A stretch of 64,000 nucleotides of DNA from Escherichia coli (GTDB taxonomy: Bacteria > Pseudomonadota > Gammaproteobacteria > Enterobacterales > Enterobacteriaceae): NCBI RefSeq assembly GCF_024298765.1, contig NZ_CP101210.1. The stretch is one strand, 5' to 3'. How positions within the stretch are numbered: position 1 is the stretch's first letter; each line of letters begins with the position of its first letter. Shown here one piece after another: positions 1 through 64,000 of the stretch. The position numbers were made by a program, and so were the translations under genes. The notes beneath the pieces were generated by a model. The model searched no databases. It saw only the letters and a list, made by a program, of their open reading frames with translations, and was not told the DNA's origin.

Positions 1-260
1 TCAATTATGAGGCTTTTAATTTAGGTACTGGTCAAGGTTATTCTGTTTTAGAGATTGTAAAAATGTTTGAGATAGTCACTAAAAAGAGTATACCTTTTGC
101 TATTTGTAATAGACGTGAGGGGGATGTTGCTGAGTCATGGGCGTCTGCTGATTTGGCACATGAAAAGCTTTCCTGGAAAGCGGAAAAAAAATTGAAAGAA
201 ATGATCGAAGATGTATGGCGTTGGCAAACAAAAAATCCAAATGGATATAAAAAATAATTT
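1..260 (+). CDS. UDP-sugar 4-epimerase (GalE/Gne-like), 3' partial; gene starts upstream of window
   Basis: C-terminal translation ...AESWASADLAHEKLSWKAEKKLKEMIEDVWRWQTKNPNGYKK closely parallels the C-terminus of the complete epimerase at 12838-13857; stop at 258-260. Confidence 0.7.
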
Positions 261-275
261 TTGGAATTTTGATAT

Positions 276-1292
276 ATGAAAAATGTTGGTTTTATTGTTA
301 CAAAATCAGAAATTGGTGGTGCACAAACATGGGTAAATGAAATATCTAACCTTATTAAAGAGGAATGTAATATATTTCTTATTACATCTGAAGAAGGATG
401 GCTCACACATAAAGATGTCTTTGCTGGAGTTTTTGTCATACCAGGTATTAAAAAATATTTTGACTTCCTTACATTGTTTAAATTGAGAAAAATTTTAAAA
501 GAAAATAATATTTCAACATTAATAGCAAGTTCTGCTAATGCCGGAGTTTATGCTAGGTTAGTTCGATTACTAGTCGACTTTAAATGTATTTATGTTTCGC
601 ATGGATGGTCTTGTTTATATAATGGTGGTCGACTAAAATCAATTTTTTGTATTGTGGAGAAATACCTTTCTTTATTAACTGATGTTATATGGTGTGTTTC
701 CAAAAGTGATGAAAAAAAAGCAATTGAGAAAATTGGTATAAAAGAAACAAAGATAATCACAGTATCGAATTCAGTGCCTCAGATGCCAAGATGTAATAAT
801 AAACCACTCCAGTATAAAGTTCTGTTTGTTGGTAGGTTAACACACCCTAAGCGCCCCGAATTGTTAGCGAATGTAATATCGAAAAAGCCCCAGTATAGCC
901 TCCATGTCGTAGGAGGGGGGGAAAGGTTAGAATCATTGAAGAAACAATTCAGTGAATGTGAAAATATTCATTTTATGGGTGAGGTCAATAATTTTTATAA
1001 CTATCATGAGTATGATTTATTTTCACTGATATCCGATAGTGAAGGTTTGCCTATGTCAGGCCTTGAGGCTCACACAGCTGCAATACCACTCCTTTTAAGT
1101 GATGTGGGCGGATGTTTTGAATTAATTGAGGGTAATGGGGTACTTGTGGAAAATACTGAAGACGACATTGGATATAAATTGGATAAAATATTCGATGACT
1201 ATGAAAATTATCGGGAACAGGCAATTCGTGCCTCCGGAAAATTTGTTATCGAGAACTATGCTTCAGCATATAAAAGCATTATTTTAGGTTGA
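276..1292 (+). CDS. glycosyltransferase, GT4-like (group 1)
   Basis: 338 aa; C-terminal EGLPMSGLEAHTAAIPLL...DVGG resembles the GT4 E-x7-E region; low GC typical of O-antigen genes. Confidence 0.65.
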   Translation: MKNVGFIVTKSEIGGAQTWVNEISNLIKEECNIFLITSEEGWLTHKDVFAGVFVIPGIKKYFDFLTLFKLRKILKENNISTLIASSANAGVYARLVRLLVDFKCIYVSHGWSCLYNGGRLKSIFCIVEKYLSLLTDVIWCVSKSDEKKAIEKIGIKETKIITVSNSVPQMPRCNNKPLQYKVLFVGRLTHPKRPELLANVISKKPQYSLHVVGGGERLESLKKQFSECENIHFMGEVNNFYNYHEYDLFSLISDSEGLPMSGLEAHTAAIPLLLSDVGGCFELIEGNGVLVENTEDDIGYKLDKIFDDYENYREQAIRASGKFVIENYASAYKSIILG

Positions 1293-1318
1293 GTATTTTT
1301 TAGAACAGGAAATGTAAA

Positions 1319-2440
1319 ATGGCTAAAGTCGCTCTCATTACTGGCATAACCGGACAAGACGGTTCTTACCTGGCAGAGTTTCTGCTGGAAAAAGGTTACG
1401 AGGTGCATGGTATTAAGCGTCGTGCATCGTCATTCAACACCGAGCGCGTGGATCACATTTATCAGGATCCGCACACCTGCAACCCGAAATTCCATCTGCA
1501 TTATGGCGACCTGAGTGATACCTCCAACCTGACGCGCATTTTGTGTGAAGTGCAGCCGGATGAAGTGTACAACCTTGGCGCAATGAGTCACGTTGCGGTC
1601 TCTTTTGAGTCACCGGAATATACCGCAGACGTTGATGCGATGGGTACGCTGCGCCTGCTCGAGGCGATCCGCTTCCTCGGTCTGGAAAAGAAAACCCGTT
1701 TCTATCAGGCTTCCACTTCTGAACTGTACGGTCTGGTGCAGGAGATTCCGCAGAAAGAGACCACGCCGTTCTACCCACGCTCTCCGTATGCAGTCGCCAA
1801 ACTGTACGCCTACTGGATCACCGTTAACTACCGCGAATCCTACGGCATGTACGCCTGTAACGGTATTCTCTTTAACCATGAATCCCCGCGCCGCGGCGAA
1901 ACCTTCGTTACCCGCAAAATCACCCGCGCAATCGCCAACATCGCACAGGGGCTGGAGTCGTGCCTGTACCTCGGCAATATGGATTCCCTGCGTGACTGGG
2001 GCCACGCCAAAGACTACGTAAAAATGCAGTGGATGATGCTGCAACAGGAACAGCCGGAAGATTTCGTCATCGCTACCGGCGTTCAGTATTCCGTGCGTCA
2101 GTTCGTGGAAATGGCGGCAGAGCGAGTCGGAATCAAACTGCGTTTTGAAGGCGCAGGTGTAGATGAGAAAGGGATAGTGGTTTCTGTTAATGGTGAGGAT
2201 GCTCCAGCAGTTAAACCTGGAGATGTAATCGTTAAGGTTGACCCGCGTTACTTCCGTCCGGCTGAAGTTGAAACACTGCTCGGCGACCCGACCAAAGCGC
2301 ACGAAAAACTGGGCTGGAAACCGGAAATCACCCTCAGAGAGATGGTGTCTGAAATGGTGGCTAATGACCTCGAAGCGGCGAAAAAACACTCTCTGCTGAA
2401 ATCTCACGGCTACGACGTGGCGATCGCGCTGGAGTCATAA
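1319..2440 (+). CDS. gmd: GDP-mannose 4,6-dehydratase
   Basis: 373 aa; N-terminal Rossmann motif [25 protein letters not shown]; conserved short-chain dehydratase core; high GC. Confidence 0.95.
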
Positions 2441-2442
2441 GC

Positions 2443-3408
2443 ATGAGTAAACAACGCATTTTTATCGCTGGCCATCGTGGGATGGTCGGTTCTGCCATCA
2501 GGCGGCAGCTCAAACAGCGCGGTGATGTGGAACTGGTATTACGCACCCGCGACGAGCTGAACCTGCTGGACAGCCGCGCGGTGCATGATTTCTTTGCCAG
2601 CGAACGCATTGACCAGGTCTATCTGGCGGCGGCGAAAGTGGGCGGCATTGTTGCCAACAACACCTATCCGGCGGATTTCATCTACCAGAACATGATGATT
2701 GAGAGCAACATCATTCACGCCGCGCATCAGAACGACGTGAACAAACTGCTGTTTCTCGGATCGTCCTGTATCTACCCGAAACTGGCAAAACAGCCGATGG
2801 CAGAAAGCGAGTTATTGCAGGGCACGCTGGAGCCGACCAACGAGCCTTACGCCATTGCCAAAATCGCCGGGATCAAACTGTGCGAATCTTACAACCGCCA
2901 GTATGGACGCGATTACCGCTCAGTCATGCCGACCAACCTGTACGGGCCGCACGACAACTTCCACCCGAGTAACTCGCACGTGATCCCTGCATTGCTGCGT
3001 CGCTTCCACGAGGCGACGGCACAGAATGCGCCGGACGTGGTGGTGTGGGGCAGCGGTACACCGATGCGCGAATTTCTGCACGTTGATGATATGGCAGCGG
3101 CGAGCATTCATGTGATGGAGCTGGCGCACGAAGTCTGGCAGGAGAACACCCGGCCGATGCTGTCGCACATTAACGTCGGCACGGGCGTTGACTGCACTAT
3201 CCGTGAGCTGGCGCAAACCATCGCCAAAGTGGTGGGTTACAAAGGTCGGGTGGTTTTTGATGCCAGCAAACCGGATGGTACGCCGCGCAAACTGCTGGAT
3301 GTGACGCGCCTGCATCAGCTTGGCTGGTATCACGAAATCTCACTGGAAGCGGGGCTTGCCAGCACTTACCTGTGGTTCCTTGAGAATCAAGACCGCTTTC
3401 GGGGGTAA
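2443..3408 (+). CDS. fcl: GDP-L-fucose synthase (GDP-4-keto-6-deoxymannose epimerase/reductase)
   Basis: 321 aa; [17 protein letters not shown](P)-binding motif; immediately downstream of gmd. Confidence 0.95.
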
Positions 3409-3911
3409 TGATGTTTTTACGTCAGGAAGACTTTGCCACGGTAGTGCGCTCCACCCCGCTTGTCTCCCTCGACTTTATTGTTGAGAACAGTCGCGGCGAG
3501 TTTCTGCTTGGCAAAAGAACCAACCGCCCGGCGCAGGGTTACTGGTTTGTGCCGGGAGGGCGCGTGCAGAAAGACGAAACGCTGGAAGCCGCATTTGAGC
3601 GGCTGACGCTTGCGGAACTGGGGTTGCGTCTGCCGATAACAGCAGGCCAGTTTTACGGTGTCTGGCAGCACTTTTATGACGATAACTTCTCCGGCTCGGA
3701 TTTCACCACTCACTATGTGGTGCTCGGTTTTCGCATCAGAGTAGCGGAAGAAAAGCTGTTACTGCCGGATGAGCAGCATGACGATTACCGCTGGCTGACG
3801 CCGGACGCGTTGCTCGCCAGTGACAATGTTCACGCTAACAGCCGAGCTTATTTTAATCATGATCCAAGAGCTGTTATTGGTTTAGATAAAAAGGATGTCA
3901 AAAATGTCTGA
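3408..3911 (+). CDS. gmm: GDP-mannose mannosyl hydrolase (Nudix)
   Basis: 167-aa ORF (probable start at second Met, 3411); position after fcl matches the gmd-fcl-gmm order. Confidence 0.85.
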
Positions 3912-5352
3912 TGTACCGTTGATTGCTGTTGTAATGGCTGGTGGTACGGGTAGCCGTCTTTGGCCCCTCTCAAGAGAGCACTATCCGAAGCAATTTCTGC
4001 AATTATCAGGTGAGAATACTTTATTACAGTCAACCTTATTACGACTATCCCCGCTTTCTTGCGAAACTCCATTAGTAATAACAAATGAGCAACATCGCTT
4101 TGTGGTTGCAGAACAATTACGTCAAATTGATCAGTTAAGAGATAATATTATTCTTGAGCCATGTGGAAGAAATACGGCTCCCGCCATAGCTCTTTCAGCA
4201 TTTACAGCTTTGAAGCGTAATGAACAACAGGATCCTATTTTGTTGATTCTCGCAGCTGACCATATTATAAGCAAAGCGGATGTTTTTTGTGACGCTATTC
4301 AAAAATCGAAAACTGTAGCTGAACAGGGGAATATTGTAACCTTTGGGATTATACCTGAATATGCGGAAACAGGTTATGGTTATATAAAAAAAGGAGATCC
4401 TTTTAAAATTTTACCAAATATTACTGATGATAAGTTTTATCATGTCCAACAATTTATTGAAAAACCTAACCATTCGACGGCAGAAGAGTATGTTTCCACA
4501 GGAGAATATCTCTGGAATAGTGGAATGTTTATGTTTAAAGCATCAGTATATTTAGAGGAATTGAAAAAGCACAGGCCTGATATATACGAAATCTGTGAGC
4601 AGACAGCTTCATTATCCTATAACGATCTTGATTTCATACGATTGCCTAAACATATTTTCCAAGATTGTCCGTCGGAATCAATTGATTTTGCGGTTATGGA
4701 AAAAACAAAAAATTGCATTGTTCGTCCAGTAGACATCGGGTGGAGTGATGTAGGCTCTTGGCATTCTTTGTGGGATATTAGTGATAAAACGCAGGATGGA
4801 GATGTCTGTAAAGGTGATATTCTAACTTATAACACTAAAAACAATTATATATATTGTGAATCAGCCCTAGTGGCTGCTGTAGGTGTAGAAGATATAGTTA
4901 TTGTTCAAACAAAAGATGCTATTCTCGTGTCCAAAAAAACTGAGGTTCAGGATGTAAAAAAAATAGTAGAAATGCTTAAGGAACATGAGCGCTCAGAGTA
5001 TATATCGCATCGAGAGGAGTTTCGGCCTTGGGGAAAATTTGATGCGATAGATCAGGGAGAACGATATAAAGTTAAAAAGATAGTTGTGAAACCCGGCGAA
5101 GGACTATCCTTACGAATGCACCATCATCGTTCTGAGCATTGGATTGTTCTTTCCGGCACAGCAAAAGTAACTTTAAACGATAAAACAGTATTGCTTGCTG
5201 CAAATGAATCAATCTACATTCCTCTAGGAGCAACGTATAGTCTTGAAAATCCAGGAATAATCCCTCTGAATCTTATTGAGGTTAGTTCAGGCGATTATTT
5301 AGGTGAGGATGATATTGTACGGCAAAAAGAACGCTACAGAATAGATGACTAA
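3895..5352 (+). CDS. manC: mannose-1-phosphate guanylyltransferase
   Basis: 485-aa ORF; N-terminal [17 protein letters not shown] nucleotidyltransferase motif; C-terminal cupin-like region; exact start uncertain (3895 or 3904). Confidence 0.9.
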
Positions 5353-5355
5353 TAT

Positions 5356-6735
5356 ATGAAAAAATTAACCTGCTTTAAAGCCTATGATATTCGCGGGAAA
5401 TTAGGTGAAGAACTGAATGAAGATATCGCCTGGCGCATTGGTCGCGCCTATGGCGAATTTCTCAAACCGAAAACCATTGTGTTAGGCGGTGATGTCCGCC
5501 TCACCAGCGAAACCTTAAAACTGGCGCTGGCAAAAGGTTTGCAGGATGCGGGCGTCGATGTGCTGGATATTGGTATGTCCGGCACCGAAGAGATCTATTT
5601 CGCCACGTTCCATCTCGGCGTGGATGGCGGCATTGAAGTTACCGCCAGTCATAATCCGATGGATTACAACGGCATGAAACTGGTGCGCGAAGGGGCTCGC
5701 CCGATCAGCGGCGATACCGGACTGCGCGATGTCCAGCGTCTGGCAGAAGCCAACGACTTTCCTCCCGTTGATGAAACCAAACGCGGTCGCTATCAGCAAA
5801 TCAACCTGCGTGACGCTTACGTTGATCACCTGTTCGGTTATATCAGTGTCAAAAACCTTACGCCGCTCAAGCTGGTGATTAACTCCGGGAACGGCGCGGC
5901 GGGTCCGGTGGTGGACGCCATTGAAGCCCGCTTTAAAGCCCTCGGCGCACCGGTGGAATTAATCAAAGTACACAACACGCCGGACGGCAATTTCCCCAAC
6001 GGTATTCCTAACCCGTTGCTGCCGGAATGCCGCGACGACACCCGTCATGCGGTCATCAAACACGGCGCGGATATGGGCATTGCCTTTGATGGCGATTTTG
6101 ACCGCTGTTTCCTGTTTGACGAAAAAGGGCAGTTTATCGAGGGCTACTACATTGTCGGCTTGCTGGCACAAGCGTTCCTCGAAAAAAATCCCGGCGCGAA
6201 GATCATCCACGATCCACGTCTCTCCTGGAACACCGTTGATGTGGTGACTGCCGCAGGCGGCACCCCGGTAATGTCGAAAACCGGACACGCCTTTATTAAA
6301 GAACGGATGCGCAAGGAAGACGCCATCTACGGTGGCGAAATGAGCGCCCACCATTACTTCCGTGATTTTGCTTACTGCGACAGCGGCATGATCCCGTGGC
6401 TGCTGGTCGCCGAACTGGTGTGTCTGAAAGGAAAAACGCTGGGCGAACTGGTGCGCGACCGGATGGCAGCATTTCCGGCAAGCGGTGAGATCAACAGCAA
6501 ACTGGCGGACCCCGTTGAGGCGATTAACCGCGTGGAACAGCATTTTAGCCGTGAGGCGCTGGCGGTGGATCGCACCGATGGCATCAGTATGACCTTTGCC
6601 GACTGGCGCTTTAACCTGCGCTCCTCCAACACCGAACCGGTGGTGCGCCTGAATGTGGAATCGCGCGGTAATATAGCATTAATGAATGAACAGGTTGAAT
6701 TTATTACAAAATTTTTAAACGGTGATGGTTTATGA
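5356..6735 (+). CDS. manB: phosphomannomutase
   Basis: 459 aa; phosphohexomutase active-site region TASHNP; follows manC. Confidence 0.9.
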
Positions 6736-7289
6736 GAATATTAAAAATTATTATAAGTGTATTGTTGTTTATAAAAAAGAAAAGAAAAAAAATACCGGAC
6801 TCAGCAATAATAAACTTAACAAGTCATGTGGATAAACATTCAGTAATTGGAAAGTGTTGTTATATAGGGAAAAATGTATATATAACTAAAAGTATCATTG
6901 GGAATTACACATCTATTGCAAATAATGTCTCAATTGGTCAAGGTGAACATAAGGTTGATGCAGTTAGTACAAGTTCGATGTTCTACGATAATGAATTCGA
7001 AGATTTAACACAAAACGATTGTATTATAGGTAATGATGTGTGGCTCGGTACAGGAGTTACTGTATTACGAGGGGTAAGAATTGGTGATGGTGCTATTATT
7101 GGTGCTAATGCCGTTGTCACAAAAAATATTCCAGATTATTGTATTGCGGTAGGAGTACCTGCGAAAGTAATCAAAAGAAGATTACCAGTAAATGTTACTG
7201 AAAAAATAAAAGAGACTAAATGGTGGAATGATGAATATGAAGTGGCGAAGGATAAAATTATTTGCTTAACAAATGAATTAAAGTTATGA
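6732..7289 (+). CDS. hexapeptide-repeat acetyltransferase (putative O-acetyltransferase)
   Basis: 185 aa; left-handed beta-helix repeats [31 protein letters not shown]; start overlaps manB stop. Confidence 0.75.
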
Positions 7290-8728
7290 ACAAAAAAGAA
7301 ATAATTATCTTGCTTATAGCCAGAATTCTACAGATTCTCATTAGTTTATTCACAATGAGATTGATGACAACGATTTTAAGCAATGAGCAAATGGGGGAGT
7401 ATTATATTTTTTTAGCAATCTATATGTTGGCATCATTGGGTATAATTAATCCAATAGGACAATATGTGAATCGCAACACTTATTTATGGTGGAGAGAGGG
7501 AGTACTAACCCAATATATTGATCGATATATTAATTTTGTTTTGTGTTTTTCGCTTATTTATGTGATTTTGTATGGACTTGGTGAATGTTTGTTTAAAGGA
7601 ATAAATACACCATTTTGGATGTTATTCTGTTATTTATATATAGTATGTTTATCTCTAAACCAATTTCTATTACATACTTTAAATATCTTAAATTTTAAGA
7701 TAGTATTTTCCATTATGACGTTGATGACTTCTGTATTAAGTTTATCAGGGGCATATTTATTTATTGAATATAGCATAGCTAAACAAACTGTTAGTATATA
7801 TTACTGGGTTGCAGGAATCATAATTGGCAATTTTATTTCTTTATGTATATGCGTTGTATATCTGAGATGTAGAAATACGTTCCAAAAATCAATTCCTAAA
7901 TCTATCAATGTAAGCATAAAAGAAGTTTTTAATTTTTGCTGTCCAATTATGATAACAACTTTGTTCATTTGGTTTCAAAGCTCTGGATATCGATTTGCTG
8001 TCGAGCAAATGTTTGGCTTAAAGTTTTTAGGTATACTAGCTGTATGTTTTGCTGTGTCAGGGCAAATAATGTCAGTGATTGAGTCTTTAGTGACACAGAT
8101 ATTTCAACCAACATTATTTAAGCATATGGATAATGTCAAAAATAGAAAGCAACATCTAGATTTTTATATTAATGAAAATATAGCAATTTATGCTAGTGTA
8201 TTATTTTTTTGTACTTTCTTTATGCGCGAAATATTTTTGGTTTTAGTTGACAATAAATATCTTCCTTACTTCTATATAGGTATAATAGCTTTATGGAGTG
8301 AATTTTTTAGGATATCAACCAATACTTTGTCTTTAGTGTTTTTTTGCGAAAAGAAAATGAAGGTGGGAATTTTTCCTTATTTAATTGGCTCATTAAGTCT
8401 GGCTTTTTCGATCGTCTTGTTCAGGTTGTTAAATGTAAATTTGGGTATTTTAATAGCTTTTGCTATTGGGATTGCACAATTGGCCTCCTTTATCGTTTGC
8501 TTAATTACGGTAAAAAAAATCTCTTATTTTAAAATAAATTCCATCTTCTTAATGAAGAGGATAATAATAGTACTACCTTCTGTGTTAATTGCCCATTGCA
8601 TTCCTAAATTTGAAATGATTAATGCTGTCCATTTTATTATCATTTTCGGTGTCGGTTTATTTTACTTAATCTCTTTAGTTACTTCTTTTATGTTTATTAA
8701 ACAACCAGGAGGTGTTTATGGAAGTTAA
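7286..8728 (+). CDS. wzx: O-unit flippase
   Basis: 480 aa, highly hydrophobic multi-span protein, very AT-rich; position in O-antigen cluster. Confidence 0.8.
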   Translation: MNKKEIIILLIARILQILISLFTMRLMTTILSNEQMGEYYIFLAIYMLASLGIINPIGQYVNRNTYLWWREGVLTQYIDRYINFVLCFSLIYVILYGLGECLFKGINTPFWMLFCYLYIVCLSLNQFLLHTLNILNFKIVFSIMTLMTSVLSLSGAYLFIEYSIAKQTVSIYYWVAGIIIGNFISLCICVVYLRCRNTFQKSIPKSINVSIKEVFNFCCPIMITTLFIWFQSSGYRFAVEQMFGLKFLGILAVCFAVSGQIMSVIESLVTQIFQPTLFKHMDNVKNRKQHLDFYINENIAIYASVLFFCTFFMREIFLVLVDNKYLPYFYIGIIALWSEFFRISTNTLSLVFFCEKKMKVGIFPYLIGSLSLAFSIVLFRLLNVNLGILIAFAIGIAQLASFIVCLITVKKISYFKINSIFLMKRIIIVLPSVLIAHCIPKFEMINAVHFIIIFGVGLFYLISLVTSFMFIKQPGGVYGS

Positions 8729-9569
8729 AATTATTGGGGGACTTGGCAATCAGATGTTTCAGTATGCAACTGCATTTGCTATTGCAAAAAGAACTCATCA
8801 AAATTTGACTGTTGATATATCTGATGCAGTAAAATATAAAACTCATCCATTAAGATTAGTTGAATTATCTTGTAGTTCAGAATTTGTAAAAAAAGCATGG
8901 CCATTTGAAAAATACTTATTTTCCGAAAAAATCCCACATTTCATGAAAAAAGAAATGTTCAGAAAGCATTACGTTGAGAAAAGTTTAGAGTATGATCCAG
9001 ATATTGATACTAAAAGTATAAATAAAAAAATCGTCGGTTATTTTCAAACTGAAAAATATTTTAAGGAATTTAGGCATGAGTTGATAAAGGAATTTCAACC
9101 TAAAACTAAGTTTAATAGTTATCAAAATGAATTGCTTAATTTAATTAAAGAAAATGATACTTGTTCATTGCATATTAGAAGAGGTGATTATGTTTCCAGT
9201 AAAATAGCAAATGAAACTCATGGTACATGTAGTGAAAAATATTTTGAACGTGCCATTGATTATTTGATGAATAAAGGTGTTATTAATAACAAAACCCTTC
9301 TCTTCATTTTTTCTGATGATATAAAGTGGTGCAGGGAAAATATATTTTTTAATAATCAAATATGTTTTGTTCAAGGTGATGCTTATCATGTTGAATTAGA
9401 TATGTTGCTTATGAGTAAATGTAAAAATAATATAATTTCAAATAGTTCTTTCAGTTGGTGGGCTGCTTGGTTAAATGAAAATAAAAATAAAACAGTAATT
9501 GCTCCGAGTAAATGGTTTAAGAAAGATATTAAACATGATATTATTCCCGAATCGTGGGTAAAATTATGA
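8712..9569 (+). CDS. alpha-1,2-fucosyltransferase (GT11 family)
   Basis: 285 aa; N-terminal IIGGLGNQMFQYATAFAIAKR and HIRRGDY motif characteristic of GT11 fucosyltransferases. Confidence 0.8.
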   Translation: MFMEVKIIGGLGNQMFQYATAFAIAKRTHQNLTVDISDAVKYKTHPLRLVELSCSSEFVKKAWPFEKYLFSEKIPHFMKKEMFRKHYVEKSLEYDPDIDTKSINKKIVGYFQTEKYFKEFRHELIKEFQPKTKFNSYQNELLNLIKENDTCSLHIRRGDYVSSKIANETHGTCSEKYFERAIDYLMNKGVINNKTLLFIFSDDIKWCRENIFFNNQICFVQGDAYHVELDMLLMSKCKNNIISNSSFSWWAAWLNENKNKTVIAPSKWFKKDIKHDIIPESWVKL

Positions 9570-10432
9570 TGGAAGATACAAAAGAATTAATAACAGTAAT
9601 AATGCCTGTTTATAATGCGGAAAAATACATATATGAATCTATAAAAAGTATTTTGGTGCAGTCATATTCTAATTTTGAGTTCATCATTATTAATGATGGC
9701 TCAAAAGATTCTTCTGGAAAAATTATTGAAAACTTTCTCGATGATACGAGGATACGATATATAAATCGTGAAAATAAAGGTTTGGTCTTCACTCTGAATG
9801 AAGCTATTTCGTTATCAAGAGGAAATTATATTGCTCGAATGGATGCTGATGATATTTCACATCCCCTACGATTAGAAAAGCAACTAAATTTTCTACTAGA
9901 AAATCCAGATATAGCCGTAGTTGGGTGTTCTTCTTTTATTATTGACCAAAATTCTAAGGTTATAAATACGCGAAAACCACCTTTGACACCTTTAGTAAAT
10001 AAAGCATTGCTATTTTTTGGCCCAACATTAACTCATCCATCAGTGATGTTTAATAAAATACTACTTGGAGATCAGCTTTACTACAGTGATAAATATCTTC
10101 ATGTTGAAGATTATGACTTGTGGTTGAGGTTAATTAATCAATACAAAATAGCTAATATCAAAGATGTTCTTTTTTACTATCGAATTAATGAGTCAGGTGT
10201 TTCACAGACTAATTTATTTGAACAAAAAATTAATGCTGCTAAAGCATATAGTGAAATTAAATATGATGGTAAGTATAAAGACTTACTGGAAAAGTTAGAA
10301 GTCATACACCTGAGACATGAAATGGAGAAAAGTAAGGTCTTTCAGGCCGTATTATATATATTATTAAAGTATGAACATGATTCATTATTATTTTTAAAAT
10401 TAGGATATATATTACGATGGTTAATAAAATAA
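9554..10432 (+). CDS. glycosyltransferase family 2
   Basis: 292 aa; ITVIMPVYNAEKYI...IIINDGSKD and ARMDADD (DxD) motifs. Confidence 0.8.
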   Translation: MGKIMMEDTKELITVIMPVYNAEKYIYESIKSILVQSYSNFEFIIINDGSKDSSGKIIENFLDDTRIRYINRENKGLVFTLNEAISLSRGNYIARMDADDISHPLRLEKQLNFLLENPDIAVVGCSSFIIDQNSKVINTRKPPLTPLVNKALLFFGPTLTHPSVMFNKILLGDQLYYSDKYLHVEDYDLWLRLINQYKIANIKDVLFYYRINESGVSQTNLFEQKINAAKAYSEIKYDGKYKDLLEKLEVIHLRHEMEKSKVFQAVLYILLKYEHDSLLFLKLGYILRWLIK

Positions 10433-11316
10433 AAATAGCACTAATAAGTACAGAAAAAGCTAATCTTCCTGAAATTGAAGCCTATAAGGAGTATTTTTCG
10501 GAGCCATTTGATGTCTCTGTTGTTAATAAAAATGATGATTTAAGTTGTTATGATGTTTTATGGTACTTTATGGGGTTTAAAGGTAATAAAATAAACTCTA
10601 AACAGTTCTTGATTCATGAGTTTTCCTCAATTTCAGTACCACCATTTCCAAAAATAAAAAACGTTATCAAGAAATTTATTTTGCCTAAACCTAATTTGAG
10701 GGTTTTTTTAAATAAATCAGTGCAACAACAATTCGATTTTAATGATAGAGTTCCTTTTTGTTACCGAGATATGGGCGTCAATTATAAACCAGTAGTTGAA
10801 AGAAATAATAAAAAATATGATATATTATATGTGGGGGCAATTACTGGTAGAAAACTAGATGATGCATTAAATTTGATTTTGTCATATAAATTAGATTGTA
10901 AAATCGCAATTCTTGGTAAAGTGCCAGAAAAGTTCAAAGAAAAATATAAAAATACTGATGTTATATTTCTTGGGCAAGTTCCTTATAATCGGGTAGCCAC
11001 CATTATTGCAGAATCTAACTTGTGTTTAAATTGGATTCCGAATATTTATCCATATAACATGCAGACATCAACAAAATTCTTAGAGTATCTGGCACAAAAT
11101 AAACAAATAATATCGAATAGCTACCCTTGGGTTGACTCTTATTGTCAACAGCATAATATTGACTATATTAATGTCAATGATTCCAATTCTATTCGACAAG
11201 CATTGAACTCAGTCATAATCCAAAAATCAACACATATCCCCCCAAGTTGGCGAGAGGTTATTATGAATAGCGGGATAGAGAATCACATTAAATCATATTT
11301 TGAGGTAACAAAATGA
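10417..11316 (+). CDS. putative glycosyltransferase
   Basis: 299 aa, low-GC ORF between GT2 gene and wzy, overlapping stop/start junctions; no strong motif identified. Confidence 0.45.
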   Translation: MVNKIKIALISTEKANLPEIEAYKEYFSEPFDVSVVNKNDDLSCYDVLWYFMGFKGNKINSKQFLIHEFSSISVPPFPKIKNVIKKFILPKPNLRVFLNKSVQQQFDFNDRVPFCYRDMGVNYKPVVERNNKKYDILYVGAITGRKLDDALNLILSYKLDCKIAILGKVPEKFKEKYKNTDVIFLGQVPYNRVATIIAESNLCLNWIPNIYPYNMQTSTKFLEYLAQNKQIISNSYPWVDSYCQQHNIDYINVNDSNSIRQALNSVIIQKSTHIPPSWREVIMNSGIENHIKSYFEVTK

Positions 11317-12356
11317 TTTCTTACGGAGTGCTATTTCTCTTCTCTTATATCAATGCTGTACTTCAGAAGAGAGTAACCGTAACGTTACTATTTTTTATAA
11401 TGATAATTGTTTCTTTCTTTAAATATAATATTGGATTTGATTGGGGGAATTATCATGAAATTTACCTTCAGCAAGGAGATGGCTTTTTTTTTAATGAACC
11501 CCTATTTTCTCTCTTAATTATTCTTTCCAATAAGGTTGCATTAGAATATAAATATTTTATATCAATGTGCTCATTAATTACACTGATTGTTTATTATTCT
11601 GGTATGCGGTGTTTTGCAAGAGATATAAAAGAGTTAGCTTTAGCATTAACTTATTTTGTTGTCTCTTATTGCTACTTTGAACACTTTAATATTATTCGAC
11701 AAGCTTTAGCAATCGCTTTATTCTTTTATAGTTGGAAATATATTATTGAGACTAACTTTATAATGTATAGCCTCTTTATTTTTTTTGCATCTATGATTCA
11801 TGCGGCGGCGGTTGTATTGCTCCCATTTTACTTTTTCCTTAGAATTGATAATTTTAAACCTGTATATTATGGTATAGTGGTCTTATTTATTATTATTGTT
11901 GTTAGATTCGATATTAACAGCATCCTTTTAAGTTCACTTAATTTATTTAAAAATTTCGATTTTGTAGCCAGGTATTTAGCAAATTCAACAGATTTGGCTG
12001 ACTTTGCATCAAAAAAATCTGATCTTGGATTAAGTAAGATATACCCAGCAATTATATTTGTTTTCTGTTGTTTTTGGGGAGGGATTAGGTTAGAGTCTCG
12101 AAGAGACTATGTTTTTTTTAATGCTGGCTTTATTGCAATAACTTTACTGCTCTTAAGCTATCAGGTTGATATTTTGTTTAGATTTTTCTCTTTTTTTGAG
12201 ACTTCATTTGTCTTGTTGTACTGCATTATTTTTTCTGGTTTTAATAAAAAAAGTAAAATTATACTGCATATGGTTAATTTAATTGTATATACGGTAATGA
12301 CATTTAACATGTTATCAGTAATGGGCTTGATTCCTTATGAATCATACATTTTCTAA
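11313..12356 (+). CDS. wzy: O-antigen polymerase
   Basis: 347 aa, very hydrophobic multi-span protein with extreme AT bias; no recognisable soluble domain. Confidence 0.65.
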   Translation: MISYGVLFLFSYINAVLQKRVTVTLLFFIMIIVSFFKYNIGFDWGNYHEIYLQQGDGFFFNEPLFSLLIILSNKVALEYKYFISMCSLITLIVYYSGMRCFARDIKELALALTYFVVSYCYFEHFNIIRQALAIALFFYSWKYIIETNFIMYSLFIFFASMIHAAAVVLLPFYFFLRIDNFKPVYYGIVVLFIIIVVRFDINSILLSSLNLFKNFDFVARYLANSTDLADFASKKSDLGLSKIYPAIIFVFCCFWGGIRLESRRDYVFFNAGFIAITLLLLSYQVDILFRFFSFFETSFVLLYCIIFSGFNKKSKIILHMVNLIVYTVMTFNMLSVMGLIPYESYIF

Positions 12357-12730
12357 TAAGCTTCCCTCAGTTGTTTGTTGTATAGTAATATTTTAATATC
12401 ATTGCAGTGTGTAATTATTGTCAATAAGCTAATTTCTGTTATTTGCATGATTAATTCAGTTTGCAATGCTTGATGTAAAAAGATAAAGTGCACCCGTTTA
12501 CACAATGTTTATTTTGGCATGTCAAGTATAAGTTCTAAATAATACGTTTGTAATGTTTAGCATGTAAACATAATAGTTAAATAATATTAAACATGCAACA
12601 TGCCATTTGTTATTCTAATAAAACATATGTGTTGTGTGAATTATTTAATGTGGAAAGTGGTTGCGTATTATAAATTGTTCATATTGACGTTTAAGTCTTT
12701 TATAACTCCATGCTTGCATGTTAAAAACAT

Positions 12731-12752
12731 TTCGCTATATATTCGCTATATA
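12731..12752. repeat. perfect tandem direct repeat 2 x 11 bp (ttcgctatata) within AT-rich intergenic region
   Basis: ttcgctatatattcgctatata read directly; lies in the 480-bp gene-free region 12357-12837. Confidence 0.9.
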
Positions 12753-12837
12753 TTATGGTAGGTGGTTTTTATCTAGGCAGATTTGTCTATTTAACTCTAA
12801 ATCTAAATCGCTTAAGAAAGTATGAGTAGGAGTATTT

Positions 12838-13857
12838 ATGGCTATTCTCGTTACAGGTGGTGCTGGTTATATTGCATCACATACTATACTGAGTTTGATA
12901 GAGCAGGGTAATGAAGTAATTATTATTGATAATTTATCAAATTCATATTATGATTCGTTATTGAAAATAAAAGAGATTACTGGATGTGATTGTCTTTTTT
13001 ATAAAGGAGATATCCTTGACAAAAAACTCTTGCTAAAAATATTTGATGAAAATAATATCACTGCTGTGATGCATTTTGCTGGTGCAAAGTCTGTAAGTGA
13101 ATCTGTTATCAGACCTTTGCAATACTATCGAAATAATGTCTCTGGCACTTTTTCTTTAGTTGAGGCAATGGAGGAGTCTGGTGTAGAAAATTTAATATTT
13201 AGCTCTTCAGCAACTGTCTATGGTGAGCCAAAGATTATTCCTGTGAATGAAAGTTGTGCTATAGGTGGTACTACAAATCCGTATGGAACGTCCAAGTTAT
13301 TTGTAGAGAACTTTTTGCGGGATTATTCTAAGGCATCCCCTAATTTTAAAACTATAGTATTAAGATATTTTAACCCTATCGGTGCTCACTCATCTGGAAA
13401 AATAGGTGAAGATCCTAACGGAATTCCGAATAACTTGATGCCCTTTATATGCCAGGTTGCTATCGGTAAACAAAAAACGCTCAAGATCTACGGAAATGAT
13501 TATCCTACTAAAGATGGTACTGGGATTCGCGATTATATTCATGTTATGGATCTTGCTGAAGGTCATGTTGCTGCATTAAATAATATTAATCAAGGAGCTA
13601 ATTATAGAGTTTACAACCTTGGAACAGGAATTGGATACTCTGTGTTGGAATTATTAGAAGCATTTCAGAAAGTTACAACTCGGAGAGTTCCCTATGTTTT
13701 TACTAAAAGGCGTTCAGGTGATATCGCTGAATGTTGGTCTGATCCTACCAAAGCGTATGAAGAATTAGGATGGAAAGCAAGGCGAGGGTTAGAAGATATG
13801 ATTCGTGATGCATGGAATTGGCAGCAAAAAAATCCAAATGGATTTAAGAAAGTTTAA
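12838..13857 (+). CDS. gne: UDP-GlcNAc/UDP-Glc 4-epimerase
   Basis: 339 aa; N-terminal ILVTGGAGYIASHT NAD-binding motif; C-terminus parallels the partial epimerase at window start. Confidence 0.9.
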   Translation: MAILVTGGAGYIASHTILSLIEQGNEVIIIDNLSNSYYDSLLKIKEITGCDCLFYKGDILDKKLLLKIFDENNITAVMHFAGAKSVSESVIRPLQYYRNNVSGTFSLVEAMEESGVENLIFSSSATVYGEPKIIPVNESCAIGGTTNPYGTSKLFVENFLRDYSKASPNFKTIVLRYFNPIGAHSSGKIGEDPNGIPNNLMPFICQVAIGKQKTLKIYGNDYPTKDGTGIRDYIHVMDLAEGHVAALNNINQGANYRVYNLGTGIGYSVLELLEAFQKVTTRRVPYVFTKRRSGDIAECWSDPTKAYEELGWKARRGLEDMIRDAWNWQQKNPNGFKKV

Positions 13858-13963
13858 TAAAAATGAAACGATATATTAAGTGTTAGCTTGTTTAATTAAT
13901 TTAAAGTTAATATTATTTACATTAATATGTAATGAAAGTGATATTCTATGACAGGAGTAAACA

Positions 13964-15370
13964 ATGTCAAAGCAACAGATCGGCGTAGTCGGTATGGCAG
14001 TGATGGGGCGCAACCTTGCGCTCAACATCGAAAGCCGTGGTTATACCGTCTCTATTTTCAACCGTTCCCGTGAAAAGACGGAAGAAGTGATTGCCGAAAA
14101 TCCAGGCAAGAAACTGGTTCCTTACTATACGGTGAAAGAGTTTGTTGAATCTCTGGAAACGCCTCGTCGCATCCTGTTAATGGTGAAAGCAGGTGCAGGC
14201 ACGGATGCTGCTATTGATTCCCTCAAGCCATACCTCGATAAAGGTGACATCATTATTGATGGTGGTAATACCTTCTTCCAGGATACCATTCGTCGTAACC
14301 GTGAGCTTTCTGCCGAAGGTTTTAACTTCATTGGTACCGGTGTCTCCGGTGGTGAAGAAGGCGCGCTGAAAGGTCCTTCCATCATGCCTGGTGGGCAGAA
14401 AGAAGCCTATGAACTGGTTGCACCGATCCTGACCAAAATCGCCGCCGTTGCTGAAGATGGCGAACCGTGCGTTACCTATATTGCTGCCGATGGCGCGGGT
14501 CACTATGTGAAGATGGTTCACAACGGTATTGAATACGGTGATATGCAACTGATTGCTGAAGCCTATTCTCTCCTGAAAGGCGGCCTGAATCTTTCTAACG
14601 AAGAACTGGCACAGACCTTTACCGAGTGGAATAACGGTGAACTGAGCAGCTACCTGATCGACATCACCAAAGACATCTTCACTAAAAAAGATGAAGACGG
14701 TAACTACCTGGTTGATGTGATCCTGGATGAAGCGGCTAACAAAGGTACCGGTAAATGGACCAGCCAGAGCGCGCTGGATCTCGGAGAACCGCTGTCGCTG
14801 ATTACCGAGTCTGTGTTTGCACGTTATATCTCTTCTCTGAAAGATCAGCGTGTTGCAGCGTCTAAAGTTCTCTCTGGTCCGCAAGCGCAGCCTGCTGGCG
14901 ACAAGGCTGAGTTCATCGAAAAAGTTCGTCGTGCTCTGTATCTGGGCAAAATCGTTTCTTACGCCCAAGGCTTCTCTCAGCTGCGTGCTGCGTCTGAAGA
15001 GTACAACTGGGATCTGAACTACGGCGAAATCGCGAAGATTTTCCGTGCTGGCTGCATCATCCGTGCGCAGTTCCTGCAGAAAATCACCGATGCTTATGCC
15101 GAAAATCCGCAGATCGCTAACCTGCTGCTGGCTCCGTACTTCAAGCAAATTGCCGATGACTACCAGCAGGCGCTGCGTGATGTCGTTGCTTATGCAGTAC
15201 AGAACGGTATCCCGGTTCCGACCTTCGCGGCTGCGGTTGCCTATTATGACAGCTACCGCGCCGCAGTTCTGCCTGCAAACCTGATCCAGGCACAGCGTGA
15301 CTATTTCGGTGCGCATACTTATAAGCGCATTGATAAAGAAGGTGTGTTCCATACTGAATGGCTGGATTAA
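13964..15370 (+). CDS. gnd: 6-phosphogluconate dehydrogenase, decarboxylating
   Basis: 468 aa; N-terminal [17 protein letters not shown]; high GC core-gene composition. Confidence 0.97.
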
Positions 15371-15398
15371 TCTGATTTAACCAACAATAAAATTGAGG

Positions 15399-15430
15399 CC
15401 CGGCGTATATTGCACCGGGCTTTTTTTTGC
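15399..15430 (+). terminator. rho-independent terminator downstream of gnd
   Basis: GC-rich hairpin (gcccggcg...caccgggc) followed by T8 run. Confidence 0.6.
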
Positions 15431-15609
15431 CAAATATCTTATAGACTAAATTTCACTGCTTAATATTAACTTAATAAATATCAGCTATTCTTATAAAGAA
15501 AATCTGAATTGTTTTTCGTTGCGTTGACCATCTGACAACGTAGCGTTAAAACTTTTAACTCTTATCAGGATGCTAAAAACATCATGATTCACAGTTAAGT
15601 TAATTCTGA

Positions 15610-16785
<1,176 letters not shown>

Positions 16786-16793
16786 CATCCTGT

Positions 16794-16826
16794 TATCAGG
16801 GCGATTTTCGCCCTGATTGTCTTTTG
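16794..16826 (+). terminator. putative terminator downstream of ugd
   Basis: inverted repeat atcagggcgattttcgccctgat followed by T-rich tract. Confidence 0.5.
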
Positions 16827-16930
16827 TTACCTCCGCAATAATTCATTATTTTTATCACTTATCCTATAGCATTCACTAGGATTATCGCTAAACTATGCGG
16901 ACTTGGAAATTTCCGTCAGTTAGGGTAATG

Positions 16931-17908
16931 ATGAGAGTAGAAAATAATAATGTTTCTGGGCAAAACCATGACCCGGAACAGATTGATTTGATTGATTTAC
17001 TAGTGCAGTTGTGGCGTGGCAAGATGACAATCATCATTTCCGTCATTGTGGCTATTGCCCTGGCTATTGGATATTTGGCAGTAGCGAAGGAGAAATGGAC
17101 GTCAACAGCAATTATCACTCAGCCCGACGTGGGGCAAATTGCTGGCTATAACAATGCCATGAATGTTATCTATGGTCAGGCTGCACCGAAAGTATCGGAT
17201 TTACAGGAGACGTTAATTGGTCGCTTCAGTTCTGCATTCTCTGCATTAGCAGAAACGCTGGATAATCAGGAAGAACCAGAAAAACTTACCATCGAACCTT
17301 CTGTTAAGAACCAGCAATTACCATTGACAGTTTCTTATGTTGGGCAAACTGCAGAGGGAACACAAATGAAGTTGGCCCAATACATTCAGCAAGTTGATGA
17401 TAAAGTGAATCAAGAGCTAGAAAAGGATCTCAAGGACAACATTGCTCTGGGACGGAAAAACTTGCAGGACTCTTTAAGAACTCAGGAAGTAGTCGCGCAA
17501 GAGCAGAAAGATCTGCGTATCCTTCAGATTCAGGAAGCGTTGCAGTATGCGAATCAGGCGCAGGTGACAAAGCCACAGGTTCAGCAGACTGAAGATGTGA
17601 CACAAGATACGTTGTTCCTTTTGGGGAGCGAAGCGCTGGAGTCGATGATTAAGCATGAGGCGACCCGTCCGTTGGTGTTCTCACCAAACTACTATCAGAC
17701 TCGTCAAAACCTGCTGGATATCGAAAGCTTAAAAGTTGATGATCTTGATATTCATGCTTACCGTTATGTAATGAAACCGACGTTACCTATTCGTCGCGAT
17801 AGTCCGAAAAAGGCAATCACCTTGATTCTGGCGGTGCTACTGGGCGGCATGGTTGGCGCGGGGATTGTGCTGGGGCGTAATGCTCTGCGTAATTACAACG
17901 CGAAATAA
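16931..17908 (+). CDS. wzzB: O-antigen chain-length determinant
   Basis: MRVENNNVSGQNHDPEQIDLIDL... N-terminus, central coiled-coil region and C-terminal TM segment; start trimmed from ORF 16895. Confidence 0.93.
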   Translation: MRVENNNVSGQNHDPEQIDLIDLLVQLWRGKMTIIISVIVAIALAIGYLAVAKEKWTSTAIITQPDVGQIAGYNNAMNVIYGQAAPKVSDLQETLIGRFSSAFSALAETLDNQEEPEKLTIEPSVKNQQLPLTVSYVGQTAEGTQMKLAQYIQQVDDKVNQELEKDLKDNIALGRKNLQDSLRTQEVVAQEQKDLRILQIQEALQYANQAQVTKPQVQQTEDVTQDTLFLLGSEALESMIKHEATRPLVFSPNYYQTRQNLLDIESLKVDDLDIHAYRYVMKPTLPIRRDSPKKAITLILAVLLGGMVGAGIVLGRNALRNYNAK

Positions 17909-17925
17909 TCTTTGCAGTTTTAAAG

Positions 17926-17965
17926 AAAACGGGCAGAGTGGTGACACCTTGCCCGTTTTTTTTTG
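17926..17965 (+). terminator. putative terminator downstream of wzzB
   Basis: hairpin aaacgggca...tgcccgtt followed by T9 run. Confidence 0.5.
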
Positions 17966-18005
17966 CCGGATGCGACTACAACATCGCATCCGGTCAGTCC
18001 GCAAC

Positions 18006-18610
18006 TCACTGATGCCGTTTACGCAGGTTCTCAATCACCGTTGTTAAATCCAGATCCTGATCCTGCAACAATACCAGCAGGTGATACATCAAATCAGATG
18101 CCTCGTTAGTTAGTTCAAAGCGGTCATGTACCGTTGCTGCCAGTGCGGTTTCCACCCCTTCTTCGCCCACTTTCTGCGCAATGCGTTTGGTGCCGCTGGC
18201 ATACAGTTTGGCGGTATAGGAAGTTTCCGGGTCGGCAGATTTGCGTGCGGCGAGCAGTTGTTCCAGTTGATACAGGAACAGCCATTGGTGAGCGGTGTCG
18301 CCGAAGCAGCCGCTGGTGCCTTTGTGGCAGGTTGGTCCGATAGGATTCGCCAGTACCAGTAGCGTGTCGTTGTCGCAATCCGGGACAATACTCACTACGT
18401 TGAGGAAATTGCCCGACATTTCGCCTTTGGTCCACAGCCGTTGTTTAGTGCGCGAGAAGAAGGTGACTTTGCCGCTTTCGATGGTTTTGTCTAAAGCTTC
18501 CGGGTTCATATAGCCCAGCATTAGCACTTCGCCGGATACCGCGTGTTGTACAATCACCGGCATAAGTCCGTCGGTTTTTTCCCAGTCCAGTTCGCGACGT
18601 TGTTGTTCTG

Positions 18611-18617
<7 letters not shown>
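18006..18617 (-). CDS. hisI: bifunctional phosphoribosyl-AMP cyclohydrolase / phosphoribosyl-ATP pyrophosphatase
   Basis: 203 aa; last gene of the his operon. Confidence 0.97.
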
Positions 18618-20695
<2,078 letters not shown>

Positions 20696-20696
<1 letters not shown>

Positions 20697-21762
20697 TACA
20701 GCACTCCTTTCGACGAGGGCAGGGTGTCGCCTTCCACGCGGATGGCCTGGCGCAGGGTGCGACCAAAGGCTTTGAACAGGCTCTCTACACGGTGGTGATC
20801 GTTTTTACCTTTAGTTTTCAGGTGTAGCGTCACGCCCATGGTGTAAGAGAGCGAACGGAAGAAGTGCTCGATCATTTCGGTGCTGAGATCGCCCACGCGT
20901 TGGTAGGTAAACTCGGCTTTATATTCCAGGTGCGGGCGACCAGAGATATCCAGCGCGCAGCGGGCAAGGCATTCGTCCATCGGTAGCACAAAACCAAAGC
21001 GGCAAATACCGCGTTTGTCTCCGAGGGCGATTTTTAGCGCTTCGCCCAGCGCCAGGCCGGTATCTTCGACGGTGTGGTGATCGTCGATATAGAGGTCGCC
21101 TTTGACGTTGATTTCCATGCGGAAACCGCCGTGGGTGGCGATCTGATCCAGCATGTGATCAAAGAAGCCAACACCGGTGTTAATCTTGCTGCCACCTTCG
21201 CGATCCAGCCACACCTGGACGTCAATTTGCGTCTCTTTGGTGTTGCGCACTACATGGGCGTAACGGTCTCGTTTAGTGAGTTGCTCGCCAATCATCGGCC
21301 AGTTCAGGATTTCGCGGTCGTAGCGTAAACCATTAATGCCCATGTTTTCCGCCAGTTGAATGTCGGTCGCGCGATCGCCAATCACATAACTGTTAGCGCG
21401 ATCCATCGCTTGCTCAGCCAGATAACGCTCTACCAGTTTTACTTTCGGCTTACGGCAGTCGCACTCATCGGCGGGCAGGTGCGGACAAATCAGCACTTCA
21501 TCAAACTGCACGCCTTGCGAGGTGAAGATCTGCATCATCAGGTTGTGCGGGCCATCGAAATCCGCCTGCGGGAAACTTTGTGTTCCCAGACCATCCTGAT
21601 TAGTGATCATCACCAGCTTGTAGCCCGCTTTTTGCAGCTTCAGCAGCTGTGGGATCACGCCCGGTTCAAAGGCGAGTTTGTCAAAACGGTCCACCTGAAA
21701 ATCACTCGGCGGTTCGCTAATCAGGGTTCCATCGCGATCGATAAAAAGATACTTCTGACTCA

Positions 21763-21763
<1 letters not shown>
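20696..21763 (-). CDS. hisB: bifunctional histidinol-phosphatase / imidazoleglycerol-phosphate dehydratase
   Basis: 355 aa; [14 protein letters not shown]. Confidence 0.97.
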
Positions 21764-24134
<2,371 letters not shown>

Positions 24135-24139
24135 GGCGA

Positions 24140-25039
24140 TCACTCCATCATCTTCTCAATCGGCAGGACCAGGATTGAACTGGCACCCAGCGCTTTCAGT
24201 TTTTCCATCGTTTCCCAGAACAGGGTTTCGCTACTGACCATGTGCATCGCTACACGCTGTTGGTCACCCGCCAGCGGCAGAATGGTTGGGCGTTCGGCAC
24301 CTGGCAGCAGGGCGATGACTTCATCCAGACGTTCGGTCGGTGCGTGCATCATGATGTATTTTGATTCGCGCGCCTGGATCACACCCTGAATACGGGTCAG
24401 CAGTTTGTCGATCAGTTGCTGTTTGGATTCTTCCATTTCGCCATCGCGCTGGATCAGGCAGGCTTTCGAGCGGTAGATAACTTCGACTTCGCGCAGGCCG
24501 TTTGCTTCCAGCGTGGCACCGGTGGAAACCAGATCGCAAATCGCATCCGCCAGTCCGGCACGCGGGGCGACTTCAACAGAACCGTTCAGTAAGCAGGATT
24601 TAAAAGAGATGCCTTTCTGGTCGAGATAACGCTTGAGCAGGTGAGGATAAGAGGTGGCGATACGTTTACCGTTTAAGGAGAGCGGGCCATCCCAGGCTTC
24701 ATCAACCGGCGTTGCCAGCGAAAGACGGCAGCCGCCGAAATCCAGACGACGCAGGGTAAAGTAGCGTGGATCTTCACCCTGGGCGCGGCGGTTAAGCAGC
24801 TCTTCTTCCAGCACGTTTTCGCCGATAATCCCGAGGTCAACCACGCCGTCCATTACCAGACCGGGAATGTCGTCGTCACGCACGCGCAGAATATCAATCG
24901 GCATGTTTTCTGCCATCGCGATCAGGCGCTGGGTGTGAAGATTGATTTTAATGCCACAGCGCGCCAGCAATTCACGTGAGTCATCACTTAAACGGCCGGA
25001 TTTCTGCATAGCTATGCGTAAACGAGTGTTGTCTGTCAT
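24140..25039 (-). CDS. hisG: ATP phosphoribosyltransferase
   Basis: [17 protein letters not shown]...; start trimmed from ORF 25078. Confidence 0.97.
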
Positions 25040-25084
25040 TTTCTTATTCCTCTTTAAACCTGTCTGAACCGTTATCAACCGCGC

Positions 25085-25120
25085 AATAAAAAAGCCCCCG
25101 GAAGGTGATCTTCCGGGGGC
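25085..25120 (-). terminator. his attenuator terminator hairpin
   Basis: gcccccggaag...cttccgggggc stem followed (minus strand) by U-run, between hisL and hisG. Confidence 0.85.
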
Positions 25121-25184
25121 TTTCTCATGCGTTCATGTACCACTGGAAGATCTGAATGTCTTCCAGCACACATCGCCTGAAAGA

Positions 25185-25235
25185 CTAGTCAGGATGATGG
25201 TGATGATGGTGGTGTTTAAATTGAACGCGTGTCAT
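25185..25235 (-). CDS. hisL: his operon leader peptide
   Basis: minus-strand reading atgacacgcgttcaatttaaacaccaccatcatcaccatcatcctgactag = MTRVQFKHHHHHHHPD* (seven consecutive His codons). Confidence 0.95.
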   Translation of the reverse strand: MTRVQFKHHHHHHHPD

Positions 25236-25484
25236 AAAAGTCTCTGTGAATTTTTATTCAACTGATGTCTTTTAACCTAAACCACTTTCACGTTAGAAAG
25301 CAAGGGCTTTTTTATATATTTTATGGCAATGGATTTGTTTAATGAATGAGCGGGGAAAGGAGGGGGCTAAGAGGACTGTCCTCTAAGCTGACGGCACCAA
25401 AAATAGCGAAGCCTGGATTTTCGTCTCACTGACAATACCTTGATCTACAAACTAATTAATAAATAGTTAATTAACGCCCATCAT

Positions 25485-25502
25485 TGTACAATGAACTGTA
25501 CA
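25485..25502 (+). promoter_or_regulatory. yefM-yoeB operator: two TGTACA cores
   Basis: tgtacaatgaactgtaca immediately upstream of the yefM RBS (aaagaggag). Confidence 0.7.
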
Positions 25503-25517
25503 AAAGAGGAGATTGAC

Positions 25518-25769
25518 ATGCGTACAATTAGCTACAGCGAAGCGCGTCAGAATTTGTCGGCAACAATGATGAAAGCCGTTGAAGATCATGCCCCGATCCT
25601 TATTACTCGTCAGAATGGAGAGGCTTGTGTTCTGATGTCACTCGAAGAATACAACTCGCTGGAAGAGACGGCTTATCTACTGCGCTCCCCCGCTAACGCC
25701 CGGAGATTGATGGACTCAATCGATAGCCTGAAATCAGGCAAAGGAACAGAAAAGGACATTATTGAGTGA
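25518..25769 (+). CDS. yefM: antitoxin YefM
   Basis: [64 protein letters not shown]... Confidence 0.95.
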
Positions 25770-26020
25770 AACTAATCTGGTCTGAGGAATCATGGGATGA
25801 TTATCTGTACTGGCAGGAAACAGATAAGCGAATTGTTAAAAAGATCAATGAACTTATCAAAGATACCCGCAGAACGCCATTTGAATGTAAGGGGAAGCCA
25901 GAACCCCTGAAACATAATTTGTCAGGTTTCTGGTCCCGACGCATTACAGAGGAGCACCGTCTGGTATACGCGGTTACCGACGATTCACTGCTCATTGCAG
26001 CATGTCGTTATCATTATTGA
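25766..26020 (+). CDS. yoeB: toxin YoeB (ribosome-dependent mRNA interferase)
   Basis: 84 aa; start overlaps yefM stop. Confidence 0.95.
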
Positions 26021-26102
26021 ACAGATTCATTCATAGAATGAATTGTCAGTTTTGATACGCTAGCGTAGCCTTATAGATCTAAGGTGTATCAGGAGATAAC
26101 GG

Positions 26103-26927
26103 ATGAAAAAGGTCGCAATTGTCGGGTTAGGGTGGTTAGGCATGCCGCTGGCGATGTCACTTTCAGCGCGAGGCTGGCAAGTCACCGGGAGTAAAACCAC
26201 ACAAGATGGTGTCGAAGCGGCCCGAATGAGTGGCATTGATAGCTATCTGCTTCGCATGGAGCCTGAGTTAGTTTGCGATTCTGACGATCTGGATGCCCTG
26301 ATGGATGTCGATGCGCTGGTCATTACGCTTCCGGCACGTCGTAGCGGCCCCGGCGATGAGTTCTATTTACAAGCGGTACAAGAGTTAGTGGATAGCGCGC
26401 TGGCCCATCGTATTCCCCGCATTATTTTTACCAGCTCAACATCTGTCTATGGCGACGCGCAAGGCACGGTGAAAGAAACTACCCCGCGTAATCCGGTAAC
26501 CAACAGTGGACGAGTATTAGAAGAACTCGAAGACTGGCTGCACAATTTACCCGGTACTTCGGTCGATATTCTGCGTCTTGCGGGGCTGGTCGGACCGGGA
26601 CGTCATCCCGGACGCTTCTTTGCCGGAAAAACCGCGCCTGATGGTGAACATGGTGTTAATTTAGTCCATTTAGAAGATGTTATTGGCGCTATCACTCTGT
26701 TGTTACAGGCACCTAAAGGCGGACACATCTATAATATATGTGCGCCAGCTCACCCTGCGCGTAATGTTTTCTATCCGCAGATGGCCCGTTTACTGGGGCT
26801 GGAGCCTCCGCAGTTCAGAAATAGTCTGGACAGCGGCAAAGGTAAGATTATTGATGGCAGTCGGATTTGTAATGAACTGGGATTTGAATACCAGTATCCC
26901 GATCCGCTGGTAATGCCGCTGGAGTAA
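26103..26927 (+). CDS. yeeZ: NAD-dependent epimerase/dehydratase family protein
   Basis: 274 aa; MKKVAIVGLGWLGMPLA Rossmann N-terminus. Confidence 0.85.
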   Translation: MKKVAIVGLGWLGMPLAMSLSARGWQVTGSKTTQDGVEAARMSGIDSYLLRMEPELVCDSDDLDALMDVDALVITLPARRSGPGDEFYLQAVQELVDSALAHRIPRIIFTSSTSVYGDAQGTVKETTPRNPVTNSGRVLEELEDWLHNLPGTSVDILRLAGLVGPGRHPGRFFAGKTAPDGEHGVNLVHLEDVIGAITLLLQAPKGGHIYNICAPAHPARNVFYPQMARLLGLEPPQFRNSLDSGKGKIIDGSRICNELGFEYQYPDPLVMPLE

Positions 26928-26972
26928 ACGATCACGCCAGCAGGACGCCGCATGCACTGCAAGGGGGCGTGT

Positions 26973-27902
26973 ATGAAACCACTGCTGGATGTGTTGATGA
27001 TCCTCGATGCCTTAGAAAAAGAAGGCAGTTTTGCGGCGGCGTCGGCCAAACTCTATAAGACGCCGTCCGCTCTGAGTTACACCGTTCACAAGCTGGAAAG
27101 CGACCTTAATATTCAATTGCTTGATCGTAGCGGTCACCGCGCTAAATTCACCCGTACCGGAAAAATGTTATTAGAGAAAGGGCGGGAAGTTCTGCATACC
27201 GTGCGAGAACTGGAAAAGCAGGCGATCAAACTGCATGAAGGCTGGGAAAACGAGCTGGTGATTGGCGTGGACGACACGTTTCCTTTTTCTCTGCTTGCGC
27301 CACTGATTGAAGCTTTTTATCAACATCATAGCGTGACGCGCCTGAAGTTTATCAATGGCGTACTCGGTGGTTCCTGGGATGCCCTGACTCAGGGGCGAGC
27401 GGATATTATTGTTGGCGCGATGCATGAGCCACCATCTTCCAGTGAGTTTGGTTTTTCACGGTTGGGCGATCTGGAACAAGTCTTTGCGGTCGCGCCTCAT
27501 CATCCGTTAGCCCTGGAAGAAGAGCCGTTAAACCGTCGTATTATTAAGCGATATCGGGCGATTGTGGTGGGGGATACTGCGCAGGCAGGCGCTTCTACGG
27601 CCTCACAACTTCTCGACGAACAAGAAGCCATTACCGTTTTCGATTTTAAAACCAAGCTGGAGCTGCAAATTAGCGGCCTCGGCTGCGGCTATTTACCCCG
27701 TTATCTGGCACAACGTTTTCTCGATAGTGGCGCGTTAATCGAGAAGAAAGTGGTCGCCCAAACTCTCTTTGAACCCGTCTGGATTGGCTGGAACGAACAG
27801 ACCGCAGGGCTTGCCAGCGGCTGGTGGCGGGATGAAATTTTAGCAAATAGTGCGATCGCCGGTGTTTATGCAAAATCTGATGACGGAAAATCAGCCATTT
27901 AA
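26973..27902 (+). CDS. yeeY: LysR-family transcriptional regulator
   Basis: LysR-type N-terminal HTH (FAAASAKLYKTPSALSYTVHKLE); start trimmed from ORF 26952. Confidence 0.85.
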   Translation: MKPLLDVLMILDALEKEGSFAAASAKLYKTPSALSYTVHKLESDLNIQLLDRSGHRAKFTRTGKMLLEKGREVLHTVRELEKQAIKLHEGWENELVIGVDDTFPFSLLAPLIEAFYQHHSVTRLKFINGVLGGSWDALTQGRADIIVGAMHEPPSSSEFGFSRLGDLEQVFAVAPHHPLALEEEPLNRRIIKRYRAIVVGDTAQAGASTASQLLDEQEAITVFDFKTKLELQISGLGCGYLPRYLAQRFLDSGALIEKKVVAQTLFEPVWIGWNEQTAGLASGWWRDEILANSAIAGVYAKSDDGKSAI

Positions 27903-28168
27903 AGAAAAATTATTATGACAAGCCTCTCATTCTCTTGTCATTTCCCCCCCATTTAGGCACAATGCGCCGCTGTCAAAAAATGACTAAAAACCGACGTTTC
28001 ATCAGCGTCGGTTATTTTTTGCTTCAAACCAATCATTCATACCAAGAGGCCGGGCTTCGTACCGGATAGATATTTACTAAAAATCGACAGTTGTTGTCGC
28101 TGAGGAATCCAAAAAAATGGGGCAATTTTTTGCTTACGCGACGGTTATCACCGTAAAGGAGAATGACC

Positions 28169-29527
28169 ATGTCGCATAACGTTACTCCAAACACCTCTCG
28201 CGTGGAATTGCGTAAAACGCTTACGTTAGTTCCGGTTGTAATGATGGGTCTTGCCTATATGCAGCCGATGACGCTGTTTGATACTTTTGGTATCGTTTCA
28301 GGCCTCACGGATGGTCATGTGCCGACAGCCTATGCGTTCGCATTGATTGCGATCCTGTTTACGGCTCTGAGCTACGGGAAACTGGTTCGCCGCTATCCTT
28401 CTGCTGGCTCTGCATACACTTACGCCCAGAAATCCATTAGCCCGACTGTCGGCTTTATGGTGGGTTGGTCTTCTCTGCTCGACTATCTGTTCGCGCCGAT
28501 GATCAACATTCTGCTGGCGAAAATCTATTTTGAAGCTCTGGTGCCTTCCATCCCATCGTGGATGTTTGTGGTGGCGCTGGTGGCCTTTATGACCGCCTTT
28601 AACCTGCGTAGTCTGAAATCCGTAGCGAACTTCAACACTGTAATCGTCGTGTTGCAGGTAGTGCTGATCGCGGTGATTCTGGGCATGGTTGTTTATGGCG
28701 TATTTGAAGGTGAAGGCGCTGGTACGCTGGCGAGCACTCGTCCGTTCTGGTCTGGCGATGCGCATGTTATCCCGATGATTACCGGGGCGACAATCCTGTG
28801 CTTCTCCTTTACCGGCTTTGACGGCATCAGCAACCTGTCGGAAGAAACCAAAGATGCAGAGCGCGTGATCCCGCGTGCGATTTTCCTGACCGCGCTGATT
28901 GGCGGCATGATCTTCATCTTTGCAACTTACTTCCTGCAGCTGTACTTCCCGGATATCTCTCGCTTTAAAGATCCGGATGCGTCACAGCCTGAAATCATGC
29001 TGTATGTTGCAGGTAAAGCATTCCAGGTTGGTGCGCTGATCTTCTCCACCATTACCGTACTGGCGTCTGGTATGGCGGCGCACGCAGGCGTTGCGCGACT
29101 GATGTACGTAATGGGTCGTGACGGCGTATTCCCGAAAAGCTTCTTCGGTTATGTTCACCCGAAATGGCGTACTCCGGCAATGAACATCATCCTGGTTGGC
29201 GCGATTGCCCTGCTGGCAATCAACTTCGACCTGGTAATGGCTACGGCGCTGATCAACTTTGGTGCGTTGGTGGCGTTCACCTTCGTTAACCTGTCGGTCA
29301 TCTCGCAGTTCTGGATCCGTGAGAAGCGTAACAAGACGCTGAAAGATCACTTCCAGTATCTGTTCCTGCCGATGTGTGGTGCGCTGACCGTTGGTGCGCT
29401 GTGGGTTAACCTGGAAGAAAGCTCAATGGTTCTGGGTCTGATCTGGGCTGCTATCGGTCTGATTTACCTGGCTTGCGTCACCAAGAGCTTCCGTAACCCG
29501 GTTCCGCAGTACGAAGACGTAGCATAA
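28169..29527 (+). CDS. plaP: APC-family putrescine importer
   Basis: about 452 aa, 12-TM amino-acid/polyamine permease. Confidence 0.85.
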
Positions 29528-29552
29528 TCATCTTTTCTAATAATCAACCGGA

Positions 29553-29590
29553 GTCGAATGAATATTTGGCTCCGGTTTTTTTATTCTTTT
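29553..29590 (+). terminator. rho-independent terminator downstream of plaP
   Basis: hairpin ccggag...ctccgg followed by T-run. Confidence 0.6.
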
Positions 29591-29705
29591 TTATCGAAAT
29601 CCTCATTAATAACCATTTGTTCTAATTTAGAGAATTTGGTTATTGGTCTGCATTCCACCAGTCATGAATAATTTCCTCATTAACATTCATCTGGTTAATT
29701 AATTT

Positions 29706-30764
29706 ATGTTTTCAATGATATTAAGCGGGCTAATTTGTGGTGCTCTGCTGGGATTTGTCATGCAGCGTGGGCGTTTTTGCCTGACAGGTGGTTTTCGCGA
29801 TATGTATATCGCGAAAAATAATCGCATGTTTTACGCCTTGCTGATTGCAATTTCGGTACAAAGCGTGGGGGTTTTTGCGTTAATTCAGGCGGGCCTACTG
29901 ACTTACGAAGCCGGGGCGTTCCCGTGGCTTGGTACTGTTATAGGTGGGTATCTTTTCGGGCTGGGAATTGTTCTGGCGGGTGGATGTGCCACCGGGACCT
30001 GGTATCGCGCGGGTGAGGGATTGATCGGCAGTTGGATCGCGCTTTTCACTTATATGGTGATGAGTGCGGTGATGCGTTCTCCACACGCCAGTGGTTTAAA
30101 TCAAACCTTGCAGCACTACACTACTGAACATAACTCTATTGCTGATACTTTTAATTTGTCTGTGTGGCCGTTGGTTGCCGTTTTGCTGGTGATAACGCTC
30201 TGGGTGGTGATGAAAGAGTTGAAGAAGCCAAAACTCAAAGTCGCGACCTTACCGCCGCGCCGAGCCGGGATCGCTCATATTCTGTTTGAAAAACGCTGGC
30301 ATCCCTTTGTCACAGCTGTACTCATCGGTTTGATTGCGCTTTTAGCCTGGCCCCTGAGTGAAGCAACCGGACGTATGTTTGGGTTAGGCATCACTTCCCC
30401 AACGGCCAATATTCTGCAATTTCTGGTCGCGGGTGACGTGAAATACATTAACTGGGGCGTTTTCCTGGTGTTAGGGATCTTCGTGGGGTCATTTATTGCC
30501 GCCAAAGCGAGCCGTGAGTTCCGCGTTCGCGCTGCTGATGCACAAACAACATTACGTAGCGGGTTAGGTGGTGTACTGATGGGCTTCGGTGCCAGCATTG
30601 CAGGTGGTTGCTCTATCGGTAATGGACTGGTCATGACTGCAATGATGACCTGGCAGGGCTGGATTGGCCTTGTATTTATGATTCTCGGAGTCTGGACTGC
30701 GTCCTGGCTTGTGTATGTTCGACCGCAGCGTAAGGCGCGACTGGCAACTGCTGCGGCAAATTAA
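29706..30764 (+). CDS. yeeE: YeeE/YedE family inner-membrane protein (thiosulfate uptake)
   Basis: 352 aa multi-span membrane protein; followed by TusA-like yeeD. Confidence 0.85.
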   Translation: MFSMILSGLICGALLGFVMQRGRFCLTGGFRDMYIAKNNRMFYALLIAISVQSVGVFALIQAGLLTYEAGAFPWLGTVIGGYLFGLGIVLAGGCATGTWYRAGEGLIGSWIALFTYMVMSAVMRSPHASGLNQTLQHYTTEHNSIADTFNLSVWPLVAVLLVITLWVVMKELKKPKLKVATLPPRRAGIAHILFEKRWHPFVTAVLIGLIALLAWPLSEATGRMFGLGITSPTANILQFLVAGDVKYINWGVFLVLGIFVGSFIAAKASREFRVRAADAQTTLRSGLGGVLMGFGASIAGGCSIGNGLVMTAMMTWQGWIGLVFMILGVWTASWLVYVRPQRKARLATAAAN

Positions 30765-30777
30765 GTAAGGTGTAAAG

Positions 30778-31005
30778 ATGGCGATTAAAAAGCTGGATGT
30801 GGTGACGCAGGTCTGTCCGTTTCCACTCATAGAAGCAAAAGCAGCACTGGCAGAAATGGCCAGCGGCGATGAGTTGGTAATTGAGTTTGATTGCACCCAG
30901 GCAACTGAAGCAATCCCACAGTGGGCGGCAGAAGAAGGACATGCCATCACCGATTATCAGCAGATTGGCGATGCAGCGTGGAGCATCACCGTTCAAAAAG
31001 CCTGA
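30778..31005 (+). CDS. yeeD: TusA-like sulfurtransferase
   Basis: 75 aa; CPFP motif (DVVTQVCPFPLIEAK). Confidence 0.9.
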   Translation: MAIKKLDVVTQVCPFPLIEAKAALAEMASGDELVIEFDCTQATEAIPQWAAEEGHAITDYQQIGDAAWSITVQKA

Positions 31006-31015
31006 CTCAACATTG

Positions 31016-31042
31016 TCCTCCGCCGTACCAGCGGCGGAGGCT
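31016..31042. terminator. bidirectional hairpin between convergent yeeD and sbcB
   Basis: cctccgccg...cggcggagg perfect inverted repeat. Confidence 0.6.
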
Positions 31043-31047
31043 TCAAA

Positions 31048-32475
31048 TTAGACGATCTCTTCCGCGTACTGCCAAAGCGCTTTTAACAGCGCCACTTTCT
31101 CTTTGTCATCGGCATACTGTTGTGCCAGCATCTGCAATTCATCAGCGTAGCCCTGCAAAAACTCTGGCGTGAAGACCTGGCGGCGGTGCTCAAGCCAGCG
31201 TTGCTGCTCGGCATAATCCAGCGTCCCCGGGAAGTTGCGCGCCCGATAATTGAACAACAGTTTTTCAATTCGTTTATCAACAAAAGTGATATCCAGTGCC
31301 GGTAAATTACGCGGCTCGGTTTCCAGCACAATTTTCATTGCTGCACGATCGGCGTCACTGAAAAAGCCGTTATAAAGCTGTGCATCCACGTTATCTGAAG
31401 GCGTAAACGGTTCGGCTTCCGCGAATATCGCCACCACTTTTTCACGCACTTGCGGATTTTCACGCAGAATTTTTAGGTTATCGAGGCAATGCTGACGATT
31501 AATTCCCAGTCGGTCGGCATCTTCCGGGCGTAGCGTATTCGCCTGGGCCAGTACCGGACATTTATTGATGTGCACCAGCTTAATCGGAACGGCGGCGTTA
31601 TCGCCAAGATCGGCTTTTGCGGTATATAAACGCTCGCGCAATGTGTCGCTATCCAGCTCCAGTAATGGCGAAATGTCTCCTGCCAAATCCACCATAATTA
31701 CGGCATTGCGATTTTCAGGATGCCACGCCAGCGGTGCCACCCAGCTGGTATTGCCGCGCCATGCCCCAAACATTCCGGAAACGTGAACCAGGGGTTTCAT
31801 CTGCGGAACATCAATCAACGCCATCAGTTTGTGTTTATTACGATGGGTAAAGAGATATTCAAACAGACGTGGCTGACGCGTTTTTACCAGTTTCGCCATC
31901 GCAATAGTGGCGTACACATCAGCCATCGCATCGTGGGCGTTGCTATGTTCAATTCCATTCGCTTTGGTTAAATGCTCAAGGCGAAAGCTCGGTAGACCGT
32001 CATCATTTTCAGGCCAGTTTATTCCTTCCGGGCGCAGGGCATAACAGGCACGCATAACATCCAGTAAATCCCAGCGCGAGTTATCATGCTGCCAGCTCCA
32101 GGCGTAAGGATCGTAGAAATTACGATAAAAAACGTTGCGTGTGACTTCGTCGTCGAAACGCACATTGTTGTAGCCCAGAATACAGGTCTTCGGTACGGTA
32201 AAAAGCGAGTGAATACGGGCGGCAAACGCGGCTTCGTTTTCTCCTTTCGCCCGTGCTTCCTGCGGGGTAATACCTGTAATTAATACGGCTCCAGGCTGGG
32301 GTAAATAGTCATCCGCGGGCTTGCAGTAAAAGACTTCGGGTTCGCCGATGACATTGAATTCGCTATCGGTGCGAATGGCTGCGAACTGTGCAGGGCGATC
32401 TAACGCGGGGTGCGTGCCAAAGGTTTCGTAATCGTGAAACAAAAAGGTAGATTGTTGCTTACCGTCATTCATCAT
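31048..32475 (-). CDS. sbcB: exodeoxyribonuclease I
   Basis: MMNDGKQQSTFLFHDYETFG... DnaQ-like exonuclease N-terminus; start trimmed from ORF. Confidence 0.95.
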   Translation of the reverse strand: MMNDGKQQSTFLFHDYETFGTHPALDRPAQFAAIRTDSEFNVIGEPEVFYCKPADDYLPQPGAVLITGITPQEARAKGENEAAFAARIHSLFTVPKTCILGYNNVRFDDEVTRNVFYRNFYDPYAWSWQHDNSRWDLLDVMRACYALRPEGINWPENDDGLPSFRLEHLTKANGIEHSNAHDAMADVYATIAMAKLVKTRQPRLFEYLFTHRNKHKLMALIDVPQMKPLVHVSGMFGAWRGNTSWVAPLAWHPENRNAVIMVDLAGDISPLLELDSDTLRERLYTAKADLGDNAAVPIKLVHINKCPVLAQANTLRPEDADRLGINRQHCLDNLKILRENPQVREKVVAIFAEAEPFTPSDNVDAQLYNGFFSDADRAAMKIVLETEPRNLPALDITFVDKRIEKLLFNYRARNFPGTLDYAEQQRWLEHRRQVFTPEFLQGYADELQMLAQQYADDKEKVALLKALWQYAEEIV

Positions 32476-32677
32476 TAGGTTAAATCCGTTATTTCTGCTG
32501 TCTGCCAGAGTATCAAATATCACCGTGCTAATCAGCTTTAGCGCGACAATTTGACAGCGAGTAGCAACAGATCATGTCAGATGAAAATGAGAGGGTAGTC
32601 ACATTTTCTTGCACTTTATTCCAGCCAGTTCATAAGTATTTCCGTAAAAAGAACAGCTATTTGAAACTCCTGAGGGT

Positions 32678-33850
32678 TTGCTGTTGAAACGCCGTCTTAT
32701 TATTGCTGCTTCTTTGTTCGTTTTTAACTTATCGTCTGGTTTTGCGGCGGAAAACATTCCTTTTTCACCTCAGCCTCCAGAGATTCATGCCGGGTCCTGG
32801 GTACTGATGGATTACACCACCGGACAGATCCTCACCGCGGGTAATGAGCATCAACAGCGCAATCCCGCCAGCCTGACAAAGCTGATGACGGGCTATGTCG
32901 TGGATCGCGCTATCGATAGTCATCGCATTACGCCAGACGATATTGTCACCGTGGGGCGCGATGCGTGGGCGAAAGATAATCCGGTGTTTGTCGGTTCTTC
33001 ACTGATGTTTTTGAAAGAGGGCGATCGCGTATCGGTACGTGATTTAAGCCGTGGTTTAATTGTGGATTCCGGAAATGACGCTTGTGTTGCATTGGCTGAC
33101 TATATTGCCGGTGGGCAACGGCAGTTTGTTGAAATGATGAACAACTATGCCGAGAAGTTGCATCTCAAGGATACGCATTTTGAAACAGTGCATGGTCTGG
33201 ATGCACCTGGCCAGCATAGCTCGGCTTATGATTTAGCTGTGCTTTCTCGCGCTATCATCCACGGCGAGCCCGAGTTTTATCATATGTACAGTGAGAAAAG
33301 TCTCACCTGGAACGGTATCACCCAGCAAAACCGTAACGGGTTGTTGTGGGATAAAACCATGAATGTTGACGGCCTGAAAACGGGTCATACTTCTGGTGCC
33401 GGGTTTAATCTCATTGCTTCGGCTGTAGATGGGCAGCGTCGTCTCATTGCAGTGGTAATGGGGGCTGACAGTGCAAAAGGTCGTGAGGAAGAGGCAAGAA
33501 AATTACTGCGTTGGGGGCAACAAAACTTTACTACGGTGCAAATTTTGCACCGTGGGAAAAAGGTCGGAACGGAACGCATCTGGTATGGCGATAAAGAAAA
33601 TATCGACCTGGGAACGGAACAAGAGTTCTGGATGGTGCTACCGAAAGCCGAAATTCCACATATCAAAGCCAAATATACCCTTGATGGTAAAGAGCTCACC
33701 GCGCCAATTAGCGCCCATCAGCGGGTAGGGGAAATTGAACTTTACGACCGTGATAAACAGGTGGCGCACTGGCCGCTGGTTACCCTGGAATCTGTCGGGG
33801 AAGGCAGCATGTTTTCTCGCCTGAGTGATTATTTCCACCATAAGGCCTGA
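32678..33850 (+). CDS. dacD: D-alanyl-D-alanine carboxypeptidase (PBP6b)
   Basis: signal peptide, SLTK active-site motif (PASLTKLMT), SGN motif; no ATG at the N-terminus, apparent TTG start at 32678 or 32684 preceded by tgaggg RBS. Confidence 0.9.
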   Translation: MLLKRRLIIAASLFVFNLSSGFAAENIPFSPQPPEIHAGSWVLMDYTTGQILTAGNEHQQRNPASLTKLMTGYVVDRAIDSHRITPDDIVTVGRDAWAKDNPVFVGSSLMFLKEGDRVSVRDLSRGLIVDSGNDACVALADYIAGGQRQFVEMMNNYAEKLHLKDTHFETVHGLDAPGQHSSAYDLAVLSRAIIHGEPEFYHMYSEKSLTWNGITQQNRNGLLWDKTMNVDGLKTGHTSGAGFNLIASAVDGQRRLIAVVMGADSAKGREEEARKLLRWGQQNFTTVQILHRGKKVGTERIWYGDKENIDLGTEQEFWMVLPKAEIPHIKAKYTLDGKELTAPISAHQRVGEIELYDRDKQVAHWPLVTLESVGEGSMFSRLSDYFHHKA

Positions 33851-33936
33851 CCTTTCTTTTGCAGCAGACTGGCAGGAGTGCGAGTCTGCTCGCATAATCA
33901 ACACTCATTCCTTGTGGTTTTAATTTTGCAACTATA

Positions 33937-33952
33937 CTGTATATAAAAACAG
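33937..33952 (+). promoter_or_regulatory. LexA (SOS) box upstream of sbmC
   Basis: ctgtatataaaaacag = CTGT-N8-ACAG, 17 bp upstream of the sbmC start. Confidence 0.8.
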
Positions 33953-33968
33953 CATCAATGGAGGCGTC

Positions 33969-34442
33969 ATGAACTACGAGATTAAGCAGGAAGAGAAACG
34001 TACCGTTGCAGGTTTCCATCTCGTTGGCCCGTGGGAACAGACGGTAAAGAAAGGTTTTGAGCAGTTGATGATGTGGGTAGATAGCAAAAATATTGTGCCG
34101 AAGGAGTGGGTTGCTGTCTATTACGACAATCCGGATGAAACACCCGCCGAAAAATTACGCTGCGACACCGTCGTGACGGTACCGAATAACTTTACGCTCC
34201 CCGAAAACAGTGAGGGCGTCATTCTGACAGAAATTTCAGGTGGTCAATATGCGGTGGCGGTGGCTCGTGTAGTCGGTGATGATTTTGCTAAACCCTGGTA
34301 TCAGTTCTTTAATAGCCTCTTGCAGGACAGTGCTTATGAAATGTTACCAAAGCCCTGCTTCGAGGTTTACTTGAACAATGGCGCGGAAGATGGGTACTGG
34401 GATATCGAAATGTATGTTGCGGTGCAGCCAAAACATCACTAA
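33969..34442 (+). CDS. sbmC: DNA gyrase inhibitor
   Basis: 157 aa; GyrI-like fold protein, SOS-box upstream. Confidence 0.9.
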
Positions 34443-34639
34443 TTCATCTCAGGGCGGTGTGTTAACGCGAAGACCACTCTTTTTTTGAAAGCGAAAAGAG
34501 TAAGATGCGCCTTTCAAATTTTTCGCTCCTGCCGGGAAATTACACTGTTCCCGGTATGTCCGTCGGATAACTCAGAGGCGCGCCTTCTGGCCGACAGATG
34601 TGTTATGAGCGCTTTTCATCTTCATTACGGAGTTTCTGA

Positions 34640-35698
34640 GTGCGTGCCGATAAGTCATTAAGCCCGTTTGAAATCCGGGTATACCGCCATTACCGCATTG
34701 TGCATGGTACTCGGGTCGCGCTGGCATTCCTGCTCACTTTTCTCATTATCCGCCTGTTTACTATCCCGGAAAGCACCTGGCCGCTGGTCACCATGGTGGT
34801 GATTATGGGGCCAATCTCGTTCTGGGGGAACGTTGTCCCTCGTGCCTTCGAACGTATTGGCGGTACGGTGTTGGGGTCGATTTTAGGTCTTATCGCTCTG
34901 CAACTGGAGTTAATTTCGTTACCGCTGATGTTAGTCTGGTGCGCGGCGGCGATGTTTCTTTGCGGTTGGCTGGCGCTGGGCAAGAAACCGTATCAAGGAT
35001 TATTGATTGGGGTGACGCTGGCAATTGTTGTGGGTTCCCCGACAGGTGAAATTGATACGGCGTTATGGCGAAGCGGCGATGTGATCCTCGGCTCTTTACT
35101 GGCAATGTTGTTTACCGGTATCTGGCCACAACGGGCGTTCATCCACTGGCGCATTCAACTGGCGAAAAGTCTGACCGAGTATAATCGGGTCTATCAATCT
35201 GCATTCTCACCGAACTTACTCGAACGCCCACGTCTGGAAAGCCATCTACAAAAACTGCTGACCGATGCCGTGAAAATGCGTGGGCTGATTGCGCCCGCCA
35301 GCAAAGAAACCCGTATTCCCAAATCGATATATGAAGGTATCCAGACCATTAACCGCAATCTGGTTTGTATGCTGGAGTTGCAAATCAATGCGTACTGGGC
35401 CACGCGCCCCAGCCATTTCGTGTTATTGAACGCGCAAAAACTTCGTGATACCCAGCACATGATGCAGCAAATACTGCTGAGCCTTGTTCATGCGCTGTAC
35501 GAAGGTAATCCGCAGCCGGTTTTTGCCAATACGGAAAAATTGAACGATGCTGTGGAAGAGCTGCGTCAGTTGCTCGATAACCACCATGACCTGAAGGTTG
35601 TGGAAACACCAATCTATGGTTATGTGTGGCTGAACATGGAAACGGCACATCAGCTTGAGTTGCTATCGAATCTGATTTGCCGGGCCTTGCGCAAATAA
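34640..35698 (+). CDS. yeeA: inner-membrane protein YeeA (FUSC-like)
   Basis: 352 aa; N-terminal TM helices followed by soluble helical domain. Confidence 0.8.
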   Translation: MRADKSLSPFEIRVYRHYRIVHGTRVALAFLLTFLIIRLFTIPESTWPLVTMVVIMGPISFWGNVVPRAFERIGGTVLGSILGLIALQLELISLPLMLVWCAAAMFLCGWLALGKKPYQGLLIGVTLAIVVGSPTGEIDTALWRSGDVILGSLLAMLFTGIWPQRAFIHWRIQLAKSLTEYNRVYQSAFSPNLLERPRLESHLQKLLTDAVKMRGLIAPASKETRIPKSIYEGIQTINRNLVCMLELQINAYWATRPSHFVLLNAQKLRDTQHMMQQILLSLVHALYEGNPQPVFANTEKLNDAVEELRQLLDNHHDLKVVETPIYGYVWLNMETAHQLELLSNLICRALRK

Positions 35699-35869
35699 TT
35701 CCTGAACTTCAGAATCATCTTGCTGCTGCTTCGATTCAGCAAGGATAAAGGGTATGATAGTGAAAAGGGATAAAAGCATTGTCATCTGCGGCAGCTATGA
35801 GTAATGTTGGCCCTAACGAATAGCGGTTGCTTAAACGAATCCGACTCTCACATTATCAGGGGTATAAAA

Positions 35870-36199
35870 ATGGAAACTACCAAGCCTTCATTCCAGGACG
35901 TACTGGAATTTGTTCGTCTGTTCCGTCGTAAGAACAAACTGCAACGTGAAATTCAGGACGTTGAGAAAAAGATCCGTGACAACCAGAAGCGCGTCCTGTT
36001 GCTGGACAACCTGAGCGATTACATCAAGCCAGGGATGAGCGTTGAAGCAATCCAGGGCATCATCGCCAGCATGAAAGGTGACTATGAAGATCGCGTTGAC
36101 GATTACATCATCAAAAATGCCGAGCTCTCCAAAGAACGCCGCGATATCTCCAAAAAGCTGAAAGCTATGGGCGAAATGAAAAACGGCGAAGCGAAGTAA
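35870..36199 (+). CDS. yeeX: DUF496 family protein YeeX
   Basis: [49 protein letters not shown]...; start trimmed from ORF 35804. Confidence 0.9.
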
Positions 36200-36299
36200 T
36201 TCCCGTTTTATTCAATGAGGGTTGCCCGGTAACCCTCATTGCTCATTGATTCTTATCTGTGTATCACCGTCATCATTCTCATCTGAGAACCAATCGAAA

Positions 36300-36530
36300 T
36301 TAACAACAGCCTTCTTCTGTATGCAGCAAGGCAAAAAGTTCTGTAACTCCATTGTTATTAACTGCACTGGTTACTAACACGTTGTGCGCTCCAGCTTCCC
36401 GTAACCAACTTTTCACCAAAGATATTTGTTCCATGCTGGCTAAATCTGCTTTGGTTACTACTCCAATGACCGGGTGATTCATGGCCCGGTAGGGCGTTTT
36501 TACCTCTAATTCCTGCTTCAGCGCTGAGAT
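36300..36530 (-). pseudogene. YeeP/YfjP-family GTPase, C-terminal fragment truncated by IS66-family remnant
   Basis: translation ...HPVIGVVTKADLASMEQISLVKSWLREAGAHNVLVTSAVNNNGVTELFALLH matches only the C-terminal third of the intact paralog at 46401-47312. Confidence 0.6.
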
Positions 36531-36534
36531 TCCT

Positions 36535-36712
36535 GCTTGTTGCCGGAAAAGCAGGCACCTGCCGTCTGAACGGTATCGATCCGGAAGCGTATCTGCGCCA
36601 TATTCTGAGCATACTGCCGGAATGGCCCTCCAACCGTGTTGACGAACTCCTGCCATGGAACGTAGTTCTCACCAATAAATAAGCGTCAATACGGTGCTCC
36701 GTTGACGCTTAC
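36535..36712 (+). mobile_element. IS66-family element, 3' terminal fragment (TnpC C-terminus plus right IR)
   Basis: plus-strand translation ...AGTCRLNGIDPEAYLRHILSILPEWPSNRVDELLPWNVVLTNK* parallels the C-terminus of the IS66 TnpC at 50853-52388; ends with cgcttac (GTAAGCG IR). Confidence 0.7.
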
Positions 36713-37096
36713 TTTAATCCGTTTTCTGAGCTTAGATTTTTCTGTTCCTACCCAGACCGTGGATTTGGAATTCATTTTTTGTCAGGTCAATGCTAATCGT
36801 TAAAACGGCCATAACGCACCTCCACTGGAAGGTTTATCAGTAATATCCTACCGTTGCTTCATGGTCGGGGCGTCCATTCCATTATTATCGGTTTTCCTTT
36901 CTGTTTATAAATGAAAACGCCAGCTGTATTCAGGCTGGCGTCAGGGGAAATGAAGCCTGTTGAGTGAGATTCACCGGTTCTGGTGCAGAAGCTGCAGATG
37001 GCGCAGGGTAAGGACATCTTCTCTTGCCTGCTTAATACAGGACAACAGTGCTGTTTCTGTGGTTAATGGCACTATACCCTGCATCACTGCATTGTC

Positions 37097-37291
37097 TTAC
37101 AGCAACTGGTGAGGGCTGGCATAAGTTGCCGGTGTTTCGGTAGAGTCACGGTCATCCACCACGCGGAGTGAATAACCGTTTTCAGCGGCCTTATTAATCA
37201 GTTCAGTGATATTAACACCATCAATGTCAACGACAATGTGCCCCATATCCAGCGCCTGTACGTTAACGCTGTCGGCTTCCAGTGTCATCAT
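37097..37291 (-). CDS. yeeW: CP4-44-type prophage protein YeeW-like
   Basis: 64 aa, directly downstream of the cbtA-like gene. Confidence 0.6.
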   Translation of the reverse strand: MMTLEADSVNVQALDMGHIVVDIDGVNITELINKAAENGYSLRVVDDRDSTETPATYASPHQLL

Positions 37292-37661
37292 TTCGCCTCC
37301 GGATACTTACCCAGGGTAATGTTATTTACCGTTCTGTAATTGTCGCGGGTCATCAGGCCGGTCGCCCTGCGAGCCCGGAGGATATCGATGCTGTTTATTA
37401 ACTGAGAGCGGGTACAGGCGCTGAATCCCGGCTGGTCGGTAGCACCAGCGCGTATTTTTCCACGAGAAAGTTCACCGCATCACACAGTGAAATGCCTGCC
37501 TCAATATGCTGCTCAATCACACGTTCATCGGCAAAAGGTGTGTCATTCAGTGTGAGGCCATAGTGCTGGTCCAGCAGTCGGGACAGCAGTATCTGCCAGA
37601 TTTCAACAGGAGACGGGCGAGAACTGGCCGCCTGCCCGGGTAATACAGGTAATGTTTTCAT
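37288..37661 (-). pseudogene. cbtA: CbtA-type toxin (cytoskeleton-binding), apparent 1-bp frameshift
   Basis: N-terminal [73 protein letters not shown] then premature stop; the conserved tail ...[51 protein letters not shown] resumes in another frame; span is 374 nt. Confidence 0.65.
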
Positions 37662-37749
37662 ACTGAAGATTTTCCTGATATGCAGATATAAAAATGGAAA
37701 AGTGGCGTGGTGAAAACACCAGGCCGTAGCAGAAGGCTATTCTGGAGAG

Positions 37750-38118
37750 TTAATTTTTCATTTCGGGCGTCGGATAAACAGCCAGATAAACGTAACCACA
37801 ACTGCTGAGGGTATCGGCTTTGCAGGTCAGCCCTTTTGCATACAGCGTGACGGTATGCTGATGGCGGGGATTCAGTTCACCGCTGGTGAGCATGAGTTCC
37901 AGTTGTTTCATCAGCAGCGGAAAGGCCTGGTCCAGGTGGTACGCATCTGCATCGCTGAACAGGCCTCTGATACCGGCGCGGTCGGCAAGGTAATGCAACC
38001 GGTTACCCTCCTGCACCAGACGTGCCCCGAAACAGGGCGTCACGGTGCAGGGCAGCCCCCACCAGGGGCGGTCGTGATTGTCGTCGGGAAGTGTTGTCCC
38101 GGGGAGTGTGTCTGACAC
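37750..38118 (-). CDS. cbeA: CbeA-type antitoxin
   Basis: 122 aa; MSDTLPGTTLPDDNHDRPWWGLPCTVTPCFGARLVQEGNRLHYLADRAGIRG... Confidence 0.9.
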   Translation of the reverse strand: MSDTLPGTTLPDDNHDRPWWGLPCTVTPCFGARLVQEGNRLHYLADRAGIRGLFSDADAYHLDQAFPLLMKQLELMLTSGELNPRHQHTVTLYAKGLTCKADTLSSCGYVYLAVYPTPEMKN

Positions 38119-38197
38119 GATAAAATCCTTACAGAAAATCGGTTAAGAACGGTCCGGTAATGGCGATAATTCTGCTCATCAGAATGCCCTTACTGAC

Positions 38198-38419
38198 TCA
38201 GTTCAGAGTGACGCTCATCAGCCGGACATACGGGCCAAAACTGTCCTTACGGCGTTCAGCAAACACGGCCAGCACACCGGGAATATCCTGCACTTCACGA
38301 CCGGTATACGTTTCAGTGCTGCCGTGCCAGCGGTATTTGCCGGTACAGAACGGAAAAAGACGGGATGCAGGATGCTGTTGGTGAATACGCATGGCTTCAC
38401 CACGGGTGATGATTTTCAT
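38198..38419 (-). CDS. yeeT: DUF987 family protein YeeT-like
   Basis: 73 aa; conserved position between radC-like and antitoxin genes. Confidence 0.8.
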   Translation of the reverse strand: MKIITRGEAMRIHQQHPASRLFPFCTGKYRWHGSTETYTGREVQDIPGVLAVFAERRKDSFGPYVRLMSVTLN

Positions 38420-38481
38420 AATGGGATACCTCTGAAGACAGAAGATAAAAGTGAAAACAGGTGTGATGTGGTTGTGACGGG

Positions 38482-38958
38482 TTAAAGCAGACCATGTTCG
38501 GCAAAGGAGAAAACCTGGCTGCCACCGACTATCAGATGGTCCGGCACCCGGATATCCACCAGGCCCAGTGCCTGTACCAGACGTTCCGTGATAAGGCGGT
38601 CTGCCTTGCTGGGTGTGACTTCACCGGACGGGTGATTGTGCGCCAGCACCACGGCAGCGGCATTGTGGTACAGGGCGCGTTTAATCACTTCCCGGGGATG
38701 GACTTCCGTGCGGTTGATGGTGCCGGTGAAGAGGGTTTCACCGGCAATCAGCTGATTCTGGTTATTCAGATACAGTACCCGGAATTCTTCACGCTCCAGT
38801 CCCGCCATGTTCAGAATCAGCCATTCCCGTGCCGCACGGGTGGAGGTGAAGGCCACGCCGGGTTCATGAAGATGACGGTCCAGGGTTTTCAGGGCCCGCT
38901 GAATAAGGCTGCGCTCGCCGGGCGTCATCGCTCCGGGCAGAAAGGAAAGCTGTTGCAT
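38482..38958 (-). CDS. yeeS: RadC-like JAB-domain protein
   Basis: 158 aa; HNHPSGEVTPSKADRLITERL JAMM motif. Confidence 0.85.
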   Translation of the reverse strand: MQQLSFLPGAMTPGERSLIQRALKTLDRHLHEPGVAFTSTRAAREWLILNMAGLEREEFRVLYLNNQNQLIAGETLFTGTINRTEVHPREVIKRALYHNAAAVVLAHNHPSGEVTPSKADRLITERLVQALGLVDIRVPDHLIVGGSQVFSFAEHGLL

Positions 38959-38969
38959 GGCCTCTCTCC

Positions 38970-39449
38970 TCAGTCAATGATGCGCATAATGGCGCTGCAT
39001 TCCGGATGCTGCAGGGCGTAATCCCGCAGCCGGTAATAATGGACCGTCATGGCATAACACTCCGTACGACAGGCGTGATGACTGTACGTCATCAGACAGG
39101 CAGCAATGCCGGCGGCTTCCGGGCTCATTTCAGCGCGGTTACCGTTCATGGCACTGAACAGTACCCATGTTTCGTCATCATCGTCATCCGGTTCGGGTGC
39201 CATAAATGCGCCACCGTTGTTCAGGGTGTACAGATTCCAGATACCCCCGCAGTAGTCTTCACACAGACGGTCCATCCAGCCGAAGATACGGGGCTCCAGG
39301 GTCACCCACTGTGGAATGAGGCCAAAATGCTGCGGCCAGAAGCTGATGCGCTGTTCATCAGGGACGAGGCTGGCAACCAGCTGAGGCGGATTATTCTCTG
39401 GTGTTGTAGCTGAATAAATTGTGGGGGTATTCTGAGAAACGGTCTTCAT
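38970..39449 (-). CDS. antirestriction protein (KlcA/ArdB/YfjX-like)
   Basis: 159 aa with acidic stretch EPDDDDDETW; position upstream of radC-like gene as in CP4-type islands. Confidence 0.7.
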   Translation of the reverse strand: MKTVSQNTPTIYSATTPENNPPQLVASLVPDEQRISFWPQHFGLIPQWVTLEPRIFGWMDRLCEDYCGGIWNLYTLNNGGAFMAPEPDDDDDETWVLFSAMNGNRAEMSPEAAGIAACLMTYSHHACRTECYAMTVHYYRLRDYALQHPECSAIMRIID

Positions 39450-39530
39450 GAGATAACTCCTTAAATAACAAATAAATGTGTGTTTTTCAGGAACGAAAGC
39501 TGAATGATTCCCTCACTCAGGGAAACGGCA

Positions 39531-40352
39531 TCAGCGCAGGCTCTCCAGCATCGTTTCTGCCATCACCCACAATGCGCGGTTGAGCTTAATGTCGGTATCA
39601 ATGCTGTGAATGGCCCGGGTATGGATACGTTTTCCTCTGGCACTGCGCCCGGAAATCCCGCCTTTCAGCATATTCTCCTGGATGGTCTGATAAGCACTCC
39701 ACAGGTCCTTACCGTAATCCTCCCGGCGTCGTGGTGTCAGAATGTCGGCGGTGGTGACGGGCTGATGTTCGTCACCATAACGGTAAGTCAGCGCCGCCTG
39801 TGCCAGCGCCTGGCGTGCCGGTGGCGGCAGGACCAGCGACTGCATGGCATCACGCTTCTCCTCTATCCGGTCAAACACGCCCACCACCTCGTAAGCCCCT
39901 TCAATGACTCTGTCCACCACATTTCCCCGGTGCGGAACACGTACTTCCCCCAGAGACTGACCACAGACGCAGCCGTTCTGGCAGACGAACCTGAAGTACC
40001 CCGGCAGCATCTGGTAGCTGGAGGTACCGTCATGAGAGTTGAGCAGAATAATTTCAGGGACATGTTCTCCGTTTATCTCTCCGGCCCGCCGCAGACGCAG
40101 CATGTGTTTTGTGTATCCCCGGCGGCCCGGGTCGCGCACACGGGTCTGGCAGGCGAAGAACGGCTGAAAGCCTTCCCGCTGCAGATTTTCCAGGACGGTA
40201 ATGGTGGGAATGTACGCATACCGTTCACTGCGGGAGGTGTGCCGGTCTTCCCCAAAAATACTGGGTACATGGCGTATCAGTTCTTCATGTGTCAGCGGAC
40301 GGTCACGGCGTATCTGGTTTGCAGCATAACCAAAACGACTTGCTAATCGCAT
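39531..40352 (-). CDS. DUF932-family protein (YfjQ/YafZ-like)
   Basis: 273 aa; conserved member of the CP4-type island backbone. Confidence 0.65.
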   Translation of the reverse strand: MRLASRFGYAANQIRRDRPLTHEELIRHVPSIFGEDRHTSRSERYAYIPTITVLENLQREGFQPFFACQTRVRDPGRRGYTKHMLRLRRAGEINGEHVPEIILLNSHDGTSSYQMLPGYFRFVCQNGCVCGQSLGEVRVPHRGNVVDRVIEGAYEVVGVFDRIEEKRDAMQSLVLPPPARQALAQAALTYRYGDEHQPVTTADILTPRRREDYGKDLWSAYQTIQENMLKGGISGRSARGKRIHTRAIHSIDTDIKLNRALWVMAETMLESLR

Positions 40353-40572
40353 ACTTTGCTCCTTATCGGTGGTTAAGATTTACTGGTGCAATAAATGAAA
40401 AAAGCCGCGTCTCCCGGAGAAGACGCGGCCTGACGGGTGAAATGAATAAGGTTTATTGTCTGAGAGGCCTTTCACTGGCGAGCCACGCATTAAGCGGCTT
40501 TCCGGTAACAATGGCTGGGGCTGTATTTACCTTTGATATTAATAATGTGCAGAGAAACGCATGGTTTACTCC

Positions 40573-40983
40573 TTAGATTTTAAGTTTGTCCTGGGCTACA
40601 ACGACAGGTTTTCCGGATGTGTCGATGACTCCTACCGTCGGTACGCCATTTTTGATTTCGAAGAACGGTTTGTTGCTACCTGAGCACAGTTGATTGTCCC
40701 CGTATTCAATCATTTGTGCTTTCCCGGTTTTCAGGTTAACTACCGAGACAGTGTAGTCGTAGCACCAGGCACCACCACGTTCAAGCACGAAAACATAGCT
40801 GTTATCTTTATAGTTGAACTGATTCTTTGTCTGGCAATTCATACCGTCAATTTCGGTACAGGAAAACGCTTCTGTAGTATTAACGTATTTGATGTTATTT
40901 GGCAGTTTTACTTGTTTCGCAGTAGCGAAGACAGAGAACAGAATAGTTACAGCAACGAGTAAAGTTTTGATAAAAGTTTTCAT
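40573..40983 (-). CDS. small secreted protein, unknown function
   Basis: 136 aa; N-terminal signal peptide MKTFIKTLLVAVTILFSVFATA; 4 Cys in mature part; hairpin plus T-run terminator at about 40401-40440. Confidence 0.6.
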   Translation of the reverse strand: MKTFIKTLLVAVTILFSVFATAKQVKLPNNIKYVNTTEAFSCTEIDGMNCQTKNQFNYKDNSYVFVLERGGAWCYDYTVSVVNLKTGKAQMIEYGDNQLCSGSNKPFFEIKNGVPTVGVIDTSGKPVVVAQDKLKI

Positions 40984-40998
40984 GATAGACTCCTTAAA

Positions 40999-41487
40999 TT
41001 AGTTAACCGCAGCTACGTAGTTTTTCACCAGATACGCGAATTCATGCACGCCAATTTCACCGAACCAAACCAGGTAGGCCGGGTCATCTAAACCAAAGTA
41101 ACGGTAGCCAACAACTTCATGGGTTTTTGGGTTATAGAGTGTTACGATAAAGTCCCAGCCGCAGGTATTGGCTTTGCAACCGTCGCCCTGGAACCAGACT
41201 GTACCGTTAATGTTTACTGGCGTGATACCTCCACCAGGGCCATCCATATAGCCGCCTTTACCGAACATGCCGCTCAGTCCGACCGGTTTTAATGCTTTGT
41301 CGATAGCGGCTTTGTAGGTAGCGTCACCTTCGTACAACTCGTACGTTGATGGACACGCTCCAGGTTGTTCAGCCCAGGCTTCCGGGTTACAACTAAGAGC
41401 TTGTTTTACGGTAGCCGCTTCTGCGTTAAAGTTAAAGCCCGTGAACAGAACCGCCAGAAATAACATAAGGGTATGTAAACGTTTCAT
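40999..41487 (-). CDS. secreted protein, unknown function
   Basis: about 163 aa from internal Met of ORF 40999-41790; signal peptide MKRLHTLMLFLAVLFTGFNFNAEA; Cys-containing motifs GACPST and DGCKANTCGWD. Confidence 0.55.
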   Translation of the reverse strand: MKRLHTLMLFLAVLFTGFNFNAEAATVKQALSCNPEAWAEQPGACPSTYELYEGDATYKAAIDKALKPVGLSGMFGKGGYMDGPGGGITPVNINGTVWFQGDGCKANTCGWDFIVTLYNPKTHEVVGYRYFGLDDPAYLVWFGEIGVHEFAYLVKNYVAAVN

Positions 41488-41817
41488 TGTAAATATTCTT
41501 CCGTTGTAAATGGCGCTGGAAAATTTCTCATCAGTGAAACCTTCCGGAAGTTTCCCCCCCTTGTATGATGTATATCGCCAGTATTTTATTTCATCCCGGC
41601 TGTAATTTTTATATTCCCCGGCACGTGCAATAACGCTGACCAGAGATATAAGGCTCATTAATAACTTTACAGGTAATTTCATAATTAAATTTCCAGTGAG
41701 TGAATTGACAGGTGAGGGGTAAAACTTTCTCTCAGGTAATATATATATGAAAATATTTTCAATAACACCAGACAGGAAAAACACCACCACAGGCGGTGGC
41801 GTTTCTTTGGGGCGTCT

Positions 41818-42888
41818 TTATTTAATCCGGGCCATCGCGTTTCTCAGTGCCAAATCTGCCTCTTCCGTTATATCCAGGCTTTTCTGCAATACCGCCTCTG
41901 ACCGGGTCAGTGCCTGACGTGCTGCCAGCGGTTTCCGGATATGCTCCATCGCCAGCATCGTGTCTTCATAGCCCTGCTGACGCCAGGCGTCGGTATGTGC
42001 CGATGTAAAACTGAGCAGACCGCCGCTGTTGCCACCATCACCTGCATATTTCAGCCTTTTCCGGGGACGGATCTCAAGGATTGTGGTGTCCGGAAAAGCC
42101 TGGCGATCCCATAAAGAACCCTCACTCAGATGCGTCACAATCACCATATTGCATCCGGCATCGACCAGAGGCGTCACAGGGGTATTTCCCTGCATATTTC
42201 GCCATCCTCCCATACCACCATCACCGAACATTGTCCCCTGAACCTCACGGGGACGGAACAGCAGGGGCAGCGCGGCTGACGCAAGCAGAGCCTCTTTCTG
42301 CTGTCCGCGGGGCAGGCTCTGGATATGCTGAAAAACGGCGTTTTTCGTGGTTCCGACACCCAGTTCAGCACGAATGCAGTCAATAATATCCTGCATGCCC
42401 CCTTCTGTGGGGTACAGCGACACATACAGCGGTAGCCCGTCTGCCAGAGCATCAGTATCAAGATAATGATCCATCAGCGCTGTCAGGGGCTCATCTGACA
42501 ACAACGGCTGAGCCATCAGATTGTCAAACCCGTTGATTGTCGATATATGGCGAAGAAGCGTCGTAAGCAGTGCTCCTGCACGTCCGGGGATCTGGCAGAG
42601 GTTCATTGCCTGGAACAATTTTTTCAGCAATGAAAAGTAAACCAATCTGTTTACCGACAGCACCTGATTATTCCCCAGATGATCCCAGAGCGCCTCCAGG
42701 CGTACGGCAGCTTCTGACAGATCGGGAGAGGCCGCGATAATGGCACCATTGAATGCGCCAATGCTGGCCCCTGAAACCATGCTGATCTGTGTACCACACT
42801 CTGCCAGTGCCTTAACCACTCCCGCCTGATAAGCGCCCACCGCCCCGCCACCGGACAGCACCAGCCCCGTTTTCATTTCTGTACTCAT
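41818..42888 (-). CDS. patatin-like phospholipase
   Basis: 356 aa; oxyanion-hole SGGGAVGAYQAG, nucleophile elbow GASIG, catalytic Asp motif FGDGGM; start codon overlaps upstream gene stop. Confidence 0.85.
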   Translation of the reverse strand: MSTEMKTGLVLSGGGAVGAYQAGVVKALAECGTQISMVSGASIGAFNGAIIAASPDLSEAAVRLEALWDHLGNNQVLSVNRLVYFSLLKKLFQAMNLCQIPGRAGALLTTLLRHISTINGFDNLMAQPLLSDEPLTALMDHYLDTDALADGLPLYVSLYPTEGGMQDIIDCIRAELGVGTTKNAVFQHIQSLPRGQQKEALLASAALPLLFRPREVQGTMFGDGGMGGWRNMQGNTPVTPLVDAGCNMVIVTHLSEGSLWDRQAFPDTTILEIRPRKRLKYAGDGGNSGGLLSFTSAHTDAWRQQGYEDTMLAMEHIRKPLAARQALTRSEAVLQKSLDITEEADLALRNAMARIK

Positions 42889-43790
42889 GCAGCCCCCTTC
42901 TGAAATATTTCATCGACCATACTTTCAGAGAGGCGTTCTGCAGAGCAGAGGCGAGGCATGCGAACCGGTAAGTGTTCTGCAGCCTGCGTGGTTGACCAGA
43001 TCACCGGATGCTGCTCTTCACTGCACCAGTCTCCCAGCCAGTTAATCGCGTCATGCCACTCGTTATCTGCCTGCTCCCGGCCCTGACCACCAAGCCAGTC
43101 CAGAGTGTTCAGACGCACGGTTGCACTACCGCCACTCTCCTGTGCCATCTGCGTTAATGCTTTATGTCTGAGAATATCCAGTAGCTGGTTAACCTGGCCT
43201 GTTTCGCTCTGACGTATCACATCACCAAACGCGCCCCAGCGAAGCTCTTCAAGTGCCACATAACAACGTCCGGCAGGGGAAAATGACGCATATCGCCCGG
43301 CGCTCCACCATGAGAATATCTGCTCAAGATGTAACTGCGCCCGCTGAACCTGGTCAACACGGTGGAGTTTTTCTTCAAGATGATTCAGTTTATGGTGAAC
43401 CTGATCGGCCAGGGTGAGTAACTGCTCCCGCGTATCTGCGGAATAATGCGCCAGCCTGGCTGTATCACTGACCAGTGAACTGACCCTGTCGTTTACCCGG
43501 GTAATCGCGTAGTTTGTGGTGGCAAGTGACGTTGTCAGCTCCGTCAGCCAGCGCAGGGATGCCTCAACGCCCTGTGCAAGCGAAGCATTGATGGCATTCT
43601 GCCGTGCAGCACCTTCGCCGCTCAGCCCCTCTTTTAACCGCCGGAAGAACGTGCGCTCTCCGGCCGTGCGGATATGCTCCTGTGCAACATCGATACCGTT
43701 TGCGAAATCAACCACAAATTTTTCAGGAAGACAGGTGAGTACCTGACATACCCGGTTATCAGCAATTTGTTGAATAAATGGTGAAGTCAC
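42885..43790 (-). CDS. coiled-coil protein, possible YjcZ-like partner of dynamin-like GTPase
   Basis: 301 aa, helical/coiled-coil character, no enzymatic motif seen; overlapping stop/start junctions with both flanking genes. Confidence 0.5.
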   Translation of the reverse strand: MTSPFIQQIADNRVCQVLTCLPEKFVVDFANGIDVAQEHIRTAGERTFFRRLKEGLSGEGAARQNAINASLAQGVEASLRWLTELTTSLATTNYAITRVNDRVSSLVSDTARLAHYSADTREQLLTLADQVHHKLNHLEEKLHRVDQVQRAQLHLEQIFSWWSAGRYASFSPAGRCYVALEELRWGAFGDVIRQSETGQVNQLLDILRHKALTQMAQESGGSATVRLNTLDWLGGQGREQADNEWHDAINWLGDWCSEEQHPVIWSTTQAAEHLPVRMPRLCSAERLSESMVDEIFQKGAA

Positions 43791-46183
43791 AGCATTGTCT
43801 CCAGTTCTTCCCTTAACGCCTTACTGTCAGTAATGAGCTCAGGAACTCTTTCATTTAACGCCTGAAGACGCCCGGTCAGCCGTTCCTGCGCCTGCTGATC
43901 GCGTTTATGATCTTCAGAGCTCTGAATCAGCGTGTTACGCAGCTGTTCAACTTTCTCCCTGAATGTACAGAAAAAGGCATCGATTTCCTGGCGGACGGGC
44001 TGGTTAATATCCTGCTCAATGGATGCCTGCAGCTCCCCGAAATATGCCCGGGTCAGTGACATCACCTCCTTCCTGACCTTGTTGATATTGATAACACTGC
44101 GGCTCACATCCACGTTATAGTTTTCCCATCCCCATTCTTTGGTGCCAATCCATCCACAAATCTTTCCAATGAAGCTATCCTTCCGACGGCGACGGGTGAC
44201 TGTCTCCGTTCTTTCCTCCATAAGCGCACTCAGATTTGTTTTTACCGCGAGCCGGGTCTGTAACTGACTGACTGCCGGAAAACTGATTTTTACAGTGAAG
44301 CCCTCATCCGCCAGGCGGGCATTGATACGTCCGGCGATGTTTTCTGTCGCATACAGGGCCGTACCACGAAAACCTGTTTCAATCCCGCTGACGATTTTCT
44401 CCAGCTCAGGCCGGAACTGTGCCTCAGCCTCACTGTGCAGGCTGGTCACGGTCGATTCGATTTGCGTCATCAGTTCAAGGGCTTCCCTGCGATTATTTAA
44501 TGTTATCTCGGGGTTTTCCGGATCAAAGACTCGTATCCTGTCATCCTCCCAGCCCGGGTTATTGATACCGGACCATCGATAAATCTTTCCCCATAATCCG
44601 GACCGGGACCTTCGTTGTTCTGTGTCTTCTTCCTCCAGCATTTGCTGTTCTTTGCGTTTACCGGTTCTGAAATAGTCATTCAGTTCCTCTTCCAGTGAGG
44701 TGCAGACCCCCGTGAGTAATTCCCGGGTTCTGGCATCGATCTCCTCCATGGCCATTCTGACATCAGCGGTCACCTGCTCCTGACAGTCCGCGATTTCCCG
44801 GATATCCGCAAGCAGGCTGGTGATATGCGCCTGCAGTGACTGAATGCTTTGCTGTAGCCCCTGATGGCGTAATGACAGATATTCGCTGACATTTTCCGCA
44901 TTCTGCATCAGTTTTGCGGCGGCAGAATCAACCGCCAGTGCCGCCGCTCTGGAATGGGAACTCTGTATGACTTCCGTTATCAGTTGATCGATAAGTGAGC
45001 CTTCCCACAGGTCTGTTGCCCCTTCAGTTGCCAGTTCGCTGTCTTTACAGACGTAATCTTTTTTCATGCGACCGAAAGCTTCCCTGACAAAATCATCGAC
45101 CCAGGCTTCATCAACAGGAAGGGTTCCGTTTTTCCGTAACTCATGAAGCGCACGGTTAGCCAGGTATGCCTGGCGTGAGGATCCGGGATAAACGCGGGAG
45201 GCGGGCAGCACATCGCTGTTCAGCATTGCCGGAACTTTCTGGCGTACGGCATCTGCCCCATCGCCATTGCGGTCTTTCTCATCAAATTTATTGACCAGCA
45301 CAAACAGGCGGCCAACTGATACGTCCGCAATGGCATTAAGCTCTTTACGGACGTCTTCATCCGCTTTTGAGTTCATCTGGGTGTAATCCATCACTGCCAG
45401 AACCGCAGAAGCTTTCTGCAGTTGATCCCGCATCATCACTTCCATCTGCGGCTGGCCGGCTTCATTAGGGCCGGGGGTATCCAGCAGTGTGAGTGTTCCC
45501 TGGCATGCATCCATCCCCACCAGATGGCTGAATTCCACGTCGATCACCGGCAGTTTCTGCACTTCTGCGTATTCATCAAAAGGAAACTCACTCCCCATTG
45601 CCGCAGCAAGACGAACCAGATCGTTTAACGATGCCAGTCCGGTAAAGATTTCCTCCTCCCCGTGGTATTCATTTTTGAGCCAGCCATCATCCGTCAGAAT
45701 ATCCAGCAGTTCACGGGTATCCCCGGTTTGCAGCAGGGTCTGTGCGACTTGCTGTCCTGCCGGGGTGGCGAGTTTTTCCTGCAGTGTGATTAATAAATTG
45801 CGGACAGGCTGAATATGTTCCAGATGGAGGACCGGCTCAGTTTTTCCGGGAACGTGGCGGATGAGTGTCGGTACAGAGGTCATGGGGCGGTTACGGTTAG
45901 GCAGAATTTCCTGCCCCACAATGGCGTTGATGGTGGTTGATTTGCCTGCTTTCATCGTGCCGACAACAGCCAGCACCATCTCCCTGCGGGCGGTTTTGAT
46001 TTGTTCGCCCTCCAGCTCCTCAATTCTTTTCAGCGCTTTCCGTTTATCAAAAAGCAGCCCGTTTTCGTTCTTACTGTCAGATAACACATCCGGCTCATCA
46101 ACCATTTGCCGGAGCAGATTGATATTCAGTTGCAAAAGCCGGTCGGCTTCATCACAAAGCAGGGCGATGTTCTTTTCGTGCAT
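43787..46183 (-). CDS. bacterial dynamin-like GTPase (CrfC/YjdA/LeoA-like)
   Basis: 798 aa; G1 GTMKAGKST, G3 DTPG, G4 NKFD in N-terminal third; long helical stalk C-terminally; RBS aggaagg upstream. Confidence 0.8.
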   Translation of the reverse strand: MHEKNIALLCDEADRLLQLNINLLRQMVDEPDVLSDSKNENGLLFDKRKALKRIEELEGEQIKTARREMVLAVVGTMKAGKSTTINAIVGQEILPNRNRPMTSVPTLIRHVPGKTEPVLHLEHIQPVRNLLITLQEKLATPAGQQVAQTLLQTGDTRELLDILTDDGWLKNEYHGEEEIFTGLASLNDLVRLAAAMGSEFPFDEYAEVQKLPVIDVEFSHLVGMDACQGTLTLLDTPGPNEAGQPQMEVMMRDQLQKASAVLAVMDYTQMNSKADEDVRKELNAIADVSVGRLFVLVNKFDEKDRNGDGADAVRQKVPAMLNSDVLPASRVYPGSSRQAYLANRALHELRKNGTLPVDEAWVDDFVREAFGRMKKDYVCKDSELATEGATDLWEGSLIDQLITEVIQSSHSRAAALAVDSAAAKLMQNAENVSEYLSLRHQGLQQSIQSLQAHITSLLADIREIADCQEQVTADVRMAMEEIDARTRELLTGVCTSLEEELNDYFRTGKRKEQQMLEEEDTEQRRSRSGLWGKIYRWSGINNPGWEDDRIRVFDPENPEITLNNRREALELMTQIESTVTSLHSEAEAQFRPELEKIVSGIETGFRGTALYATENIAGRINARLADEGFTVKISFPAVSQLQTRLAVKTNLSALMEERTETVTRRRRKDSFIGKICGWIGTKEWGWENYNVDVSRSVININKVRKEVMSLTRAYFGELQASIEQDINQPVRQEIDAFFCTFREKVEQLRNTLIQSSEDHKRDQQAQERLTGRLQALNERVPELITDSKALREELETML

Positions 46184-46244
46184 TATTTAACCTTCCTAAG
46201 ACGCATTTTCATGACAACCACGGAGGAGGTCATTTACTACAAAT

Positions 46245-46279
46245 GATCGTTTATAACGATCGATATGATAGTAACGATC
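46245..46279. promoter_or_regulatory. cluster of three GATC (Dam) sites in 5' region of the dynamin-like operon
   Basis: GATC at 46245, 46258 and 46276; aacgatcgat occurs twice 18 bp apart; 62-96 bp upstream of the GTPase start codon. Confidence 0.5.
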
Positions 46280-46400
46280 GATGTATTCTATTAACTTGAG
46301 AAACACAACGCAAGGGGACAACCCGGGTATGGCTGCGTTTGCATAGTGTTTTCATGGAGTTAAAAATCTGTAACAACAGCCTGGTACATCACCACCGGGT

Positions 46401-47312
46401 TCAGAAGAAAATCCAGTTCCATACCACGCGGGCAACAGAGACCACCGAGTCACGGACGGCGCGCAGAACCGTGCGTGCAACAGAGGCAATGCAGACGCTC
46501 TCCGCCGTGTCAAATATCCGGTCCACCGCACCGGTAAACTGTTCACGGGCCTGAGACCGGACAGACTCCGTGCGCAGCTCGTCCTGCAGGCGGGTCATCA
46601 GGGGACTGGCGGCATGGTCGGGAAGTGCTGTCATGAGCGCACTGACCAGCGTATCCAGTTCCCAGCCGGTGCGGGCCGATACGGCAACAACCCGATGTAC
46701 GGGCCGGAACAGACGGAATACCGCCTCCGTTTTTTCGCGAATGTTCTGTGCCTGTGCGGGAGAAGGCTGAATACCGGCCATATCCCATTCATGGCAGGGC
46801 TCCGTTTTATCGGCCTGCATCACCACAAACAGTACCCGCTGATGTCCCCGGTGCAGGATGTGTCGCCAGAAATACTCATCCACAGACAGGGCACGGTCAT
46901 CGGCTTTAATCAGCCACAGTACCAGGTCCAGTTCGAGCAGAATGTCACGGTACAGGGCTTCATACTCTGCATCCCTGTCCCGGCTCTCGCCCACCCCGGG
47001 CAGGTCAGTGATAACCATGCTGTGACCATGGCCATTCAGACGGAAGCGCTGCACTTCCCGGGGGCCGGCGTGAACATCACTGACCGGGGTGACCTCCCCC
47101 TGAAACAGCGCATTACAGAGTGAGGATTTACCGGCCCCGCTTTTACCCATAATGCCAGGCACGGGTTCGTGACTGGTGAGTTTGCGCAGATGTTCCAGGA
47201 TGTGACGGGAAAGTGAGTAAGGCAGGGAGGAGAGCGGTTTTTCAATTGCCTCAATGGCATCAGACGGATTCATACATGTATTCCCGGTGAAAAAAGACAA
47301 AACCCCGCGCAC
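46401..47312 (-). CDS. YeeP/YfjP/YkfA-family GTPase, apparently intact
   Basis: P-loop GIMGKSGAGKSSL, DLPG, VMQADK motifs; possible start at internal MNPSDAIE (47273). Confidence 0.8.
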   Translation of the reverse strand: MRGVLSFFTGNTCMNPSDAIEAIEKPLSSLPYSLSRHILEHLRKLTSHEPVPGIMGKSGAGKSSLCNALFQGEVTPVSDVHAGPREVQRFRLNGHGHSMVITDLPGVGESRDRDAEYEALYRDILLELDLVLWLIKADDRALSVDEYFWRHILHRGHQRVLFVVMQADKTEPCHEWDMAGIQPSPAQAQNIREKTEAVFRLFRPVHRVVAVSARTGWELDTLVSALMTALPDHAASPLMTRLQDELRTESVRSQAREQFTGAVDRIFDTAESVCIASVARTVLRAVRDSVVSVARVVWNWIFF

Positions 47313-47356
47313 CGGAAAGGTGGCGGGGGATTCACGGAAATAATATCTGTCTGAAA

Positions 47357-48520
47357 TTATCTGGAATCGATTTGGCTGTTCTGCCTGGTTGCCACCAAAT
47401 CATGGTACGCCTGCTCAATCATTTCATTCAGCAGTTTTTTTGGGAGGACACCACGACTTCGGGCAATACTTTCAAGCTGTTTGTGGATTTTTCCGGACAG
47501 TTTCAGAGGGACGGAACCATCAGCACGTTCATCACGCCTTTTTTGTTGCTCCCGGGCACTTTTCAGCTCATCAAGAAGAATCGCTTTATGCTGAATCCTG
47601 GGGGCCTGGAAGGAGACCTGCGTAAACTTCGCTCTGTTCCGTCTGGGATTACTTTCCAGTAAAAACTGTACCTGTTGCTCATTCCAGCCCTCCCAGTTAT
47701 CAAACGTGGCGCAGGCAAACCAGTATTTCTGCTCCGGGGTAAGGGGATTCAGCGGGGTTCCCACACACCGGACCTGCATGGCGTTCCATAACCAGTCACA
47801 CTGTTCACTGTCCCTGCTGTCCACCCACGAAAAGGGGGAGGGGTAATCATTGTTTATGCTGGCCCATTCAGAGAATACTGAGTTGATAATCGTCCTCGTA
47901 GCCTCTGGTCCGGATTTCAGCAGGTAACTGGAGCAGAACCATATAATTTCACGGTAGATTTTATCCGGATGCACGGTGCGCATCGGCTTTTCTCTGGGAC
48001 CGGCAATCTTCGGTTGCGATGGAAACCCCGTGGCAAACCGCAGATGTTCCGGGGGCATTCCTGAACGTTTTTCAGGAATGGGTGTGAGTCCTGCGTTTCT
48101 GGTCTTTTCCGCTTGTCCGGTATTGCCTCCGGCCGGAGTGTTGTCGGGAGTATCTTCCGGAGGCGAGGTGTTTTCATTAGTTGGGGGAACAACAGCAGAA
48201 CTGTCCATCTCCGGAATGGGTTGAGGGGCATAATCACTGTGGTAGCCAGGGGAAAGCGTTAAGTCCCGAAGGATGACATCAGGTTCCGGGCAGTGAGTGC
48301 CACCGGGAGTGAACGGGAGTTGTTGCTTTTGGGAGAAAAATGTATTGTGAATGCGGGTATACAGCTGGAACAGAAAAAAATAAGATGCCCGTGGTTCTTT
48401 TTTTAACCACTGTGTATATTCCTCTATGGCACCGAGCTGTTGTTTGTGCCGTTTTACAGCATCGATATACGGACAGCTGGTGCAGATATCATCCAGTTCC
48501 TTTCCCACAATACACCTCAC
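47357..48520 (-). CDS. hypothetical island protein with low-complexity Pro/Thr-rich linker
   Basis: 387-aa ORF; central PPTNENTSPPEDTPDNTPAGGNTGQ region; C-terminal helical segment; no recognised catalytic motif. Confidence 0.45.
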   Translation of the reverse strand: MRCIVGKELDDICTSCPYIDAVKRHKQQLGAIEEYTQWLKKEPRASYFFLFQLYTRIHNTFFSQKQQLPFTPGGTHCPEPDVILRDLTLSPGYHSDYAPQPIPEMDSSAVVPPTNENTSPPEDTPDNTPAGGNTGQAEKTRNAGLTPIPEKRSGMPPEHLRFATGFPSQPKIAGPREKPMRTVHPDKIYREIIWFCSSYLLKSGPEATRTIINSVFSEWASINNDYPSPFSWVDSRDSEQCDWLWNAMQVRCVGTPLNPLTPEQKYWFACATFDNWEGWNEQQVQFLLESNPRRNRAKFTQVSFQAPRIQHKAILLDELKSAREQQKRRDERADGSVPLKLSGKIHKQLESIARSRGVLPKKLLNEMIEQAYHDLVATRQNSQIDSR

Positions 48521-49984
48521 CTGCTTTTCTCACATTTGCAGATTTTAAAAAAGCAAACAAAAACCTCCGTACATGATGTACAGAACAATCTACCAGGTAG
48601 TGGCGTCAGAAAACCTCCGGGCCGCCTGCACTTTCCGGAATGCGCCGGTTATGAAAAACCGGAAATTCAGTCTCTGTTGTAAGATGTACCCTCTGATACT
48701 ACGTTTTCTCTGTGTATTTAACTCACTGTATTTATTGTCTTTTTAAGCTTGACTGATATTCTCCGGTCATAGTGTGCCGGATATACATCCCGTAAACTTC
48801 TCATTTTTATATAAAAATACTTGCACTCTCTTCAGCGCATCTGTCTCCTTTAAGTAAAAAATGTTTTCACGTATTGCTGTAAATTCATTTTAAATCAGTA
48901 TATTACCTTGATATTGCTGTCTCCTGGTTTGATGCGTAATCGTTCTGCCTTTCTGGATGATTCTGGTGCTTCCGGGTGCATTCTCCTCTGCACATGCAAC
49001 AGTTCGTCATCGCCACGCTCCCAAAAAGCATATAAAAACGAATCGAATTTGATATTTTTTTCAATCGTTTTTCATAGGAATTTCGTAGGGTATTCTCCGC
49101 TATAACCTCCATATTTGCTGTCTTTTTCTTCATAAATCGTATGCAATATAGCCTGTCTGTCAAGACCTCTTCTCTGCTGTTGAGGAGACGATCTCATTTT
49201 TGGTCTTTTCCGGGAGAGAGGCTGTCAGATGAGCGAGCCGGATATACTGTCAGAGGTACACCCCGTAGCAGACCTGTGCTCCCATTTCCGCGATCCGGAA
49301 CCAACAACACCCTACGGTTAATACCATTTGAAGCGTCAGGTACTGCAGGAAGTTCCCCCCTGCGCGGACATCGGTTCCTGCCGACATCTCACAATACGGC
49401 CAGACTGTCATGCAGTAACACCCGCATGCGGTCTGCGGTTTTAAGCGCACTCTCCCGTTTTCAGTGCACCGATAATGCGTCATAGTAAGTCTGGGGGAAG
49501 TTACGGAATGCCTGTTAAGTGGTGCCGTGGGTGGAGACAGCTTACTTTTCTACAGCAACTGCAGTCATTCAGGATGATCAGGAGATATTCTGTCAATGTC
49601 ACGATCCTGCCATTTTCGTACCCGCTAAGATACTTCCGTTACTGATGCTGTCCGCTTTTCACCATTTCATCCTCACTGACAGGCGTTGCGTTTTGGGTCA
49701 TCACCACAGCTTTACGTTTCTCTTTTAACCGGTAACGCTCTCCTTTGATATTCAGCGTGGTTGAGTGATGCAGCAGTCAATCCAGGAGCGCTGTTGTCCG
49801 GCAACCACCATATCAACTTCTTCCCGGGTGTGGCGGAGAGGTGGTATCCTGGCTGAGTTTCGAAGCGAACCGTTCTTTTTGACGGGCGCATTTTACGTCC
49901 GGGCTGAATGTAGTAACGCGGCATGGAACGTCGGCCCGTATACCATTGCCTTAATCTCCGCAAAGATAACCTCGTCATTCCGGA

Positions 49985-49992
49985 CATTCTCT
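49985..49992. repeat. 8-bp target-site duplication (left) of IS66-family insertion
   Basis: cattctct identical to 52430-52437. Confidence 0.85.
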
Positions 49993-50075
49993 GTAAGCGT
50001 CGTCTGAGTACCGTCTGGTCCCGAATCCAGGATCCTGTAACTTAAGCACCCACTTATTTTGCAGGTGGACACCTC

Positions 50076-50459
50076 ATGCGCGCTAAAGAAAGACTTCCCC
50101 GGAAACACTATTCCCCTGAATTCAAAATGGAACTGGTCAGGCTGGCTCTTGAAGAAGAAGGCAGTATTGCCGCACTGGCCCGGAAACATGACGTCAATGA
50201 TAACCTGCTCTTTAAATGGATAAGGCTCTGGCAGCGTGAAGGGCGGGTCTGTCGGCCCCGAAAAAACTCATCGTCGCTTCCTGCCCTGATACCCGTGCAG
50301 CTTCAGGCGGGCTCTTCTCTCCCAACCTTCGAACTACCATCCTGCTCTCCTCCCGCTACCTGCCACATAAAATGTCGGGGAGGAGAAATAACACTGACTC
50401 ATCCCTCTGCTGAACTCATGAGCACTGTCCTGCGCGAACTGATGCGGGGGCCTGTATGA
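50076..50459 (+). CDS. IS66 family accessory protein (orf1/TnpA)
   Basis: 127 aa; HTH-like N-terminus; first ORF of IS66 element. Confidence 0.8.
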   Translation: MRAKERLPRKHYSPEFKMELVRLALEEEGSIAALARKHDVNDNLLFKWIRLWQREGRVCRPRKNSSSLPALIPVQLQAGSSLPTFELPSCSPPATCHIKCRGGEITLTHPSAELMSTVLRELMRGPV

Positions 50460-50803
50460 TAAATCTTCCCGCAGGCACAAAAATCTGGCTGGTTGCCGGT
50501 ATCACCGATATGCGCAACGGCTTCAATGGCCTCGCCGCAAAGGTGCAGACCGCGCTGAAAGATGACCCGATGTCCGGCCACGTCTTCATCTTCCGGGGAC
50601 GCAGCGGCAGTCAGGTAAAACTGCTCTGGTCCACCGGCGATGGTCTGTGCCTGCTGACAAAGCGACTGGAACGTGGTCGCTTCGCCTGGCCCTCAGCCCG
50701 CGATGGCAAAGTGTTCCTGACGCCGGCGCAACTGGCGATGCTGATGGAAGGTATCGACTGGCGACAGCCAAAGCGGTTACTGACATCCCTGACCATGTTG
50801 TAG
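50456..50803 (+). CDS. IS66 family accessory protein (orf2/TnpB)
   Basis: 115 aa; overlapping start with orf1 stop; typical IS66 organisation. Confidence 0.8.
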   Translation: MINLPAGTKIWLVAGITDMRNGFNGLAAKVQTALKDDPMSGHVFIFRGRSGSQVKLLWSTGDGLCLLTKRLERGRFAWPSARDGKVFLTPAQLAMLMEGIDWRQPKRLLTSLTML

Positions 50804-50852
50804 CGCTCTTTATCCTGGTTGTCGCAGAATAAGCCTGGTAAAATACAGGCTT

Positions 50853-52388
50853 ATGAACGACACCTCTTCTGACGACATCCTTCTGCTGAAACAGCGCCTG
50901 GCCGAACAGGAAGCGTTGATCCACGCCCTGCAGGAAAAGCTGAGCAACCGGGAACGCGAAATAGACCATCTGCAGGCGCAACTGGATAAGCTGCGCCGGA
51001 TGAACTTCGGCAGTCGTTCCGAAAAGGTATCCCGCCGTATCGCGCAAATGGAAGCTGACCTGAACCTGCTGCAGCAGGAAAGCGATACGCTGACCGGCCG
51101 GGTGGATGACCCGGCAGTGCAGCGCCCGCTGCGTCAGACCCGCACCCGCAAACCGTTCCCTGAGTCACTCCCACGGGATGAGAAGCGGCTGCTGCCGACT
51201 GAGCCGTGTTGCCCGGAGTGCGGTGGTTCGCTGAGTTACCTGGGTGAGGATGCCGCCGAACAGCTGGAGCTGATGCGCAGCGCCTTCCGGGTTATCCGGA
51301 CAGTCCGTGAAAAGCATGCCTGCCGTCGGTGCGATCGCATCGTTCAGGCCCCGGCTCCTTCGCGCCCCATCGAACGGGGGATCGCCGGACCGGGGCTGCT
51401 GGCCCGAGTGCTGACCTCAAAGTATGCAGAGCACACACCGCTGTATCGCCAGTCGGAGATCTATGCCCGCCAGGGTGTAGTGTTGAGTCGTTCTGTACTG
51501 TCGGGCTGGGTGGATGCGTGTTGTCGTCTGCTGGCACCGCTGGATGAAGCCCTTCAGCACTATGTCCTGACCGACGGCAAACTCCATGCTGACGATACGC
51601 CTGTCCCGGTGCTGTTGCCAGGCAATAAGAAGACGAAGACCGGGCGCTTATGGACGTACGTTCGAGACGACCGCAACGCCGGATCAGCGCTGGCCCCCGC
51701 AGTGTGGTTCGCTTACAGCCCGGACAGAAAAGGTATCCACCCTCAGACCCATCTTGCAGGCTTCAGTGGCGTACTGCAGGCTGATGCCTACGCCGGGTTC
51801 AACGAGCTCTACCGCGACGGCCATATAAAGGAAGCCGCGTGCTGGGCCCATGCCCGCCGAAAAATCCACGATGTTCACGTCCGTACCCCGTCAGCCCTGA
51901 CGGAGGAGGCGCTGAAACGGATCGGCGAGCTGTATGCCATCGAGTCGGAGCTCAGAGGTAAAAGAGCAGAGGAACGGCAGGCAGTCCGGCACCAAAAAGT
52001 GCTGCCGCTGCTGGCGTCACTGGAGGGGTGGCTGCGGGAGAAACAGAAAACCCTCTCAAGGCACTCAGAACTGGCGAAGGCGTTCGGGTATGCGCTGAAC
52101 CAGTGGCCGGCGCTGACCCGCTATGCAGAAGATGGCTGGGTGGAGGTGGATAATAACATTGCCGAAAACGCCCTACGACTGGTCAGTCTGGGGAGAAAAA
52201 ACTGGCTGTTCTTCGGCTCGGATCATGGTGGTGAGCGCGGTGCGTCACTGTACAGTCTTATCGGGACGTGCAAATTAAACGGCGTGGATCCGGAACGCTA
52301 TCTGCATCATGTACTTGATGTCATCGCCGACTGGCCTGTGAACCGGGTGGGTGCTCTGCTCCCGTGGCGGGTTACTCTGCCCGCCTGA
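50853..52388 (+). CDS. IS66 family transposase (orf3/TnpC)
   Basis: 511 aa; N-terminal leucine zipper, CPECGG...CRRCD zinc motif, DDE region. Confidence 0.9.
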   Translation: MNDTSSDDILLLKQRLAEQEALIHALQEKLSNREREIDHLQAQLDKLRRMNFGSRSEKVSRRIAQMEADLNLLQQESDTLTGRVDDPAVQRPLRQTRTRKPFPESLPRDEKRLLPTEPCCPECGGSLSYLGEDAAEQLELMRSAFRVIRTVREKHACRRCDRIVQAPAPSRPIERGIAGPGLLARVLTSKYAEHTPLYRQSEIYARQGVVLSRSVLSGWVDACCRLLAPLDEALQHYVLTDGKLHADDTPVPVLLPGNKKTKTGRLWTYVRDDRNAGSALAPAVWFAYSPDRKGIHPQTHLAGFSGVLQADAYAGFNELYRDGHIKEAACWAHARRKIHDVHVRTPSALTEEALKRIGELYAIESELRGKRAEERQAVRHQKVLPLLASLEGWLREKQKTLSRHSELAKAFGYALNQWPALTRYAEDGWVEVDNNIAENALRLVSLGRKNWLFFGSDHGGERGASLYSLIGTCKLNGVDPERYLHHVLDVIADWPVNRVGALLPWRVTLPA

Positions 52389-52429
52389 CCAGCTTCACTT
52401 CGTCAATACGGTTCTCACTGCACGCTTAC

Positions 52430-52437
52430 CATTCTCT
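52430..52437. repeat. 8-bp target-site duplication (right) of IS66-family insertion
   Basis: cattctct. Confidence 0.85.
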
Positions 52438-53346
52438 GCCAGGCATATGTCGATGTAATCCATAAACGATTTCAGCTTACCCCTTTTGTGGCCAGTCTTT
52501 CTGGCTGGCGGTTCAGGGGATGTTTTCTGGTTATCGTGTACCACAAAGCAGGGATATTGCCCCGATAGTCACATTTCAGATTGATCGCGGTCTGAAGATG
52601 TGGCACTGAGGTAACGTGCTGGTGTCACTGGTATTGCTGAAGTTATGGTTTTTCGGGGTCAGGTGAGCCTGTTGTGTGTATGCTTTTTGTTCAGGTCAGA
52701 GGGGGACTGTGTGGACAGCGGCTTTTGTCTCCGGGCATTCACGCCTGAACGATGAATGCGATTTTCAGCAATATTTGTCTTTGTGACACTCTCTGGTTGA
52801 GAAGCTAATGCGCGCCCCTGTTTCCACAGAGAATGAGGCTTGCCATCAGCCGAAACATCAGTATTCCACGCCATACAGACGGCGCCTGACCATGTGCTGA
52901 TGCAGGTAAAATGTTTCACTACAACTGTTCGGGTTGCTATGCAACGAAACAGCGATTCTCACGATCTTTAACTGCAACGTTTTTCCGCCTGAAAGCTGAC
53001 TGCCTCCTGCTGAGGTGGGAGGCTATGATTCAGTGCGTTTATAGTCTCCGGGGTATGCATGTACCGGAGCATACCATTTCTGGTGGATAACAAGCCGGCA
53101 CATTCAGACTGCAGTGAAGATGGAGGCACCTGGTTGTGAAGAACGTTTCTGCCCGTGGCTGCTTCGCATCATCAATGGTATTCATACCCGCTCAGAAATG
53201 ACCGGGTGCTGAAGCCCTCCGTTATCGCGCAGTATAATGACGTATATGATCTGTGGACGAGTGAGCGGCGTGCCTGATGTACGCCGCTATTACTGTATTT
53301 TACCACAGGGCTGGTTTTCTGCTGCCAGCCCTGTGGTTCTCAGACA

Positions 53347-53964
53347 TCAACTGTGAGCGGCATCAACCGATGTACGGTATGCCATAAGCACGTACTGATC
53401 CATCAGATTTGTCAGTGGTTCACTCTGACCCTGACGTGCAATGATCCATTGCTCCAGATCTTTTTCTGATTTGTGTTTCAGGTTTTTCGTCCAGTCGTCA
53501 AGGCTGTTTCCGGTCATTAAGTCAAGCCAGCAGAGCCAGACCAGTTTGAGACGTAACTCCGTGCCGCCAAACTGACGGAAGAGGCTGATCAGTTTGTTTG
53601 CCAGAGAATGTTGCTTCAGGCGCTCACATTCAGACAGCAGGATCCCTTCCAGCATCGGATGATGAACCAGCAGGTGTTCGCTGGTGCATAAATTCACCAC
53701 CAGATCATCATCCAGGGACGGGGAGCTCCGTTTGTCCGGACCATAAATCAGCCGGTGCAGACTCTGGGGAACGATGGCAATCTCCGGTTTTTCGCCATTG
53801 AATGACACCCACCCGGGCGTCAGATTATGGAAATAGTAGATATTCGGATGACACACGCCCCATGATACGGCGTGCCGGGTGAAGCCGGTCAGCCATTTCT
53901 GGTAGTTTTCATGGAGCAGCTCGTAACGGGTCTGATACTGTTGTTTCATTTTCATATTCCTCAC
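53347..53964 (-). CDS. hypothetical prophage-island protein
   Basis: 205-aa ORF co-oriented with and downstream of alpA; no motif recognised. Confidence 0.4.
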   Translation of the reverse strand: MRNMKMKQQYQTRYELLHENYQKWLTGFTRHAVSWGVCHPNIYYFHNLTPGWVSFNGEKPEIAIVPQSLHRLIYGPDKRSSPSLDDDLVVNLCTSEHLLVHHPMLEGILLSECERLKQHSLANKLISLFRQFGGTELRLKLVWLCWLDLMTGNSLDDWTKNLKHKSEKDLEQWIIARQGQSEPLTNLMDQYVLMAYRTSVDAAHS

Positions 53965-54042
53965 GGGGGATAACAGGCAGCAGAGCGCCGCCGGCAGGCC
54001 GGAGATTGCGTCTGCTGTGGGCGAAGGGTTAGTGGTTAAAAA

Positions 54043-54249
54043 TTACAGACGGGACTGTGCAATACGCGCCTGCAGCCAGGCTTCCACTTCACTTTTCAGC
54101 CAGCGGGAGCTGCGCCCCATTTTGATGGGCGCAGGAAAGCCCCCATCTTTGATGAGTTTGTCAAACCACTTATCGGTAAGGCCGGTCAGTTGAGTGATAA
54201 ACGCCATGTCGACCATCTGGTCATCCATCAGCGAAACTGGGGTAGCCAT
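54043..54249 (-). CDS. alpA: AlpA-family prophage transcriptional regulator
   Basis: 68 aa from MATPVSLMDDQMVDMAFITQLTGLTDKWFDKLIKDGGFPAPIKMGRSSRWLKSEVEAWL; start trimmed from ORF 54447. Confidence 0.8.
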   Translation of the reverse strand: MATPVSLMDDQMVDMAFITQLTGLTDKWFDKLIKDGGFPAPIKMGRSSRWLKSEVEAWLQARIAQSRL

Positions 54250-54413
54250 GAGAATGTTCCTCCGGATGTTGTTAAACCAGCCGGTGTGGTCATGAAAACA
54301 GCGCGCCACCTTCACCGGCATAACAACCGGGGAGAAACGTAAAAAATAATCGGGAATGTGGCTGTCCGGAGATAAACGGGGGGATTGCGATGGCAGAGCC
54401 GTAGCGGAATCCC

Positions 54414-54425
54414 GGGGGGGGGGGG
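54414..54425. repeat. G12 homopolymer tract
   Basis: 12 consecutive G read directly, about 165 bp upstream of alpA start. Confidence 0.9.
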
Positions 54426-55376
54426 TTGCGAAAAGATGCTTCCGCACGCACGCGCGATAAAGAGGGGATAGTTTTCGTGAGGACAGGGAGAGAAGCAGGC
54501 GTTCTGATAATTGCAGAGTTGTTTTCGGAGGTGGTTACAGTGAGTCAGCCCGTTCCTGGCGAGCAGGAGACTGATATCACCGATGGGATAAGGTTGTCTG
54601 ATTGGTATTATAAATATAAGAAGTCATCAGAGAGTAACGTAAAGGATTTGCCAGAATAACCTAAGAGAGTAAATCTCTCCGGTAACAGAGCGCTGTGAAG
54701 CATTCTGTATCAGAGTGCAGATACATGAACGCTGATGCGTAAAATCAGCAGTGACACGCCAGCTCCCCCTATGCCCATTCCTGTATAAGACATGAACTGA
54801 GTGTATTAATGCTTCTGCCCTGAGACTGAGCCGGTGAGTGAGGGGCTGAGAAATCCCTCTTGACACAGCTCTAACCAGAAATACTTCCCCGGTTGTTGCG
54901 GTGCGTCCGGATCCCCGATAACGGAACACTAAGGCTGTATTGCGGGACACCGGGTAAGTAGCAGCCCGTAAGGCGTTCTGTCAACGCCAGAAAAAATGAT
55001 TTCCCACACGCGTTATAGACTCACTCCTGTGGACCTGGAAGCCCGTAACTCTGCGGTTGCCCACTGACTGACGGAACTGACCGCAAATTTTACGAGTGCG
55101 TGCTGGGCTTCAGTCTGGTCACCTGAGCGTTCGGTAACGGAGGCGCGGGCGGTAATAGGCTGATTTTCAGGTATTACCGGCTTACAGCGTGTGGTTGATA
55201 TTGAGGGGCTGTGAGTTTCGCGTATTTGTCAGAAACCCAGACGAGTTTTCCTGTATGGGACGAAATAAGGCAGCGGCAATACCTGGAAAAATTTAATATG
55301 GTATGAAGGAGAACCTGTCGGTTACGCTTAATATACCCGGTACACTGTCAGCTCAGGGGATACATGAACCGTTATC

Positions 55377-55580
55377 TCACCAGCTACACAGTATATACAC
55401 ACTGACGCTGACAGTAGTCAGCAGGACCACAATAATCAGTGCCAGCAGTATGGTAACGATACGGTCTGTATTCCGGTAATAGCCGAAGGGGTCGACAGAA
55501 CCACAATACGGGCAACACACTGTATTATGAGTAATCGCGTTTCCACAGTCCCTGCACTTCTTTTTGCGTATCACCATCAC
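55377..55580 (-). CDS. small zinc-ribbon membrane protein
   Basis: 67 aa; CRDCG...CCPYCG followed by C-terminal TM helix IVTILLALIIVVLLTTVSVSVYIL. Confidence 0.45.
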   Translation of the reverse strand: MMVIRKKKCRDCGNAITHNTVCCPYCGSVDPFGYYRNTDRIVTILLALIIVVLLTTVSVSVYILCSW

Positions 55581-55740
55581 TCCCTCCTCACAGCCTTACC
55601 CGTAACCGGTTTTTTACATTAAAAAAACAACGCTGAAAATTCAACCGTCAGTCCGGAGACGACCGTTCGGGTTATCACAGAGTGCCTGAGACAGTGTCCT
55701 GCCGGAGGTCACTTCAGGGACTCTGCGCATTTTTTACGAC

Positions 55741-56346
55741 GTGGCTATTCCGTATGAACCATACGGAGATTTAACCATGACCTACAAATACAACCCCTTC
55801 TGGCAGCAACGTATTCGTGAGACGGTGCGGCACGCACTGAATGTTCATCCCCGCCTGACGGCATTGCGGGTTGACCTGCGTTTCCCGGATGTACCGGCAG
55901 CAACGGACGCAGCTGTGATATCCCGCTTCATCAATGCCCTGAAAGCCCGAATCGACGCTTACCAGAAACGTAAGCATCGGGAAGGTAAACGCGTGCATCC
56001 CACAACCCTGCATTACGTCTGGGCCCGGGAGTTTGGGGAGTGCAAAGGTAAAAAACACTATCACCTGATGCTGCTGGTTAACCGGGATACCTGGTGTCGT
56101 GCCGGTGATTACCGTGCTCCGGGATCACTGGCCGGGATGATTAAACAGGCGTGGTGCAGTGCCCTGGGAGTGGATGTCGGGTGCCATGCCACGCTGGTGC
56201 ATTTCCCGGCCTGGCCGGCGGTGTGGCTGGAACGCGATGATGACACTGGCTTTCAGCAGGTGCTGGAACGTGCTGACTATCTGGCGAAGGAACATACCAA
56301 AGCTCACTGCACCGGTGAGCGCAATTTTGGCTGTAGCCGGAGTTGA
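55741..56346 (+). CDS. hypothetical prophage protein (possibly YfjJ/YagK-like)
   Basis: 201-aa ORF; His/Cys-rich (HYHLMLLVNRD...); family assignment from memory only. Confidence 0.4.
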   Translation: MAIPYEPYGDLTMTYKYNPFWQQRIRETVRHALNVHPRLTALRVDLRFPDVPAATDAAVISRFINALKARIDAYQKRKHREGKRVHPTTLHYVWAREFGECKGKKHYHLMLLVNRDTWCRAGDYRAPGSLAGMIKQAWCSALGVDVGCHATLVHFPAWPAVWLERDDDTGFQQVLERADYLAKEHTKAHCTGERNFGCSRS

Positions 56347-56599
56347 GCACGACTGGCGCGCCAATACCCGGCAAACCAAAAGTATGGGTTGTTGTCTGGC
56401 GGCAACGATGTATCCACTCGCCCACTGACTGTTTTTTACGTCAGTGTTCCATTGTGTGACAACCACAGTGCTGTAACAGCAACCAGCCTGCTTTACCCAA
56501 ACTCCAGTCCAGATTTTAACTGAACCGCCATTCACACCCTGACCACGCTGCCCGTACCGGGACGGCTGTTGCCTGCGTGTCGTCTGGCGGCTGAGGAAT

Positions 56600-57007
56600 A
56601 TGACTATGTACGCAAAATCCTTTATCGCTCTTGATGGCAACGGACGTCTGACGGGCGCCCGTACTGCACAGGCCGCACCTTATGCTAACTACACCTGCCA
56701 CTTGTGTGGCAGTGCACTCAGATACCATCCGCAATACGACACTGAACTTCCCTGGTTTGAACACACTGACGACAGGCTGACAGAGCACGGTCAACAGTGC
56801 CCTTATGTCAGGCCGGAGCGCAGAGAAATACAGTTGATTAAACGTCTGCAGCAATTCGTACCGGATGCCTTACCCGTGGTGCGTAAAGCCAGCTGGCACT
56901 GCAGACAATGTCACCACGATTATTATGGGGAGCGGTACTGCACACACTGCCAGACCGGAGGATTCAGTATTCCCCGGACAACTCAGGAGGAAATATGCGA
57001 ATTCTGA
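56600..57007 (+). CDS. CoiA-like zinc-finger domain protein, paralog 1
   Basis: 135 aa; CHLCGSAL...PWFEH and WHCRQCHH...CTHCQTGG motifs. Confidence 0.55.
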   Translation: MTMYAKSFIALDGNGRLTGARTAQAAPYANYTCHLCGSALRYHPQYDTELPWFEHTDDRLTEHGQQCPYVRPERREIQLIKRLQQFVPDALPVVRKASWHCRQCHHDYYGERYCTHCQTGGFSIPRTTQEEICEF

Positions 57008-57402
57008 ACTGTTATATGGCGAATGACAGCAAAGGCCATTTTGTTACGGCGAAAGAAGCAGCGAAGCACAACCGCCAGGACGTTTTGTGCTGTGTGTCCT
57101 GTGGATGCCCGTTAACACTTCAGCGGGGCAATGACGGACAACCACCGTGGTTTGAACATGACCAGATGACTGTCGCTGAGAAAATCCTGCTGCGATGCAC
57201 CTGGCTTGACCCGGCAGAGAAAGAGGCCCGTCGTTTGCATCTGCAGGGTATGACGGTTCCGGATTATACGGTGAAGGTGAGAAAGTGGTTTTGTGTGATG
57301 TGTGACGAAAATTATGAGGGGGAAAAGTGCTGCCCGAGTTGTGGTACCGGGGTATACAGCAGGGAGGGGGGGCAGGAGGGCAACTGGAAGGATAGGAACT
57401 GA
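56995..57402 (+). CDS. CoiA-like zinc-finger domain protein, paralog 2
   Basis: 135 aa from ATG 56995 preceded by aggagg; CVSCGCPL...PWFEH and WFCVMCDE...CPSCGTGV motifs; overlaps paralog 1 by 13 nt. Confidence 0.55.
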   Translation: MRILNCYMANDSKGHFVTAKEAAKHNRQDVLCCVSCGCPLTLQRGNDGQPPWFEHDQMTVAEKILLRCTWLDPAEKEARRLHLQGMTVPDYTVKVRKWFCVMCDENYEGEKCCPSCGTGVYSREGGQEGNWKDRN

Positions 57403-57685
57403 GCGGTTCAGTCGCGGAAATCAGTTGCAGAGCTGTAATGATATCTCCGGGAGTGCTGCGTTGGTAGGGGCATCCCGGGATAGAGAAATTTTAGCACTTT
57501 GCCCTGAATGATTGTAGACGTCCCGAGTACTCGTACCGGTCTGAGTTATTACAGTTAGATATTCACTTTTTCTCCCGCATACTTCACATCTGTCAACGAC
57601 GGATGAAAAGTGGTTCTTCCGCAACCTGGGTGGAAGAAAATGGATGAAACTTTCTGGCGAACAAGGATCTAAGCTGTTTTAAGTT

Positions 57686-59310
57686 ATGGGCAACGCAATG
57701 CACTCTCTTAAGACACTTCTACAGTTACCTTGCGGATGGCGATGCAGTCGACAAATTATTAGCTCTGACGGTATAACCCTCCATCTCCACGGAAAACGCA
57801 AAACAGCACAATGTCCTGAATGCTTTAAGCGTAGCGACTCTGTTCATAGTTGTCGTCGGCGCCGGATACAGCATCTACCCTGCTCAGGGCAGACGCTATG
57901 GCTTGTATTTTCCGTCCGCCACTGGTACTGCCGTAACCCGGCTTGTTCACGTAAAATTTTTGCCGAGTCGCTTGCTCCCTTCGCCAGTTCACACCAGCAG
58001 TCTTCACAGGCGTTACAAAATTAACAACGTCAACTGGGATTAATAGCTGGAGGTGAGGCTGGAAAACGGGCTGCAACGGCAGTGGGTCTCCGTTGCAGTG
58101 CTGATACTCTTCTTCGCAGGCTTATCAATACCCCGGAGACGAAACAGTCAGGCGCGCCTCATGTCGGTATTGATGAGTGGGCGTGGCATCGGGGCCACTG
58201 CTGCGGTATGTTAATAGTCAATCCTGATACTCACCGTCCCCTCGTCCTGCTTCCCGGCCGTGATCAGCGTACGCTGGCGACCTGGTTCAGAAAATATCCG
58301 GAAATACAGGTTGTCTCGCGTGATCGCAGTGGAGTCTATGCGACAGCAGCACGTGAAGGTGCACCTCAGGCCAGACAGGTGGCCGATCGATGGCACCTGC
58401 TAAAAAATATTGGTGATGAGCCTGAACGAATGATGTACAGACATATGCCTCTGATACGTCTTGTTGTCAGAGAGTTATCACTGAAGAAATCACCTGAGCC
58501 AGAAATATCTGTGCCTGTAGCATCGCTCCGTCGTCTGGAACGCCTTAAACAGCACATCCGCAAAAAACGGCATCAGCGTTGGACAGAGGTTATGGCCCTG
58601 CATAACAAGGGATGTAGTTTCAGGGAAATATCCCGTATTACAGGCCTGTCGCGAGTGACAGTCAGTCGCTGGGTGAGTTCAGGAACATTCCCTGAAATGT
58701 CAACCAGGCCTCCAAAGCGAGGGCTTCTGGACCCATGGAGGGAGTGGTTAAAAGAGCAACGAGAATGTGGTAATTATAACTCCGGCCGGATATGGCGGGA
58801 AATGGTGGCCAGGGGGGTTACAGGCAGTGAAACCATCGTCAGGGATGCTGTTGCCAAATGGCATAAAGGCTGGATCCCACCGGTTACTACTGCCGCAAGA
58901 CTTCCTTCAGTGTCACGGGTAAGCCGCTGGTTGATGCCCTGGAGAATAATCAGGGGTGAAGAAAATTATGCTTTCCGATTTATTAGTCTGATGTGTGAAA
59001 AAGAACCGGAGTTGAAAATAGCGCAGCAACTGGTACTCGAGTTCTACCGTATTCTGAAAACCTAAAATAAATCACAGCTAAGCAGCTGGTTCACTCGGGT
59101 CCACGAAAGCGGCTCAGCAGAACTTCGGTGCGTAGCTGCGGGGATGGAAGCTGATGCTGCGGCTATATGTGAGGCAATCAGCAGTCGCTGGAGTACTGGT
59201 GTTGTCGAAGGTCATGTAAATCGCCTGAAGGTGCTGATACGCCAGATGTATGGTCGAGCCGGACTTGAACTACTTAGGCGGAGGGTAATGAGTCCACTGG
59301 CATGAAAATC
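57686..59310 (+). mobile_element. ISL3-family transposase gene, disrupted (at least three frames)
   Basis: N-terminal zinc-ribbon ORF 57686-58024, DDE-like ORF 58082-59065 (GIDEWAWHRGH..., DRWHLLKN), C-terminal ...WSTGVVEGHVNRLKVLIRQMYGRAGLELLRRRVM in a third frame. Confidence 0.6.
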
Positions 59311-59348
59311 TTCACCCAGGTTGAGGAAGAGCCACTTTTGCACTGTTC

Positions 59349-59677
59349 GTGACAGTATGGCCTTTATGTACTCACTTTGTTACCGGTAGCTGGATCATCA
59401 CTACCGTGCCGCAAATGGTGGTGAACAGCATCAATTGTGGAATGAATGTTGCCGAAGCGACCAATGCGCCTCGTTTCCACCATCAGTGGTTGCCGGACGA
59501 GCTGCGTGTTGAAAAGGGTTTAGTCCGGATACGCTCAAGCTGCTGGAAGCAAAAGGTCAGAAAGTGGCGCTGAATGAGGCGATGGGCAGCACGCAAAGCA
59601 TTATGGTTGGGTCGGATGGTGAGTTGTACGGCGCATCCGACTCGCGCTTGGTGGATGATTTAACGGCGGGGTATTAA
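59349..59677 (+). pseudogene. ggt: gamma-glutamyltranspeptidase 3' fragment, frameshifted
   Basis: ...IITTVPQMVVNSINCGMNVAEATNAPRFHHQWLPDELRVEKG then 1-bp shift to FSPDTLKLLEAKGQKVALNEAMGSTQSIMVGSDGELYGASDSRLVDDLTAGY*; only the C-terminal ~110 codons present. Confidence 0.75.
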
Positions 59678-59716
59678 TTGACATCCCCCGGCGCAATGTG
59701 CCGGGGGATAATGGTT

Positions 59717-60751
59717 TTATGCGGTCAATAATCGTCCGGGATTATCGATACAGAGTTTTTTGAGGATCGTTTTATCGACGCCGCGCTCCGCCAGATAGGC
59801 CAGAAAAACATCTGGAACAAATCCCCAGCCATTACCGCCATTTTTAGCCCACATTTGTTTAAGGAAGACATCGTGGCTGAGAACAAGCTGATCGGCGTAT
59901 CCCAACTCAATGAGATGAGCGACGGCATCGGCAGTCTCCTGCACCCCTGGCGCTATTCCCTCTTTCGGGAAGGTAATGTCTAGGCCAATCATGTCGAATT
60001 CCAGCCAGACACCTTTATCAAGCATTTTCCGCTGATACGCCACGTCTTTTCCTGACGGATCCGAGTGTGCGAGAGAGACTTTATTTGGCGAGACGCCCAT
60101 TTCACCTAACACAATGTCGAGTACTTCATCACCGCGACGAAGCCAGCCCGGCATGTGAATATTCATCGCCACATGAGGATTGTTAATCTGTGCCAGCGAG
60201 GCAGCCCGCAAGCTGTTATGCTCGGCTTCGGTAAATGTCGGTGAGACACCTATTTCACCGATCATTCCGGCACGAATATCCGTATCGCCAATCCCTTGAT
60301 TCAATTCTTTATCGATCGTTGTCGCTAGTTCATCAACCGTTTTATGAATTCTCTGGCTTTCAAATTTTTCCAGGTAGGGACCGGAGGAAGCAACAATATT
60401 CAGACCTGTTTTTAATGCGACTTCTCGTAATGCCTGCGCATCTCGTCCGATAGACTCAGACCCTGTGGCATCAACAATGGTGCGACCACCGAGCGAGATA
60501 AAGTTATTAATTTCGAAGATCACATCTTCAATAGGTTTGCGGTCCATATTATCAGCGCAGCAATAAGGATCGTGTTTTAATGCCCACTGGATTTCTGCCG
60601 TGACTTTTTTATCAACAAGCTGTTGTGAAAAAGGATAGCAAGGAGCATCCACAACAGAGGAAAGATCGTTGAACAGATGTTCATGAGGAAGTGTTAGCCC
60701 CATATCTTCACGGGCGACGGGGCCCGTCACAGTTTGTAGATAATCTTTCAT
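59717..60751 (-). CDS. phosphotriesterase-family (PHP-like) metal hydrolase
   Basis: 344 aa; N-terminal GLTLPHEHLF metal-binding motif. Confidence 0.8.
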   Translation of the reverse strand: MKDYLQTVTGPVAREDMGLTLPHEHLFNDLSSVVDAPCYPFSQQLVDKKVTAEIQWALKHDPYCCADNMDRKPIEDVIFEINNFISLGGRTIVDATGSESIGRDAQALREVALKTGLNIVASSGPYLEKFESQRIHKTVDELATTIDKELNQGIGDTDIRAGMIGEIGVSPTFTEAEHNSLRAASLAQINNPHVAMNIHMPGWLRRGDEVLDIVLGEMGVSPNKVSLAHSDPSGKDVAYQRKMLDKGVWLEFDMIGLDITFPKEGIAPGVQETADAVAHLIELGYADQLVLSHDVFLKQMWAKNGGNGWGFVPDVFLAYLAERGVDKTILKKLCIDNPGRLLTA

Positions 60752-60753
60752 GA

Positions 60754-61718
60754 TTATACCTCCATTTTCTTCATTGTTTTCGAGGCTCTGTATTCCGGAA
60801 TAGTGGTAACAATTGCACCGACCAGTGCAAACAGTGTTCCGATGATCGTGACCAGATAAACGGTATTGCCCAGCGATGGAATTAATACGTCAATCAATAC
60901 TGATCCCAGTAACTGGCCCGCCGTTGAAGCAACCCCCAGCATCAGTAACCCCAGACCTCTGACCAAAATGGCCATTAAACCGATAGACATTAGTCCAAGC
61001 GGGCCGCCAAGATACATCCACCAGACATCTGGTAATTGAACAGTGACGTGCCCTAATGCGACACGAATAGCTAGCGCTGTGCCTAAAACACAAAATCCAA
61101 CGATGAAATTCTAGGTGATTGAAACCAGCATGATCCCGTAGCTTCAGCTACTTTTGCATTTCCAGCGGGCTGCCATCCTGCAAGCAAACCAGCTAAGAAC
61201 GGAAGAATGGCAAGTAAGATGAAAGAGGTAGAATGCCACTGAGGTGACACAACAAAAATCGTAGCAATAACCGCAAATAATGCACCGATGATGCGATAAG
61301 GGGTAAAGTATTTTTTCTCGTCGACACCGATACCAAAGCGATCGCAAAGTAAACCAGACAGCAATAGCGCGGAGATCAGTGCGGTCTGAAACGTTGCGAC
61401 CCCGAGTGCGCTGGCTGATGCGCCTTCAGAAAATACCACCATCGCTCCACAGAGACCGGCAAACCAGTTCCAGAGAGGAACTTTTCGGTTTTTAATCAGA
61501 GAAGGAATTGCCGCAAATTGTTGCCGGGTTTCTTTTCGCGCCATAATAATAAAAAACATCACGACTAAACCACTGGCAAAGGAGATAACTGCGCATGCAT
61601 TACCATCCTGTAACCAGTGACCTAATTGACCATTCACCGCTGATTGCATAGGGGAGAGCATACCCGCAAGAATCGTGGCAAGCATCCATAAGGGAGTTGA
61701 GTACTTATTCTTTTTCAT
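60754..61718 (-). pseudogene. membrane transporter, split into two ORFs by frameshift
   Basis: hydrophobic ORFs 61083-61718 and 60754-61017 in different frames; second frame is open across the junction (…NFIVGFCVLGTALAIRVALG…). Confidence 0.5.
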
Positions 61719-61774
61719 ACATCAATCCTTCTATTATAGTAAATGGAGTAACTGGAGTTACCCCATTATTATTA

Positions 61775-62532
61775 TTATCTTGCAATATGAGTCAGTATAT
61801 TTACCCACAACGCGGTATAGAACGGCCAGGACATAAACTGCTGTGTACCCCAGTGCGGTGAACAGTCACTCATAAAGCAGGCTATTTTCCCGTTGTGATA
61901 GTTACCAAAGACCAGTAATGGAGCGTTGTTTATTGTTAATACCACCTCAGCATTTTCTTTAGCGATCGCCCGGTTATAACCTAGGAAAAAAGGATATTCA
62001 GAGAACCCTTTAATAACTGGATGTTCAGGTTGTGATGGCTGTGCAATAACACCCTCTGGTTTTTCGACACGATCGTCACCATCTAACATCGTAACCGGGA
62101 GCACATCAGCCAGAACTGTATTTTTATAATTGGCTTTTGCTTCAATTCCCATGAATGAGAGATAGCCGCCAATCATCAATAACCCACCACCGTTATTCAC
62201 ATATTCTTTAATCAGTTCGAGAGCGTTTGGTTTTATGCGAAGCTGATAAAAAGTATCATTTTGTAGCAGGAAAGTATTACTACCAATATCACTAATAACG
62301 ATGGCATCATATTGTTCTAACTGTGCCACATCTTCAGGGAAGGCAATTTGTACCGTATGTGCTGGCATATAGGTGACATCTACCTGACTATTTTTCAGAC
62401 ACTGGAGTAACCAGGTGCACCTTCTTCATATTTACTTGAGGTAAAACTGTCATATCCTTTTGAATGAATCATATGAATATGCCAGGATTCCCCAATAAAG
62501 AGCACTTTTAGTGATTTTTTGGTGTTATTCAT
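61775..62532 (-). pseudogene. class-I glutamine amidotransferase-like fold protein, frameshifted near N-terminus
   Basis: ORF 61775-62368 plus upstream MNNTKKSLKVLFIGESWHIHMIHSKGYDSFTSSKYEEGA in another frame. Confidence 0.4.
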
Positions 62533-62643
62533 TCTCTGTCCTTTCTTAATGCGTAAAAATAGTTTGCTGATAATGTATACTCTGAATTCGATGTATCACA
62601 GATTCATGTTCAGGCATGTCGGAAGCATTGCTTGTCTCCACCG

Positions 62644-63755
62644 CTAGGGATGCAAAGGCGCTGGCATAACACAGTGCTGATTCCAGTGATTTTCCTTTCG
62701 CAAGTCCTGATGCCAGAGAGCCGTTAAACGCATCCCCGGCTCCTGCCGTATTTTTAACGACCGCTGGAAACGCTGGCGAATGAATTTTTTGCCATCAAAT
62801 GCGAGCGAGCCCTTGCTACCGAGCGTGATAACCGTGTTTTTTACCCCTTTATTGTGGATAGCTTCTGCAGCTCGTTTAGCTGATTCAAGATCGTGTACGT
62901 CTATGCCGGACAGTAAACCAGCTTCTGTTTCATTGGGGGTGATATAATCAACATCCTGAATAAGTTCGTTGACGATATCATTATAGGGTGCCGGGTTAAT
63001 AATGACCGGGATACTGTTTTTTTGCGCCAATGTGATCGCTTGTTGCAGAGCGGTATAATTTGTTTCGAGCTGCAGAAGTATGACATCAGAATTAATAATC
63101 GCTTCTTTCTGAATAGTTATTTCATCGGACGACATTGTCATGTTGGCACCGGGATAGATCGCAATAACATTATCGCCAGTACCTTCATTAACAAGGATCG
63201 TGGCAGTTCCGGTTTGCGTTTCTTTCGTTTGATAAATTATACTTTTATAAATCTTAGACGAATTCATAAAGTTGATCGCATAATCACTAAAGTGATCTGT
63301 ACCTACTTTTGTTATGAAATAAACATCAGTATCGGCAAAGCTTGCTGCCAGCGCCTGGTTACAGCCTTTTCCCCCGGTGAAAATATAAAATTACTTGCCA
63401 GAAGCGATTCTCCGATAGTGGGAAGCCTCGGCAAATAACTGATGATATCAACATTAAACGAACCAATAACGCATACTTGACTTTTCATAGTTGAGTGGCC
63501 TTTTTTTATTCCCTGGGCTGTATCATAATTTTCAAGCGCATAAGCGATTTCATTTTTCGCAATAGTATCAAGCGAGTCTAGGACGATAAAAGCACCGCCA
63601 TGACATCGAGTCAGATAGCCAAGCCTGGCAAGTTCATTAAGATCTGAACGAATAGTTTCTTTCGTTACATTGAGGCTATTGGACAGATCGGATACTTTTA
63701 CAGAACCGAATTTACTGAGTCGTTTCAATATTTCATGATGGCGTTCAAATTTCAT
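62644..63755 (-). pseudogene. DeoR-type HTH fused or adjacent to PfkB/ribokinase-like sugar kinase, at least two frameshifts
   Basis: N-terminal HTH; kinase region VCVIGSFNVDII...; frame breaks at C5 run (about 63365) and A6 run (about 62790); C-terminal TAGAGDAFNG motif only in shifted frame. Confidence 0.55.
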
Positions 63756-63863
63756 GCTTCACCTCACTTCAGTTACGTTAATATCTGTCGATGTATATTG
63801 ATGTGATAATCACCATAAAGTGGCGGGGAAAAGCAAAAAAAAGCAAAAATAGCCTGAGAAAAG

Positions 63864-64000
63864 GTAAGCGTTAATGGAGAATCATATTGATGCTTATTTA
63901 TTGGTGAGAACTACGTTCCATGGCAGGAGTTCATCAATACGGTTGGAAGGTTATTCCGGCAGTACGCTCAGGATATGGCGCAGATACGCTTCCGGATCAA
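63864..64000 (-). mobile_element. IS66-family element, 3' end (continues beyond window)
   Basis: gtaagcgttaatgg terminal IR at 63864; minus-strand translation ...ELLPWNVVLTNK* parallels the fragment at 36535-36712. Confidence 0.7.

Follow-up and report, generated by a model that had tools for sequence, protein, structure and literature searches.

A hypermutable poly-G tract upstream of an alpA-like gene of Escherichia coli: a probable slippage-prone repeat in a decaying island and a landing site of ISEc20

A run of twelve guanines is located upstream of an alpA-like gene in the stretch of DNA analysed here (64,000 nucleotides of an Escherichia coli chromosome; hereafter, the window). We consider it reasonably likely that this tract is a young, slippage-prone single-base repeat, probably without function, which lies in a decaying genomic island and is also a landing site of ISEc20. 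We would describe it as a new instance of a hypermutable homopolymer, remarkable in E. coli chiefly for its length. The coordinates of the tract and the surrounding features are listed in Table 1.

Table 1 Features of the window at and around the G12 tract.
Feature	Position	Strand	Evidence and remarks
G12 homopolymer (C12 on the alpA-sense strand); expanded portion of a variable G/T motif	54414–54425	+	Sequence; same allele in 38 assemblies
Complete variable segment, bounded by the fixed flanks ...GGAATCCC and GCGAAAAG...	54414–54427		G12TT in the window; fetched sequences and match spans elsewhere
Unoccupied ISEc20 site: CCGGGGGG, 8 of the 10 bases of CCGGGGGGTG, which abuts ISEc20 at the occupied site	54412–54419	+	
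Less constrained stretch between the conserved core and the tract, with a second G6 run (54378–54383)	54361–54413		77–79% identity in divergent paralogues
alpA-proximal upstream region; the tract lies outside it	54250–54360	−	97–100% identity in all island paralogues
AlpA-family helix-turn-helix gene (68 aa)	54043–54249	−	Pfam PF05930 match; RefSeq helix-turn-helix transcriptional regulator
C-rich, G-poor stretch of rut-like composition with C12 at its centre	54300–54650	−	Plus-strand GC skew of +0.20 to +0.48

On the plus strand, the sequence at the tract reads ...GGAATCCC GGGGGGGGGGGG TTGCGAAAAG... and, over a longer stretch, ...GCCGTAGCGGAATCCC-GGGGGGGGGGGG-TTGCGAAAAGATGCTTCC.... The gap between the tract and the ATG of alpA (54249, minus strand) was 164 nt, confirming the distance of about 165 bp given in an earlier reading that was made from the letters of the window only (the sequence-only reading). 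Its description of the DNA at the tract as otherwise non-coding also holds, the two open reading frames (ORFs) that touch the tract being unconserved among the island paralogues. The next-longest run of G or C in the 64-kb window has 7 bases. Under an iid model, a window of this size would contain 0.0035 G/C runs of at least 12 bases. Therefore, the observed run is far above chance. The exact G12TT allele with an identical 132-bp context was found in 38 independent complete E. coli assemblies, indicating that the count of twelve is reproducible and is not a one-off error; W2-5 and ECCWS199 are examples of G12 strains. E. coli is usually regarded as having neither long G:C homopolymers nor simple-sequence-repeat switches, and runs of such length (up to G19) would be an exception on its chromosomes.

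Of 5,426 complete E. coli genomes, 2,751 contained matches to the 132 bp surrounding the tract, frequently with two or more island copies per genome. Exact-pattern scans of genome contigs across species gave 0 loci, and the distribution described here refers to E. coli and gut metagenomes. Alleles were read from the sequence between the flanks GGAATCCC and GCGAAAAG at 40–50 loci of genomes and gut metagenomes. The most divergent paralogues (L033, L034, and L013b) have GGGTGGTTGTT in place of the tract. The short alleles read were G6TTGTT, G7TTGTT, G7TGTT, and G9TGTT, and an interrupted allele was GGAGGGGGGTGTT; short or interrupted alleles were common to many contigs. The remaining alleles belonged to a GnTT series (G10TT, G12TT of the window, G13TT, and G14TT) and to a GnTGTT series, whose long members were read at G14, G15, G16, G17, and G19 and extend over G13–G19 when match spans are included. 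Among the long alleles, each length from G12 through G19 was represented. When all genomes were ranked against the window allele, 38 had exact G12TT and at least 19 records had a span indicating G13TT; the best 60 in a ranking against G16TGTT comprised G13 (at least 8), G14 (ca. 28), G15 (10), G16 (5), G17 (4), G18 (1), and G19 (1), the counts from both rankings resting on match spans except at fetched loci, with G15, G17, and G19 verified by sequence.

These length differences occur in otherwise nearly constant surroundings. At nine loci carrying eight alleles, the flanks of ±600 bp had 0–5 substitutions relative to the window, and lengths from G7 to G19, distributed over the two series, were found among close relatives with near-identical flanks. 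Two isolates of canine urinary origin from a single laboratory, CUVET19-1993 and CUVET17-1418 (L051 and L052), share every base of the 15,060 bp left of the tract and of the 15,058 bp right of it; the sole difference in these 30 kb is G17 versus G15, which is either real within-clone slippage or a homopolymer assembly error. Several other same-study pairs had equal tract lengths. No other position of the region is nearly as mutable as the tract, yet tract length is not different in every genome. The sequence-only reading had regarded the tract as prone to slippage and had proposed comparing related strains; the comparison supports it, since tract length is not invariant. GGAGGGGGGTGTT was the commonest allele among close relatives (spans of 131 and 199 and fetched sequences), as expected if the interruption stabilises the run.

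The presence of GGGTGGTTGTT in the divergent paralogues indicates that this 11-nt G/T-rich motif was the ancestral sequence at the position. T-to-G changes, in an order that we infer, would have produced runs of G6–G7, and past about 8–9 G, slippage during replication, the presumed mechanism, would have diversified the lengths within two sub-lineages, GnTT (n = 10–14; G12 in the window) and GnTGTT (n = 7–19). The tract would have no effect on alpA. Separately, the G run is the chromosomal site at which ISEc20 has inserted in phylogroup-B2-type genomes. The proposed course of expansion resembles neutral growth of a single-base repeat, in which an interrupted G/T-rich ancestor survives in paralogues, interruptions are lost stepwise before length becomes unstable above about 8–9 units, and an interrupted allele (here GGAGGGGGGTGTT) is common and apparently stable. 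Against a neutral reading, simple neutral substitution would predict less directionality than is seen in four separate T-to-G changes within an 11-nt motif. The sharing of G12 by 38 assemblies from diverse hosts and of G14TGTT by about 28 could reflect inheritance, mutational equilibrium, or selection on length. Considerably more than a hundred complete E. coli genomes carry this run, which segregates at lengths of up to 19 G. The locus therefore lends itself to measurements of natural homopolymer instability in an enterobacterium proficient in mismatch repair, and it calls for caution in variant calling and assembly. A literature search returned no account of the tract, of a target preference of ISEc20, or of homopolymer control of alpA.

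In many genomes, the flanks of the tract are 1.45 kb apart, and the insert is annotated as 'IS110-like element ISEc20'. The occupied alpA site of E. coli FDAARGOS_1304 (L002; IS at 3567–5020) reads GGAATCCC-G6-TGCCCCTATT...AAAGTAAC-G5-TGCGAAAAG. Of 60 rows sampled at even spacing from the 3,536 matching records, about 14 have ISEc20 within the tract, and the estimated total is roughly 800–1,100 records, or about one-quarter to one-third of the locus-bearing genomes. Nissle 1917 and SE15 carry ISEc20 in the tract, and the same flank split was found in CFT073 and an O25b:H4-ST131 strain. No ISEc20 is present in the window. Five other ISEc20 insertions (L042–L046) have unrelated flanks and are located in focB, near hemW, in an alpha-2-macroglobulin (yfhM-like) gene, in a zinc-ribbon gene, and near yfdF. 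All six sites have G4–G9 on one side of the element and G3–G6 on the other. ISEc20 thus appears to select G runs generally, which would explain the occupancy of the alpA site in B2-type lineages (Nissle 1917, SE15, and the strain of L002). Where ISEc20 occupies the tract (L002, 3190–4788), its transposase gene is co-oriented with alpA and ends about 195 bp upstream of the ATG. Judging from this arrangement, read-through from ISEc20 could drive alpA in the occupied lineages.

The 225-nt 5′ non-coding end of ISEc20 is predicted to fold into two large stem-loops. Loop 2 contains AAUAGGGG and GUAAC, which correspond to both termini of the element. Loop 1 contains UGCCCCCA and CCGGGGGGUG; CCGGGGGGUG reproduces exactly the ten bases found at the alpA junction where it is occupied, and the window allele agrees with this 10-mer at 8 of 10 bases. 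Bridge RNAs of the IS110 family have a donor-binding loop and a target-binding loop, and in the latter the 5′ side corresponds to the top strand of the left half-site and the 3′ side is complementary to the right half-site (Durrant et al. 2024, PMC11208160). ISEc20 resembles IS621 and its relatives in having a long 5′ non-coding end; one of its predicted loops has copies of the termini, as would be expected of a donor-binding loop, and the sequences in the other match the G/C run at the insertion site. In contrast to the unique 11–14-nt targets of the IS621 type, the target of ISEc20 is a homopolymer of variable length. No Rfam model matched the ISEc20 locus. Several crossover (core) models were tried for ISEc20 on the empty and occupied focB pair, and none fitted cleanly.

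RNA-guided targeting of G runs by ISEc20 is a well-motivated but putative reading of the predicted fold and of the likeness to bridge RNAs. A more extended proposal is tentative: the bridge RNA of ISEc20 would be programmed for a G:C homopolymer, the tract grown by slippage would be its cognate site, so that growth creates the target and length modulates it, and insertion would rewire or lock the expression of alpA. If true, ISEc20 would be a natural case of bridge-RNA targeting of low-complexity DNA, and this side observation might matter more than the tract itself.

In Neisseria, Haemophilus, Campylobacter, Helicobacter, and Bordetella, variable poly-G/C runs at contingency loci alter gene expression. 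The sequence-only reading had suggested that the tract could act as a length-variable promoter spacer or phase-variation switch for the island regulator. On such a view, changes in length would alter the spacing of promoter or regulator sites and toggle alpA, the island regulator or excision factor. If tract length affected alpA, island excision or regulation would be coupled to a switch that is random and reversible. The tract has the length that slippage requires (about 8 or more bases), is located upstream of an AlpA-family gene, and, as at contingency loci, is a long G:C run with lengths that differ between close isolates and even between near-identical strains, fitting slipped-strand mispairing. 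The following observations at the tract, at homologous islands, and in alpA-proximal DNA nevertheless make such a switch unlikely.

A consensus scan of 54000–55800 found no sigma-70 −35/−10 pair spanning or at the tract on either strand and no terminator at the tract. Reading of both strands gave only lone 4-of-6 hexamers (TTGCGA and TTCGCA) with no partner at 16–18 nt. A search of Rfam at gathering and permissive thresholds gave nothing relevant in the window. Local RNA folds on both strands of the window and in three paralogues did not beat those of shuffled sequences (z = −0.5 to −1.2), and no hairpin was shared across the paralogues; a small hairpin beside the tract was not kept and was no stabler than shuffled sequence.

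The ORFs touching the tract are a 134-aa extension of alpA starting from GTG and a 77-aa ORF on the plus strand starting from TTG. The latter, which begins just past the tract, was rejected as a gene owing to 1–2-nt indels or early stops in L032, L034, and L035; it had no Pfam match, and in some genomes PGAP labels it 'hypothetical protein'. Likewise, the extension of alpA that runs in frame through C12 (PPPP) was rejected as coding, being closed in L034 and unconserved. All three alpA-sense frames are open because this strand is C-rich and G-poor, and the ORFs within 54300–54650 are a compositional artefact. The excess of C over G keeps the three frames open for 45–160 codons upstream of alpA and is a trap for ORF callers; PGAP 'hypothetical proteins' are annotated in this skewed region in some genomes.

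Sequence constraint upstream of alpA does not reach the tract. The alpA coding sequence is 86–99% identical among the paralogues, and the drop in identity at 54361–54413 places the end of the conserved cis-element about 55 bp short of the tract. The region 54250–54360 is likely the promoter, operator, and 5′UTR core of alpA, as judged from its conservation, and no sigma-70 consensus promoter was recognised within it. The 110 bp before the ATG are more conserved than the alpA coding sequence and the distal upstream region of the paralogues (5–23% different), and may represent either a strongly constrained cis-element or a gene-conversion tract.

The tract is not maintained across homologous islands, most of which have GGGTGGTTGTT, G6TTGTT, or the interrupted GGAGGGGGGTGTT instead. 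An IS of 1.45 kb within the tract is tolerated in the many records described above. Furthermore, E. coli BE2-5 (L049) has a 10.7-kb deletion corresponding to 43504–54239 of the window, which removed all but 10 nt of alpA and fused a truncated RdcB-family gene to the final 10 nt of the alpA 5′ end; the upstream region is retained with a G13 tract despite the loss of alpA. Unlike contingency loci, the tract lies outside any recognisable −35/−10 spacer and any conserved ORF and is not conserved at homologous loci, and unlike the hosts of such loci, E. coli is not known for repeat-based switches of that type. Because the tract is positioned in neither a promoter spacer nor an ORF and lacks conservation at the locus, its instability resembles that of contingency loci but we do not class the tract as a phase-variation locus. 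Taken together, the tests of constraint, dispensability, promoter, RNA, and coding features argue against a conserved regulatory role. An incidental effect of tract length on the expression of alpA, or on a divergent transcript, may exist. We know of no homopolymer-based control of alpA or vis.

A pure G run could also have been left by insertion and loss of an IS110 element instead of by slippage. ISEc20 is present in the tract in many genomes, G runs flank all six sites examined, and focB provides a possible precedent. The usual empty focB site reads GAA-GGGGGTTGGGG-CAAAATGG and resembles the G6TTGTT form of the alpA site. An O145 strain (L042) has ISEc20 in focB with G6 on both sides. UTME-3 has no IS at this site and reads GAA-G6-CAAAATGG, and its focB is frameshifted. 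This site, 5 nt shorter than the wild type, has the appearance of a footprint left when an IS was lost between the G6 repeats on its two sides. However, this sole footprint-like case shortens the run. The right flanks at alpA also differ: the occupied allele is G6[IS]G5-TGCG, whereas the window has G12-TTGCG and others have Gn-TGTTGCG, and no empty Gn-TGCG allele was seen among those read. An IS footprint is an unlikely origin for the window allele, given its right flank of TTGCG in place of the TGCG beside the IS. In addition, the graded series of lengths suits slippage better. We consider an origin as an ISEc20 footprint quite improbable.

Rho favours RNA that is C-rich and unstructured, and it silences DNA acquired by horizontal transfer. 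If alpA were transcribed from upstream of the tract, C12 in the leader might serve as a Rho-loading (rut) site that boosts termination, and its length might tune read-through. Between 54300 and 54650, C strongly outnumbers G on the alpA-sense strand and folding predicts no stable structure, in agreement with the C-rich, G-poor, unstructured RNA of about 80 nt or more that is expected of a rut region. A perfect TATAAT is located at 54612–54607 on the alpA-sense strand, but it lacks a −35. On the other hand, no promoter was predicted upstream of the tract, the C-rich composition is also present in paralogues that lack a long run, and the idea is wholly inferential. A role of the tract in Rho loading is therefore very doubtful.

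A sequencing or assembly artefact, with the run miscounted or absent, is scarcely credible: homopolymers are error-prone, and differences of 1–2 bases, as between clone-like assemblies, may partly be technical, so the warning of sequencing error in the sequence-only reading stands for such differences, but it fails for the existence of the tract and for the G7–G19 range, since assembly error cannot account for that range across two series of flanks or for 38 independent assemblies with exactly G12TT in the same context, and short-read metagenome contigs independently contain G7, G9, and G10.

The window was identified as E. coli chromosome, with the his leader and the sRNA STnc240 present. The slippage-prone repeat resides in a degenerate CP4/P4-like island beside the his operon and sbmC. 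Alignment to annotated loci showed that dacD, sbmC, and yeeA precede the island, which carries a cbtA/yeeW remnant and antirestriction, DUF932, patatin-like, dynamin-like, and GTPase genes. These are followed by IS66 (in the window), a gene for a 200-aa hypothetical protein, alpA, and about 1.5 kb of non-coding DNA, beyond which are a YagK/YfjJ 'inovirus Gp2' gene and then two zinc-ribbon genes. IS elements and deletions in the island differ from genome to genome, indicating that the island is decaying.

The annotation of the alpA-like coding sequence is that of a 100% identical locus in E. coli W2-5. Its product matched PF05930 (Phage_AlpA) with 25.2 bits (cut-off, 21) over residues 13–59. 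AlpA of the E. coli K-12 prophage CP4-57 and Vis of phage P4 are regulators and excision factors. The setting here resembles theirs: the gene next to the tract encodes a Phage_AlpA domain, its island is CP4/P4-like, a YagK/YfjJ-domain gene is close by, and related copies have YfjI-family neighbours. Unlike CP4-57 and P4, the island here is degenerate and contains IS66, ISL3, and deletions.

Two further observations were made in the intergenic region between alpA and the yagK/yfjJ gene. At about 54990–55135 (plus strand), the window contains a remnant of an Hha/YmoA-family gene, reduced to a 23-codon ORF with its ATG at 54996. In paralogous islands (compare L033, 2104–2280), this gene is annotated as intact (58 aa) in some and as a pseudogene in others. 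Closer to the tract, at a distance of 19 nt, GCACGCACGCGCG (54444–54456) is a 13-nt perfect purine-pyrimidine alternation, a Z-DNA-prone type of sequence, and it was unchanged in every island paralogue aligned.

Follow-up and report, generated by a model that had tools for sequence, protein, structure and literature searches.

A small zinc-ribbon protein with a predicted C-terminal membrane anchor, encoded in a conserved module of CP4-type islands of Escherichia coli

A short minus-strand gene within a CP4-type island of Escherichia coli very probably encodes a genuine protein of bipartite architecture, consisting of a Cys4 zinc-ribbon head followed by a C-terminal transmembrane (TM) helix. 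It is proposed that this product functions as a membrane-tethered zinc-ribbon module which secures its cytoplasmic partner to the inner membrane, a reading to which we assign a probability of approximately 0.4 to 0.45. The gene is located in a 64,000-nucleotide stretch of DNA (contig NZ_CP101210.1 of assembly GCF_024298765.1), the whole of which is referred to below as the window.

The coding sequence is assigned to positions 55377 to 55577 on the minus strand, based on the open reading frame (ORF) list, a 100% identical CDS called by PGAP (WP_001297900.1, “hypothetical protein”), and the purifying selection described below. Three in-frame start codons are stacked at its 5′ end (GTG at 55580 to 55578, ATG at 55577 to 55575, and GTG at 55574 to 55572), and the reading frame is terminated by a TGA codon at 55379 to 55377. 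The product comprises 66 amino acids from the ATG, as in the PGAP model, or 67 from the first GTG, the latter being the ORF to which an earlier note on this DNA had drawn attention and which is indeed present on the minus strand. The translation is MVIRKKKCRDCGNAITHNTVCCPYCGSVDPFGYYRNTDR, followed by a hydrophobic helix of 24 to 27 residues, while the full reading of the minus strand across 55377 to 55580 is (M)MVIRKKKCRDCGNAITHNTVCCPYCGSVDPFGYYRNTDRIVTILLALIIVVLLTTVSVSVYILCSW; residues and codons are numbered from the ATG throughout. A Shine-Dalgarno sequence, AGGAGG, is located at 55583 to 55588 on the same strand, 5 nucleotides upstream of the ATG. It is retained in the island loci L005 and L007 and reads GGAGAGGGAG, which is purine rich, in L003 and L004. 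In these last two loci the ATG has become ATC, and the adjacent GTG must therefore be the start codon there. The promoter scan returned no consensus promoter for the small ORF.

The window contains 310 ORFs of at least 50 codons, among which the length of the small ORF alone is not unusual. It is, nevertheless, the sole case among the 310 in which a CxxC-x6-20-CxxC arrangement is coupled to a TM-grade segment, and the same combination occurred, in any ORF, in just 2 of 100 shuffled 64-kb windows. Other candidate features in the same DNA were considered and rejected. An Rfam search of positions 53000 to 58000 returned no RNA element at an E value of ≤1. An overlapping plus-strand ORF at 55303 to 55479 (58 amino acids) was discounted because it lies mostly in DNA which is unalignable between islands. 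A potential long-range pairing between the 5′ untranslated region and codons 21 to 24 (55596 to 55604 with 55507 to 55515) was likewise set aside, as L003 changes one arm of the pairing with no compensating change.

The predicted Cys4 zinc-ribbon core spans codons 8 to 25 (C8-R-D-C11 ... C21-C22-P-Y-C25; 55503 to 55556, minus strand), as defined by conservation and by sub-threshold Pfam matches. Its two CxxC pairs, C8-x2-C11 and C22-x2-C25, are 10 residues apart, with C21 representing an extra cysteine. Among 12 family members, C8, C22, and C25 do not vary, and the conservation of C11 is 90% or higher. The alignment further delineates a juxtamembrane motif, D-P-F-G-Y-Y-R-N-T-D-R, at codons 29 to 39 (55461 to 55493, minus strand), within which G32, Y33, Y34, R35, T37, D38, and R39 are invariant. 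This motif is immediately followed by the putative C-terminal TM anchor at codons 40 to 63 (55389 to 55460, minus strand), which is predicted from both hydropathy and AlphaFold: the 19-residue Kyte-Doolittle mean peaks at 2.99 (residues 40 to 58), and a helix is modelled from residue 34 to 65 with a pLDDT of about 91. The AlphaFold model of the zinc-ribbon head consists of short strands of low confidence (pLDDT of about 60). The two CxxC pairs and the single hydrophobic helix reported in the earlier note are thus borne out, as is its interpretation of them; the reading of the product as a small zinc-ribbon protein anchored by a C-terminal TM helix is supported by the sequence itself, the hydropathy profile, the modelled helix, and the pattern of conservation.

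Assignment of the head to a known domain family was less straightforward, as the small protein passed no Pfam or NCBIfam model. The best Pfam match was zf-ChsH2 (PF12172) at 16.2 bits, where the threshold is 23.2, and Zn_ribbon_3 (PF13248; 13.6 versus 27) and DZR (PF12773; 14.2 versus 27.3) also fell below their gathering thresholds, as did the NCBIfam rubrerythrin-like model (16.4 versus a threshold of 32). UPF0547 (PF10571) is a further member of these sub-threshold zinc-ribbon families, which the small protein resembles in having two CxxC knuckles about 10 residues apart; DUF2116 (PF09889) did not match it at an E value of ≤1. When the model was compared with the PDB using Foldseek, the top matches were generic zinc ribbons, namely Nop10, DUF35/ChsH2, RanBP2-type, and reverse gyrase structures, with a root mean square deviation of 1 to 1.4 Å over 22 to 25 residues and all E values above 1, and a sequence search of the PDB found nothing under an E value of 0.1. 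Membrane-bound zinc-binding anti-sigma factors, a conceptual parallel, represent a different arrangement, in which the ZAS domain adopts an H-x3-C-x2-C helical fold and not a zinc ribbon.

The product displays the features expected of a tail-anchored protein, namely a single C-terminal hydrophobic helix, the absence of a signal peptide, and a positively charged N-terminal side. Seven K/R residues and three D residues precede the helix (net +4) and no charged residue lies behind it, the helix being followed by only one to three uncharged residues. We infer that the product would be a tail-anchored inner-membrane protein, in which residues 1 to 39 would form a basic Cys4 zinc ribbon, presumed to bind zinc, in the cytoplasm, residues 40 to 63 would form the single membrane helix, and almost nothing would be exposed to the periplasm. 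This N-in topology is favoured because of the +4 charge ahead of the helix and the lack of charge after it, and because a Cys4 site needs a reducing compartment.

To assess selection on the gene, diverged copies recovered from Salmonella and from further islands of E. coli (L003 to L008, L015, and L016) were compared. In the head (codons 1 to 39), changes are mostly synonymous, with pN/pS values of 0.16 to 0.39 and Fisher test P values from 0.02 down to 6e-8, and the variable sites are distributed over codon positions 1, 2, and 3 as 11, 12, and 26. The helix (codons 40 to 63) is the fastest-evolving part of the gene, with a dN/dS of up to 1.65 and a DNA identity between island alleles of 54 to 65%. 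It contains no stop codon, and no indel until the last two or three codons, and its length varies by ±2 codons. Its hydrophobicity is retained to a degree which simulations of neutral divergence match in only 0.2 to 0.8% of trials (P values of 0.002 to 0.008). Variable sites in the helix number 19, 9, and 16 at codon positions 1, 2, and 3, respectively, the lowest being position 2, which sets hydrophobicity. Collectively, these substitution patterns indicate translation into a protein whose soluble head is constrained and whose helix is constrained mainly for its hydrophobicity.

The extent of homology is consistent with such a coding unit. Of four island paralogues compared, three (L005, L007, and L016) lose homology at the stop codon, while in L003, and in the fragments L014 and L015, it ends earlier, at the head/helix boundary. 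DNA beyond the small ORF is unalignable between loci and contains many indels. Decayed copies also exist, for example through the loss of one nucleotide in an A5 run at codons 5 and 6, and since some copies are frameshifted, the gene must be dispensable.

These data also bear on the possibility that the ORF is non-functional and survives by overlapping or abutting the regulatory DNA of the divergently transcribed operon located upstream. The adjoining 199-bp region is extremely conserved and nucleotide conservation drops with distance from it, and the conservation of the 5′ half of the small ORF could owe something to this neighbouring control region. Such an explanation is, however, highly improbable given the predominance of synonymous change in codons 1 to 39, with its significant Fisher tests and third-position excess, the maintenance of frame, length, and hydrophobicity in the diverged 3′ third, the retention of the four zinc ligands and of a strong ribosome-binding site, and the existence of distant plasmid-encoded relatives in which the same architecture is under selection.

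The window corresponds to a CP4-44-type island adjoining yeeA/tmaR, whose cargo includes cbtA/cbeA, yeeS, an antirestriction gene, a DUF932 gene, a patatin/RdcB/dynamin cluster, a GTPase gene, and insertion sequences. The small ORF had been viewed as isolated in non-coding island DNA, a description which its surroundings contradict: a divergent gene begins 199 bp away, the remnant of an Hha-family gene lies downstream, and the ORF itself occupies a fixed place in a conserved module. The divergent neighbour (55777 to 56346, plus strand) encodes a 189-amino-acid protein of the YagK/YfjJ family, annotated as “inovirus Gp2 family,” which matches Pfam YagK_YfjJ_C at 1.1e-47 and, weakly, REP_ORF2-G2P; its gene also encodes an HUH-type motif, H-Y-H, at 56056 to 56064. 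This Gp2-like gene adjoins the small ORF in every island copy examined. Downstream of it, on the same strand, are two overlapping genes (56600 to 57007 and 56995 to 57402) whose products are assigned to DUF7828 plus Zn_ribbon_11 on the basis of Pfam, annotation, and synteny. On the other side of the small ORF, and convergent with it, the Hha-family remnant was identified at 54981 to 55121 on the plus strand (tblastn, 56% identity over 48 amino acids, E value of 7e-10). Roughly 930 bp separate the small ORF from an alpA-family ORF, the longest form of which ends at 54447. Intact Hha-family genes occupy the same slot in L003, L007, L015, and L016, and in intact islands alpA and a gene for a 190- to 200-amino-acid protein lie beyond the convergent Hha-family gene.

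The resulting order, in which the two DUF7828/zinc-ribbon genes and the Gp2-like gene diverge from the small ORF, which in turn converges on an Hha-like gene with alpA farther on, is conserved at diverged E. coli and Salmonella loci, and it was seen in L001, L003, L004, L005, L007, L010, and L016. We refer to this arrangement, defined operationally in the present analysis, as the CP4-type “Gp2-like/zinc-ribbon” module. A lack of conservation of the ORF in homologous islands, which the earlier note had named among the findings that would refute its reading, was not observed: the ORF occupies the same slot in diverged islands of both genera and shows selection of the coding type.

The 199-bp region between the small ORF and the Gp2-like gene (55578 to 55776) is likely to serve as a shared control region. 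Its centre is AT rich, and it includes a promoter-like site for the plus-strand Gp2-like gene at 55613 to 55640, as identified by the promoter scan, and palindromes, found in an inverted-repeat search, at 55678 to 55689/55714 to 55725 and 55749 to 55756/55760 to 55767. Mean pairwise identity is 91.2% across this region versus 88.5% for the Gp2-like coding sequence and 84.4% for codons 1 to 39 of the small ORF.

Contrary to the expectation that such proteins are rarely annotated, RefSeq lists the exact protein in thousands of genomes. It was found on at least 1,000 contigs, has an identical 66-amino-acid counterpart in UniProt (A0A024L0K2_ECOLX), and also appears on record as “zinc-ribbon domain-containing protein” and “predicted nucleic acid-binding Zn ribbon protein”; its annotation beside an inovirus Gp2 family gene recurs in thousands of E. 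coli genomes. Of 5,426 complete E. coli genomes, 3,472, or about two thirds, contain the DNA of the small ORF, almost always on the chromosome and often in multiple copies (median of 2 and maximum of 6). The E. coli copies number about 6,355 altogether, and identical ones are carried by, for example, ATCC 25922 and ABU 83972. In 5 of an even sample of 40 genomes the best copy carried no CDS annotation. The family is narrow. When 1.84 billion representatives were searched exhaustively with a profile, only 25 matches reached an E value of ≤1e-10, and those retrieved were enterobacterial-type variants of the small protein, many of them frameshifted. Species-representative genomes, scanned with the Gp2-like neighbour as the query, returned only two short, contaminant-like contigs.

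In K-12, tblastn detected no copy beside yfjJ (CP4-57) or yagK (CP4-6), an absence which may explain the silence of K-12 small-protein surveys, and no copy was found beside the 243-amino-acid Gp2-like gene of the UTI89 PAI II. A literature search retrieved no paper for the accession or the peptide string, and the papers found on YfjJ/YagK contained no functional work on them. The small gene is, in effect, automatically annotated and without published characterisation.

The suggestion that the protein is phage derived fared poorly. Among phage GenBank records a single 20-residue fragment matched, as did two loci among IMG/VR viral contigs, and the gene is found in the context of a CP4-type integrative island, with its relatives in conjugative plasmids. 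Three phage protein profiles (PHROG 38187, 10292, and 14275) do align, over their N-terminal ~50 residues, to the zinc ribbon plus helix (E values of 1.5e-5 to 1.3e-3); these profiles are 136 to 178 positions long, and their members must therefore have a large extra C-terminal region.

The plasmid relatives emerged from the weak tail of the exhaustive search, which contained small proteins with the pattern C-x2-C-x10-C-x2-C-x-S-x-DPFG-x2-R-x2-DR followed by a helix, the core DPFG-x2-R-x2-DR being common to most of the plasmid-encoded members. In pairwise blastp the identity to the small protein is 34% (E value of 9e-13), with 34 to 41% identity over the head, and profile-profile comparison by hhalign gave a probability of 99.2%, a figure which is partly circular because the second alignment was picked from the hits of the first. 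All relatives with enough sequence context lie inside conjugative transfer regions, on the strand opposite the tra genes, in F-type (L018 and L021), I-type (L019/L020), and P-type (L024) backgrounds. The F-type form was detected by tblastn in about 114 plasmid records, and 112 of 122 plasmid records with a match were typed as conjugative. The plasmid ORFs, too, show purifying selection (pN/pS of 0.19, P value of 8e-13).

In F- and I-type contexts the plasmid ORF is convergent and overlapping with a gene for a 126- to 148-amino-acid protein, which is 57% identical between the two plasmid backbones, so that the pair moves as a cassette; neither the window nor any island locus encodes this partner. 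The plasmid relatives (for example, the 72-amino-acid P0124, and WP_409975801.1, which is named “DUF2116 family Zn-ribbon domain-containing protein”) share with the island protein the extended motif, the helix, and carriage on mobile elements. They differ in that they lack C21 and H17, carry a longer C-terminal tail, of 10 to 20 residues behind the helix, and are encoded inside tra operons, whereas the island protein is encoded beside the Gp2-like gene. One such relative scored 18.4 bits against DUF2116 (threshold of 26.8) over positions 5 to 52 of the 59-position model, an alignment which spans zinc ribbon and helix and so suggests the same head-plus-helix layout.

The connection to ORFs on the anti-tra strand of conjugative plasmids is unexpected. 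A broader reading, which we regard as speculative and doubtful at present, is that the small protein belongs to a so far unrecognised superfamily of small membrane-anchored zinc-ribbon proteins of mobile elements, of which it would be the island branch, and that such proteins serve in DNA transfer or inter-element conflict at the inner membrane. The plasmid branch would then comprise often unannotated genes on the anti-tra strand, forming with the gene for the 126- to 148-amino-acid protein a two-gene mobile cassette in F- and I-type plasmids, and the actions of the superfamily might include, for example, modulation of type IV secretion or of the coupling step, exclusion, or tethering of an HUH nickase-DNA complex. 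Alternatively, the product could modulate a membrane complex of the host or of the element, as the small proteins MgrB, AcrZ, and SafA do, with its helix docking on a larger membrane protein, for instance a sensor kinase, a transporter, or part of a type IV secretion apparatus. The embedding of the relatives in type IV secretion system (T4SS) gene clusters is in keeping with this idea, as are certain properties of the helix: its outer half presents a small/polar face (T54/55, S/G/A57, invariant S59, and Y/F61) with an aromatic residue at position 61, and island copies fall into three discrete helix alleles, as would be expected if the helix tracked different partners. The face could reflect helix-helix contacts, made in oligomerisation or with a membrane partner, and under the preferred reading, too, the role of the helix may exceed that of an anchor. 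A modulator of this kind is, however, quite unlikely, since the strongest constraint falls on the head and not the helix, the islands have no conserved gene for a membrane protein beside the small ORF, and the island stretches examined encode no T4SS.

A toxic function had also been raised for the ORF. The product would, under this alternative, be a small membrane toxin or an abortive-infection or exclusion effector whose oligomerising helix damages the inner membrane or obstructs it, with the zinc ribbon serving only as a regulatory or gating appendage. A single-helix small protein with a basic N terminus on a mobile element has the general appearance of such a toxin, the small/polar face of the outer helix half is conserved, the repeated loss of copies through frameshifts is compatible with a costly gene, and toxin-antitoxin and defence-like genes abound in the island. 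Against this stands the distribution of constraint, as the best-conserved part of the protein is its 39-residue head and the helix is the part that evolves fastest. Furthermore, Rfam and the promoter scan yielded no candidate for an antitoxin or antisense RNA. A single promoter-like site in antisense orientation was found, at 55408 to 55436 on the plus strand within the small ORF, and it probably arose by chance, since the TM-coding sequence around it is poorly conserved and the site is altered in L003. The small gene also persists intact beside a decayed convergent Hha-like gene, and PADLOC matched neither the small ORF nor its Gp2-like neighbour.

Type I toxins are usually shorter than 60 amino acids, extend little beyond their helix, and are countered by an RNA antitoxin (PMC12648545). 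TisB, HokB, IbsC, and ZorO resemble the product in being small and single-helix and in their frequent location on mobile elements, but differ in that the product has a 39-residue zinc-ribbon head and that Rfam and the promoter scan gave no antisense RNA signal for it. At 66 amino acids, and with that head conserved, it falls outside the size range and layout described for type I toxins (PMC12648545). The toxin idea therefore fits poorly with where conservation appears to be concentrated, and we consider it unlikely.

The word zinc is absent from a 2025 review of bacterial small membrane proteins (PMC12648545). DanI, encoded in PAI II of uropathogenic E. coli, is a 69-amino-acid four-cysteine protein which antagonises the LytTR regulator DanR; it is a soluble zinc-finger protein, likened by its authors to DksA and YacG (bioRxiv 10.1101/2025.06.10.658900), and the paper describing it was the only one found to mention DUF2116. 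DanI was considered as a relative and rejected, as its translated sequence contains no hydrophobic stretch and bears no resemblance to the small protein when compared by eye without alignment. The likeness is conceptual, both being small island-encoded four-cysteine proteins with a zinc site, presumed in the case of the small protein, and DanI acting by binding and antagonising a regulator. DanI is thus useful solely as a precedent, by analogy, for the notion that small zinc proteins of islands can bind a regulator.

We therefore return to the membrane-tethered zinc-ribbon module as the preferred reading, ahead of a classical pore-forming toxin. Selection is concentrated on the head and the GYYRNTDR motif, so that the zinc ribbon would be the working part, while the helix, which needs only hydrophobicity save for the one small/polar face near its outer end, is most likely an anchor. 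The partner of the zinc ribbon could be a protein or a nucleic acid, and, because of the fixed position of the gene and its shared control region, would most likely belong to the replication, mobilisation, or regulation machinery of the element. The likeliest candidates are the HUH-type YagK/YfjJ protein and the components of the zinc-ribbon operon, or the DNA of the element, as suggested by the shared control region and by the location of the plasmid relatives within transfer regions.

The core module of the CP4-type islands (alpA, the Hha-like gene, the small ORF, the HUH-type YagK/YfjJ gene, and the two zinc-ribbon genes) is conserved and wholly uncharacterised, and islands of this type carry virulence, toxin-antitoxin, and defence cargo. 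Should the small gene prove dispensable with no phenotype, it would be just another hypothetical island gene. If its product is a membrane-tethered binding module, it would offer a simple handle on the role of the entire module and might link the islands to conjugative plasmids.

The small zinc-ribbon/transmembrane ORF (55377-55577, minus strand) has an ATG start codon which reads ATC in one allele group represented by diverged copies of the locus in other islands (L003, positions 5001-5003; L004, positions 1500-1502), pointing to the neighbouring in-frame GTG as the likely start in these alleles. The stacked GTG-ATG-GTG arrangement in the window may afford the ORF start-codon redundancy. In strain 98206 (L027, positions 301-503), the ORF is inactivated by a 1-nt deletion in an AAAAA run, which corresponds to codons 5-6 (window positions 55560-55565). 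Frameshifts in several database variants begin at the same lysine codons, and on account of this shared point the run may represent a slippage hotspot.

The earlier note had placed this ORF in non-coding island DNA, a description which holds only in part downstream, where a decayed Hha-family gene (54981-55121, plus strand), convergent with the ORF, retains 56% identity over 48 amino acids to intact copies in related islands. On the opposite side, the intergenic region which separates the ORF from its YagK/YfjJ-family neighbour (55578-55776) is conserved at least as well as the genes when island paralogues are compared (91% versus 84 to 88%). This region harbors a 12-nt inverted repeat (55678-55689/55714-55725) and, immediately 5′ of the neighbour's start, a perfect 8-bp palindrome, TCCGTATG-AAC-CATACGGA (55749-55767), elements which could constitute a candidate operator, origin, or nick site.

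The product of the YagK/YfjJ-family gene itself (55777-56346, plus strand) contains an HUH-like motif, H-Y-H-L-M-L-L (56056-56064), which, coupled with a weak match to Rep ORF2/G2P, suggests a putative rolling-circle nickase or relaxase-type enzyme; there is apparently no functional literature on this family. This gene is followed by two tandem paralogous genes on the plus strand (56600-57007 and 56995-57402), which overlap by 13 nt and occur together in every related island; each encodes a DUF7828 and a Zn_ribbon_11 domain, and each shows faint similarity to the N-terminal domain of CoiA.

The module is flanked by genes encoding an IS66-family transposase (50853-52388, plus strand) and an ISL3-family transposase (57686-59065, plus strand), the latter with an internal stop; at the equivalent locus of another strain (L001), an additional IS66 copy lies between alpA and the small ORF. 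Elsewhere in the island, a single overlapping gene string specifying patatin-like phospholipase, RdcB-family, and dynamin-family proteins (41818-46183, minus strand), together with an adjoining GTPase gene (46401-47312, minus strand), looks like a putative defence-type cargo module.

Conjugative transfer regions of the F, I, and P types contain small zinc-ribbon/transmembrane ORFs that are distant relatives of the window ORF and are oriented against the tra genes (F-type L018, 6001-6219, and L021, NZ_LR882059.1, 3998-4219, the latter between traN and trbC; I-type L019, 6001-6237; P-type L024, 3002-3181). Approximately 114 plasmid records contain a match (41% identity), and a pN/pS of 0.19 indicates purifying selection; the plasmid ORF is absent from the PLSDB gene table among the records listed. 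Its 3′ end is overlapped by a convergent gene encoding a 126- to 148-amino-acid protein (minus strand; L021, 4208-4588; L018, 6205-6588; L019, 6118-6564), which has no Pfam match and no counterpart gene in the window, and which carries the motif ASCQGHGFP. Because the versions of this protein on F-type and I-type backbones share 57% identity, the two plasmid genes look like a putative mobile cassette.

Follow-up and report, generated by a model that had tools for sequence, protein, structure and literature searches.

Architecture of the Gene Pair

Two small overlapping genes in a degraded genomic island of Escherichia coli raise the question of what a tandem pair of related, predicted zinc-binding proteins contributes to the element that carries them. 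The genes lie in a 64,000-nucleotide chromosomal stretch of contig NZ_CP101210.1, referred to here as the window, where the original prediction described two open reading frames (ORFs) of about 135 aa with a common architecture. Both are present on the plus strand. ORF1 (ZnR1) occupies positions 56600..57007 and comprises 135 aa counted from the first ATG; PGAP places its start at 56606, which gives a 133-aa product (WP_000270974.1, ‘putative zinc ribbon protein’). ORF2 (ZnR2) occupies 56995..57402 and encodes 135 aa (WP_001221623.1, annotated by PGAP as ‘zinc-ribbon domain-containing protein’). Pfam searches identified the same two domains in each protein: DUF7828 (PF25165) at aa 4–89 (E = 2.8e-31 for ORF1 and 7.7e-31 for ORF2), and Zn_ribbon_11 (PF11682, formerly DUF3279) at aa 96–128 of ORF1 (E = 1.3e-9) and aa 93–125 of ORF2 (E = 7e-18). 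The gene pair is thus already known, being PGAP-annotated and having both of its domains in Pfam, and since the family is catalogued and widely annotated, the finding of the pair is not in itself novel. In UniProt, family members carry the name ‘Ybl85’ and the spurious name ‘DNA-directed RNA polymerase beta subunit/140 kD’; a literature search for the DUF7828/Zn_ribbon_11 family, its names and its accessions found nothing relevant.

The motifs originally named (CxxC, PWFEH and Wx-CxxC...CxxC-TG) were all found in both ORFs. In ORF1 they read C33-x2-C36, P51-W-F-E-H55, C67 and W99-x-C101-x2-C104...C114-x2-C117-T-G, with equivalent residues in ORF2. An alignment of diverse homologues revealed invariant C33, C36, F53, E54, H55 and C67 in the N-domain and invariant W99, C101, C104, G110, C114 and C117 in the C-domain, with exactly four invariant potential zinc ligands in each of the two domains. 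From this alignment and structural modelling, we infer two zinc sites per protein, C33/C36/H55/C67 and C101/C104/C114/C117. The former, in the N-terminal DUF7828 domain (56609..56866 in ORF1, plus strand), is predicted to be a Cys2-His-Cys finger of the CoiA_N type, and the latter, in the C-terminal domain (56885..56983, plus strand), a three-stranded Cys4 zinc ribbon.

AlphaFold2 modelling with a 44-row alignment gave a pLDDT of 82.9 and a pTM of 0.53, the latter as expected for two loosely connected domains. The modelled N-domain consists of a four-stranded sheet and three helices and is followed by the three-stranded ribbon; pLDDT was 81–94 across residues 1–60 of ORF1. In a model meant to probe their pairing, with ORF1 and ORF2 joined by a linker into a single chain (8-row paired alignment), pLDDT was 52.6 and pTM was 0.38. 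Both proteins have a pI of ~7 and are therefore not obviously basic DNA binders.

The two ORFs also proved to be paralogous, as had been claimed: pairwise BLASTP aligned them over 118 aa with 31% identity (E = 3e-15), far beyond chance. Both agree with the DUF7828 + Zn_ribbon_11 family in domains, length and invariant Cys and His residues and are full members of it; its full-length homologues are mostly stand-alone Enterobacterales proteins of 125–145 aa. Word-index searches returned 322 and 81 relatives, almost exclusively enterobacterial, of which most are ~80–170 aa long and none exceeds 227 aa. A search of 1.84e9 representative proteins with a profile hidden Markov model (HMM) of the N-domain gave 212 matches at E ≤ 1e-3; among the best 150 of these, all of them ≤238 aa, neither an extra domain nor a nuclease was found. 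The absence of a nuclease domain, as originally stated, therefore holds for the pair itself, and the search for full-length nuclease-bearing homologues yielded none among those 150 matches. One 238-aa database protein (P0206) carries two DUF7828 N-domains followed by a single ribbon.

An HNH-like reading of the CxxC...EH...C arrangement was considered and rejected: zinc binding is predicted to take up all four invariant Cys and His residues of the motif, neither an invariant Asn nor a second His is left for catalysis, and there is no HNH match in Pfam. Beside the four potential ligands of each domain, no spare catalytic-type residue remains. For both genes, dN/dS was 0.09–0.33 at informative divergence, values that demonstrate purifying selection. 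Judged by all of these features, ZnR1 and ZnR2 are intact, small, non-catalytic two-domain members of their family.

Many database variants are mosaics that combine the N-domain of one ZnR paralogue with the C-domain of another (P0141, P0148, P0149, P0157, P0170 and P0233), and a third paralogue type, with the signature MNGIKTGLGITPGEH...CLSCHGRL...AWFEH, occurs among them. These mosaics suggest that the island copies of an E. coli genome recombine frequently with one another.

The ZnR1–ZnR2 Junction

The second gene was predicted to start 13 nt before the first ends, behind an aggagg ribosome-binding site, and this is borne out by the coordinates. An AGGAGG Shine–Dalgarno sequence at 56985..56990 (plus strand) lies within the 3' end of ORF1, 4 nt ahead of the ORF2 ATG, and a 13-nt overlap, ATGCGAATTCTGA, runs from the ORF2 start to the ORF1 stop (56995..57007, plus strand), forming a putative translational-coupling junction. 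The 13-nt junction ATGCGnnTnCTGA is kept in 11 loci: the window, a metagenome contig, one IMG/VR E. coli contig and, by record title, loci from Salmonella, Mixta, Hafnia, Siccibacter, Superficieibacter, Tenebrionibacter, Yokenella and an Enterobacteriaceae metagenome-assembled genome (MAG). A GGAGG-type Shine–Dalgarno sequence precedes the junction in related loci, with weaker GAGG/GAGA variants in some.

In further loci, the second ZnR gene belongs to a different clade and follows after a gap of 18–65 nt, or with a 4-nt overlap in locus L042. Many loci (L008, L010, L032, L039 and L040) have a single ZnR gene, so a heterodimer is not obligatory. In strain B771 (L043), an IS110 element is inserted between ZnR1 and ZnR2. 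No promoter, terminator, repeat or Rfam family stood out from background in scans of the sequence around the ZnR genes.

Comparison with CoiA and Other Zinc Proteins

CoiA is a D-loop-resolving PD-(D/E)XK nuclease of natural transformation that carries a small N-terminal zinc finger, for which a C2H2 ligand set has been proposed (bioRxiv 10.1101/2024.02.06.579203). The likeness of the ZnR N-domain to this finger, noticed originally from the motif arrangement, gave a weak, sub-threshold match to Pfam CoiA_N (PF25164; E = 0.35, ORF2). Profile comparison with the N-terminus of a real Bacillus CoiA protein (P0329, a database CoiA with PF25164, PF06054 and PF25166) matched the N-domain profile with 94% probability (E = 1.2e-7) over 50 columns, with the first strands, a ‘GAR’ segment, the CxxC and the P-[WH]-F-x-H motif in register. 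A CoiA query served only to fetch database CoiA proteins, which were 88–98% identical to it and carried the Pfam CoiA domains. As a control, the same profile was compared with three other CxxC proteins and matched them with probabilities of only 2–12% over 9–21 columns, so the CoiA match is specific. The resemblance is thus one of real homology at the domain level, and ZnRs share with CoiA an N-terminal finger of the CoiA_N type.

The homology stops at this finger. In CoiA, CoiA_N is combined with the nuclease domain PF06054 and with CoiA_C (PF25166), whereas in ZnRs the finger is followed by the Cys4 zinc ribbon. Neither ORF matched the PD-(D/E)XK nuclease family PF06054 in Pfam, both proteins ending after the ribbon at 135 aa, and neither matched CoiA_C, which the Bacillus CoiA controls do carry. 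ZnRs lack the two domains that define CoiA, nuclease and C-terminal, and are thus not members of its family. Within the finger, the first His of the CoiA HFAH motif is replaced by Trp in ZnRs, so their ligand set is likely Cys2-His-Cys, in contrast to the C2H2 set proposed for CoiA. The settings also differ: the ZnR family is found in Enterobacterales islands, and CoiA in competence regulons.

Generic zinc ribbons, including eL43/L37Ae, the RanBP2-type fingers of ZRANB2/RBM5/RBM10, Rpo12/RPB12 and the Pirh2 C-terminal domain, had no significant match to ZnRs, and neither did the zf-RanBP Pfam profile. The ZnR ribbon differs from them in its spacing and in the conserved residues Y108, G110, E111, T119, G120 and S123.

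Distribution and Descent

The original prediction explained the pair as a tandem duplication in a prophage island, and neither part of this description was upheld. In a neighbour-joining tree, ORF1 and ORF2 fall into separate deep clades, each with its own orthologues in other genera, so the pair is not the product of a recent duplication. Proteins of the ORF1 type form a tight clade with 60–85% identity between genera, and the ORF2 type lies in the more diverse remainder of the tree. The pair is present in 3786–3806 of 5426 complete E. coli genomes (~70%), at a median of two places per genome, and the region is 100% identical in E. coli strain BE2-5 and in many further strains.

Regarding the prophage, tblastn found no homologue in any of 50,697 phage records, and the element in the window is a degraded integrative island of the tRNA type. 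Homologues were found by tblastn in 33 plasmid records, several of them chromosome-sized, and at three loci on IMG/VR viral contigs; so small a number of viral loci fits a non-phage element.

Operon Context in Related Loci

Upstream of the pair, on the same strand, lies a Rep-like HUH gene of the YagK/YfjJ type (‘inovirus Gp2 family’; 55741..56346, plus strand; PGAP start 55777) with HYH and YLAKE motifs and matches to YagK_YfjJ_C (E = 1e-47) and REP_ORF2-G2P (E = 6e-5) in Pfam. This arrangement was compared across loci pooled from exact-protein look-ups, a one-genome-per-species scan (22 loci) and three more E. coli loci, all annotated with local HMM searches; the titled loci of the family, like those of the scan, were all from Enterobacterales except for MAG bins. 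A same-strand Gp2-like gene was found upstream in 25 of the 27 Enterobacterales loci with enough upstream sequence to be evaluated, usually with an AlpA gene in between, which gives the canonical order Rep-like, AlpA, ZnR1, ZnR2.

The upstream Gp2-like gene is either of the YagK/YfjJ type, as in the window, or of the REP_ORF2-G2P type. Nearly all of the Rep-like genes carry the H-x-H (HUH-type) motif, and the aligned examples carry Y-[LM]-x-K. The Rep-like gene can be swapped for one only 26–38% identical while ZnR1, ZnR2 and AlpA stay 65–95% identical, which argues against a Rep-specific partnership of ZnRs; their target may instead be a conserved one, either in the host or in DNA. The yfjJ and yagK genes of E. 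coli K-12 have no adjoining ZnR gene, so an island remnant can be maintained without ZnRs. Our literature search found no functional study of YagK/YfjJ.

On one side, the operon adjoins the island backbone (YeeP GTPase, DUF932, antirestriction, RadC, DUF987, CbeA/CbtA and DUF5983), and on the other, a variable cargo that includes Dpd, McrBC, an OLD-family nuclease, a WYL-domain regulator, T6SS and metabolic genes. ZnR1 and ZnR2 close a conserved operon at the backbone/cargo border of tRNA-integrating islands of the CP4-44/CP4-57 kind. Elements of this kind were described in a 2025 preprint (PMC12458937) as tRNA-integrating mobile genetic elements with an integrase, an AlpA-like excisionase and an HUH rolling-circle initiator, which carry RadC/ArdB and CbtA/CbeA modules and deliver defence islands; the zinc-ribbon genes go unmentioned in that description. 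What the present analysis adds is the remote homology to the CoiA finger and the conserved Rep-like/AlpA/ZnR1/ZnR2 operon with its coupling junction. The gene pair itself is ordinary, and the operon association together with the conserved coupling offers a useful, if modest, lead.

Two variations on the canonical order were seen. In seven loci (L021–L027; L025 5839–6474), another YagK-like gene and a gene for a conserved 170–200-aa protein come after the ZnR pair, and the module may thus extend beyond four genes. In the L002–L006 loci of Citrobacter and its relatives (4022–4944), an ORF2-like ZnR gene comes 11 nt after a gene for a 177-aa RdcB-like protein rather than after a Rep-like gene; a second module with a Rep-like gene and an ORF1-type ZnR gene comes next, and a Dpd system, for 7-deazaguanine DNA modification, forms the cargo.

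Possible Roles of the ZnR Proteins

The operon context makes a regulatory or accessory role plausible. The presence of two zinc modules, the absence of catalytic residues, the finger shared with CoiA, a nuclease specific for DNA structure, the placement in an operon with an excisionase/activator and a rolling-circle initiator, and the conserved junction together favour such a role. We tentatively prefer to see ZnRs as non-catalytic, zinc-dependent DNA-binding factors, accessory or regulatory, of the island excision/replication module, a reading to which we give somewhat less than an even chance. The conserved 13-nt overlap would lead to production of ZnR1 and ZnR2 in a fixed proportion. The proteins might then bind DNA, either at a specific site or at a branched or single-stranded intermediate, making contact through the finger that CoiA sets ahead of its D-loop-resolving nuclease. 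Rather than acting as enzymes, they would help or regulate island excision or rolling-circle replication. Zinc binding, nucleic-acid binding, the pairing of ZnR1 with ZnR2 and the part played in the life cycle of the island are all steps that we only infer. Should ZnRs control excision or replication, they would help to explain how these islands move and would provide a small, tractable model for the CoiA finger; the islands concerned are tRNA-integrating and carry much of the defence cargo of Enterobacterales.

A narrower version of the preferred reading is that a ZnR1–ZnR2 heteromer serves as a sensor, derived from the CoiA finger, of branched or single-stranded DNA intermediates of excision or HUH replication, licensing a step together with AlpA. 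We consider this improbable. If true, such a DNA-structure sensor would represent a previously unrecognised class of accessory factors in widespread mobile elements that deliver defence islands, and it would give a first functional handle on the ligand of the CoiA N-terminal finger.

The Rep swap, the pI of ~7 and the K-12 yfjJ and yagK loci that do without ZnR genes weigh against a tight partnership with Rep, and they keep alive a rival in which ZnRs are effectors directed at the host or at phages. As anti-defence, defence or host-takeover (‘moron’) factors, they would bind a conserved protein, for example as a decoy, itself without a nuclease, of a CoiA-like recognition module. This is less probable than the accessory role but deserves to be taken seriously. 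ZnR1 is unusually well conserved (60–85% identity across genera) whatever type of Rep adjoins it, the pI of both proteins is neutral, and the genes stand at the cargo border beside Dpd, McrBC, the OLD-family nuclease and the WYL-domain regulator, with antirestriction and RadC modules in the island backbone; a defence screen has also recovered CoiA-domain proteins (PMC9519451). Against it, scans of both ORFs with NCBIfam, PADLOC and PHROG gave nothing significant: the sole PADLOC match was marginal (PDC-S64, ORF2, E = 0.035), and the PHROG matches all had E ≥ 0.03 and no functional annotation. Homologues are absent from the phage records searched and few in plasmids (the 33 records, several chromosome-sized), and the ZnR genes are always co-oriented within the Rep–AlpA operon and do not go with the variable cargo. 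For the anti-defence function raised in the original prediction, the analysis thus returned no positive evidence and no significant PADLOC match.

By analogy with P2 Ogr and P4 Delta, which like ZnRs (here by prediction) are small zinc-binding proteins of integrative elements, the pair could instead encode zinc-finger activators that contact RNA polymerase, the island being a P4-like satellite whose own genes, or those of a helper phage, they would switch on. Delta is organised as a tandem two-unit protein. We regard this reading as unlikely. There is no detectable sequence relationship and the domain architecture differs: neither ORF matched the Ogr_Delta Pfam profile even at E ≤ 10, and hhalign against a P2 Ogr sequence gave a probability of 1.8%. 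Moreover, the annotated genes around the ZnR genes in the related loci that were examined included no capsid-redirection or cos/pac genes, and the family is absent from the collection of 50,697 phage records. The last alternative, that the ORFs are decaying fragments of one frameshifted larger gene or non-functional remnants, is barely credible. The island around the genes is strongly degraded and contains IS elements and numerous pseudogenes, and a few database entries do fuse both ORFs (P0015, P0037 and P0041), but these fusions come from rare clusters that count 1, 1 and 11 members. Both ORFs possess in full the two domains seen in stand-alone members of the family, no long homologue is found among the best 150 of the 212 matches, those 150 being ≤238 aa, the overlap junction is kept in 11 loci, and dN/dS is 0.1–0.3. 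Complete domains, short relatives, conserved junction and dN/dS together refute a single frameshifted gene.

The Island in the Window

The degraded island lies between tmaR/yeeA/sbmC and cobU, that is, at the CP4-44 position. Here the Rep-like gene and ZnR1 have no AlpA gene between them, AlpA having been lost from this place. An AlpA-like ORF, unannotated in the RefSeq record, is located ~1.5 kb upstream on the opposite strand (54043-54250, minus strand) and is followed by an RdcB-like ORF (53347-53964, minus strand) that PGAP records as a partial ‘RdcB family’ pseudogene. The latter is a homologue (E = 3e-78) of a 197-aa protein encoded between AlpA and the Rep-like gene in the Salmonella and Mixta loci. 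The two minus-strand ORFs look like a second, oppositely oriented fragment of a similar module. Just upstream of the AlpA-like ORF, an intergenic run of 12 G (54414-54425) may be a site of slippage or phase variation, or else a homopolymer prone to sequencing error.

A 67-aa ORF (55377-55580, minus strand), divergent from the Gp2-like gene, contains a pair of CxxC knuckles (CRDC...CPYC) ahead of a hydrophobic tail that probably spans the membrane. PGAP lists it as ‘hypothetical’ in the window and as ‘zinc-ribbon domain-containing protein’ in strain B771, and it recurs upstream of the Gp2–ZnR module in other E. coli loci, namely L043 and, as a frameshifted copy, L041. Directly downstream of ORF2, an ISL3-family transposase pseudogene with an internal stop (57686-59305, plus strand) is followed by a gamma-glutamyltransferase fragment (59349-59573, plus strand), where the island is truncated.

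A second integrase and phage remnants are found next to sbcB (window ~39530-44700; L001 3831-9013). The remnants, namely yfdT, yfdR, a partial tail protein gene and a tail fibre assembly gene, constitute a separate degraded prophage. Rfam searches of the window identified the histidine operon leader (25086-25209, minus strand) and the enterobacterial sRNA STnc240 (27948-28022, plus strand), both ordinary features of the core genome.

Follow-up and report, generated by a model that had tools for sequence, protein, structure and literature searches.

Why do the remains of an ISL3-family transposase gene and the 3' end of a gamma-glutamyltranspeptidase gene (ggt) lie side by side in the Escherichia coli chromosome? 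A first-pass annotation of the window (by which we mean the whole 64,000 nt stretch of DNA analysed) read the pair as an old, inactive insertion that appeared to have cost ggt its 5' four-fifths. The window is chromosomal E. coli DNA, and its positions 57400–59800 are 100% identical to several complete genomes. In RefSeq, this stretch carries the labels 'ISL3 family transposase (internal stop)', 'gamma-glutamyltransferase (frameshifted, missing N-terminus)' and 'phosphotriesterase-related protein'. Both pseudogenes are already annotated in RefSeq E. coli genomes, and the insertion sequence concerned, ISEc38, is catalogued; the features themselves are known. The question is how they came to be joined.

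The ISEc38 copy

The element is an ISEc38-like insertion sequence of the ISL3 family. It is inactive, but at 1764 bp it is full length, and it spans 57591..59354 on the plus strand; the first-pass annotation, with a start at 57686, had drawn it too narrowly. Compared with four RefSeq-annotated ISEc38 copies, it aligns over positions 1–1764 without gaps at 95.0–95.2% identity (95.2% against plasmid copies). By the usual ISfinder rule of ~95% DNA identity the element would be called ISEc38, as a borderline case and as measured against RefSeq-annotated copies. Its ends (TGTCAACG...CGTGACA) were set where five independent copies diverge from their flanks. An inverted-repeat search returned 42 nt repeats at these same ends: IRL at 57591..57632 (+) and IRR at 59313..59354 (+). 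The repeats are imperfect, with IRL matching the reverse complement of IRR at 33/42 positions. Terminal inverted repeats are thus present at both ends, as expected of the ISL3 family, and agree with the ends of independent copies. One ISEc38 copy from elsewhere, on plasmid B of E. coli strain C5, has its terminal repeats swapped, each end bearing the sequence that the opposite end has in the other copies, with the element body in unchanged orientation.

The transposase pseudogene occupies 57686..59305 (+). Its assignment to the ISL3 family, made in the first-pass annotation, is upheld by Pfam: the product contains an N-terminal zinc ribbon (Zn_ribbon_ISL3, PF14690; E 4.7e-8) and an ISL3-type catalytic domain (DDE_Tnp_ISL3, PF01610; E 8.4e-16, with a further C-terminal match at E 1.9e-3). 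The same annotation described the gene as broken into at least three frames, which is not the case. The three ORF pieces lie in one 540-codon frame, which has no indel, is of the same length as the intact gene and is interrupted by two in-frame TAA codons: (i) at 58022–58024, where codon 113 has changed from Leu to stop, and (ii) at 59063–59065, where codon 460 has changed from Gln to stop. With 498/540 residues identical to the intact ISEc38 transposase, the frame is closely related to that of an active element but, given the two TAA codons (the 'internal stop' of RefSeq), is not itself intact. In summary, the window copy shares with ISEc38 its length of 1764 bp, its terminal sequences and its single 540-codon transposase gene. 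It differs in that (i) two in-frame stops render it non-functional, (ii) no direct repeat flanks it, and (iii) it is not mobile, but sits fixed at a single place in the chromosome of roughly half of E. coli genomes.

Three other strains were compared with the window. The stop at Gln460 is common to the copies of HS, an ST131 isolate and 96_1414B, whereas the stop at Leu113 is private to the window lineage. A further stop, at codon 88, is peculiar to ST131, and the HS and 96_1414B copies contain a GG insertion. The IS differs by ~2% between the window and the copies of these three strains, and by 84 substitutions (4.8%) from active copies. Within the gene, 58 substitutions relative to ISEc38 are common to the window and ST131 copies, 20 are found in the window only, and 13 in ST131 only. 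The dN/dS ratio is 0.35 against active copies and 0.21 between active copies, indicating that part of the 4.8% divergence predates inactivation. Indeed, these sequence comparisons suggest that much of it may be divergence between IS lineages. Reading the 4.8% as pure post-insertion decay, and so as an age, was dropped on the basis of the two dN/dS values.

The first-pass annotation proposed a search for terminal inverted repeats, which were found as above, and for a target-site duplication, which was not: the window copy is flanked by ACATC on the left and GTATG on the right, with no duplication at either 5 or 8 bp. An 8-bp target-site duplication is typical of the ISL3 family. We examined duplications for eleven ISEc38 copies at seven distinct sites, including the window copy; the other ten are plasmid copies, representing five independent insertions. 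Five-bp direct repeats (ACAAC, AGTAC) flank 2/5 independent plasmid insertions, while 3/5 have none. Since repeats are also absent at three plasmid insertions, a missing duplication counts for less with ISEc38 than with an IS that has been well characterised. The absent duplication speaks to how the window copy came to be where it is, and not to its membership of the ISL3 family. A blastn search (word size 7) found no second ISEc38 copy or fragment in the window or in the 26-kb equivalent locus of strain AR_452.

The ggt remnant and its block

Downstream of the IS lies a C-terminal GGT fragment that ends at 59677, as the first-pass annotation reported; it is here called ggt'. The fragment matches the GGT family profile (PF01019; E 2.8e-10, profile positions 420–465 of 512). 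It occupies 59379..59677 (+) and corresponds to codons 478–580 of the 580 codons of K-12 GGT, with a DNA identity to the K-12 ggt 3' end of 92.5–92.7%. The last 103 codons (18% of the gene) are present and ~82% is missing, close to the four-fifths originally estimated. A complete GGT precursor is not encoded: ggt' begins at codon 478/580, and no 5' part was found elsewhere. The remnant lacks the large subunit and the region of Thr391, the autocatalytic and catalytic threonine of E. coli GGT. Three further lesions are apparent: (i) a 12-nt deletion between 59390 and 59391, located between CGGTAGC direct repeats, (ii) the loss of one A from the run at 59512–59515, causing a frameshift, and (iii) a premature stop at 59571–59573. 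Judging from these sequences, no functional product is expected from either the transposase gene or ggt'.

The left boundary of ggt' does not coincide with the IS. The gap of about 40 bp between transposase gene and ggt fragment that was first reported reflects an ORF with a GTG start at 59349, within the terminal repeat of the IS, and this ORF is spurious. Homology to ggt in fact begins at 59379, which is 74 nt past the transposase stop and 24 nt past the IS end at 59354. The 24-nt spacer, GTATGGCCTTTATGTACTCACTTT, lies at 59355..59378, between the ISEc38 end and the ggt breakpoint. Aligned in register with K-12 ggt, it is identical at 5/24 positions (chance level), compared with 92.7% over the next 299 nt. 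The stretch of ggt matching the spacer position is highly conserved among K-12, Citrobacter and Salmonella, and the spacer is unlike it. Searches of the window and the fetched loci (allowing ≤5 mismatches, and by 12-mers) found no other occurrence of the spacer, nor did blastn against 5426 E. coli genomes, apart from the same junction.

At its other end, homology between ggt' and K-12 ggt stops exactly at the stop codon, and the sequences downstream of it are unrelated. In the window, a G+C-rich hairpin of 12 pairs lies at 59683..59709 (+), between ggt' and a convergent phosphotriesterase-related gene (php), and is likely the original shared terminator of the two. The php-like gene (59717..60751, minus strand; identified by ORF and annotation) encodes 344 aa and is intact. 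It is the last gene of an operon and converges on ggt'. In a scan of one genome per bacterial species, its closest relatives were in Citrobacter and Salmonella enterica subsp. diarizonae, at 86–88% amino-acid identity, and in both these groups the php homologue adjoins an intact ggt, again convergently. The Citrobacter loci also match K-12 ugpQ-yhhA-ggt on the side of ggt away from php, which identifies them as the native, orthologous ggt locus.

The similarity to these loci extends well beyond php. By blastn, 59384–63850 and the ggt-php loci of Citrobacter spp. and S. enterica subsp. diarizonae are collinear, with ~76% DNA identity, which defines a 4.5 kb block at 59379..63850. The block contains the ggt 3' end, php, a DMT transporter gene, a glutamine amidotransferase gene, a DeoR/PfkB regulator-kinase gene and ~95 nt of upstream region, and the Citrobacter locus has php, DMT, amidotransferase and DeoR/PfkB in the same order. 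Of the four operon genes in the window, php is the only intact one. The transporter gene (60754–61718, minus strand) has an internal stop, while the amidotransferase gene (61775–62532, minus strand) and the DeoR/PfkB gene (62547–63756, minus strand) each have a frameshift; all three are seen as split ORFs and carry pseudogene flags on the AR_452 sequence. Their Citrobacter counterparts are intact and encode 322, 253 and 404 aa, respectively.

On the right, the block is bounded by an IS66-family terminus (GTAAGCGT...), situated at most 14 nt from the end of Citrobacter homology. Together with a 3' part it occupies 63864..64000 (minus strand), is ISEc23-like (83%), is annotated as a transposase fragment and runs off the window. 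In AR_452, this fragment is followed by an IS4 fragment and a truncated cobalamin-biosynthesis gene, and then by cobU.

Despite the gene order, the sequence of ggt' is of Escherichia type: it is ~82% identical to the ggt of Citrobacter and Salmonella (K-12 ggt itself is at ~84%) and aligns to codons 478–580 of E. coli ggt (K-12 b3447) at 92.7%, with the same stop codon. Unlike b3447, however, ggt' is located in a genomic island and not at ugpQ-yhhA, lacks the catalytic part, and carries a deletion and a frameshift. Against the sampled resident E. coli ggt alleles its identity is 91.5–92.9%, which places it outside their range. Horizontal import from a donor and translocation from an ancestral E. 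coli ggt-php locus in the same genome may each account for the block.

Island setting and spread of the junction

The genes around the junction include cbtA/cbeA, yeeS/T/W, a GTPase gene, an inovirus-Gp2-family gene and zinc-ribbon genes, with cobUST beyond. These neighbours place the region in a CP4-44-type island in the yeeX-cobU interval, and the ISEc38/ggt' region is a patchwork junction within that island, near its cobU side. The genes listed are typical of CP4-44-type, IS-assembled island mosaics, as is the marking of segment boundaries by several IS remnants (here IS66 family, IS4 and ISEc38). The CP4-44-type island of K-12 differs in that the ggt'-php block is absent; the single ggt-fragment match in K-12 genomes is the resident gene.

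Annotation was transferred from strain AR_452, with which the window is collinear, one to one, only at 41735–64000; within this range the AR_452 sequence used is 99.8% identical to the window. An IS66-family element inside the island, at ~50127–52389, has tnpA, tnpB and a frameshifted tnpC according to this annotation. A run of genes at ~41818–47273 encodes a patatin-like phospholipase, an RdcB-family protein, a dynamin-family protein (~800 aa) and a GTPase, a combination reminiscent of an island-borne module against phages or stress. Outside the collinear range, the O-antigen region at the window start differs from that of AR_452, and AR_452 has an IS621 (IS110 family) in a FUSC-family gene (a pseudogene between sbmC and tmaR) that is not present at the corresponding window position (~35190).

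The non-coding left flank of ISEc38 (57403..57590) lies 3' of a zinc-ribbon gene (56908–57402). A paralogous island of strain W4 aligns with the window at 93% up to 57379, and weaker similarity is visible to ~57480. From this alignment, we consider the left flank to be native CP4-44-type island DNA, recognisable as such to ~57480, about 110 nt short of the IS. The flank was found in 2831 genomes. The paralogous island of W4 has the same zinc-ribbon gene, followed by an IS3-family element and a cut-off nhaC. The commonest plasmid insertion of ISEc38 (pE1246_1) also adjoins nhaC, and the link to the W4 nhaC may be a coincidence.

The exact junction (IS end, spacer and ggt') occurs once per genome in 2648/5426 complete E. 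coli genomes, with up to ~2.5% difference in the junction stretch among carriers. A distribution this broad indicates that the event is old and, together with the two transposase stops, bears out the first-pass description of an old, inactive insertion. A 200-bp query across the IS/ggt' junction was also used, and a sample of 60 matches taken down the ranking fell into three classes: full junction, IS only, and resident ggt only. No empty site or flank-only variant was found in that sample. Later, independent insertions have hit the block in other lineages: ISEc23 lies in the ggt' of HS (at the equivalent of 59541) and IS4 in the php of ST131 strain CU568-3. In 96_1414B, an IS3-family pseudogene lies beside a truncated php.

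The resident ggt, by comparison, is intact at ugpQ-yhhA-ggt in ~5421/5426 complete E. coli genomes. Its 5' 1423 nt were found at 5433 places in 5425 genomes, or about one per genome, and neither an orphan 5' ggt piece nor a full-length second ggt copy was found across the 5426 genomes. The 5' portion of ggt, for which the first-pass annotation had suggested a search, is present only within the intact resident gene. The resident gene is unusually polymorphic, its 5' 1423 nt being only 90–95% identical to K-12 in 1898/5425 genomes.

Origin of the junction

Did ISEc38 insert into ggt? A simple insertion leaves both halves of the gene flanking the IS, along with a duplicated target, and this combination is not found at the window locus: no ggt-like sequence lies on the left side of ISEc38. 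The absence of a duplication and the presence of 24 nt of unrelated DNA before the ggt breakpoint argue that ISEc38 was not simply inserted into ggt. The originally proposed removal of the 5' four-fifths of the gene by the insertion is not supported, in view of these two observations, the island DNA of the left flank, the intact resident ggt and the position of the fragment at the edge of a block collinear with the Citrobacter/Salmonella ggt-php locus. The first-pass annotation had itself named two observations that would speak against its reading. One of them, an intact ggt elsewhere, is what we find; the other, a fragment unrelated to the IS boundary, holds only in part, the breakpoint being 24 nt away.

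In our judgement the most probable account, and one that we hold with good confidence, is that a dead ISEc38 sits at the junction between native island DNA and an imported block, and that only the last 103 codons of this second ggt arrived or were retained. The block would be the distal part of a Citrobacter/Salmonella-type ggt locus (ugpQ-yhhA-ggt-php), cut inside ggt at codon 478. For the ISEc38/block junction, the most economical history would be an IS-associated rearrangement. Given the 24 nt that separate IS and breakpoint such a rearrangement is plausible, and we see it as evenly balanced against other routes. It could have taken either of two forms: (i) homologous recombination of an ISEc38 copy in the island with another that lay 24 nt from a ggt'-php block truncated earlier, or (ii) insertion of ISEc38 next to the block and, on its left, a subsequent adjacent deletion mediated by ISEc38. 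The IS66-family end at the other edge of the block would fit IS-driven assembly. The searches turned up neither a further ISEc38 copy nor an unoccupied site or a donor, and either form may apply. Subsequent decay would account for the transposase stops, the deletion and frameshift in ggt', and the breakage of 3/4 operon genes.

That the breakpoint lies so close to the IS end, at a distance of 24 nt, points to a causal link for which this account offers no full explanation. The same closeness speaks for an alternative in which ISEc38 transposed into an intact ggt at this very site, with the insertion or a linked deletion removing the 5' 82% of the gene. IS elements cause adjacent deletions, after which a missing duplication is as expected. 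A deletion adjacent to the right end would, however, leave ggt abutting the IS, and 24 nt of chance-level sequence intervene; the left flank is island DNA, and not ggt or yhhA. Moreover, none of the 5426 E. coli genomes holds a full-length version of the second ggt, and with the resident ggt intact no ggt function has been lost. We regard this alternative as distinctly unlikely. An association of IS and breakpoint by mere coincidence, in which import of the block truncated ggt and ISEc38 arrived nearby later, losing its duplication by point mutation, is more improbable still. Such a sequence of events would agree with a breakpoint that is not at the IS end, and with the age of the IS, long enough for 84 differences from active copies to build up. 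Yet ACATC and GTATG share only 2/5 positions, so that erasing a 5-bp duplication requires at least three changes in five positions, in a neighbourhood that has diverged by only ~1–2.5% among strains. Nor would an unrelated insertion be expected to lie between native island DNA on the left and the block on the right.

A different challenge concerns the source of the block rather than its junction. Since ggt' is of Escherichia type (92.7% to K-12 versus ~82% to Citrobacter/Salmonella), it could be a within-genome duplicate: an ancestral ggt-php piece would have moved to the island and the native operon would later have been lost, with no foreign DNA involved. The region 3' of the resident ggt is indeed variable (K-12 has yrhB, yrhD, IS1 and yrhA there), and resident ggt alleles differ by up to ~6% among E. 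coli strains. Nevertheless, ggt' stands at ~92–93% to every resident allele sampled, beyond the range that these alleles span among themselves. In the per-species scan, none of the Escherichia species, each represented by one genome, yielded a php relative, and the operon is not beside the resident ggt in any E. coli genome; the operon occurs at a median of one place per genome. We judge a within-genome duplicate to be unlikely, although it deserves some weight, and prefer the account of an imported block joined to a dead ISEc38.

What does the locus mean for E. coli? A match to a 'second ggt' in an E. coli genome is a relic of the imported ggt-php block, and does not signify damage to the real ggt. 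Similarly, the 'ISEc38' of many mobile-element typing surveys of E. coli may often be the fixed, dead chromosomal copy and not an active element. More tentatively, the block could be all that is left of an Escherichia ggt locus, ancestral or of a sister lineage, that had kept its php operon, a reading that we consider possible but doubtful. If true, recombination mediated by ISEc38 and IS66 would have brought the block into a CP4-44-type island ahead of the diversification of E. coli, and the fixed, dead ISEc38 would be a datable marker of the ggt'-php capture. The same reading may explain reports of 'ISEc38' by IS-typing tools in about half of all E. coli genomes. The block hints that the Escherichia lineage once had the php operon and ggt as neighbours, an arrangement that Citrobacter retains.

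Follow-up and report, generated by a model that had tools for sequence, protein, structure and literature searches.

Frame breaks in a rikA-type islet of Escherichia coli as heritable lesions of a decaying accessory locus

Judged by comparison across genomes, the frame breaks clustered near one end of the analysed window, a 64,000-nucleotide stretch of an Escherichia coli genome (contig NZ_CP101210.1, assembly GCF_024298765.1), are real heritable lesions whose pattern lies far beyond chance or error. They lie in what is very probably a horizontally acquired islet that has gone unmaintained in the window's lineage, with three of its four genes inactivated over time by five small heritable mutations. 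The islet occupies 59.3-64 kb, near cobU and a CP4-44-like island, and is flanked by insertion sequence (IS) remnants. On the minus strand it carries a rikA kinase gene and genes for a GATase1-like protein, a DMT transporter and a phosphotriesterase-family hydrolase (Table 1). Pfam assigns the intact alleles to PF08220 and PF00294 (kinase), PF07090 (GATase1-like), PF04657 (DMT) and PF02126 (hydrolase). NCBIfam has no specific model for the GATase-like or the DMT protein, and the kinase scores below its ribokinase cut-off. The ISL3 flank is 99.9% identical between the window and strain 104, in which the NCBI annotation pipeline PGAP labels it 'ISL3 family transposase, internal stop'.

Table 1. 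Features of the islet and its flanks, in positions of the window.
Feature	Coordinates	Strand	Basis
ISL3-family transposase pseudogene with internal stops, left flank of islet	57686..59305	+	ORFs of 112, 327 and 53 aa; PGAP label in strain 104
ggt 3' stub, last ~97 codons of 580, A5->A4 at 59512-59515	59385..59677	+	nucleotide identity to ggt
G+C-rich inverted repeat CCCCCGGC...GCCGGGGG between convergent ggt stub and phosphotriesterase-family (PTE) gene	59685..59707		sequence reading
Phosphotriesterase-family (amidohydrolase) gene, intact, 344 aa; counterpart of STM3550 and Pmi1525	59717..60751	-	full ORF; Pfam PF02126; PDB 3rhg
DMT (YdcZ-type) transporter pseudogene, W203 amber and 1-bp deletion	60754..61718	-	alignment to intact EC958; Pfam PF04657
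GATase1-like (PF07090) pseudogene, 1-bp deletion in codon 40	61775..62532	-	alignment to intact alleles
rikA (DeoR-HTH and PfkB ribokinase) pseudogene, G6->G5 and (ATTC)3->(ATTC)2	62546..63755	-	alignment to intact alleles
IS66-family transposase remnant, start only, right flank, continuing past the window end	63951..64000	-	PGAP annotation of identical sequence in strain 104

We mapped the lesions by alignment to intact alleles such as those of EC958, an E. coli ST131 strain. Close relatives hold intact full-length orthologues: all four genes are intact in EC958, ZJ3920 and GN03590 (404, 252, 321 and 344 aa, in the order kinase, GATase-like, DMT, hydrolase), as they are in many lineages, ST131 included, and they are full length in Citrobacter. 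The five disrupted reading frames reported in the initial annotation do exist, close to where it placed them. It had described them as a run of single-base frameshifts, several at homopolymers, and this stands in part: four of the six lesions, counting that of the ggt stub, are single-base deletions and two of the six fall within runs of at least four bases, but one is an amber substitution and another the loss of a 4-bp unit. In the transporter gene, TGG has become TAG at 61111-61113 (substitution at 61112), a nonsense change without a frameshift, and one base is deleted at 61132/61133 (GGATCC->GGATC) from a run of just two. The GATase-like gene lacks one base at 62416/62417 (GCGAC->GCAC), outside any repeat. 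In rikA, a tandem run of three ATTC units has lost one (4 bp) at 62778-62785, and the G run, which reads C5 on the plus strand, is shortened at 63371-63375, a true homopolymer. The C5 tract named by the initial annotation is thus a lesion site; its A6 run merely adjoins the ATTC loss, and the homopolymer contraction in the ggt stub lies next to, not in, the G3/T3 that it named.

These lesions remove or shift conserved or catalytic parts of the proteins. The predicted products are 147 instead of 404 aa for the kinase, 45 instead of 252 for the GATase-like protein and 211 instead of 321 for the transporter. In rikA the reading frame is lost from residue 128, within the GGKG motif, and with a net -5 bases Asp343, a residue critical for RikA activity (PMC13432705), falls out of frame. 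The function of the three lesion-bearing islet genes is predicted to be lost in the window's lineage.

We then asked how far the same lesions recur in 5,426 complete genomes, a set that excludes the window's own genome and contains about 2,000 islet-bearing records. Because the window's genome lies outside this set, it is a further independent observation of the lesions. Positions 59300-64000 of the window are identical over their full length (100%) to four complete genomes, and three more are identical but carry an IS2 insertion. The closest match to the window over 25 kb is 99.0% identical and has an O128-type O-antigen. Strain 104 has an islet identical to the window's, together with a different O-antigen cluster and a his region that is just 97.3% identical. 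Each islet-gene lesion is reproduced in 9 to 607 complete genomes. The transporter amber occurs in 607 of 2,038 records and the exact allele of the GATase-like deletion in 158 of 1,948. The shortened G run of rikA (G5) is present in 239 records on four flank types (186 with the window's flanks, and 41, 11 and 1 with the others), and 142 records, with two flank types (84 and 58), lack the ATTC unit. The rarest lesion, the transporter 1-bp deletion, is found in 9 of 2,016 records, exactly nine genomes, which come from chicken, dog, human and wastewater. G5 is also carried by UTI89, IHE3034, UM146 and APEC O18, whose genomes we take to be Sanger-era. In the identical sequence of strain 104 (DDV95_RS14225 to RS14245), PGAP marks ggt, DMT, GATase and PfkB kinase as frameshifted or containing an internal stop, and the phosphotriesterase-related protein as intact.

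Since the same lesions recur in many independently sequenced strains, the frame breaks point to gene decay and not to sequencing error. The contrary reading, in which intact genes only look broken because of errors in sequencing or assembly, chiefly in the calling of homopolymer length, can draw on the A5->A4 and G6->G5 changes, the two lesions that sit in runs of at least four bases, and on one G5 background, TUM14759, that is a single genome and may be an assembly error there. However, the nonsense substitution, the 4-bp unit loss and the deletion outside any repeat all lie elsewhere than in such runs, and even the rarest lesion recurs in nine assemblies that differ in host and submitter. 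The 186 records with G5 and the window's flanks, and the four older genomes with G5, weigh in the same direction, so that the breaks are neither confined to long homopolymers nor irreproducible between assemblies. Moreover, the other ~36 kb of the window hold no broken core gene: as the initial annotation had observed, gnd, ugd, eight his genes and sbcB are full length, and so are dacD, sbmC, yeeA, plaP and yeeE, all matching their annotated lengths in a related genome. The artefact reading, effectively refuted by cross-genome identity, is extremely improbable. It is less probable still, to the point of being scarcely credible, that programmed ribosomal frameshifting or stop-codon readthrough bypasses the breaks and full-length proteins are still produced. 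A G run is slippery in principle, and nothing more specific speaks for bypass; the intact orthologues of E. coli and Citrobacter are single uninterrupted reading frames in which the shift site is not conserved, and a bypass would have to work at each of five separate lesions, which differ in kind. The initial annotation had preferred true pseudogenisation, in an accessory islet undergoing decay, to artefact and had proposed a comparison with orthologous loci; through identity to other genomes, intact alleles elsewhere and PGAP pseudogene labels, that comparison settles the question for real decay.

We compared haplotypes in 15 full-length islet loci. The kinase gene is disrupted in 11 of the 15, by G5 on four haplotype backgrounds, by the ATTC loss on two and by a nonsense change, Q81*, on one. 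GPEC856, 21AH057, TUM14759 and SJ7/ES7 have a rikA lesion while their other three genes are full length. Each mutant rikA haplotype has a near-identical partner with G6 or with three ATTC units. The two substitutions flanking the G run were rejected as sole markers of independent events: they are 9 bp apart, all four combinations occur, and one of them, CCAGG->CCAAG at a Dcm site, is probably recurrent. For this reason, independence was judged by 4-kb haplotype pairs (N41/EC958, GPEC856/21AH057, TUM14759/ZJ3920 and DA33137/HCP30S3_I2), which suggest at least three, and probably four, independent events. A strictly nested order of lesions within a single lineage was also discarded. It had fitted the first six loci and was broken by eight more, among which are loci with G5 alone, with the ATTC loss alone, and with these two combined in the absence of the DMT or GATase lesions. 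Such non-nested lesions would require recurrent mutation or recombination, and of these we adopted recurrent mutation at the two repeats as the probable explanation; recombination is also evident, AHB4 and 21AH057 being mosaics. The sampled islets contain two amber codons, the window's W203* and the Q81* of other strains, and each stands at a Dcm site (CCTGG or CCAGG). The recurrence at G6 and (ATTC)3, together with the position of the ambers at Dcm sites, suggests that most of the lesions fall at mutational hot spots; for two of the deletions in the window no such context is evident.

Repeats that mutate again and again within a coding sequence might be reversible phase-variation switches, rikA then being a contingency locus of which the window shows the OFF state. 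This would produce what is seen: four flank types with G5, two with the ATTC loss, and near-identical partners without the mutation. The Citrobacter orthologue specifies the same amino acids with codons that form neither the G6 nor the ATTC repeat. As at the contingency loci of Haemophilus and Neisseria, the rikA frameshifts fall at simple repeats in a coding region and recur in different lineages; unlike at those loci, the tracts are much shorter, the changes are contractions only, the alleles are fixed within large clades and several further, irreversible lesions are present. Known phase-variable repeats are longer than these tracts. Among the 15 loci no expansions accompany the contractions, and the alleles are fixed over groups of 186, 41, 58 and 84 records with no flicker among close relatives. 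A repeat underlies the frameshift at G6 and (ATTC)3 but not at the GATase and DMT deletions, and no single slip would restore function, since the kinase changes of -1 and -4 total -5 bases and the breaks extend to two neighbouring genes. Phase variation is thus a very improbable account of the locus. Convergent adaptive loss, in which loss of rikA or of the whole islet was positively selected in several E. coli lineages, deserves more weight and yet is unlikely. It would explain why rikA is disrupted in so many of the full-length copies, four of them with the other three genes full length, and one G5 group does hold UTI89, IHE3034 and APEC O18, presumably ST95 extraintestinal pathogens. However, rikA contains two repeats prone to slippage and a Dcm site, which explain the excess equally well; the many lineages with four intact genes, ST131 among them, have kept the islet, and the substitution counts are too small for a test of selection. 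The islet lesions fit both neutral decay and selected loss. In E. coli rikA is hit repeatedly, and we offer only as a doubtful possibility that selection for loss of the kinase in several lineages lies behind this, with synonymous codon choices (CCG GGG GGA; AAA AAA TTC ATT CAT TCG) acting as built-in breakage points.

The hydrolase gene stands apart from this decay. Its protein matches Pfam PF02126 at 8e-47 and, end to end, PDB 3rhg (Pmi1525) at 3e-174, and the gene is intact in all 15 full-length islet copies examined, which could reflect a residual function. Its three synonymous and four non-synonymous substitutions are too few for an inference of selection. Next to it, the ggt stub is 92.5% identical in nucleotides to the 3' end of K-12 ggt and 81-82% identical to Citrobacter ggt. 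Weaker ggt similarity may extend leftwards to about 59349. The inverted repeat between the two convergent features resembles a terminator, putatively common to both. Every islet copy examined has the frameshift in the stub, even where all four genes are intact. A search across genomes of different species, by a degenerate DNA pattern built on a conserved GATase peptide, found three contigs only, all from Citrobacter, and there a full-length ggt lies beside the four-gene set, with ggt and the hydrolase gene convergent as the stub and the hydrolase gene are in the window. That adjacency would explain the orphan ggt stub of the E. coli islet, which we infer to be a passenger from the islet's original place beside ggt.

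Together, these observations are consistent with a history in which the islet was acquired horizontally along with the 3' stub of the neighbouring ggt and then decayed under relaxed selection. If allele frequency reflects age, the transporter amber would be the oldest lesion; next, in either order, would come the kinase change G6->G5 and the 1-bp deletion of the GATase-like gene, then the loss of the ATTC unit, with the transporter 1-bp deletion the youngest. Sequence context suggests that the A5 and G6 runs and the three-unit ATTC repeat were shortened by replication slippage, and the transporter amber may have come from a Dcm site (CCTGG->CCTAG) whose 5-methylcytosine was deaminated. Coulondre and Miller reportedly found in 1978 that amber hot spots of lacI lie at CCAGG sites, a setting shared by W203* and Q81*. 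Decay has gone further in other strains, by IS insertions and, in about 860 genomes, by deletion down to a hydrolase fragment. The islet in E. coli is accordingly found intact, point-mutated, IS-disrupted, mostly deleted or absent, and K-12 lacks it. Small indels at short repeats, here a homopolymer and a tandem tetranucleotide, are shared with enterobacterial decay elsewhere, such as the indel-driven gene loss of Yersinia pestis (PMC9248902), the mechanism in the islet being read from sequence context alone.

By gene content and order, the islet is the E. coli counterpart of the rikA (STM3547)-STM3548-STM3549-STM3550 locus of Salmonella Typhimurium (McCormick, Jabbar & Escalante-Semerena, Mol Microbiol 2026; PMC13432705): the same four gene types occur in the same order on one strand. 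Its authors describe the cluster as conserved across Escherichia, Citrobacter, Budvicia and Proteus. Like Salmonella RikA, the intact E. coli kinase has 404 aa, a DeoR HTH, Met90 and Asp343, as placed by published numbering and not by direct alignment to STM3547, and PGAP names some E. coli copies 'ribokinase RikA'. The intact GATase-like protein matches the crystal structure of STM3548 (2gk3) at 5e-146 over 252 aa, and it is for this protein only that identity with the Salmonella counterpart was established in this way. The window differs from the Salmonella locus in that three of the four genes are pseudogenes and the islet is not beside an intact ggt; neither 'pseudogene' nor 'ggt' occurs in the main text of PMC13432705. 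Pmi1525 of Proteus mirabilis (PDB 3rhg and 4qsf), the amidohydrolase of the phosphotriesterase family that aligns with the window's 344-aa protein, has a reported metal-stimulated esterase activity (PMC5341072), an activity of the Proteus protein to which the E. coli hydrolase is likened by sequence.

The pseudogene status of these genes is already known from RefSeq annotation, and this is routine gene decay; the PGAP annotation of strain 104 makes the same calls, without lesion positions, population frequency or recurrence. We found no specific earlier description of these E. coli pseudogenes in the literature. Genes with these frame breaks are best left annotated as pseudogenes, without 'correction' of the sequence. 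An unnamed accessory islet of E. coli is now tied to the recently characterised Salmonella rikA locus, and the series of islet states in E. coli could aid both the search for the substrate of the rikA-STM3550 pathway and the study of accessory gene loss.

Lesions in the four-gene islet were located by alignment to EC958 (ST131), a reference strain selected for its undamaged copies of all four islet genes. The initial annotation had reported a run of single-base frameshifts, several at homopolymers, in the ggt stub, transporter, GATase-like gene and kinase. Alignment to EC958 and to K-12 ggt confirms that these genes are broken close to where it had placed the breaks. The lesion types are only partly as described: four of the six are single-base deletions, the other two being a nonsense codon and a 4-bp loss, and no more than two of the six fall within runs of at least four bases. 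The predicted products are 147 rather than 404 aa (kinase), 45 rather than 252 aa (GATase-like) and 211 rather than 321 aa (transporter). Of the four genes, only the one for the hydrolase is intact. At 61776-61778, across the GATase stop codon and following spacer, an ATA/TAA trinucleotide repeat varies in length, being one unit shorter in B2-type islets (EC958, GN03590), without effect on coding sequence.

Islet genes, flanking elements and lesions in window coordinates. Records: those with the lesion / those carrying the segment.
Feature	Position	Strand	Pfam or change	Remark	Records
ISL3-family transposase pseudogene	57686-59305			left flank of islet	
ggt 3' stub	59385-59677	+			
ggt stub lesion	59512-59515		A4 vs A5 in K-12 ggt		
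Phosphotriesterase-family hydrolase	59717-60751	-	PF02126	intact	
YdcZ-type DMT transporter	60754-61718	-	PF04657	Pfam on intact version	
Transporter amber codon, W203*	61111-61113		TGG to TAG	nonsense	607/2,038
Transporter deletion	61132/61133		one C dropped from GGATCC	1 bp; 20 bases upstream of W203* codon	9/2,016
GATase1-like protein	61775-62532	-	PF07090	Pfam on intact version	
GATase deletion	62416/62417		G dropped from GCGAC	repeat context absent	158/1,948
DeoR-HTH/PfkB kinase (rikA)	62546-63755	-	PF08220+PF00294	Pfam on intact version	
Kinase ATTC loss	62778-62785		(ATTC)3 to (ATTC)2, loss of 4 bp	adjoins A6 run, outside run	84/1,961 (window-type flanks)
Kinase G5	63371-63375		G6 to G5 (C5 on + strand)	within GGKG-motif codons, residue 128	186/1,972 (window-type flanks)
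IS66 remnant (start)	window end			right of kinase gene	

The asymmetry between broken accessory genes and full-length core genes holds as well. Compared with an annotated related genome, gnd, ugd, wzzB, hisIE, hisF, hisA, hisH, hisB, hisC, hisD, hisG, yeeZ, yeeY, plaP, yeeE, sbcB, dacD, sbmC and yeeA all have the annotated lengths. A further broken accessory gene lies beyond the region first named: cbtA (37398-37661, minus strand), which encodes the toxin of the CP4-44-like island's CbtA/CbeA pair, is frameshifted, and its ORF closes after 87 aa, the tail being aberrant; cbtA of strain 104 is labeled 'frameshifted' by the NCBI pipeline, PGAP.

We determined allele counts using short queries centered on each lesion. 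The lesions recur in 9 to 607 records, and four complete genomes (104, D10, FDAARGOS_1286 and FY10) match window 59300-64000 from end to end at 100% identity, which for practical purposes excludes a sequencing artefact as the source of the frame breaks. Three more genomes are identical over this segment except for an IS2 insertion. The nine genomes with the transporter deletion came from chickens, a dog, humans and wastewater, and in the PGAP annotation of the identical sequence the broken genes are pseudogenes, marked as frameshifted or internal stop. The 5,426 complete genomes do not include the window's own; over 25 kb, the strains that match it best share 99.0% identity and have an O128-type O-antigen cluster. 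Relative to strain 104, the islet is 100% identical and the his-to-CP4-44 region 97.3% (window 1-50000 compared), and the O-antigen clusters differ (O128-like in the window, O53 in 104), marking the O-antigen/his hot spot and its surroundings as a recombination mosaic. Since this genome is outside the collection and distinct from strain 104, it is one more independent observation of the five-lesion islet. Thus, the initial preference for genuine pseudogenisation is borne out by orthologous loci sharing the lesions.

Window 57.7-64.0 kb is E. coli chromosome, and the islet's gene content fits the Salmonella rikA-STM3550 cluster. There, the gene for the PfkB ribose kinase RikA (STM3547, 404 aa; DeoR domain at residues 2-57, functional start at Met90, critical Asp343) is followed downstream by STM3548 (GATase-like), STM3549 (DMT) and STM3550 (phosphotriesterase); Citrobacter, Escherichia, Budvicia and Proteus share the conserved cluster, whose true substrate is reported as unknown (2026 paper, PMC13432705). 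Likewise, the intact E. coli kinase has 404 aa, Met at 90 and Asp at 343, and PGAP names some copies 'ribokinase RikA'. For the GATase-like protein the match is to 2gk3, the crystal structure of STM3548 (5e-146); the hydrolase matches Proteus Pmi1525 (3rhg, 3e-174), for which esterase activity is reported (PMC5341072). The 147-aa truncated kinase product (63315-63755) would keep the entire DeoR HTH domain. Because active RikA begins at Met90 (PMC13432705), its N-terminal domain may have a separate role.

On two Citrobacter contigs, all four islet genes are intact and a complete ggt, encoding 580 aa with 92-93% identity to K-12 GGT, converges on the hydrolase gene across a gap of about 50 bp, the same arrangement as in the window. 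The ggt stub has 92.5% DNA identity to K-12 ggt and 81-82% to Citrobacter ggt, and the islet proper is ~75% identical to Citrobacter. On these grounds the islet appears to be a fragment of the locus next to ggt in a fairly close relative, which would have moved to the IS-rich site between the CP4-44-like island and cobU, carrying the ggt end along. Every islet copy examined has the stub with its frameshift, even where the four genes are intact. This lesion is old and without functional consequence. At its left edge (59385-59400) the stub lacks 12 bp that K-12 has between two GGTAGC direct repeats; similarity is patchy from ~59349 to 59384, so the truncation point is not fixed exactly.

A nested series seemed to emerge from the first six loci: no lesion in EC958, only W203* in HCP30S3_I2, the GATase deletion and G5 added in DA33137, ATTC loss in 2009C-3133 and the transporter deletion in the window. 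Eight further loci broke a strictly nested order. TUM14759 carries G5 alone, 21AH057 carries ATTC loss alone, and GPEC856 carries both, its GATase and transporter genes being undamaged; in N41, a B2-type islet has G5 together with a CAA to TAA codon in the transporter, and SJ7, ES7 and AHB4 share Q81*, a kinase amber codon. Every G5 carrier pairs with a near-identical G6 islet over 4 kb: GPEC856 with 21AH057 (0 SNPs), TUM14759 with ZJ3920 (two), N41 with EC958 (four), and DA33137 with HCP30S3_I2. Allele-specific queries placed G5 on three further flank types (41, 11 and 1 records, the 41 including UTI89, IHE3034, UM146, NU14 and APEC O18; 239 in total) and ATTC loss on a second (58 records; 142 in total). 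Flanking SNPs were not relied on alone because two beside the G run are homoplastic. Judged from these haplotypes, there would have been at least three, probably four, independent G6 to G5 events, and the 4-kb pairs support two independent ATTC losses. Some recombination among islets is also present.

Sequence context was used to infer the mutational mechanisms. Replication slippage classically occurs at sites such as A5, G6 and (ATTC)3. In the Citrobacter orthologue, the amino acids encoded at the two kinase repeats are specified by CCC GGT GGT and CAA TTC ATC TAT TCT, which are repeat-free, indicating that the E. coli repeats are accidents of codon choice. No obvious hot-spot context was found at the GATase and transporter deletions. 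Deamination of 5-methylcytosine at Dcm sites underlies the lacI amber hot spots, and W203* (CCTGG to CCTAG) and Q81* (CCAGG to CTAGG) are the changes it would be expected to produce. The inner cytosine of a Dcm site is the position changed in two of the three nonsense codons in sampled islets (these two) and in a homoplastic SNP (CCAGG to CCAAG) 21 bp from the G run, suggesting deamination hot spots; the third, in N41, is not at a Dcm site.

Recurrence at two rikA repeats is what phase variation would predict, but the tracts are short, only contractions occur among the loci sampled, alleles are fixed in large groups, and the window's kinase is a net five bases short with two other genes dead, making such switching very improbable. 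Programmed frameshifting that restores full-length proteins merits almost no credence, given that the orthologues are single ORFs. Positive selection for loss of rikA, or of the whole islet, is the most interesting open reading; we consider it unlikely, and the repeats and Dcm sites suffice to explain the hits.

Some part of the islet is present in 2,773 of the 5,426 complete genomes, and most of it in 1,908. All four genes are intact in, for example, EC958, ZJ3920 and GN03590, while other islets carry point lesions or IS insertions (IS2, IS3, ISEc8, ISVsa5); K-12 has no islet sequence at the locus. About 860 genomes keep only part of the islet, many of them the ggt stub and the hydrolase 3' 850 bp beside IS3. 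In many E. coli (e.g., TUM17668) nothing is left but the ISL3 pseudogene, the stub and the hydrolase 3' 852-869 bp, ending at an IS3, which shows the islet at a later point of its decay, after deletion. The frame breaks are thus real but ordinary accessory-gene decay, already annotated as such.
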